Source of the DNA: Pseudomonas aeruginosa
Lineage (GTDB): Bacteria; Pseudomonadota; Gammaproteobacteria; Pseudomonadales; Pseudomonadaceae
Assembly (NCBI RefSeq): GCF_001457615.1
Contig: NZ_LN831024.1
Span: 5,160,001 to 5,192,000, forward strand
DNA length: 32,000 nucleotides
Reading direction: 5' to 3'
Part shown: positions 1-32,000 of the stretch, piece by piece
Numbering within the stretch: position 1 is the stretch's first letter
Layout of the letters: each line of letters begins with the position of its first letter
Made by a program: the position numbers and the translations under genes
Notes under the pieces: generated by a model
What the model was told of the DNA's origin: nothing
Seen by the model: only the letters and a program-made list of their open reading frames with translations
The model's database searches: none

Positions 1-377
1 ATGAAGATGCGCAACAGGTGGATCGAAGAGATCGCCACGATGGAGGCGGCCACCTTGTTCTTCAGCGAGCCGGAATCCATCTTGCCCAACCAGCTGAGCT
101 TTTCCTTGCCTTCGTCGATGTCCAGTTGCGAAACGAAGTTCTCGTAGCCGGAGATCATCACCATGACCAACAGGCCGCCAACCAGAGCCATGTCGATCAG
201 TGAGAGCAGGACCAGGATCAGGTCGGCCTCGGCCATCGCGAAGATGTTCGGGATGACGTGGAATATTTCCTGGAAGAACTTGATGGTCAACGCCAGCAGC
301 GCCAGCGACAGGCCCATGTAGATGGGAGCCAGCAGCCAGCGCGAGGCGTACATGGCGTTTTCGAAAAAGCGTTCCAT
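1..377 (-). CDS. yqhA: UPF0114 inner-membrane protein, YqhA family (partial; 3' end lies beyond the window start)
   Basis: Minus-strand ORF with ATG at 375-377 that runs off the window edge, so it is absent from the ORF track. My translation [77 protein letters not shown]...[29 protein letters not shown] closely follows E. coli YqhA as I remember it. Confidence 0.85.
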
Positions 378-550
378 GGTCTCTTGAGTGTATGTGCAGG
401 GGAAAATGGGGCGGCGAGTATAACGCAGCGGCCGGCGGTTTTTATCCAGAAAATCTGTGGATAAATATGTGCACCGAGCCGGGATGGATCCCGCCAGCGA
501 TGATGGCACGGGGCCTCGGCCGGATTGCTCAGGCTTTGCCCAGGCGCCGC

Positions 551-892
551 TCAGGATTCCGGGCGAAACAGGTAGTCGCCGACATGCGGCCGTCGTTCGC
601 CATTGAGTCGGCGCAGTTCGCCCTGCAGGTGCAAGCGCCAGATCGGCGGGTCGACGGCTTCGATATAGCCTTGCTGGGCCAGGCAGTCGGCAATCGCCTG
701 CAACACCCCTTCGGCCACCAGCGGTCCGTGGAAGGGGCCCTGGGCCTTGATCGCCGAAGGCTGGGAGCCGGACATGCCGGCGGCGCAAAGCAGGGTCCAG
801 AGTCCGTTCTCTCCGGCCAGCGGCCTGACCACGCATTCGATTCGCGTGGTCAGCCCCAGACAAGGGCGGATGAGGCAGAGGTTACGCGGCAT
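551..892 (-). CDS. hypothetical protein, 113 aa, no family recognised
   Basis: Complete ATG..TGA ORF with strongly G/C-biased third codon positions typical of genuine genes in this genome. It sits between two independent transcription units. I recognise no motif. Confidence 0.55.
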
Positions 893-980
893 GGCGGCAT
901 CCTCACGGGGGTTCCCAGTTTTGAGCCTACACCTGCCGCCAGGTTCCGCATAGCGCCGGCGGGAACTTGTCCACAGGGCT

Positions 981-1017
981 GAAACGCACGAGGGCGGGGC
1001 TTTCCAGCCCCGCCCTC
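981..1017 (-). terminator. probable intrinsic terminator downstream of the Lon-like protease gene
   Basis: Perfect 12-bp stem GAGGGCGGGGCT / AGCCCCGCCCTC (990-1001 / 1006-1017) with a TTCC loop, 25 nt after the stop codon. The T tract on the minus strand is short (GTGCGTTTC), hence moderate confidence. Confidence 0.5.
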
Positions 1018-1042
1018 GACAGGTTCCGACAGCGCGCCAGGC

Positions 1043-3496
1043 TCAGTCCTTCTTCGCCGCGGCCTTGTCCTTCGCCACGACGGTCTCTTTCTCCGCCGGT
1101 TTGTCCTTTTCCTTGTCGTCCTCTTCCATGCCGAGTTCGGATATCTCCTGCAAGCGCGCCACGACCAGATCGTTCACGCTGCCTTTCGGGAAGCGTCCCT
1201 TCTCGTCCTGGGCACCGACCGGCTTGCCCACCAGCAGCGCCAGCGCCTCGTCCACCTCGCGCACCGCGTAGACGTGGAACTGCCCGGCGCGCACCGCCTG
1301 CAACACGCGCTCGTCGAGCATCAGGGTAGTGACGTTGGCGCGCGGGATGATCACACCCTGCTCGCCGGTCAGGCCGCGCGCTTCGCAGAGGCGGAAGAAG
1401 CCCTCGATCTTCTCGTTGACGCCGCCGACCGCCTGCACCTCGCCGAACTGGTTGATCGAGCCGGTAATGGCGAAGCACTGCTTCAAGGGCGTCCGCGACA
1501 GCGCCGAGATCAGCGTGCAGACCTCGCCCAGCGAGGCGCTGTCGCCGTCCACGTAGCCGTAGGATTGTTCCAGGGCGATGCTGGCGGAGATTTCCAGGGG
1601 GAACTCCTGGGCGTAGCGGCTACCCAGGTAGCCGGTAAGGATCATCACGCCCTTGGAGTGGATCGGCTGGCCGAGGTTGACTTCGCGCTCGATATCGACG
1701 ATGCCGCTGCTGCCCGGATAGACGGTCGCGGAAATCCGCGCCGGCACGCCGAACACCGAGTCGCCCACCTCCAGCACGGTCAGTCCGTTGCACTTGCCGA
1801 CCGCGGCGCCAGCGGTGTCGATCAGGATGATCCCCGCCAGCATGTCGTCGAGGATCCGCGCCGACACCCGTCCGGTGCGGGTCTGCTTGGCCTTGAGGGC
1901 ACGCTCGATGTGGCCGAGCTGGATCACCTCCTCGTTCGCCAGCTGACGGATGAAATCGGCTTCGCTGACCAACTGGAACAGATCGCCGATCCGTGCCGAA
2001 AGCCGCCCCTGGTGCTCGGCCAGGCGCGCGCTGTAGGTCGCCAGTCGCGCCACCGCCGCGCCGCTGAGGGGCGCCATGCCCTCTTCCGAGGTGCGCGTCT
2101 TGAGCAACTGTGCGAACTGTTCGAGGCTGTCCTCGCCCAGCGGGATGTCCTCGTCGAAGTCCACCAGCACCCGGAACATCTCCTGGAAGTCCGGATCGAG
2201 GTCCTGCAGGGTGTAGTAGATCTGCCGCGAGCCGATGATGATCACCTTCAGTTGCAGCGGGATCACCTGGGGGGTCAGGGAAACCGCAGCCAGGCGGCCG
2301 AGTTCGGCCAGCGGCGACTCCATCTTCAACTGGCGCGACTGCAGGGCACGCTTGAGCGCGTCCCAGACGAACGGCTCGCCAAGCATCTTTTCCGCTTCCA
2401 GGATCAGGAAGCCGCCGTTGGCCCGGTGCAGCGCCCCCGGACGCAACTGCCGGTAGCTGGTGTAGAGCGCCCCCTGGTCCGAGCTGTACTCGATGCGGCC
2501 GAACAGGTTGTCGTAGGTCGGGTGCGACTCGAACACCACCGGCGCGCCGCTGGTCGCGTGGTGGACGATGGCCTGGTTCGGCGCGTACTGCTCGATCAGC
2601 CCTTGCTTGCGCTGGGCGTCGGTGCGGCTGTCGTCGACCAGTTGGTCGACCACGGTCTTCAGCAGGTTCAGTTGCATCGCCTGCAGGTAGGCGCAGACGC
2701 CCGGGTTGTTGTTGTACTTCTCCACCAGAGGCGCCAGCAGGGGCTGCAGGGCCAGGGTGATGGTTTCCTCGTTGAGCTCGCGCAACTGGTTGCTCGACTC
2801 GCGCTTCCACTGCGGCAGGCTCGCCAGTTCCTCGTTGAGGTACTCCTCGAGGGCGGCGATATCCTTGTGGAAACGCTCGCGCTCGGCTTCGGGCAACTGG
2901 GCGAATTCGGCCTCGTCGAGGGCCTTGCCGTCCTTCATCGGGGTGAAGGCGACGTTGGCGCTGTCGCGGTACAGCGCCACGTCCTTCTCCAGGGCGCGCC
3001 GCTCCACCGAGTCCAGGGCGCGGTCGTAGCGCTGGTTGAAAGCGCGGTCGACGGCGTTCTTCTTCTGCTGGTAGGCCGGATGCTCGAAGACCGCCGGGAA
3101 GGTCGACATCAGGTTGTCGATCAGACGGTCGATGTCGGCGCTGAATTCGGTCGCGCTGCCCGGCGGCAGCTCGATCACCCGAGGTTCGCGCGGCTCGTCG
3201 AAATTGTTCAGGTAGACCCAGTCGGAGGGCGTGGCGACGCGCTTGCCCTCGGCTTGCAGATAGCGTTTGACGAAGGAGAAGCGTCCGGTGCCCGGCTCGC
3301 CCATGACGAATACGTTGTAACCCGGACGCGGCATCGCCACACCGAACTGCAGCGCCTCGACCGCACGCTCCTGGCCCAGCACGCCGCGGAAGGGCTCCAG
3401 GTCATCGGTGGTGTCGAAGGCGAATTGCTCGGGAGCGAACGGGCGGGTCAGTTCTTCTGGCGCCAGGCGCAGGCCGGCAGCGACGGAATCGGGCAT
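1043..3496 (-). CDS. Lon-like (LonC/YcbZ-like) serine protease with a degenerate AAA+ module
   Basis: 822-aa ORF. The preferred start is MPDSVAAG at 3496, with AAGGA 6 nt upstream; an alternative ATG lies at 3511. The C-terminal Lon proteolytic domain has the catalytic-serine context VDGDSASLGE and a downstream Lys region. The N-terminal P-loop-like GEPGTGRFS and Walker-B-like GGFLILEAEK are separated by about 300 aa of helical insert. Confidence 0.9.
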   Translation of the reverse strand: MPDSVAAGLRLAPEELTRPFAPEQFAFDTTDDLEPFRGVLGQERAVEALQFGVAMPRPGYNVFVMGEPGTGRFSFVKRYLQAEGKRVATPSDWVYLNNFDEPREPRVIELPPGSATEFSADIDRLIDNLMSTFPAVFEHPAYQQKKNAVDRAFNQRYDRALDSVERRALEKDVALYRDSANVAFTPMKDGKALDEAEFAQLPEAERERFHKDIAALEEYLNEELASLPQWKRESSNQLRELNEETITLALQPLLAPLVEKYNNNPGVCAYLQAMQLNLLKTVVDQLVDDSRTDAQRKQGLIEQYAPNQAIVHHATSGAPVVFESHPTYDNLFGRIEYSSDQGALYTSYRQLRPGALHRANGGFLILEAEKMLGEPFVWDALKRALQSRQLKMESPLAELGRLAAVSLTPQVIPLQLKVIIIGSRQIYYTLQDLDPDFQEMFRVLVDFDEDIPLGEDSLEQFAQLLKTRTSEEGMAPLSGAAVARLATYSARLAEHQGRLSARIGDLFQLVSEADFIRQLANEEVIQLGHIERALKAKQTRTGRVSARILDDMLAGIILIDTAGAAVGKCNGLTVLEVGDSVFGVPARISATVYPGSSGIVDIEREVNLGQPIHSKGVMILTGYLGSRYAQEFPLEISASIALEQSYGYVDGDSASLGEVCTLISALSRTPLKQCFAITGSINQFGEVQAVGGVNEKIEGFFRLCEARGLTGEQGVIIPRANVTTLMLDERVLQAVRAGQFHVYAVREVDEALALLVGKPVGAQDEKGRFPKGSVNDLVVARLQEISELGMEEDDKEKDKPAEKETVVAKDKAAAKKD

Positions 3497-3594
3497 CGGG
3501 AATCCTTGCATCGGGCGGCAGATCGCCGCGGGGTGTCGTCGCCCGCATTCTCCCCCCAGCCTCGCGCCACTGACAAGGCGCGGATGGCGCTATC

Positions 3595-3921
3595 TCACCG
3601 ATGTACCAGGTCGGCGCAGCGCAGGCAGTATTCCGCCGCAGGCAGGGCGGCCAGGCGCGCCGGTTCGATAGCCTCGCCACAGCGCTCGCACTGGCCGTAG
3701 CGACCTTCCGCCAGGCGCAGGCGGGCCAGGCCGACCTGGCGCATCCCCGCCTCCGCCTCGGCGAGCAGGCCTTCGAGCACTTCGTCGTTCTGGCGCTGCA
3801 CCGCCTGCTCGGCAAAGTCCGGCGAATGGCTGCGCGCCAGGTCCCGGCGGATCGCCGCGGCGCGTGCCGCGTACTCGGTCGCCAGGGTTTCCAGGGCGGT
3901 AGCGGGGTCGAAAGCGCTCAT
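3595..3921 (-). CDS. TraR/DksA-family C4 zinc-finger protein (108 aa)
   Basis: C-terminal CERCGEAIEPARLAALPAAEYCLRC is a CxxC-N17-CxxC motif. The start is chosen at MSAFDP (ATG 3919-3921) because a strong AGGAGG lies about 6 nt upstream. The track ORF extends to 3999-4005 without an RBS. Confidence 0.85.
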   Translation of the reverse strand: MSAFDPATALETLATEYAARAAAIRRDLARSHSPDFAEQAVQRQNDEVLEGLLAEAEAGMRQVGLARLRLAEGRYGQCERCGEAIEPARLAALPAAEYCLRCADLVHR

Positions 3922-4155
3922 ATCCACCTCCTGCATGAGGAACGGCTGACCAAGGCCGGTTTCGCTCAGACCGACCAGAACTTTCCCAAGTCTGGACGGT
4001 TCCAAGCGGATTGCCGCTGACGCCGGTCAATTTTCGCCCGGCATTGCGCGCTGCCACCCATTCGGTGCCTTGACACCCCGGTGGCATTCCGAAAAGCTCA
4101 CGGCGTCGCTGGCCCGCTCCAGATGGCTCCGATCCACCTCAAGAGAGAACAAACG

Positions 4156-4644
4156 ATGAAACGGATTCTGCTCGGTACCCTGTTCGCCGCCGCCTCCTTC
4201 AACGCTTTCGCCGACGCTCCCGGTGGCGCCGGCTGCGGCTGGGGCAACATGCTCTTCAAAGGCCAGCGCGGCGTGGCCACCCACGTGGTCGCGGCGACCA
4301 CCAACGGCACTTCCGGCAACAACACCTTCGGCATGACCACCGGCACCAACGGCTGCCATACCAACGGCGCGCTGTCCTATGGCGGCAAGCCCCTGCTGGT
4401 GCTCGGCAGCATGATGGACGAGCTGTCCGAAGACATGGCCAAGGGCAATGGCGAAGCGCTGACCACCTATGCCGTGGTGCTGGGCGTGCAACCGCAGGAC
4501 CGCGAGCACTTCGCCGCCGTCACCCATGAGCATTTCTCCGAGATCTTCAACAAGTCCGACGCCACCGCCGCCGACGTCTATGCCAACACCCAGGCGATCC
4601 TGAAACAGGACGCCCGCCTGGCCAAGTACGCCGAGCAGGCCTGA
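4156..4644 (+). CDS. secreted DUF3015-family protein (162 aa)
   Basis: Start at MKRILLGTLFAAASFNAFA|DAPGG, a Sec signal peptide with an AxA-like cleavage site. The mature start GGAGCGWGNMLFKGQ and the SEDMA.GNGE motif are typical of DUF3015. AAGAGAGA lies upstream of the ATG at 4156. Confidence 0.8.
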   Translation: MKRILLGTLFAAASFNAFADAPGGAGCGWGNMLFKGQRGVATHVVAATTNGTSGNNTFGMTTGTNGCHTNGALSYGGKPLLVLGSMMDELSEDMAKGNGEALTTYAVVLGVQPQDREHFAAVTHEHFSEIFNKSDATAADVYANTQAILKQDARLAKYAEQA

Positions 4645-4702
4645 GCCTCGCCGCCTGCCCGTTCGCGGGCAGGCCCCTTTCCCCAAGCATTAAGCCTTGC
4701 CG

Positions 4703-6559
4703 ATGCCGAAACGCCTGTTGCCCTGGATGGCGCTGTGCGCCTGCTCCCCCCTTCTGGCTTCGCCCACGGTTCCCGAGGCCCGCCTCCAGCAACTGGCCGC
4801 CGATCCCTACTGGATCGCCCTCGGCCACTACGAACGCGGCAAGCTCGGCGGTTGGCGCAGCTACGTCGACGACGAGCGGTTCTTCCTCGCCGACAACGGC
4901 GAGAGCCACCCGGACGCCGAACTGGCGGCCACGCTAAAGGCGCTCTATGCCTCGCCCAGCCTTGGCGACAAGCATGCCCAGTGCGTCTACCCGGCGCGCA
5001 CCCGCTGGCTGCGCCAGCAACTGCAACTCGACGACCTGCCGCAGCCGCAGTGCGGCGAATACGACAACTGGTACCGCGACATCAACCCGCACAGCGCGGT
5101 GCTGGTGTTCCCCGCGGCCTACCTGAACAGCCCGTCGTCGATGTTCGGCCACACCCTGCTGCGCATCGACCAGGCCGACGTCACCAGCAACAACACCGCC
5201 CTGCTCAGCTACGCGCTGAACTTCGGCGCCTACATCGAAGGCATGGACAACAGCATCCTCTATGCCTGGAAAGGCCTGATGGGCGGCTATCCCGGCCTGT
5301 TCGCGCTGGTCCCGTACCGGGAGAAGCTGGCCGAGTACAGCCGCCTGGAGAACCGCGACCTCTGGGAATACAAGCTGAACCTCACGCCCGAGGAGACCGG
5401 GCGCATGGTCGAACACGTCTGGGAACTCAAGCAGGTCCGCTTCGACTACTACTTCTTCGACGAGAACTGTTCGTTCCGCCTGCTCGAACTGATGGAGATC
5501 GCCCGCCCGGGCATCGAGCTGACCGAGCAGTTCCCGCTTACCGCGATCCCCACCGACACCGTCCGCGCGGTGAAGAACGCCGGGCTGATCGAGCGCATCG
5601 ACTACCGGCCGTCGCGCGAGAAGGAACTGCTCGCCCGCGCCGAACCGCTCGACCATGCCGAGCGCGACTGGGCCAAGCGCCTGGCGGACGACGACAGCCT
5701 GCTCGACGCTCCCGACTTCAAGGCCCTGCCGATGCCGCGCCAGGCGCTGATCCAGGACGCCGCCTTCCGCCTGGTGCGCTACCGCGCCACCGGTCAGGCG
5801 CGTGACAGCGGCATCGCCTCGCGCAGCTACAACCTGTTGCGAGCGATCAACCGCAACCCGCCGCCGGACCTCCAGGTCGAGCGCCCCGGCCAGCCGGAGG
5901 ACGGCCACGAGTCACGGACCTGGCAGTTCGGCGTCGGCAGCCGCGATGACCGCGCCTTCGCCGAATACGGCCTGCGCATGGCCTACCATGACCTCGCCGA
6001 TAACGCCTATGGCTTCCCCCTCGGCGCGCAGATCGAGATCGGCCAGCTCAAGCTGCGCCAGTACGAAGGCAACCGCTGGCAGTTGCAGAATCTCGACCTG
6101 GTCACCATCCGCTCGCTGACCCCGCGCAACCAGTTGCTCAAGCCGCTGTCCTGGCAGGTCGCCGGCGGCCTGGAGCGGGTGCCGGGCGAGGACGGCGACG
6201 AAAACCTGGTCAGCCACCTCAACGGCGGCGCCGGCGGCAGCTGGATGTTCGGCGACGACTTGCTGCTCTACGCCATGGGCACCGCGCGGATCGAGAACAA
6301 CAGGGACTTCGCCGCCGCCATCGCCCCGGCGGTGGGCTTCGACAGCGGCCTGCTGTGGCGCAACCCGCTGGGCAACCTGACCCTGGAGGCCAAGGGCGAC
6401 TACTTCCACAACGGTGAAGTGCGCCGCAGCCTGGGCTTCGTCCAGCAGGTGGAGCTGGGCCGCGACCTCGGCCTGCGCCTGAGCGCCGAACGCGAGTTCA
6501 GCCATGTCGGCAAGCCGATCAACGAGGTGAAGCTGGAGCTGCGCTGGTACTACTACTGA
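4703..6559 (+). CDS. DUF4105 (Lnb N-terminal periplasmic domain) protein with a C-terminal beta-barrel-like region
   Basis: Signal-like N-terminus MPKRLLPWMALCACSPLLA. The central region (FGHTLLRID, YFFDENCSFRLLEL) matches DUF4105. The last ~200 aa show alternating hydrophobic patterning and end in RWYYY, an aromatic OMP-type C-terminus. The track ORF starts at TTG 4697; ATG 4703 is preferred. Confidence 0.8.
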   Translation: MPKRLLPWMALCACSPLLASPTVPEARLQQLAADPYWIALGHYERGKLGGWRSYVDDERFFLADNGESHPDAELAATLKALYASPSLGDKHAQCVYPARTRWLRQQLQLDDLPQPQCGEYDNWYRDINPHSAVLVFPAAYLNSPSSMFGHTLLRIDQADVTSNNTALLSYALNFGAYIEGMDNSILYAWKGLMGGYPGLFALVPYREKLAEYSRLENRDLWEYKLNLTPEETGRMVEHVWELKQVRFDYYFFDENCSFRLLELMEIARPGIELTEQFPLTAIPTDTVRAVKNAGLIERIDYRPSREKELLARAEPLDHAERDWAKRLADDDSLLDAPDFKALPMPRQALIQDAAFRLVRYRATGQARDSGIASRSYNLLRAINRNPPPDLQVERPGQPEDGHESRTWQFGVGSRDDRAFAEYGLRMAYHDLADNAYGFPLGAQIEIGQLKLRQYEGNRWQLQNLDLVTIRSLTPRNQLLKPLSWQVAGGLERVPGEDGDENLVSHLNGGAGGSWMFGDDLLLYAMGTARIENNRDFAAAIAPAVGFDSGLLWRNPLGNLTLEAKGDYFHNGEVRRSLGFVQQVELGRDLGLRLSAEREFSHVGKPINEVKLELRWYYY

Positions 6560-7107
6560 GCCAGCCTCCGACGCACCTCCATCAGGGCGAAGCCGAGCAG
6601 GTTGAGGCCTTGCCAGGTCGCCGGCTCGGCTGCCAGGGGATCGCTCGCGGCCAGGCCGATGCCCCAGATCGCGTCCACCGGGCTGGCCTCGACCAGCACC
6701 CGGTCGGCGGTGCCCAGAAGGTATTTCTTCAGCGAAGCGTTCTGGCCGAACTTGCCGAGGTTGCCTTCGATCACGATTCCCACCCGCTCGGCGTTCCAGC
6801 GTGCCTCGTCGAAGCCGGCGACTTCGCGGCCGAGGGCCTTCGCCTCGCCTGGGCTGCGCGCCGCCAGGATGCGCTCGAGCAACCTAGGGTCGTCGAACAA
6901 GCGTGCCTTGGCCGCCATCATGTAATGCTCGGCGCTGGCGTAGCGCACCCCGTCGAGCTTGAACGAAGCCTCGTACCACTGGCTGAAACAGCTCTTGCCG
7001 ACCTTGTCATCCGTCGCCGGGCGATGTCCCCAGAAATACAGGTATTTGAAGCTTTCGCCGGCCGCGCAGCGCTGGCGCAGCCGCTCGACGTCCATTATCT
7101 CGCTCAT
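6553..7107 (-). CDS. NADAR-family protein (YbiA-like, DUF1768)
   Basis: This is the last 184 codons of the 542-aa track ORF: MSEIMDVERL...FKYLYFWGH...FSQWY...F.LDGVRYASAEHYMMA.KARLF......ILAA.SPGEAKALGR.V.GFD...W......IV..GN..KF.QN..L...LL.T....LVEASP.D.IWGIG. These are the signature blocks of the NADAR/YbiA family. An alternative ATG lies at 7113. Confidence 0.85.
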   Translation of the reverse strand: MSEIMDVERLRQRCAAGESFKYLYFWGHRPATDDKVGKSCFSQWYEASFKLDGVRYASAEHYMMAAKARLFDDPRLLERILAARSPGEAKALGREVAGFDEARWNAERVGIVIEGNLGKFGQNASLKKYLLGTADRVLVEASPVDAIWGIGLAASDPLAAEPATWQGLNLLGFALMEVRRRLAQ

Positions 7108-7162
7108 CGGCATTCGTCCCTGGAGCCCGTGAAAAGACGCCAAGGATATCCCGAAGTGGTGT

Positions 7163-8758
<1,596 letters not shown>

Positions 8759-8868
8759 CACTGCTTATCCTTCAAGATAAAGATCGATATGAAAATATAT
8801 AGAAATAGCCAGGCATCTCTCCATCGAATTCGCCGACGAAGCGCAATAAAAAATTTATTCACCTTTAA

Positions 8869-8881
8869 AATCAAACAGTTA
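8869..8881 (+). promoter_or_regulatory. candidate IHF site between the AT-rich upstream region and the sigma-54 promoter
   Basis: AATCAAACAGTTA matches the IHF core WATCAANNNNTTR. It lies about 30 bp upstream of the -24 element, the usual architecture of sigma-54 promoters. This is a motif match only. Confidence 0.35.
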
Positions 8882-8910
8882 AGCAAGAAACAGTCTCATC
8901 GATAAAAACC

Positions 8911-8926
8911 TGGCACGCCGCTCGCT
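8911..8926 (+). promoter_or_regulatory. sigma-54 (RpoN) -24/-12 promoter of the rtc operon
   Basis: TGGCACgccgcTCGCT matches the consensus TGGCAC-N5-TTGCW in 10 of 11 defined positions (15 of 16 nt with the spacer) with correct spacing. It faces the SPFH-rtcB-NTase-rtcA genes and is divergent from rtcR. The predicted transcription start is near 8937. Confidence 0.75.
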
Positions 8927-9072
8927 ATATCCATTTCGACCGCATCGCCCATGCAGGCCGACGGGTCGGGACTCCAGTCCCGCCGGTGCCCGAGCCCACC
9001 CCTGGTGTCGGCGTCGTGCATGCCGCCCGCAACCACGACGGTCATTCGCGAATGACGGCAATGCCGCTTCGC

Positions 9073-9146
9073 GGTTCGATAGCTCAGCCTGGTAGAGCAA
9101 CCATCCACGAAATGGTCTGTCGCGGGTTCGACTCCCGCTCGAACGT
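9073..9146 (+). tRNA. tRNA-Arg(ACG)-like cloverleaf inside the rtc operon leader; non-canonical, so possibly a tRNA-like RNA element rather than a decoding tRNA
   Basis: Hand-folded cloverleaf. Acceptor GGTTCGA/TCGAACG (6 pairs plus a G1:G72 mismatch). U8 A9. D arm GCTC-AGCCTGGTA-GAGC. Anticodon arm ACCAT-CCACGAA-ATGGT (anticodon ACG, C at position 33). Variable loop CTGTC. T arm GCGGG-TTCGACT-CCCGC. No encoded CCA (the next bases are TTGCC). I believe reference annotations place a tRNA-Arg here but cannot verify that. Confidence 0.65.
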
Positions 9147-9417
9147 TGCCTTAACGGCAATCACTCAATGGCAACACCCGCCGGTGTGGCCGAGGCGAAC
9201 TGCGCAAGCGGCCAGGAAGGCCGGAGAACGCAAGGGAGCCGAAGCCGCCGCCGGCCCGTCCGGCCCGCGGTTCGGGCACGGGGCAAGGCAGGCCGGGGAT
9301 CGAGGGAATCGATCGTATGGACAGGACGTCCGCCAGGCCAACCTCCTCCGCGCTCCACCCACGACGCTCGACGGGCCGGCAACACCGGCACCACGGAAGA
9401 ATGAAAGGAATGAAGAG

Positions 9418-10563
9418 ATGAAAATGCTGAAGCGCTTTATCGTGAAGAAGAACGAACGCGGCCTGCTGTATTCCGAAGGCGACTTCTTCGCCGTGCTCGA
9501 ACCGGGCACCTACCGCCGCTTCGATCCGTACGACCGCCTGAGCCTGGAAAGCTTCAGCCTGAACACCCCGCAGTTCGAACACCGCCTGGCCGGCTACCTG
9601 CGGCAGAGCGAACCGCAACTGGTGGAGCGCTACTTCACCCGGATGGACCTGGGCGACAACGAGGCCGGCCTGCGCTACGAGGACGGCGTGCTGGTGGAGC
9701 TGCTCGCACCGGGCAGCCGCCGACTGTACTGGAAAGGCCAGACCGAGCAGCGCCTGGAGCGCATCGACCTGACCCAGGACTATCGATTGTCCGCCGCGCT
9801 GGTCGCCCAGTTGCACCAGCCGAACCTGCGCGACCGCGCCCTGGCGGGCCTGGACGCAGTGTTGCTGGTCCAGGTGCCGGCGTTCCAGGTCGGCGTGCTC
9901 AAGGTCGACGGCGCCCTTGCCGGCCTGCTGCAAGCCGGACAATACGGTTTCTGGCGCTACAACCGGCAAGTCAGCGTGGAACTGGTCGACACCCGTATCC
10001 AGGCGCTGGAGGTCAGCGGCCAGGAGATCCTCACCCGCGACAAGGTCAGCCTGCGCCTGAACCTCGCCGCCAATTGGCGCTACAGCGACGTGCTCACCGC
10101 CTTCTCGCGGCTGAGCAAACCGCTGGAGTATCTGTACCGCGAACTGCAGTTCGGCCTGCGGGCGGCAGTGGGCACCCGTACCCTCGACGAACTGCTGGAG
10201 AACAAGCAGTCGATCGACGAAGCGGTCAGCGCCCACCTGGCCGCCAAGCTGGAAGACAGCGGCCTGGAAGTGAGCGGCCTGGGCGTACGCGACATCATCC
10301 TCCCGGGCGAAATGAAGACCCTGCTGGCGCAGGTGGTGGAGGCGGAGAAGGCGGCCCAGGCCAATGTGATCCGCCGCCGCGAGGAAACCTCGGCGACCCG
10401 CTCGCTGCTGAATACCGCGAAGGTCATGGAGGAAAACCCGACCGCGCTGCGTCTGAAGGAACTGGAAACCCTGGAGCGGGTGGCCGAGCGCATCGACCGG
10501 ATTTCGGTATTCGGTGGCCTGGACCAGGTATTGAACGGACTGGTCACGCTGAAGCAGGCCTGA
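9418..10563 (+). CDS. SPFH/band-7 (stomatin/prohibitin-like) domain protein, no predicted TM segment (381 aa)
   Basis: Start at MKMLKRFIVKKNERG with GAAAGGAA upstream. The SPFH core is EILTRDKVSLRLNLAANWRY...LQFGLRAAVG..TLDELLENK..I......LEDSGLEVSGLGVRDIILPGEM, followed by a C-terminal coiled-coil-like AEKAAQANVIRRREE. The track ORF starting at 8986 is a spurious extension across the tRNA-like element. Confidence 0.9.
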   Translation: MKMLKRFIVKKNERGLLYSEGDFFAVLEPGTYRRFDPYDRLSLESFSLNTPQFEHRLAGYLRQSEPQLVERYFTRMDLGDNEAGLRYEDGVLVELLAPGSRRLYWKGQTEQRLERIDLTQDYRLSAALVAQLHQPNLRDRALAGLDAVLLVQVPAFQVGVLKVDGALAGLLQAGQYGFWRYNRQVSVELVDTRIQALEVSGQEILTRDKVSLRLNLAANWRYSDVLTAFSRLSKPLEYLYRELQFGLRAAVGTRTLDELLENKQSIDEAVSAHLAAKLEDSGLEVSGLGVRDIILPGEMKTLLAQVVEAEKAAQANVIRRREETSATRSLLNTAKVMEENPTALRLKELETLERVAERIDRISVFGGLDQVLNGLVTLKQA

Positions 10564-10576
10564 TCACGAACGATAG

Positions 10577-10601
10577 CCGCGCCGTCGACAAGACGGCGCG
10601 G
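10577..10601 (+). other. intercistronic GC-rich hairpin between the SPFH gene and rtcB
   Basis: Perfect 10-bp stem CCGCGCCGTC / GACGGCGCGG with a GACAA loop and no following T tract. It is more likely an RNA stability, processing or attenuation element than a terminator. Confidence 0.5.
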
Positions 10602-10618
10602 AGCACAAGGAAAGCACG

Positions 10619-11833
10619 ATGAAAGACATGAATATCCTCGAAGTGGCCGGCGGCAAGCCGATCAAGCTCTGGACCCAGGGCGTCCCGGTGGAGGAGGAAG
10701 CGCGCCAGCAGTTGCTGAACACGGCGAAGATGCCCTTCATCTTCAAGCACCTGGCGGTGATGCCTGACGTACACCTGGGCAAGGGCTCGACCATCGGTAG
10801 CGTGATCCCTACCCTCGGCGCGATCATCCCGGCCGCGGTGGGCGTGGATATCGGCTGCGGAATGATCGCCGCGCGCACCTCGCTGGTCGCCGCCGACCTG
10901 CCGGACAACCTGCACGGCCTGCGCAGCGCCATCGAGCAGGCGGTACCCCACGGCAAGACCTTCGGCCGCCGCGACCGCGGCGCCTGGCACGAGGTACCGG
11001 AGGCCACCGACCAGGCATGGAAGGCGCTCGCCGGTCGCTTCAAGGCGATCACCGACAAGCACCCGAGGCTGGAGAAGACCAACAACCGCCAGCACCTGGG
11101 AACCCTCGGCACCGGCAACCACTTCATCGAGGTCTGCCTGGACGAGGCCGACCGCGTCTGGTTCATGCTGCACAGCGGTTCGCGCGGGGTCGGCAACGCC
11201 ATCGGCAACCTGTTCATCGAACTGGCCAAGGCGGACATGCGCCAGCACATCGCCAACCTGCCGGACAAGGACCTGGCCTACTTCGAGGAAGGCAGCCGGC
11301 ACTTCGACGACTACGTGGAAGCGGTCGGCTGGGCCCAGGATTTCGCCCGGCAGAACCGCGCGCTGATGATGCACGCGGTGATCGAGGCGGCGCGCCAGGT
11401 GATCCGCAAGCCGTTCGAAGCCAACCTGGAGGCGGTCGATTGCCACCACAACTACGTGCAGAAGGAGCGCCACTTCGGCCAGGAGGTACTGGTCACCCGC
11501 AAAGGCGCGGTGTCCGCGCAGAAGGGCCAGCTCGGCATCATTCCCGGCTCGATGGGGGCGAAGAGCTTCATCGTCCGCGGCCTCGGCAACCAGGAAGCGT
11601 TCTGCTCGTGCAGCCACGGCGCCGGGCGGACCATGAGCCGGACCAAGGCGAAGAAGGTCTTCAGCGTCGCCGACCAGGCCCGCGCCACCGCCCACGTCGA
11701 ATGCCGCAAGGACGCCGACGTGATCGACGAGATCCCGATGGCCTACAAGGACATCGACCGGGTCATGGAAGCCCAGCGCGAGCTGGTGGAAGTGCTGCAC
11801 ACCCTGCGTCAGGTGGTGTGCGTGAAAGGATGA
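10619..11833 (+). CDS. rtcB: RNA 3'-phosphate/2',3'-cyclic-phosphate ligase RtcB
   Basis: 404 aa with the RtcB metal- and GTP-binding signatures: PDVHLGKGSTIGSV, VGVDIGCGM, GTLGTGNHFIE, HSGSRGVGN, CHHNY, IIPGSMG, and SCSHGAGR containing the catalytic His. AAGGAAAG RBS upstream. Confidence 0.97.
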   Translation: MKDMNILEVAGGKPIKLWTQGVPVEEEARQQLLNTAKMPFIFKHLAVMPDVHLGKGSTIGSVIPTLGAIIPAAVGVDIGCGMIAARTSLVAADLPDNLHGLRSAIEQAVPHGKTFGRRDRGAWHEVPEATDQAWKALAGRFKAITDKHPRLEKTNNRQHLGTLGTGNHFIEVCLDEADRVWFMLHSGSRGVGNAIGNLFIELAKADMRQHIANLPDKDLAYFEEGSRHFDDYVEAVGWAQDFARQNRALMMHAVIEAARQVIRKPFEANLEAVDCHHNYVQKERHFGQEVLVTRKGAVSAQKGQLGIIPGSMGAKSFIVRGLGNQEAFCSCSHGAGRTMSRTKAKKVFSVADQARATAHVECRKDADVIDEIPMAYKDIDRVMEAQRELVEVLHTLRQVVCVKG

Positions 11834-11869
11834 CGGGCGCCCTGTGGCGCCCGCTGGGGAAGAATCGAA

Positions 11870-12682
11870 ATGAACAGGGAAGAACGCCATCCGCTCCCCG
11901 CCGCCATGCGCGAGCGGGTACTGGATGAGCTGGAACGGATCGAACGCGAGCACGACGTAGTCGTGCTCTACGCCTGCGAGTCGGGCAGCCGGGCCTGGGG
12001 CTTCGCTTCGCCGGACAGCGACTACGACGTACGCTTCGTCTATGTGCATCAGCCCGAGTGGTATCAGCGCGTCGAGGAACCTCGCGACGTGATAGAACGC
12101 CCGCTGAGCGACGAGCTGGACATCAGCGGCTGGGAGCTGCGCAAGGCGTTGCGCCTGATGCGCAAATCCAACCCGGCCCTGCTGGAGTGGCTCGGCTCGC
12201 CGCTGGTGTATCGGGAAGAGCCTGGCGTGCGCGAGGAACTGCTCTGGCTGGGCAACGCCTTTCACTCCGTACCTGGCAGCCGCCATCACTACCTGTCGAT
12301 GGCACGCAAGAACTACCGCGGCTACCTGAAGGGCGACAGCGTCCGGCTGAAGAAATACCTCTACGTCCTGCGCCCGTTGTTCGCGGTGCGTTGGCTGGAT
12401 GCAGGCCTGGGCTTGCCGCCGGTGGCGTTCGAGAGGCTAGTGGAAGCCACACTGGACGACCCGTCGCTGCGCGAAGAGCTGGATGCCCTGCTGAGCCTCA
12501 AGCGTCAGCGCGACGAATCGGCCTACGGCCCTCCGCGCCTGGCGCTGCAACGCTTCATCGAAGCGGAGTTGCTCCAGGCCGAACGAGGGGCCGCCCAACC
12601 AACCGGCGCGCGCCAGGACAGCCGACTGCTGGATCGCTACCTCCACGACAAGATATGGCAATACACAAGGGAAACCTCATGA
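11870..12682 (+). CDS. Pol-beta-superfamily nucleotidyltransferase domain protein (COG3541-like), RtcB-associated
   Basis: 270 aa. The N-terminal minimal NTase motif ESGSRAWGFASPDSDYDVRFVY is a G-S...D-x-D signature. The stop codon overlaps the rtcA start (ATGA at 12679-12682). Confidence 0.85.
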   Translation: MNREERHPLPAAMRERVLDELERIEREHDVVVLYACESGSRAWGFASPDSDYDVRFVYVHQPEWYQRVEEPRDVIERPLSDELDISGWELRKALRLMRKSNPALLEWLGSPLVYREEPGVREELLWLGNAFHSVPGSRHHYLSMARKNYRGYLKGDSVRLKKYLYVLRPLFAVRWLDAGLGLPPVAFERLVEATLDDPSLREELDALLSLKRQRDESAYGPPRLALQRFIEAELLQAERGAAQPTGARQDSRLLDRYLHDKIWQYTRETS

Positions 12683-13704
12683 GAAAGGACCTCATCGAAC
12701 TCGACGGCAGCGAAGGTGGCGGGCAGATCCTGCGTAGCGCCCTGAGCCTGTCGATGACCAGCGGCCAGCCGCTGCGCATCCGCAACATCCGTGGCCGGCG
12801 CAGCCGTCCGGGGCTGCTGCGGCAGCACCTCACCGCGGTGCGCGCGGCGGCGGAAATCTGCGCGGCCGAGGTCGAGGGTGCCGAGCTCGGCTCACGCGAG
12901 CTGGCGTTCCGGCCCGGTGCGATCCGCGCCGGCGACTACGCCTTCGCCATCGGCTCCGCCGGCAGTTGCTCGCTGGTACTGCAAACCCTGCTGCCGGCGC
13001 TGCTCGCGGCCAACGGCGAAAGCCGGGTGAGGATCAGCGGCGGCACCCACAATCCACTGGCGCCGCCGGCGGACTTTCTCCGCGACAGCTGGCTGCCGCT
13101 GTTGCAGCGGATGGGCGCGGAAGTCGACCTGGAACTGCTGCGCCACGGCTTCGTACCCGCCGGCGGTGGCGAGCTGCTGGCGCGGGTACGCCCGGCACGC
13201 TGGCGGCCGCTGCAACTGGAGCATCCCGGCGCGGCGCTGCGGCGCCAGGCGCGGGCGCTGCTCGCCGGGATTCCCGGGCACGTCGGCGAGCGTGAGCTGG
13301 AGAGGGTCCGCCAGCGCCTCGGTTGGAGCGACGAAGAACGCCAGCTGGAGTTCCTCGCGGAGGACCAGGGGCCGGGCAACGCCCTGCTGCTGCGGATCGA
13401 CTGCGAGCACATCTGCGCGACCTTCTGCGCCTTCGGCCAGGCCGGCGTCAGCGCCGAACGGGTGGCGGAACAGGTCGCGACGCAAGCCATCGGCTGGATG
13501 GAAAGCGGCTGCGCGGCGGACGAGCACCTCGCCGACCAATTGCTGCTGCCCATGGCCCTGGCCGGCGCCGGCAGCTTCACCACGCCGCGGCTGAGCGCCC
13601 ATCCGCAAAGCAACCGCCGGGTTATCGAACGCTTCCTGCCGGTGAGGATCGGCGACCAGGCGCTGGACGGCGGCGGTCATCGCATCGTCATCACATCGGC
13701 TTGA
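12679..13704 (+). CDS. rtcA: RNA 3'-terminal phosphate cyclase RtcA
   Basis: 341 aa. LDGSEGGGQILRSALSLSM..GQP..I.NIR..R..PGL..QHL...RAAAEI is the RtcA family signature, with further conserved blocks GSAGS..LVLQTLLP and DEHLADQL. ATG at 12679 in the same frame as the 548-aa track ORF. Confidence 0.95.
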   Translation: MRKDLIELDGSEGGGQILRSALSLSMTSGQPLRIRNIRGRRSRPGLLRQHLTAVRAAAEICAAEVEGAELGSRELAFRPGAIRAGDYAFAIGSAGSCSLVLQTLLPALLAANGESRVRISGGTHNPLAPPADFLRDSWLPLLQRMGAEVDLELLRHGFVPAGGGELLARVRPARWRPLQLEHPGAALRRQARALLAGIPGHVGERELERVRQRLGWSDEERQLEFLAEDQGPGNALLLRIDCEHICATFCAFGQAGVSAERVAEQVATQAIGWMESGCAADEHLADQLLLPMALAGAGSFTTPRLSAHPQSNRRVIERFLPVRIGDQALDGGGHRIVITSA

Positions 13705-13805
13705 CGAATTCCTCACCAATGCCGACCTAGACTCGCGCCGGACCTGCCAGCGGGCCCGGCGCGAATCTCCGGGAGCCCCATCCCGGCGGTCGAGGAGTCC
13801 CGGCC

Positions 13806-14183
13806 ATGTCTTCTTCGCGTCTCGGCGTGCTTGTCCTCGCCCTGATCCTGCTCACCGCCACCCTGCTCGGCGGCTGCGAAAGCACCCACCAGTACCTGCT
13901 CGCCAAGGGCTACCCGCCCGCCTATGCCGACGGTTTCGACGATGGCTGCGGTAGCGGCCGCCAGGCGGCCGGCTCGATCAGCGGCGAATTCCGCAAGGAC
14001 GTCCCCCGCTACCTGCGTGAGGCGATCTACGCCAGCGGCTGGGGCGACGGCTTCGAGCAATGCCGGTCGATGGCGCGGAGCGAAGAGCGGCGGCGTTTCG
14101 AGGAGCGCCAGTGGGACGACCGCGACGACGATTGGCAGCGCGACCGCGACCGCGCGTTGGCCCGGGCCTTGCGCGAGCGCTGA
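13806..14183 (+). CDS. small lipoprotein with a highly charged C-terminal tail (125 aa)
   Basis: Signal peptide plus lipobox LLGG|C (MSSSRLGVLVLALILLTATLLGGCES). GAGGAG lies 8 nt upstream of the ATG. There are two DGF-acidic-x-C motifs and an Arg/Asp/Glu-rich tail. Confidence 0.75.
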   Translation: MSSSRLGVLVLALILLTATLLGGCESTHQYLLAKGYPPAYADGFDDGCGSGRQAAGSISGEFRKDVPRYLREAIYASGWGDGFEQCRSMARSEERRRFEERQWDDRDDDWQRDRDRALARALRER

Positions 14184-14225
14184 AGCACGCTGCGACAACC
14201 ATCCGCAGCACCGATCCCGGTGCGC

Positions 14226-14239
14226 TTGATCCACGTCAA
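14226..14239 (+). promoter_or_regulatory. Anr/FNR-type box upstream of ccpR
   Basis: TTGATccacGTCAA matches TTGAT-N4-ATCAA in 9 of 10 positions. It is centred about 74 bp upstream of the ccpR ATG, compatible with a class II Anr promoter. Low-oxygen control of cytochrome c peroxidase is established biology. Confidence 0.6.
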
Positions 14240-14306
14240 GCCGAGCAGCGCGCCGCTGGCCTCTCCTCACAGGACCGGTTGTAACGCCTGATAAGGAGAA
14301 AAAAAG

Positions 14307-15347
14307 ATGCAGTCCTCGCAACTGCTCCCGCTTGGCAGCCTGTTGCTGTCGTTCGCCACGCCCCTCGCCCAGGCCGATGCCCTGCACGACCAGGCCAGCG
14401 CGCTGTTCAAACCCATCCCCGAGCAGGTCACCGAGCTACGCGGCCAGCCCATCAGCGAGCAACAGCGCGAACTCGGCAAGAAACTGTTCTTCGACCCGCG
14501 CCTGTCACGCAGCCATGTGCTCAGCTGCAACACCTGCCACAACGTCGGCACCGGCGGCGCCGACAACGTACCGACGTCGGTCGGTCACGGCTGGCAGAAG
14601 GGGCCACGCAATTCACCGACGGTCTTCAACGCCGTGTTCAATGCCGCGCAGTTCTGGGATGGCCGCGCCAAGGACCTGGGGGAGCAGGCCAAGGGTCCGA
14701 TCCAGAACAGCGTCGAGATGCACAGTACCCCGCAGTTGGTCGAACAGACCCTGGGCAGCATCCCGGAATACGTGGACGCCTTCCGCAAGGCCTTCCCCAA
14801 GGCCGGCAAGCCGGTCAGCTTCGACAACGTGGCGCTGGCCATCGAGGCCTACGAGGCGACCCTGGTGACTCCGGACTCGCCCTTCGACCTGTATCTCAAG
14901 GGCGACGACAAGGCCCTCGACGCACAGCAGAAGAAAGGCCTCAAGGCATTCATGGACAGTGGCTGCAGCGCCTGCCACAACGGCATCAACCTGGGCGGCC
15001 AGGCCTACTTCCCGTTCGGCCTGGTGAAGAAGCCCGACGCCAGCGTGCTGCCCAGCGGCGACAAGGGCCGCTTCGCCGTGACCAAGACCCAGAGCGACGA
15101 GTACGTATTCCGCGCCGCGCCCCTGCGCAACGTCGCCCTCACCGCGCCGTACTTCCACAGCGGCCAGGTCTGGGAACTCAAGGACGCGGTGGCGATCATG
15201 GGCAACGCCCAGCTCGGCAAGCAGTTGGCGCCGGACGACGTGGAGAACATCGTCGCCTTCCTGCACAGCCTGAGCGGCAAGCAGCCGCGCGTCGAATATC
15301 CGCTGCTGCCGGCCAGCACGGAGACCACGCCGCGTCCCGCGGAATAA
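14307..15347 (+). CDS. ccpR: di-haem cytochrome c551 peroxidase
   Basis: 346 aa with a signal peptide and two haem-binding CxxCH motifs (CNTCH, CSACH). Conserved CCP blocks RNSPTVFNA, FWDGRA and PLRNVALTAPYFHSG are present. Strong AAGGAG RBS. Confidence 0.95.
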   Translation: MQSSQLLPLGSLLLSFATPLAQADALHDQASALFKPIPEQVTELRGQPISEQQRELGKKLFFDPRLSRSHVLSCNTCHNVGTGGADNVPTSVGHGWQKGPRNSPTVFNAVFNAAQFWDGRAKDLGEQAKGPIQNSVEMHSTPQLVEQTLGSIPEYVDAFRKAFPKAGKPVSFDNVALAIEAYEATLVTPDSPFDLYLKGDDKALDAQQKKGLKAFMDSGCSACHNGINLGGQAYFPFGLVKKPDASVLPSGDKGRFAVTKTQSDEYVFRAAPLRNVALTAPYFHSGQVWELKDAVAIMGNAQLGKQLAPDDVENIVAFLHSLSGKQPRVEYPLLPASTETTPRPAE

Positions 15348-15357
15348 CCGCCACAAG

Positions 15358-15390
15358 GAAAAACGGGGCTCCCCTGGAGCCCCGTTTTTC
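15358..15390. terminator. bidirectional rho-independent terminator shared by convergent ccpR and gdhA
   Basis: 9-bp stem CGGGGCTCC / GGAGCCCCG (15364-15372 / 15376-15384), flanked by an A run upstream and TTTTT downstream. It can therefore terminate on both strands. Confidence 0.8.
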
Positions 15391-15405
15391 CTCTATGGGA
15401 CGACC

Positions 15406-16758
<1,353 letters not shown>

Positions 16759-16989
16759 CTAGTTTTGTGAACAATTTTTTGCGCGTGACTCTAACAAGCC
16801 AGGCGGCACCTAGAAAGTGCGAAATGACGCATTGATGAATCTTTATGGTGCAAAACTGAAACTTTCCGGGTCCGCCAGAACGGCTCGGGCCAGAGCACGC
16901 GCCCGGAACCAGGCTGCCTCCCGGGCTGGCCACGCACTGTTGAAGGGCGACGAAAGCACCGTTCGCGTGCATCCCGGCGCCAGATGCGA

Positions 16990-17019
16990 AAGGGCCTCCG
17001 CCGCCAGGGGGAGGCCCTT
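16990..17019 (-). terminator. probable terminator after the FadL-family gene
   Basis: 10-bp stem AAGGGCCTCC / GGAGGCCCTT with a 10-nt loop, about 20 nt downstream of the TAG stop. It is followed on the minus strand by TTTCG, a weak T tract. Confidence 0.5.
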
Positions 17020-17038
17020 CCTCTACCTACGGCCGGGT

Positions 17039-18475
17039 CTAGAAGTCGTAGGTCGCGGACAGGCTGAACACCTGTCCCTTGCTGGTTGCCCTGCCATCCA
17101 GGCGTCCGCCGCCCAGGCGATCCTGGTTGACCGTCTTCAACGGCACCTCCTTGACGAACTGCCGCGAGTAGGCCGCGTCGATCGACAACTCCGGCATCGA
17201 CTGGAAGCGATAGCCGGCGCCCAGGGAGGCGAAGTAGCGATCGCCGTCGGGAATCCGCGGGTCGCGGGTGGCATTGTGGGTCGGCGTCTGGTCGTAGGCG
17301 ACCCCGGCGCGCATGGTCCACTGGTCGGTCACCTTGTAGTCGCCGCCCACCGCCAGGGTCCAGGTGTTCCGGTAGGTGTAGGGAATGGAGACGATCGTGT
17401 TGCCGTGGGACTTGAGGGTCAGGTCCTGGAACGACGACCACTCGGTCCAGGTGGCGCTGGCGCCCAGGCTCAGACGGTCGTTGAACTGGTGTACCCAATC
17501 CAGCGAGGCGTAGGCGGGGATATCCAGGCGCGCCGAGGCGGAAGCGCCCATGCGCAGGTCCAAGCCCGGATAGGCCAGGCCCGGGGTGCCGCCCTCGATG
17601 GCGCCCTCGGTCAGTCCACCGTCGTGGTCGTAGAGGTTGTAGTGCCCCTTCAGCTTGTTGCGGATCTTCGCGTGGTAGGCGAAGCCCAGGGTGTCGCGGT
17701 CGGTCGGCTTCCACACCGCGCCGGCGAAGAAGCCGGGCGAGGTGTTGTCCACCTTGACCCGCATCAGCGCGGACGAGTTCGAGGCCGGGAACGGAATCCC
17801 GCCCATGCCCGGGGAGTTGGCGGCCGAGGCATAGAGATCGAGGTTCTGGCTGACGAAGCCGGAGGTGCGCTGGATGATCACCCCGGCGCCCAGGGAGAAG
17901 TTGTCGTTGACCTTGAACGACAGGGAGCCGGTCAGGCCGATCGTCTCGATCTTGGTGTCCACCGCGAAATCGCGGCCTTTCCAGTTCGGGTCCCAGGTGC
18001 TGCGCATTCCCATCGGAACGACCTGGCTCAGACCGAAGGCGAAGCGGTCGTTGATCGGTACGACCAGGAAGCCGGTCGGCAGCCACGCGCCGAATCCGGC
18101 CTGGCCGCCATCGTTGGTACCCAGCTCGGGGGTGCCCGGCCCGTCCTGGTAGCCGCCGGTCATGGGATTACCCTGGTAGTCGTAGGCATCGCCGTTGTAC
18201 TTGATGTCGATATCGGCGTAGTTGACCGTCAACTGGGCGATCCGCTTGTCGATGAACGCCATGGCCGCCGGGTTGTTGAACGCGGCGCTCGGATCGTTGG
18301 GAAACAGCGAGCCGCCTGCCATCGCACGGCCCCAGCCCGCCGTGTTGGTGGTCGGCACCATGAAGCCGCCGGCTTGCGCCTGGGACGTGCCGAACAGTCC
18401 GCCGACGATCAGGGCGCAGAGCAATGGCAATGGTTTTCTGGCAAACAGGCAGGAAATATCGTTTTTGTTGTTCAA
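17039..18475 (-). CDS. FadL/TodX-family outer-membrane hydrophobic-compound channel
   Basis: 478 aa. The signal peptide ends in SQAQA. The FadL-type N-terminal hatch is GGFMVPTTNTAGWGRAMAGG...DPSAAFNNPAAMAF. Beta-strand periodicity runs throughout and the C-terminus is LSATYDF (terminal Phe). The start codon is TTG, with no in-frame ATG before the signal peptide. Confidence 0.9.
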   Translation of the reverse strand: MNNKNDISCLFARKPLPLLCALIVGGLFGTSQAQAGGFMVPTTNTAGWGRAMAGGSLFPNDPSAAFNNPAAMAFIDKRIAQLTVNYADIDIKYNGDAYDYQGNPMTGGYQDGPGTPELGTNDGGQAGFGAWLPTGFLVVPINDRFAFGLSQVVPMGMRSTWDPNWKGRDFAVDTKIETIGLTGSLSFKVNDNFSLGAGVIIQRTSGFVSQNLDLYASAANSPGMGGIPFPASNSSALMRVKVDNTSPGFFAGAVWKPTDRDTLGFAYHAKIRNKLKGHYNLYDHDGGLTEGAIEGGTPGLAYPGLDLRMGASASARLDIPAYASLDWVHQFNDRLSLGASATWTEWSSFQDLTLKSHGNTIVSIPYTYRNTWTLAVGGDYKVTDQWTMRAGVAYDQTPTHNATRDPRIPDGDRYFASLGAGYRFQSMPELSIDAAYSRQFVKEVPLKTVNQDRLGGGRLDGRATSKGQVFSLSATYDF

Positions 18476-18650
18476 GGTTTCACCCCTGGTGGACTGCTAG
18501 TGCACGGGGCACGATGGTCGGCCTGCTTGAGCGTCCTGGCGGACACCCTCCCCCAGACCGTTTTCCATGTGCGAACGAGATTCTGCGCCGCTTCCGGCGG
18601 AAACTCCCTCGGACCTGCCGGCCCGCGAAGGACGCCTGGCAGCGGGAGCG

Positions 18651-18680
18651 CGAAACCGCTGGCGCCGAGGGCGCCAGCGG
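18651..18680 (-). terminator. rho-independent terminator after pra
   Basis: 11-bp stem CCGCTGGCGCC / GGCGCCAGCGG (18656-18666 / 18670-18680) starting 10 nt after the TAA stop. It is followed on the minus strand by TTTCG. Confidence 0.7.
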
Positions 18681-18689
18681 CAGCCCGGA

Positions 18690-19178
18690 TTACGGGTTGA
18701 CTACGAAGGCCGGGGTCGGCTTCACGCTCAGGCTGTTGATCTTGCAGTTGCCTGCCAGCGACTGATTGCTGGCGCTGAGGGTATTGGTGGCGTTGCTCCA
18801 GGAACCGTTGACGGTGCTCGGGCCACAGGTAGAGGAGAGAATCTTGAAGCCGACGCCATCGACCTTGCCGGCAGTGGTGCTGGAAACGGTCAGCTTCCAC
18901 GGCAGGCCGGTCATCTGCGGCACGCTGCACAGGGTGTTGCTGCCGCTGACGGTGACGCTGTCGATCGAGGCATAGGAACCATCGGCGGCGGTCTTGCCCT
19001 TGAAGGTGATGTTGCAGGTCACTGGCAGATTGAGCGACGCCGGCGAGCTCACGCTGATGGTGCCAGGTGCGGTGAAGGCCGAGTTGACCGGGGTGATGGT
19101 GGCCGCGCTGGCCATGGACGAAACGCTCAGGCAGAGAGCAAGAGCAGCAAAGGACGGCAGGGACTTGATGGATTTCAT
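18690..19178 (-). CDS. pra: secreted protein activator of alkane oxidation (PraA-like), 162 aa
   Basis: Start at MKSIKSLPSFAALALCLSVSSMASA|ATITP (Sec signal peptide) with GGAAGGA upstream. It is Ser/Thr/Asn-rich with four Cys. I recognise the sequence and its position between the FadL-like gene and the ABC pump as P. aeruginosa pra. The upstream part of the 275-aa track ORF is non-coding. Confidence 0.85.
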   Translation of the reverse strand: MKSIKSLPSFAALALCLSVSSMASAATITPVNSAFTAPGTISVSSPASLNLPVTCNITFKGKTAADGSYASIDSVTVSGSNTLCSVPQMTGLPWKLTVSSTTAGKVDGVGFKILSSTCGPSTVNGSWSNATNTLSASNQSLAGNCKINSLSVKPTPAFVVNP

Positions 19179-19774
19179 TGTTTTGTATCCTTCCAGTGAG
19201 TTGGCAACGCTCGCGGTTGCCGAGCCTTGATCATGCGGCAGGATCGTCGCCGACCCGCCCCCACGACCACCTTGTGCCTTCCCGTCCGATCCACCTGCCA
19301 GGCGAACCACACCACCCGCCTTGGCCGTGCGTACCGGGATCGGGAGAGGCTTTACCTCATGAGTCCTATCCGGTGCCGACGCTGACGGTCCCCACGACGA
19401 GCCGGGACAGACCGGATATCGGAAAGATCCGATAGGGTTTGCCAACCCGCCGCGCCTCGAGATGCCCACCTGGCCGAACTCCGCGAACGCAGGCCTGACA
19501 GGGCTGGCAATCACCACGAAGGGGCAGTGGACCAGTCAACGACGGGAGCCAGAGTACGGTCAGCGCGGCTCTGGAAAAGCCTAGCGAAAGAAGGGGGTTG
19601 CCCCTCCGAAGGAAGGTCGGTGAATGCCGTGGAGGGCGGACGAAGCGTCGTCGCGAAGGAATCCTGATACCTCTGTCAACATCCGCGTCGGGAAGAAACG
19701 CACCATGACGGGGCGTACCTACCAGAATTGGCAGCTCGCGAAGCCACCCAGCCAACCCAAAGTTAGGTTGCCAA

Positions 19775-21052
19775 CTATCGGTCGGATGAGGACGGCACGC
19801 GAACGAGACCCGGCTGCAACTCGAACACCTCCACGCCCTCCGGCGTGGAGCGTCCGATCTTGACCTGTTGCGCCATCACGCTGGCGCCGGGAGCCTGGCG
19901 AAAGTCCACGAACAGCCGGTCACCCTCGTGGCGTATCGCCTCCGGCGGCACGACGATGGCCTGTTCTTTGCGATAGGTGGTGACCGTCAGCTTGGCGCTC
20001 ATTCCCAGACGAATCTTCTGCAACTGGCGGGGATCAAGCGGCGCTACCGACACCGTCACCTCGAACTGCGGGCTGCCTCCCTGGGCCATGCCGGGCAGAG
20101 CCTGACCACCGAGGGCGGCGATGACGCCCGCCAGCGTGGTGCCCTCGAAGCCGTCGCCACTGATTTCCACCGCCTGCCCTTCGCGCAACTGGTTGATATC
20201 CAGTTCGGAAACCTTCGCAGATACCTTCAGCCGCTCGACGCTGGCCAGGCCGAACAACGCCTGGCCCTGCCCCAGCTTGCTACCGGCCTGCACCGGTTCG
20301 CGGCTGCCCTGCTCGCCAGCCAGGCCGGGCGCCGCGACGACGATACCGGCAAAGGGCGCGCGCACCGTACGGCCATCCAGCTGGGCCTGCAGCGTCTCGT
20401 ATTTCACGCTGGCGTTGGCCAGGTCCATTTCGGCGATCTGGCGATTCTCGCCCTGCCCCTTGGCGCGGGTCGACTCCACTTCCCGCCGGGCCGCCTCCAG
20501 GTCCATGCGCTGCTGGCTGGCCTGTTGTTCGAGATCGTCGAGTTCGTTGCGCGGGACGATCCCGCGCTGGAACAGCTCGCGGGTCTCGCGCAACTTGCGC
20601 TCGGTGCTGCTCTGCGCCAGCTGCGCGCTGCGCAGGGCACGACGGACCCGCGCCATGTCCTCGCCACGCTCCCAGTCGCGCAGGTCCTGCAGGGTGCGAC
20701 GGGCCTTGAGCAACGCCGACTGTGCCTCGCGCACCTGCACGGCGATCTCGCGGGTGTCCATGCGCAGCAGCTCCTGTCCTTCCGCGACCCGCTGTCCCGG
20801 CTCCACCAGCAGCGCCTCGACATTGCCGGCGAAGGGCGCCGCCAGGGTCACCACGCGCCCCGGTTCCAGGCGTCCGACCAGGCCGATCTGATGCACCAGC
20901 GGGGCCGCCCGTACGGCGACCCAGCGCTCCCCTTCCGTGCGTTTCGCGGTGCCGCCGGCGAGGACCAGCCAGGCCAGCGCCGCGACAACCGCCAGGCCGG
21001 CGGCGAGCGACAATGCCGGCCGGCGCAGGAAGGAAAACCGGTCAGTGGTCAT
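19775..21052 (-). CDS. HlyD/MacA-type periplasmic adaptor (membrane fusion protein)
   Basis: 425 aa. It has an N-terminal TM anchor (LSLAAGLAVVAALAWLVL), a lipoyl/barrel-sandwich region, a long coiled-coil hairpin (REAQSALLKARRTLQDL...LEAARREVES), and a C-terminal beta-barrel domain. Its start overlaps the upstream OMF gene by 11 nt. Confidence 0.9.
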   Translation of the reverse strand: MTTDRFSFLRRPALSLAAGLAVVAALAWLVLAGGTAKRTEGERWVAVRAAPLVHQIGLVGRLEPGRVVTLAAPFAGNVEALLVEPGQRVAEGQELLRMDTREIAVQVREAQSALLKARRTLQDLRDWERGEDMARVRRALRSAQLAQSSTERKLRETRELFQRGIVPRNELDDLEQQASQQRMDLEAARREVESTRAKGQGENRQIAEMDLANASVKYETLQAQLDGRTVRAPFAGIVVAAPGLAGEQGSREPVQAGSKLGQGQALFGLASVERLKVSAKVSELDINQLREGQAVEISGDGFEGTTLAGVIAALGGQALPGMAQGGSPQFEVTVSVAPLDPRQLQKIRLGMSAKLTVTTYRKEQAIVVPPEAIRHEGDRLFVDFRQAPGASVMAQQVKIGRSTPEGVEVFELQPGLVRVPSSSDR

Positions 21053-22523
21053 TGAGCGAAATCTCCCAGCTATCCAGGGTCATGCCGACGATCAGGTCGA
21101 GCTGCGTCTGCGCATTGAGAAACGAGATCAGGGCATTCAATTGGGTGTTCTCGACGTTGCGCAGGTCGGTCTCGAAGCTCAGCACCTGGAAGTTGCTCGA
21201 ACGCCCGACGCGCAGCTTTTCCCGTTCGATCTCCAGCTTGCGCCGCGACAACGCGGTGGCGCGCTGGGCGATCTGGTACTGGCGCCAGCGCGTGCCGAGG
21301 TCGCGCACCGCATCGATGACGTTCTGCTCCAGGGTCTGCCGGGCATCCTCGATCAGGATCTTCTGGTTCTCTACGTCGACCTGGGCGCGCACCTCGGCCT
21401 GCCGGCGGCTGAGGTCGCCGATGGGAATTTCCACCTGTACCCCGGCGTAGCTGTCCCAGCTGCGTGAATTGTCGCCACCGCCCTCGCTGTAGCGGTCGCG
21501 GATCTGGCTGGCGCCGCCCACCAGCGAGACATCCCACAGGCGCTGGTTCTTCGCCAGCACCAGGTTGAGGTCGGCCTGGCGACTGCCGATCAGGCGTTGC
21601 AGGTATTCCGGTTGCTGCTGCAGGGCGGTCCTGATCGCCTGCTGGCGGTCGACCTCGATCGGCGTGGCGGCCAGCGCATCGCTGGCGCGGATTTGCGTCG
21701 ACAGGTCCAGCGCCAGCAGTTGCAGCAGGGCCAGGCGTGCGCTGTCGACCTGGTTGGTGGACTCCTCGACATTGAGCTCCTGGCTGGCGACGTCGGCCTC
21801 GGTCTGCACGATCTCGAATTCGGCCATTCGCCCGGCGCGGATCATCGCCCGGTTGACCTCGAGCAGCTCCTGGGTCCGCGCCAGGGCTTCGCGAGCGATG
21901 CGCGCCTGCTCCTGGGCGCGCAGCAGCTCCCGGTAGGCGCCGATGACCTGGCTGATGGTCTGCGACACGCTGGCCTTGAGTTGCAGGCGATTGGCGTCTT
22001 CGGAGAGACGTGCCAGGCGCAGCGGCGCGGTGGTGACGTCCCAGCCCGCATCGCGCAGCAACGGCTGGACGACGGTCAGGTCGAGGCCATCGCTGCGGTA
22101 GCGCCCGGCCTCGTCGGCGGTGCGGAACTGCTTGACCCAGGCCAGGCTGAAGCGAGTGCCATATTCGCCAAGCAGGGTCGCGGTGGGCGAGACATTGCTG
22201 GTCCTCGTGCGGTCTTCGGTGGCGCGGTTGGCGCGATAGTCGCCGCGCACCACCAGCTTCGGGTTGAAGGCGTCGGCGGCGACGCGCAGGTCGAACTTCT
22301 GCGCGATCCGTTGCAGGTAGGCGCTACGGATTCCACGGTTGTTGCGCAGGCCAAGATAGACCGCGTCGCTCAGGCTGAGGTCGATCACCTGCTCGCTGAG
22401 CAGCACCGACCTGCCCTGCTCGCGGGCCATGCTCGGTACGTCCGGACTCAGCGCCGGGTTGACGCTGGCCGCCACCGGAAGAGCGGTGACCAGCCACAGC
22501 ACGCCCAGGCCCCACCTATTCAT
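21042..22523 (-). CDS. TolC-family outer-membrane efflux factor
   Basis: 493 aa with a signal peptide (LVTALPVAAS). It shows the duplicated TolC-like repeat architecture with long helical segments. It is embedded between the permease and adaptor genes with overlapping stop/start codons. Confidence 0.9.
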   Translation of the reverse strand: MNRWGLGVLWLVTALPVAASVNPALSPDVPSMAREQGRSVLLSEQVIDLSLSDAVYLGLRNNRGIRSAYLQRIAQKFDLRVAADAFNPKLVVRGDYRANRATEDRTRTSNVSPTATLLGEYGTRFSLAWVKQFRTADEAGRYRSDGLDLTVVQPLLRDAGWDVTTAPLRLARLSEDANRLQLKASVSQTISQVIGAYRELLRAQEQARIAREALARTQELLEVNRAMIRAGRMAEFEIVQTEADVASQELNVEESTNQVDSARLALLQLLALDLSTQIRASDALAATPIEVDRQQAIRTALQQQPEYLQRLIGSRQADLNLVLAKNQRLWDVSLVGGASQIRDRYSEGGGDNSRSWDSYAGVQVEIPIGDLSRRQAEVRAQVDVENQKILIEDARQTLEQNVIDAVRDLGTRWRQYQIAQRATALSRRKLEIEREKLRVGRSSNFQVLSFETDLRNVENTQLNALISFLNAQTQLDLIVGMTLDSWEISLNDH

Positions 22524-23709
22524 CGCGCAGCGCCTCGACCGGTTGCAGGCGAGCCGCCGAGACCGCCGGATAGAGCCCGAAGAACAGCCCCACCAGCAGG
22601 GTACTGCCCATCCCCAGCGGCAGGGCCGCGTAGGCCAGGGAGAAGGTCCAGCCGGAGAACCTGGCGTAGAGATACGCAGCCGCCACGCCGAGCACCGCGC
22701 CCGAGAGCGCGCCCGCGGCGGTCAGGGTCACCGCCTCGATCAGGAACAGGTTGCGGATGTCCCGCTGGCGCGCGCCCAGCGCCATGCGCACGCCGATTTC
22801 CCGGCGGCGTTCGGCGACACTCATCAGCATCACGTTCATCACTCCGACGCCGCCGCCGAGCAGGGAGATGATCCCCAGTCCGGCCAGCAGGTAGGTGAAG
22901 GTCCGGGTCTGCCGCTTGAGTCCATCGAGCACCTGCTGCGAGACCTGGACCTGCGCCTCGTGACCGGGCAACCGCGCCGTCAGGGCCGCGCCCAGGGCCG
23001 CGCCGACGCTATAGACGTCCGCTCCCGGCGAGACCCGCGCCACCACATGGCTGACCTCGGCGGCCGGCTGCAGGCGCGGCATGCCCGGCGCCGGCACGAA
23101 CAGCGAGTCGTTGGCGGCGAACGGCAAGAGAGCGGCGCTGGCCTGCGGCTGGAGAATGCCGATCACGCGGAACAGATAGTCGTTGACCGTCAGTTGCTCG
23201 CCGAGGCGCAGCGGATCGCCGGGCGCCCCCAAGGCCTCGGCGATTGTCGCGCCCACCACCACGTAGGTGTCGTGATCGTCGAAGCGCGAGAGGAAACGTC
23301 CTTCGCGCAGCCGCAGCCTGGCGGCAGCCGCGAGCCCGGCGCTGGCGCCGACGATACTGGCGTTGCTGGTGCGTCCGTGAAAGGTCACCGGCGCCGAGTA
23401 CAGGCCCAGCGCCGCCAGGTGCTCCAGACCGGCCACGTCGCGGAGCAGCGGTTCGGTGTCGAGCGACGCCGGCATCGGCATCGGCGCCTGCGGGGCGAAC
23501 GGGAACTGCACCACCAGGGTGTCGGTGCCCATGTCCTTGAAGATGCTCATCGCTTCGTCGGTCGCGTTGCTGCCGATGTTCAGCATCGCGATCACCGATG
23601 AACAGCCCATGACGATACCCAGCAACGCCAGCAGCGAGCGGCGCCCCAGCCCGCGAAGACTGGCGAGGGCCTCGTGAAGCAATTGCCGGGGCGACGGGCT
23701 GGCGCTCAC
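22516..23709 (-). CDS. MacB/FtsX-type ABC transporter permease
   Basis: 397 aa. Architecture is an N-terminal TM, a large periplasmic domain, and a C-terminal FtsX 3-TM bundle (VAERRREIGVRMALGA...IR..F..E). The GTG start overlaps the ATPase stop (GTGA). Confidence 0.9.
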   Translation of the reverse strand: MSASPSPRQLLHEALASLRGLGRRSLLALLGIVMGCSSVIAMLNIGSNATDEAMSIFKDMGTDTLVVQFPFAPQAPMPMPASLDTEPLLRDVAGLEHLAALGLYSAPVTFHGRTSNASIVGASAGLAAAARLRLREGRFLSRFDDHDTYVVVGATIAEALGAPGDPLRLGEQLTVNDYLFRVIGILQPQASAALLPFAANDSLFVPAPGMPRLQPAAEVSHVVARVSPGADVYSVGAALGAALTARLPGHEAQVQVSQQVLDGLKRQTRTFTYLLAGLGIISLLGGGVGVMNVMLMSVAERRREIGVRMALGARQRDIRNLFLIEAVTLTAAGALSGAVLGVAAAYLYARFSGWTFSLAYAALPLGMGSTLLVGLFFGLYPAVSAARLQPVEALRDE

Positions 23710-24419
23710 CGGCAGGCCTCCGCCAGGTCCTCGTGCACCTCGCCATGCCGCACTGTCAGTTGGCGCCCGAGACGGGCGGCCAGGCTGGGATCATGGGTGA
23801 CCACCACCAGGGTCACCTGGCGCTCGCGGTTGAGGGTGAGGAGCAGCTCCAGCACTTCTTTCGCGGTGCTCGCGTCGAGGTTGCCGGTTGGTTCGTCGGC
23901 GAGGATCAGCGCCGGCTCGCCGACCAGCGCGCGAGCGATGGCGACGCGCTGCCGCTGGCCGCCGGAGAGGTCCGCCGGACGATGGCCGGCGCGCTCGGCC
24001 AGGCCGACCCGGGCGAGCATCGCCTCGGCCCGCTCCAATGCCTCGCGGCGCGGCATCCCTCGATAGCTCAGGGGCAGCGCGACGTTGTCCAGCGCGTTCA
24101 GCCGCGGCAACAGGTTGAAGCTCTGGAAGACGAAGCCGATCAGGCGGTTGCGGATCGCCGCCAGTCGGTCCCCGTCGACGCTGAAGATGTCGTGCTCGGC
24201 GAAGCGGTAGGCACCGCTGTCCGGGCGGTCGAGCAGGCCGAGGATATTCAGCAGGGTGCTCTTGCCCGAGCCCGACGCGCCGACGATCGCGCAGCTTTCT
24301 CCGGGAAAGATGTCCAGGCAGACGTCTTTCAGTATCTGCAGCGGCTGCCCCCCCAGGAGGTAGCCCTTGCCGATCCCCCGCAGGGAGATCAATGGTTCGT
24401 GCTTGTTTGTTGTTGGCAT
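23706..24419 (-). CDS. ABC transporter ATP-binding protein (MacB/LolD-type)
   Basis: Walker A GASGSGKST, Q-loop, signature LSGGQRQRVAIARAL, Walker B LILADEPTGNLD, and H-loop VVVTHD. ATG at 24419; a GTG alternative lies 2 codons upstream at 24425. Confidence 0.94.
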   Translation of the reverse strand: MPTTNKHEPLISLRGIGKGYLLGGQPLQILKDVCLDIFPGESCAIVGASGSGKSTLLNILGLLDRPDSGAYRFAEHDIFSVDGDRLAAIRNRLIGFVFQSFNLLPRLNALDNVALPLSYRGMPRREALERAEAMLARVGLAERAGHRPADLSGGQRQRVAIARALVGEPALILADEPTGNLDASTAKEVLELLLTLNRERQVTLVVVTHDPSLAARLGRQLTVRHGEVHEDLAEACR

Positions 24420-24849
24420 TCGCACCCGACCGCTCGCATCCCTTCAAGGCCCGCCCGGTCGTACCGCCGCAAGGCCGGCGATACAGGCCGAACGGCCATA
24501 CTGCTGATGATGGAGACAGCGCACAAGCCGCCACCACCGGCAACGCTACCCCGAGGCGCCAGCGCCGAGCGAAGGTAGCGGCTGGTCCGCCCGGCCAATG
24601 CCGGTACTCGATTCCGCCGGGCTTCGCCATATGGCGCGGCCTCTCCGGGCAGGCGGTATTGAGCGCACGGATCGGCTGCGCAGACCACTAGCAGAGCTGA
24701 TACCATCGCAGCCGTCGATGCACCCCCATCTTTAGTTAGGTGAAGGCTCAGGCATGCTGCGTGGGAGCCGCCCCCGGGTACCGCCGATGGAGGTGTCCCT
24801 GCGCAGTTCCCATGTTCCCCAGCGCATGGCTCGTTGAATTCCAGGCATG

Positions 24850-24882
24850 AAAAAACCGCCGGCCGGCAACGCCGGCGGGCGG
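24850..24882 (-). terminator. rho-independent terminator after ettA
   Basis: 12-bp GC-rich stem (CCGCCGGCCGGC / GCCGGCGGGCGG, one mismatch) with an AAC loop. It is followed on the minus strand by six T (the A run at 24850-24855) and starts 17 nt after the TAA stop. Confidence 0.8.
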
Positions 24883-24898
24883 TTTCTCGAGGGCGCGC

Positions 24899-26563
24899 TT
24901 ACGCCAGTTTCTTGTAGCGCACGCGGTGCGGCTGGGCCGCGGCGTCGCCCAGGCGCTTCTTGCGGTCCGCCTCGAACTCGGTGTAGTTGCCTTCGAAGAA
25001 GGTCACCTTGCCATCGTCCTCGTAGGAGAGGATGTGGGTGGCGATCCGGTCGAGGAACCAGCGGTCGTGGGAGATCACGATGGCGGAGCCGGGGAAGTCC
25101 AGCAGCGCCTCTTCCAGCGCACGCAGGGTTTCCACGTCGAGGTCGTTGGACGGTTCGTCGAGCAGCAGCACGTTGCCGCCCTGCTTCAGGGTCAGGGCCA
25201 GGTGCAGACGGCCACGCTCACCGCCGGAGAGGTCCTTGACGAACTTCTGCTGGTCGGCGCCCTTGAAGTTGAAGCGACCGACATAGCTGCGCGACGGGAC
25301 TTCGTAGTTGCCGATCTTGATCTGCTCGAAACCGTCGGAAACCTGCTCCCACACGGTCTTGTTGCCTTCCAGGCTGTCACGGCTCTGGTCGACGCTGGCG
25401 ATCTGCACGGTCTCGCCGATCTCGATGGTGCCGGAGTCCGGCTGCTCCTTGCCGGTAAGCATGCGGAACAGGGTCGACTTGCCCGCGCCGTTGCCGCCGA
25501 TCACACCGACGATGGCGCCCTTGGGAATGCTCAGGGACAGGTTGTCGATCAGCACGCGGTCGCCGTAGCCCTTGGTCACATTGTGCAGTTCGATGACCTT
25601 GTCGCCCAGGCGCGGACCGGCCGGGATGTAGATCTCGTTGGTCTCGCTGCGCTTCTGGAATTCCTGCGACTGCAGTTCCTCGAAGCGCTGCAGGCGCGCC
25701 TTGGACTTGGCCTGGCGGCCCTTGGCGCCCTGGCGTACCCACTCCAGCTCGGCCTTCATGGCCTTGGCGTGGGAGGCTTCCTGCTTGGCTTCCTGGGCCA
25801 GGCGGGCGGCCTTGGATTCCAGCCAGCCGGAGTAGTTGCCTTCGAACGGGATGCCATGGCCACGGTCGAGTTCGAGGATCCAGCCGGCGACGTTGTCGAG
25901 GAAGTAGCGGTCGTGGGTGATCGCCACCACAGTGCCGGGGAAGTCGTGCAGGAAATGCTCCAGCCAGGCCACCGAGTCGGCGTCCAGGTGGTTGGTCGGT
26001 TCGTCCAGCAGCAGCATGTCGGGAGCCGACAGCAGCAGACGGCACAGCGCTACGCGGCGCTTTTCGCCGCCGGACAGGTGCTCGACCTTGGCATCCCACG
26101 GCGGCAGGCGCAGGGCGTCGGCGGCGACTTCCAGCTGGCGTTCCAGGTTGTGTCCGTCGGATGCCTGCAGGATCGCCTCCAGCTTGGCCTGCTCGGCGGC
26201 CAGGGCGTCGAAGTCGGCATCCGGCTCGGCATAGGCGGCATAGACCTCGTCCAGCCGCGCCTGGGCCTGCTTGATCTGGCCGACGGCCTCTTCGACGATG
26301 TCGCGCACGGTGGCCTGCGGGTCCAGCTTGGGCTCCTGCGGCAGGTAGCCGACGTTGATCCCCGGCATCGGCCGGGCCTCGCCTTCGATCTCGGTGTCGA
26401 CGCCGGCCATGATCCGCAGCAGGGTGGACTTGCCCGCGCCGTTCAGGCCGAGCACGCCGATCTTGGCGCCGGGGAAGAACGACAGGGAGATGTCCTTGAG
26501 GATTTCACGCTTGGGCGGAACGATCTTGCCGACCCGATGCATGGTGTAGACGTACTGAGCCAA
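24899..26563 (-). CDS. ettA: energy-dependent translational throttle protein EttA (ABC-F)
   Basis: 554 aa. The N-terminus (M)AQYVYTMHRVGKIVPPKREILKDISLSFFPGAKIGVLGLNGAGKSTLLRIMAG matches EttA/YjjK. There are two ABC cassettes (LSGGEKRR, LSGGERGR) with no TM domain. The start is inferred as TTG at 26561-26563 with GAGGTG 6 nt upstream; the track ORF extends further upstream without support. Confidence 0.93.
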   Translation of the reverse strand: MAQYVYTMHRVGKIVPPKREILKDISLSFFPGAKIGVLGLNGAGKSTLLRIMAGVDTEIEGEARPMPGINVGYLPQEPKLDPQATVRDIVEEAVGQIKQAQARLDEVYAAYAEPDADFDALAAEQAKLEAILQASDGHNLERQLEVAADALRLPPWDAKVEHLSGGEKRRVALCRLLLSAPDMLLLDEPTNHLDADSVAWLEHFLHDFPGTVVAITHDRYFLDNVAGWILELDRGHGIPFEGNYSGWLESKAARLAQEAKQEASHAKAMKAELEWVRQGAKGRQAKSKARLQRFEELQSQEFQKRSETNEIYIPAGPRLGDKVIELHNVTKGYGDRVLIDNLSLSIPKGAIVGVIGGNGAGKSTLFRMLTGKEQPDSGTIEIGETVQIASVDQSRDSLEGNKTVWEQVSDGFEQIKIGNYEVPSRSYVGRFNFKGADQQKFVKDLSGGERGRLHLALTLKQGGNVLLLDEPSNDLDVETLRALEEALLDFPGSAIVISHDRWFLDRIATHILSYEDDGKVTFFEGNYTEFEADRKKRLGDAAAQPHRVRYKKLA

Positions 26564-26938
26564 AACGAGCACCTCATGAAGAAAAGGAAAAAAACTCGGC
26601 CAAGTATATGACAGACCGAGAGAAAGCTGGCCAGCCACCCCGGTTTTCGTGGGGCGGGGCGCTTCGCCGGCGAATGTTCGCCGTCCGATTCCAGGCCGCT
26701 ACGGTGACGCTGAGCAGCGTACTGGCCGCCTTTACCGTCTCCGCTACCCTCGTCCTGTCGAAAGCGTTCTGCCTGGGGGAGGCGGCGACCATCGCCCCGT
26801 GCGGGGTCTGGGTGGGCCTGGCACTGCTCGCGGCCATGGTGCTGCCGCTCAAGACCTGAAGCGAAGCAAGGCGTGGGGAGATCCAGCCTGCTACAATTGA
26901 TCCAAATCAGTCTCAAAAGAACAAAAAAAACCTCAAAA

Positions 26939-27574
26939 ATGACACTCGCTCCCAGATCCGCCCAGCTACCCGACTCCCCGCACAGGGACAGTCTCGACCC
27001 AGCGCCAACCCCGTCGTCTCAGGACCAGCGCCTGCTCAAGGCCCTGGCCACCGCGATGGTCAATCATCCGCGCGCCACCATGGGAGAACTGGCGGAACTG
27101 GCAGGAGTGAGCAGGGCAACCCTGAACCGTCATTGCGGTACCCGCGAAGGTCTCAAGCGGCGCCTGGAAAGCCATGCCAGGAGTACCCTCGAACGCCTCA
27201 CCCACAGCGCCGCCCTACAGCGGCTGGAGCCGCGGGAAGCGCTACGCGAGCTGATCCGGGAACACCTCGCCCAGCGCGACCTGCTGGCGCTGCTGATGTT
27301 CGAGCAGAACCCGGGACGCCAGGCCGGGCATGGGGACGCCAGTTGGCAGTCCTATGTCGAAGCCCTGGACGCCTTCTTCCTGCGCGGCCAGCAGAAGCGT
27401 GTGTTCCGTATCGATATCAGCGCGGCGACCTTCAGCGAACTCTTCATCGTCCTGATCTACGGCATGGTCGATGCCGAGCGCCGCGGTCGCGCGGCCAGCG
27501 CCGGGTTGTCCGCCACGCTGGAGGAGCTGTTCCTGCGTGGCGCGTCGAACCCCGCACAACCTGCCAGCCCTTGA
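26939..27574 (+). CDS. esrC: NfxB-like transcriptional repressor EsrC
   Basis: 211 aa from MTLAPRS. The HTH region PRATMGELAELAGVSRATLNRHCG and the C-terminal WQSY.EALDAFFLRGQQK.VFRID..AA.F.ELFI.L.YGMVDAERRGRAAS closely parallel NfxB as I remember it. It is located beside oprJ-mexD. There is no obvious SD sequence, only an A-rich leader. Confidence 0.85.
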   Translation: MTLAPRSAQLPDSPHRDSLDPAPTPSSQDQRLLKALATAMVNHPRATMGELAELAGVSRATLNRHCGTREGLKRRLESHARSTLERLTHSAALQRLEPREALRELIREHLAQRDLLALLMFEQNPGRQAGHGDASWQSYVEALDAFFLRGQQKRVFRIDISAATFSELFIVLIYGMVDAERRGRAASAGLSATLEELFLRGASNPAQPASP

Positions 27575-27596
27575 GCGGGCGGCAGTTGCCACCCGC
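27575..27596. terminator. possible hairpin terminator between convergent esrC and oprJ
   Basis: GCGGGCGG-CAGTTG-CCACCCGC forms 7 of 8 pairs, immediately after the esrC TGA. Only weak T tracts are present, so confidence is low. Confidence 0.35.
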
Positions 27597-27624
27597 TAGC
27601 ACCGTTTCCCACACGTTTACCCGC

Positions 27625-29064
27625 TCAACTCCTGCCGCCTCGATGTACCACCAGGCTCCGTCCCTCGTCCCAGCCTCCGCCGAGCGCGCGGAACAGGTCG
27701 ACCAGGGCGATCTGCCGCTGGGTGCTGCCGTCGATGAAGGCGATCTCGTTGAGGAAGCTGCTGCGCTGCGCATCGAGGTAGCGCAGGTGGTTGTCGACGC
27801 CACTCTCGTAGCGTGCCTTGGCCAGCTTCAGGGCTTCGTTGCTGCTGTTCGCCAGGGCGCGCAGGGCCTTCTCTTCGCGACGCAGGGTATCGCTGGCCGC
27901 CAGGGCGTCGGCGACCTCGCGGAAAGCGGTCTGGATGGTCCCCTCGTAGGCGGCCACCGCCGAATCCTTGCGCGCCTCGGCCAGGCTCAGGTTGGCACGG
28001 TTGCGCCCGCCATCGAAGATCGGCAGCGTCAGCGTCGGCAGGAAGCTCCAGGAGCGCGAGCCGCCATCGAACAGGCCGGACATTTCCGCGCTGGAGGTGC
28101 CGAAGCTGCCGGTCAGGCTGATGCGCGGGAAGAACGCCGCGCGCGCCGCGCCGATATCCGCGTTGCGCGCCCGCAAACGATGTTCGGCGGCAAGGATGTC
28201 CGGGCGTCGCTCGATCAGCTCGGACGGCGTGCCGGGAGCGATGTCCTGCAGCAGCTTCGGCCGCTGCCCCGGACTCCGCGGAATCGCCTGCGCGGCATCG
28301 TCGCTACCCAGCAGCAACACCAGCGCGTTGAATGCCTGCTGTTTCTGCCGCAGGTTGCGCTCCTGCTCGGCGCGCGCCTGCTCCACCAGGCCAAGGGCTT
28401 CCTGGTAGTCCAGCGCGGTGGCGGCGCCGGCCGCGCGGCGCTGGTCGATCAGGGCGAAGGAATACTCGCGGCTGACCAGGGTCTGACGGGTCAGCGCCAG
28501 GCGCCGCAGGGCGCCGTCGTAGCTCAGGTAGGCCTGGCTGACCTCGGCGACCAGGGCGATCCGTGCCGCGCGCGCTGCCTCCTCGCTGGCCAGGTACTGT
28601 TGCAGGGCTGCGTCGGTCAGGCTCTTGACCCGACCGAAGAGGTCCAGTTCGTACTCCGGCAGGGCCAGCCCGACCTGGTAGCTGCTGGCCACTTCCGAGC
28701 GATTGCCGGCGGACAGGTCGGCCGGCTGCCGCTGGCGGTTGCCGGTGGCAGCGGCATTCAGGCCCGGAACCCGGTCGGCGCGCTGGATTCGGTACTGCGC
28801 GCGGGCCGCCTCGATATCCAGGAGGGTCTGACGCAGCGAGCGGTTGTTATCCAGGGCCACGCCCACCAGGCGGCGTAGTTCGGCATCGACGATGAAACTC
28901 TTCCAATCCAGCGTGTCGATCGCCGCGCCCTGGCGCTGGGCGGCGCCGCCGCTCCAGCTGTCGGCCACCGGCGCGGCGGGACGTTCGTAGGTCGGCGCCA
29001 TGGAGCAGGCACCGAGGGTCAGGGCGATCAGCAGCGCCGATACGCCGAAAGCAGGTTTGCGCAT
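27625..29064 (-). CDS. oprJ: outer-membrane efflux lipoprotein OprJ
   Basis: 479 aa from MRKPAFGVSALLIALTLGAC|S, which has a lipobox. It has the NodT/OprM-family repeat architecture and sits immediately downstream (5 nt) of the mexD stop. Confidence 0.93.
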   Translation of the reverse strand: MRKPAFGVSALLIALTLGACSMAPTYERPAAPVADSWSGGAAQRQGAAIDTLDWKSFIVDAELRRLVGVALDNNRSLRQTLLDIEAARAQYRIQRADRVPGLNAAATGNRQRQPADLSAGNRSEVASSYQVGLALPEYELDLFGRVKSLTDAALQQYLASEEAARAARIALVAEVSQAYLSYDGALRRLALTRQTLVSREYSFALIDQRRAAGAATALDYQEALGLVEQARAEQERNLRQKQQAFNALVLLLGSDDAAQAIPRSPGQRPKLLQDIAPGTPSELIERRPDILAAEHRLRARNADIGAARAAFFPRISLTGSFGTSSAEMSGLFDGGSRSWSFLPTLTLPIFDGGRNRANLSLAEARKDSAVAAYEGTIQTAFREVADALAASDTLRREEKALRALANSSNEALKLAKARYESGVDNHLRYLDAQRSSFLNEIAFIDGSTQRQIALVDLFRALGGGWDEGRSLVVHRGGRS

Positions 29065-29069
29065 CTCGT

Positions 29070-32000
29070 TCACTCCCCGGCCGAAGCGGCCTGTTCGATG
29101 GGTGCCGGCTTGCTGCGCAGCAGCGACAGCAGCCAGACGAAACAGATAGGTACGAACAGCACGCCGAGGAAGGTGGCGCTGAGCATCCCGCCGATCACTC
29201 CGGTGCCGATGGCACGCTGGCTCGCCGCGCCGGCACCGCTGGCCAGGGCCAGGGGTATCACGCCGAGGATGAACGCCATGGAAGTCATGATGATCGGCCG
29301 GAAGCGCAGGCGCGCGGCCTCGATGGCGGCGTCGCGCAGGCTATGCCCCTGCTCCCAGAGTTCCTTGGCGAACTCGACGATGAGAATCGCGTTCTTCGCC
29401 GAAAGACCGATGATGGTGATCAGGCCGACCTTGAAATACACGTCGTTGGACATACCGCTGACCATCACCGCGAGCACCGCGCCGATGGCGCCGATCGGCA
29501 CGATCAGCATCACCGACAGCGGGATCGACCAGCTCTCGTAGAGCGCCACCAGCAACAGGAACACCACCAGGATGGCGAGGGCGAACAGGCTGGTGGCCTG
29601 CCCGGCGGAGACCTTCTCCTGATAGGACAGGCCGGTCCACTCGTAGCCGATGCCGGCCGGCAGCTGCGCGGCCAGGCGCTCCATTTCCGCCATGGCTTCG
29701 CCGGTACTGAAGCCGGGCGCGGCGTCACCGACGATGCGGATCGACGGGTAGCCGTTATAGCGCACCAATTGCACCGGTCCCTCTTCCCATTTCACGCTGA
29801 CGAAGGCGCTGAGCGGTACCAGGTTGCCAGCAGCGTTAGGCACGTATAGCTCGAGCACGCTTTCCGGGGTCATCCGGTTGCCCTGTTCGGCCTGGATCAC
29901 CACCCGCTGTTGGCGCCCCGCATTGGTGAAGTCGTTGATCACCTCCGAGCCGAAGGCAGCGGACAGCGTGCCGCTGATGGTCTCGAAGCTCACCCCCAGG
30001 GCGCGGGCCTTCTCCCGGTCGATCAACAGGCGCAGTTGCGGCGCTTCGGCCAGTCCTTCCATCATCGCGTAAAGGAATTTCGGGTTGGTCTGGATCTCGC
30101 CAAGAAGAGTATCGCGAGCCTGCAGCAGCGCTTCGCGGCCGACCCCGCTACGGTCCATCAGGCGCAATGCGAAGCCGCCGGAGTTACCCAGACCGTTGAT
30201 CGGTGGCGGCGACACGGCCATGACCGTGCCATCGTCGGGCAGCGCGAAATGCTCGTTCAGCGCGGCGATCTCGGCGGCGGCCGACTGCTCGGCGCCTCGC
30301 TCGGACCAGTCCTTGAAGGTCGGGAAGGCCAGCGCGGCATTGTCGCCCTGGCCGGAGAAGCTGAAGCCCGAGATCAGGAACACCGAAGCCACCGCCTCGC
30401 GGGACTTGAGGAAGCGCTCGAGCTCCTCGCCGGTGGCATCGGTGCGCACGCGCGAAGCGCCAGGCGGCAGTTGCACGTCGACCACCATGTAGCCGAGGTC
30501 TTCCGCCGGCACGAAGGCTTCCGGCAGGCGCAGGTAGAAGTAGCCGAGCATGGCCACCAGGCCGGCGTACACCAGCATGAAGCGTCCGGCGCGCGCCACC
30601 AGCTTCGAGTTGAGCAGCGAATAGCGCTCGGTGACGCGGGCGAAGCCACGGTTGAAGGCGCCGAAGAAGCCGCGCTTCTCGTGGTGCCCTTCGGGAATGG
30701 GCTTGAGCAGCGTGGCGCACAGCGCCGGGGTGAAGGTCAGGGCGAGGAAGCCGGAGAACAGGATCGAGACCGCCAGCGACACCGAGAACTGCTGGTAGAT
30801 CACCCCCACCGAACCGGCCATGAAAGCCAGCGGCAGGAACACCGCCGAGAGCACCAGGGTGATGCCGACGATGGCGCCGGACACCTGCTTCATCGCCTTG
30901 ACCGTGGCCTCGGCCGGGGAAATCCCCTCCTCCGCCATGATCCGCTCGACGTTCTCCACCACCACGATGGCGTCGTCCACCAGGATGCCGATCGCCAGGA
31001 CCATGCCGAACATGGTCATCATGTTCACCGAGAACCCCAGCAGGTACATCACCATCAGCGTACCCAGCAGGCACACCGGCACCACGATGGACGGGATCAG
31101 GGTGTAGCGGACGTTCTGCAGGAACAGGAACATCACCAGGAACACCAGGACCATCGCTTCGATCAGGGTGTGGATCACCTTCTCGATGGCCACGTCGACG
31201 AAGCGCGAGGTGTCGTAGGGCACGCTGTACTGCATGTCCTCGGGGAAGAACGCCGACAGTTCGGCGAGACGCTGTTTCACCAGGGTAGCGGTCTGGATCG
31301 CGTTGGCCCGGGCGACAGCTGGATCGCCCCGCCCACGGTAGGCGTGCCGTTCAGTCGCGAGGAAATGTTGTAGCTCTCCTTGCCGAGTTCCAGGCGCGCG
31401 ACATCGGCGAGCCGGACCAGCGAGCCGTCCTGGTTGGCGCGCAGCACTACCTGGCCGAACTCCTGCGGATCGTCCAGGGTGCCCTTCACCGCCAGGGTCG
31501 CCGTCAGCTCCTGCGCGGAACTGCCCGGTGCGCTGCCGAAGGCGCCGGCCGGCACCTGCACGTTCTGCCCGCGGATGGCATTGCTCACGTCGTCGATGGA
31601 GAGGCCGAAGCCCACCAGCTTCTGCGGATCGATCCAGACCCGCATGGCCGCCTCGGAAGAGAAGAATTGCAGCTTGCCGACGCCCGGCAGGCGCCGCAGC
31701 TCGTTGTTGATATTGCGCGCGGCGTAGTCGCCGAGGGCGGTGGTGTCGCTGCGCTGAGCGCCTTCCTTGTAGCTGAGCGCATAGATCAGCAGGAAACCGG
31801 CGCTGGTCTGCTCGACCTGCAGGCCCTGGGTCAGCACCGCCTGCGGCATGCGCGCCTCGGCTTTCTTCAGGCGGTTCTGCACGTCCACCTGGGCCAGGTC
31901 CGGATCGGTGCCCGGCTCGAAGGTGACGACGATCTCGGCGGTGCCGTTGGAGTTGTTGGTCGACTCGAAGTAGAGCAGGCCCTTGGCGCCGTTCAGCGAC
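29070..32000 (-). pseudogene. mexD: RND multidrug efflux transporter MexD, 5'-truncated by the window edge and interrupted by a 1-nt frameshift near 31305-31312
   Basis: Two adjacent minus-strand reading frames together give a continuous RND (AcrB/MexB-like) sequence. The upstream frame reads ...SYNISSRLNGTPTVGGAIQLSPG and then runs into PTRSRPLPW-stop at 31277-31279. The other frame continues ANAIQTATLVKQRLAELSAFFPEDMQYSVPYDTSRFV... to the stop at 29070. Adding one base after CCCGG restores the conserved LSPGANA junction. Confidence 0.85.

Follow-up and report, generated by a model that had tools for sequence, protein, structure and literature searches.

A b7a-tRNA in the leader of the SPFH-rtcB RNA-repair operon of Pseudomonas aeruginosa

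Background

The b7a-tRNA (band 7-associated tRNA-like RNA) class of RNAs was reportedly first described by Burroughs and Aravind in NAR in 2016. A preprint from the Wolin laboratory summarises b7a-tRNA as a predicted non-coding RNA, strongly tRNA-like, that lies beside a Band-7/SPFH gene and RtcB; it is thought to be redundant with YrlA, and the preprint describes its existence as unvalidated (bioRxiv 10.1101/312249). YrlA (RF02553) itself, the Y RNA that goes with Rsr/Ro60, carries a tRNA-like module with D/T-loop elbow mimicry, occurs in RtcR-controlled rtcB operons and has a ring-shaped scaffold protein as its partner. A second related arrangement is the tRNA L-array found with rtcB and an HNH gene (Santamaria-Gomez et al., NAR 2021). 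In Anabaena, translational stress jointly induces a tRNA array, an HNH gene, rtcB and a slipin gene (PMC10272220; PMC8421152), and a sponge role has been proposed for the array tRNAs (PMC8421152). In P. aeruginosa, the location and oddities of PA4581.1, which is annotated as a tRNA-Arg gene, were pointed out in a 2026 paper (PMC13637947).

Operon organization

The window, meaning the whole 32-kb stretch of P. aeruginosa DNA that was analysed, contains PA4581.1 between the rtcR gene and an operon of four genes (Table 1). The rtcR start codon lies at 8756–8758 and the gene is divergent from the operon, in which the RtcA start codon at 12679 overlaps the stop codon of RlaP. The first gene product of the operon, PA4582, is 99% identical to a P. 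aeruginosa slipin family protein and does not contain an N-terminal membrane segment. Residues 188–379 are stomatin-like, and the predicted model resembles a cage-forming stomatin. The predicted model also aligns over its full length with the major vault protein (Foldseek, 410–417 columns, E = 8e-10), with low TM-scores of 0.33–0.37. Over-long SPFH gene calls in databases engulf the b7a-tRNA. A coding reading of the ORF at 8986–10563 was rejected, because the covariation within the leader is of the RNA type and is not codon-type conservation.

Table 1. Features of the rtcR–rtcA region, with positions counted from the first letter of the window.
Feature	Position	Strand	Support
rtcR (PA4581), CARF + sigma-54 AAA+ activator	7163–8758	-	Pfam RtcR 1e-86, Sigma54_activat 2e-49
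Sigma-54 promoter-like site TGGCACGCCGCTCGC (-24 GG / -12 GC)	8911–8925	+	One mismatch to TGGCAC-N5-TTGC
P1 hairpin, conserved 5' domain of the leader RNA	8964–8984	+	RNAalifold, 37 leaders + 81 units
P2 helix, conserved 5' domain	8986–9021 (8986–8997 with 9010–9021)	+	12 bp
Small palindromic hairpin GUCAUUCGCGAAUGAC	9041–9056	+	Alignment of leaders
b7a-tRNA (PA4581.1, annotated tRNA-Arg)	9073–9146	+	ARAGORN, Rfam, covariation, family model R1
Hairpin UUGCC-UUAAC-GGCAA directly 3' of the tRNA-like unit	9146–9160	+	Alignment, minimum-free-energy fold
Long-range helix, 3' leader domain	9274–9355 (9274–9287 with 9343–9355)	+	RNAalifold
SPFH/Band-7 ("slipin") PA4582 / PaFlo8, soluble	9418–10563	+	Pfam Band_7 7e-28
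RtcB RNA ligase (PA4583)	10619–11833	+	Pfam RtcB 1e-131
RlaP nucleotidyltransferase (PA4584)	11870–12682	+	Pfam RlaP 5e-98
RtcA RNA 3'-phosphate cyclase (PA4585)	12679–13704	+	Pfam RTC 5e-77

The tRNA-like element

ARAGORN makes a single tRNA call in the 32-kb window, a tRNA-Arg(acg) at PA4581.1. The Rfam tRNA model RF00005 is covered in full by the same interval with 50.0 bits (gathering score 29, E = 5e-08), and the alignment marks 1:72 as the sole non-canonical pair. Genuine tRNAs in related loci score 80.

The acceptor strands are GGUUCGA and UCGAACG, with G1·G72 unpaired. These are accompanied by U8, A9, A14, a D stem of GCUC/GAGC and the D loop AGCCUGGUA, which includes G18 and G19. The anticodon arm is composed of the stem ACCAU/AUGGU and the loop CCACGAA, giving C33 at the position of the universal U33. 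The variable loop is CUGUC and the T arm is GCGGG-UUCGACU-CCCGC. The discriminator is U73, neither A nor G, and since it is followed by UGCC, no CCA is encoded. Upon re-reading of the sequence, all that an earlier note on this DNA had stated about the arms, U8, A14, G18 G19, TTCGA, the G1:G72 mismatch, C33 and the missing CCA proved correct. Its list of features atypical of a working elongator tRNA is borne out and can be extended by U20 and U73. By the rules established in E. coli, the arginyl-tRNA synthetase depends mainly on A20, together with A or G at position 73, and C35 is also needed. The E. coli tRNA-Arg(ACG), the sequence of which was checked, has A20 and A73, whereas position 20 of the element is U; C35 and G36 are both found.

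The cloverleaf is the minimum-free-energy fold of the element, both alone and within 229 nt of leader. Folding z-scores are weak at -1.1 and -1.45, so thermodynamics alone is no proof of the structure. The cloverleaf is confirmed as real by the comparative evidence.

Sequence and structure conservation

Over 27 homologues, 93% of cells are paired in the cloverleaf. The covariation score is 0.432 against 0.161 in shuffled alignments, none of 500 shuffles reaches the observed value, and the control in which partners were slid gives at most 0.11. The cloverleaf also holds on 81 distinct sequences. The earlier note had called for such an analysis of orthologous leaders, and the result supports the fold it had drawn.

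Across approximately 90 orthologous elements, the D arm, the T arm and the elbow hardly vary; G18 G19 and UUCGA are kept, the D stem shows no variation, and the anticodon stem shows covariation. Conservation within the family is lowest in the anticodon loop, which has 4–9 nt and many different triplets among 92 elements. The closest relatives of the window element, at 86–88% identity, have the loops CGAAGGA and CCAGAAG. Loops of other relatives are UUCG, GAAA or GCAA tetraloops or would be read as CAU, GAU, UGU and others, and a 7-nt tRNA-like loop of the form CUNNNAA is kept by many members. The anticodon arm is a free-varying hairpin across the orthologues. The acceptor commonly consists of only four inner pairs, with four to six in most of the 92 elements; 1:72 is unpaired in 16 of 27 family sequences. 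N73 is variable and CCA is absent throughout the 92. Because the loop and anticodon vary and only the inner acceptor pairs are kept across orthologues, "Arg(ACG)" is an accident of this lineage.

The window element is 74–88% identical to b7a elements of other genera, compared to 56–64% for genuine tRNA-Arg(ACG), the alignment to which had been proposed in the earlier note; identity to the E. coli tRNA-Arg(ACG) is 64%. A family model (R1), built from 27 leader elements with the window sequence among them, gives the window element 82 bits. Elements are conserved at the same place in Pseudomonas, Burkholderiales, Rhodocyclales, Neisseriales and metagenomic lineages, and four P. aeruginosa assemblies share one and the same leader sequence. 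The earlier note had regarded lack of conservation in related genomes as the mark of a decaying pseudogene; the structure is in fact conserved with compensatory changes in relatives. A blastn search of the 74-nt element against E. coli genomes gave no match at E <= 1e-3, a result that carries no weight given the short query and the huge database.

Leader RNA modules

The site TGGCACGCCGCTCGC is a candidate sigma-54 promoter by consensus match only. All 37 SPFH-type leaders have a GGCAC-N5-xxGC site in this position. Transcription is predicted to start near 8937, about 136 nt upstream of position 9073, and the SPFH start codon follows 272 nt downstream of the element on the same strand. No terminator-like site was found in 8600–9700. 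The position claimed in the earlier note, on the operon strand within the RtcR/sigma-54 leader and without a terminator on the way to the SPFH gene, is in agreement with these data. An internal sigma-70 promoter for the element was also sought on the + strand of 8600–9700, and none was found.

The leader contains further conserved modules on both sides of the element. The pairs of P1 are kept in 81–100% of sequences with exchanges among GC, AU and GU, and P2 exhibits many compensatory pair types over 81 sequences, with 9 of its 12 pairs forming in the window. The small hairpin GUCAUUCGCGAAUGAC sits where relatives have a second tRNA-like unit, here termed element a. This unit is a full cloverleaf in seven loci (L001, L041, L013, L017, L018, L020 and L023) and an acceptor plus T-arm minihelix in beta-proteobacteria and enterobacteria. 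The hairpin directly 3' of the tRNA-like unit is conserved as UGCC/UGUC...GGCA/GACA with compensatory changes across the aligned leaders. The long-range helix of the 3' domain (alignment columns 469–482/591–604) exhibits 11–17 double-sided changes per pair and is common to the enterobacterial leaders as well. The cloverleaf is one module of a larger conserved RNA with P1, P2 and, elsewhere, a second tRNA-like unit. RNAalifold analysis of 81 units identified no long closing stem joining the flanks of the cloverleaf in the style of a Y RNA. Besides tRNA, Rfam searches of the leader at a permissive E-value provided chance-level matches only, and tRNA was the only family covering the leader at gathering score in ten related loci.

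Linkage to the SPFH gene

The element tracks the SPFH gene and not RtcR. Among 81 rtcR loci, a full tRNA-like unit is present in 24 of the 37 in which the SPFH gene comes first and in 0 of the other 44 (Fisher p = 1.5e-11). In 80 metagenomic SPFH loci, collected by a protein scan that covered SPFH relatives of at least 59% identity, the element is found in every locus with 400 nt or more of available upstream DNA, except for two P. putida-type loci. Adjacency to the SPFH gene is seen in 24 genomic and about 60 metagenomic loci. Viral contigs scanned with the SPFH alignment gave one locus, which has too little upstream DNA.

The element and the SPFH gene co-occur even where neither rtcR nor a sigma-54 site lies within 4 kb. 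P1 and P2 are also present in loci without RtcR, which retain the tRNA-like units too but have a divergent 3' leader domain. The specific tie to RtcR that the earlier note had suggested is not supported, as the element accompanies SPFH in loci lacking rtcR and none of the 44 rtcR loci without an SPFH gene contains it. Two groups keep the SPFH gene with a reduced RNA: both tRNA-like units are missing in the P. putida group, and only the acceptor plus T-arm minihelix is left in enterobacteria.

Both rsr-type rtcR loci that were tested (L003 and L012), which have no SPFH gene, encode YrlA Y RNAs (72–80 bits) at the place equivalent to the element. The parallel with Y RNAs drawn in the earlier note is therefore apt.

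Comparison with known systems

The 9073–9146 element is the P. aeruginosa copy of b7a-tRNA, and it is filed here as a member of this already described class, the definition of which was taken second-hand from the summary in bioRxiv 10.1101/312249. The assignment follows from the cloverleaf, the adjoining SPFH gene, the RtcB-RlaP-RtcA neighbourhood with a divergent RtcR, and homology. Several observations may go beyond the published description. These are the hypervariability of the anticodon arm, the shortened acceptor, the P1/P2 domain, the occurrence of element a as a tandem unit or as a minihelix, and the location of the RNA either within a sigma-54 leader or behind a tRNA L-array.

YrlA resembles the element in the tRNA-like module, in the operon type and in the presumed scaffold, and fills the equivalent slot in sister Pseudomonas loci. 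The two are nevertheless distinct. The YrlA model, a search recommended in the earlier note along with that for tRNA, gives 15.8 bits on the window against a gathering score of 69. The operon ORFs tested encode SPFH, RtcB, RlaP and RtcA only, with no rsr among them. The element contains no Ro-binding bulged stem, and it is a full four-arm cloverleaf, whereas in YrlA a Y stem is joined to a tRNA-like domain. The partner protein of the element is SPFH, that of YrlA a TROVE protein.

With the elongator tRNA-Arg(ACG) the element shares the cloverleaf, U8, A14, G18 G19 and the T loop UUCGA, and its anticodon loop CCACGAA nearly matches CUACGAA. It differs by G1·G72, U20, C33, U73 and the missing CCA, and by an anticodon that is unconserved among orthologues. 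An arrangement like that of the L-arrays occurs in about 20 metagenomic relatives, where a long tRNA array on the same strand and an HNH gene precede the RNA-SPFH-RtcB cassette; the window itself contains no array, only a single non-canonical unit under predicted RtcR/sigma-54 control. In the vault particle, too, a small structured ncRNA goes together with a protein that has an SPFH-type shoulder domain, a long helix and beta-rich repeats at its N-terminus. This likeness is a fold-level hint from a predicted model, PA4582 being about half the size of its vault counterpart.

Proposed function

The best explanation as a whole, with a probability of roughly one half, is that this b7a-tRNA is a non-decoding module that acts as a Y-RNA-like partner of the SPFH protein and of a tRNA-recognising protein. 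The module belongs to a conserved structured RNA in which up to two tRNA-shaped units, or none, come after hairpins P1 and P2; in RtcB RNA-repair cassettes, this RNA always immediately precedes the gene for a soluble stomatin-like SPFH protein. In P. aeruginosa, it would form the 5'-most 480 nt or so of the RtcR/sigma-54-dependent SPFH-rtcB-rlaP-rtcA mRNA and might then be excised from the leader. The element very probably does not decode, with its outer acceptor pairs open, CCA, A20 and the universal U33 missing and the anticodon arm free to vary; selection preserves the tRNA L-shape through the D stem, G18 G19, the T arm with UUCGA and a short acceptor helix. In the manner of a Y RNA, P1/P2, possibly together with the tRNA body, may bind the ring- or cage-forming SPFH protein, and the tRNA mimic could engage RtcB, RlaP, RtcA or RNase P, so that the repair of cleaved tRNAs would be scaffolded or tuned. 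Counting against this explanation, some lineages that retain SPFH, namely the P. putida group and the enterobacteria, do without the full cloverleaf.

A bolder and clearly more tentative proposal is that P1, P2, the optional element a and the present element b form an undescribed Y-RNA-like ncRNA of about 230 nt that is the cognate ligand of a soluble, vault-like SPFH cage. In the same proposal, RtcB, RlaP or RtcA would meet the tRNA mimic on the SPFH particle, by which the repair of cleaved tRNAs would be organised, and the RNA-SPFH-RtcB cassette would be mobile and wired either to the sensing of broken tRNAs by RtcR/sigma-54 or to arrays of spare tRNAs acquired by horizontal transfer.

By qRT-PCR, PA4581.1 RNA has been found at about half the level of ordinary tRNAs, and this level was unchanged in a strain with strongly induced Rtc proteins (PMC13637947). 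Strictly RtcR-dependent synthesis fits poorly with the unchanged level. Conserved tRNA arms may have cross-amplified and contributed to the qRT-PCR signal.

A purely cis-acting leader element, serving as a processing or stability signal or as a riboregulator of SPFH translation, is rather unlikely to be the whole account. In this account, the structured 5' RNA, or in other taxa a tRNA array lying upstream, would be cut free from the SPFH-rtcB mRNA by RNase P, RNase Z or RNase E. The spacing between the element and the SPFH start codon is fixed, and the element always belongs to the 5' leader and has the orientation of the operon. The whole leader is conserved, including the long-range helix of the 3' domain beside a C-rich tract and the Shine-Dalgarno region. 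Tandem a and b units abut without a spacer like tRNA precursors, array-type loci place the element after a run of real tRNAs, and RNase P cleaves M. smegmatis YrlA in vitro (PMC4201824). A mere cleavage signal, however, has no need for an invariant D arm and elbow, and an acceptor helix of 4–6 bp is suboptimal for RNase P. The 3' domain also diverges in loci without RtcR, and the persistence there of P1, P2 and the tRNA-like units suggests that the RNA unit has a function of its own. The cis-acting account and the best explanation are compatible and not mutually exclusive. Less probable again is the use of the element as a sentinel, decoy or feed-forward substrate, in which anticodon nucleases would cut the mimic and its cyclic-phosphate 5' half would bind the RtcR CARF domain, or the mimic would soak up the toxin. 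Colicin D and VapC do activate the E. coli operon (PMC7790460), many members have the CUNNNAA loop, and the sponge role proposed for array tRNAs (PMC8421152) points the same way. The loop is nevertheless hypervariable and often a tetraloop that would be unrecognisable to anticodon nucleases, and the distribution of the element runs against such a role, since it accompanies SPFH-RtcB in loci that lack RtcR and none of the 44 rtcR loci without SPFH contains it. As it would be made only once the promoter has fired, a sentinel could at best amplify the signal. The arginine-specific reading in the earlier note, a bait for colicin D or a tRNA-Arg copy used only under stress, is not supported, given the poor conservation of the loop and the 56–64% identity to tRNA-Arg(ACG).

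It is very improbable that the annotation is right and PA4581.1 is an unusual but working tRNA-Arg(ACG) gene that lies by chance between rtcR and the operon. The ARAGORN and Rfam calls, C35 and G36, and an RNA level near 50% of canonical tRNAs (PMC13637947) agree with the annotation. Against it stand G1·G72, U20, C33, U73, the Rfam score of 50 against 80 and the lack of an encoded CCA, which is present in the five other tRNA-Arg variants of P. aeruginosa (PMC13637947). The anticodon varies even in the nearest relatives, and the element is closer to b7a elements than to tRNA-Arg. Least credible of all is a functionless decaying tRNA pseudogene or a leftover island integration site. Several departures from the tRNA consensus would suit it, and tRNA genes are common integration sites. 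The conservation of place from Pseudomonas to Burkholderiales, Rhodocyclales, Neisseriales and metagenomic lineages, the compensatory changes that keep every helix, the nearly invariant D and T arms and the identical leader in four assemblies all contradict decay, and the covariation data effectively refute it. The interpretation offered in the earlier note is, overall, partly supported.

Conclusions

Analyses of codon usage or of the tRNA pool should leave PA4581.1 out of the tRNA-Arg gene count. The P. aeruginosa copy is a good test case for the class, with a genetically tractable host, a single cloverleaf and a predicted RtcR/sigma-54 promoter. The b7a-tRNA bears on what tRNA-like RNAs contribute to RNA repair in bacteria, and the comparative picture suggests a modular RNA-protein repair cassette that is worth structural study.

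Locus organization and the SPFH protein

The SPFH protein of the window is 99% identical to the Pseudomonas aeruginosa "slipin family protein", and other assemblies contain the exact protein together with an identical leader; the locus is therefore PA4581–PA4585. Neither a terminator-like site nor a plus-strand sigma-70-like site was found in 8600–9700, the former result bearing out the earlier note, which placed no terminator between the sigma-54 start and the SPFH gene. Immediately downstream of rtcR, and on its strand, is a gene with a NADAR domain (Pfam, 1e-52) that also gives a weak, sub-threshold match to an NCBIfam anti-phage NADAR model; the 542-aa ORF listed for it overlaps rtcR and is probably over-long. 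An open frame of 525 aa spans the cloverleaf and continues into SPFH. Public SPFH gene calls (P0014, P0044, P0052, P0060 and P0073) are 509–534 aa, some 130–150 residues above the 381-aa protein, and are probably over-extended, swallowing the leader RNA.

No N-terminal membrane segment was found in PA4582, and residues 188–379 resemble stomatin, a former of 16-mer cages. The AlphaFold model (mc31d5755fdf1) has a mean pLDDT of 75, rising to ~90 in the beta-rich N-terminal domain of ~190 residues, which is without a PDB match at the sequence level. Foldseek aligned stomatin, HflK/C and prohibitin with only the C-terminal ~230 columns of the model, whereas major vault protein aligned with the whole of it (410–417 columns, E = 8e-10). 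The TM-scores of the latter are low (0.33–0.37), and the vault likeness is therefore a hint and not a finding.

Features of the PA4581–PA4585 locus, the tRNA-like element and related loci
Feature	Coordinates or sequence	Strand	Basis
NADAR-domain gene	6553-7100	-	Pfam
rtcR	7163-8758	-	Pfam
Sigma-54-type site TGGCACGCCGCTCGC	8911-8925		motif match
P1 hairpin	8964-8984		RNAalifold, 37 leaders
P2 helix	8986-8997 with 9010-9021		RNAalifold, 37 leaders
Long-range 3' helix	9274-9287 with 9343-9355		RNAalifold, 37 leaders
Open frame through cloverleaf	8986-10563		
SPFH/Band-7	9418-10563	+	Pfam
RtcB	10619-11833	+	Pfam
RlaP	11870-12682	+	Pfam
RtcA	12679-13704	+	Pfam
Element, acceptor stem	GGUUCGA/UCGAACG, G1·G72 unpaired		sequence reading
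Element, positions 8-9	U8 A9		sequence reading
Element, D arm	GCUC-AGCCUGGUA-GAGC		sequence reading
Element, anticodon arm	ACCAU-CCACGAA-AUGGU		sequence reading
Element, variable loop	CUGUC		sequence reading
Element, T arm	GCGGG-UUCGACU-CCCGC		sequence reading
Element, 3' end	U73, then UGCC		sequence reading
Element a, examples	L001:5634-5707; L017:5642-5715	-	
Element a, further examples	L032 and L063 leaders		
YrlA, sister Pseudomonas rtcR loci	L003:3379-3502 and 3744-3850; L012:3616-3725	-	
tRNA arrays, metagenomic loci	L098:488-2802; L153:2043-3414; L159:2073-3443; ~18 other loci		
HNH endonuclease ORF	L098:2844-3416		

The tRNA-like element and its family

ARAGORN identified a single tRNA in the window, at 9073–9146(+), typed as tRNA-Arg(acg). 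The Rfam tRNA model gives this element 50 bits (E = 5e-08, gathering score 29), with 1:72 as the sole non-standard pair. The cloverleaf is the minimum-free-energy fold of the element both alone and within 229 nt of leader, with weak folding z-scores of −1.1 and −1.45, respectively. Sequence reading, ARAGORN and Rfam together recovered every sequence feature listed in the earlier note. Absent from that list were the U at position 20 and the discriminator, which is U and thus neither A nor G. The E. coli tRNA-Arg(ACG) has A20 (sequence checked against 5,426 genomes), and A20 is the principal ArgRS identity base.

A scan for RtcR using one genome per species gave 80 rtcR loci, 19 of which encode ARAGORN-detected tRNA-like genes at the equivalent leader position, with "anticodons" that are differing or impossible. 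The D and T arms of these elements are nearly invariant and the anticodon stem covaries, with the loop being UUCG, GAAA, GCAA or a 7-nt loop with any triplet. In an alignment of 27 sequences, pairing in the cloverleaf reaches 93%, with 1:72 unpaired in 16, and the covariation score is 0.432 versus 0.161 in shuffles (0/500 reach 0.432) and ≤0.11 for slid partners. The covariance model built from these sequences (R1) scores the window element at 82 bits and found further family members in Burkholderia and Chitiniphilus. Among 92 elements, most keep 4–6 acceptor pairs, commonly only the four inner ones; none is followed by CCA, N73 is variable and position 20 is almost always U. The window element shares 74–88% identity with its counterparts in other genera, versus just 56–64% with genuine tRNA-Arg(ACG). 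Because the loop varies freely and identity is higher to the family, the "Arg(ACG)" label is an accident, and the arginine-specific reading proposed earlier is not upheld.

Linkage to SPFH

Gene order at the genomic rtcR loci was set by tblastn, and every strong element match sits in a locus with SPFH as the first gene after rtcR. The full tRNA-like unit is present in 24/37 SPFH-first loci versus 0/44 other rtcR loci (Fisher p = 1.5e-11). The 13 SPFH loci that do not have a full cloverleaf belong to the P. putida group and the enterobacteria, and the enterobacterial leaders retain a T-arm hairpin flanked by a 6–7-bp acceptor-like stem, often followed by ACC. A metagenome scan with the SPFH alignment gave 80 additional loci; where there is enough upstream DNA, the element lies 260–540 nt upstream of SPFH in all but two P. 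putida-type loci. About half of the metagenomic loci have no rtcR or sigma-54 motif within 4 kb. Given this presence and the SPFH-first order, the RNA follows SPFH–RtcB and not RtcR, contrary to the RtcR-specific tie drawn in the earlier note.

The YrlA model gives the window only 15.8 bits versus 72–80 bits for the YrlA Y RNAs in L003 and L012, the two SPFH-less rtcR loci examined. In these two loci YrlA sits between rtcB and an upstream gene, presumably rsr. Given this presumed rsr, YrlA-type and SPFH-type RNA–protein cassettes would be alternatives at the same locus.

In ~20 RtcR-less metagenomic loci, the RNA–SPFH–RtcB cassette is preceded by a long array of canonical tRNA genes on one strand, numbering up to 21, with nearly one gene per amino acid, ordinary tRNA-Arg(ACG) included. 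In one of these loci, L098, an HNH endonuclease ORF lies between array and cassette, matching the published horizontally transferred "L-arrays", which likewise neighbour HNH and rtcB genes (PMC8421152). In Anabaena under translational stress, the array, rtcB, HNH gene and slipin gene are de-repressed together (PMC10272220).

A larger conserved leader RNA

Alignment of 37 leaders from promoter to ATG exhibited conserved blocks also outside the cloverleaf. The P1, P2 and long-range 3' helices each show many double-sided changes and are kept, with compensatory changes, in Pseudomonas, beta-proteobacteria, enterobacteria and metagenomic lineages. These helices of the ~480-nt leader (8964–9021 and 9274–9355) are not represented by any Rfam family. 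The nhmmer leader profile matches RtcR-less loci from P1 to the cloverleaf end, the 3' domain being mostly unmatched, and RNAalifold on 81 distinct units confirmed P1, P2, the cloverleaf and the T hairpin of element a, a second tRNA-like unit upstream. Element a takes the form of a complete cloverleaf in several Pseudomonas genomes and in some of the metagenomic loci, where its acceptor is a perfect 7 bp and no spacer separates it from the main cloverleaf (unit b); in beta-proteobacteria and enterobacteria it is an acceptor plus T-arm minihelix, with ACC(A/U) often following. Element a is lost from the window, where a small palindromic hairpin of 16 nt takes its place (9041–9056). Two copies of the decamer CCCGCCGGUG flank the cloverleaf, one where P1 meets P2 (8979–8988) and the other in a conserved "GCAGUACCCGCCGG" block (9177–9186). 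Both copies are kept in relatives, and may serve as a duplicated protein site or in alternative pairing.

Functional interpretation

The element belongs to a known class and is already annotated as a gene, though it is functionally uncharacterised. Its PAO1 annotation is PA4581.1, "tRNA-Arg4" (PMC13637947). That 2026 paper describes it between rtcR and the rtc cluster, without CCA and with a non-A base at "position 20"; the "G73" reported there is G72 in standard numbering, because the paper numbers linearly. PA4581.1 is also among the most increased genes of a late cystic-fibrosis isolate (PMC8743555). A Wolin laboratory preprint (bioRxiv 10.1101/312249), summarising Burroughs and Aravind 2016, describes the b7a-tRNA (band 7-associated tRNA-like RNA) class as presumably redundant in function with YrlA and, as of that text, without experimental validation.

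PA4581.1 is a non-decoding tRNA-shaped RNA module under purifying selection for the L-shape; a pseudogene is scarcely credible beside the covariation of its stems, and a working tRNA-Arg, for all its annotation and Rfam score, is very improbable beside U20 and the lack of CCA. The module forms part of a larger conserved RNA and, within RtcB cassettes, always lies 5' of the gene for a soluble SPFH protein. This position would also suit an element acting only in cis, in processing or regulation, a possible but less favoured reading. A role as nuclease decoy or as supplier of RtcR ligand is unlikely. By qRT-PCR, PA4581.1 RNA was at approximately half of the ordinary tRNA level and unchanged when Rtc proteins were strongly induced in a strain (PMC13637947). 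This result is the chief difficulty for a strict dependence of expression on RtcR. Of the earlier interpretation, the view of the element as a non-canonical tRNA mimic linked with RNA repair stands, while its arginine- and RtcR-specific parts do not.

The favoured reading, with a probability of about 0.5, is that the module acts in the manner of a Y RNA. The RNA would bind the oligomeric SPFH protein through one part, while the tRNA mimic would engage an enzyme that recognises tRNA, either from the cassette or from the tRNA-processing machinery, and the repair of cleaved tRNAs would thereby be aided.
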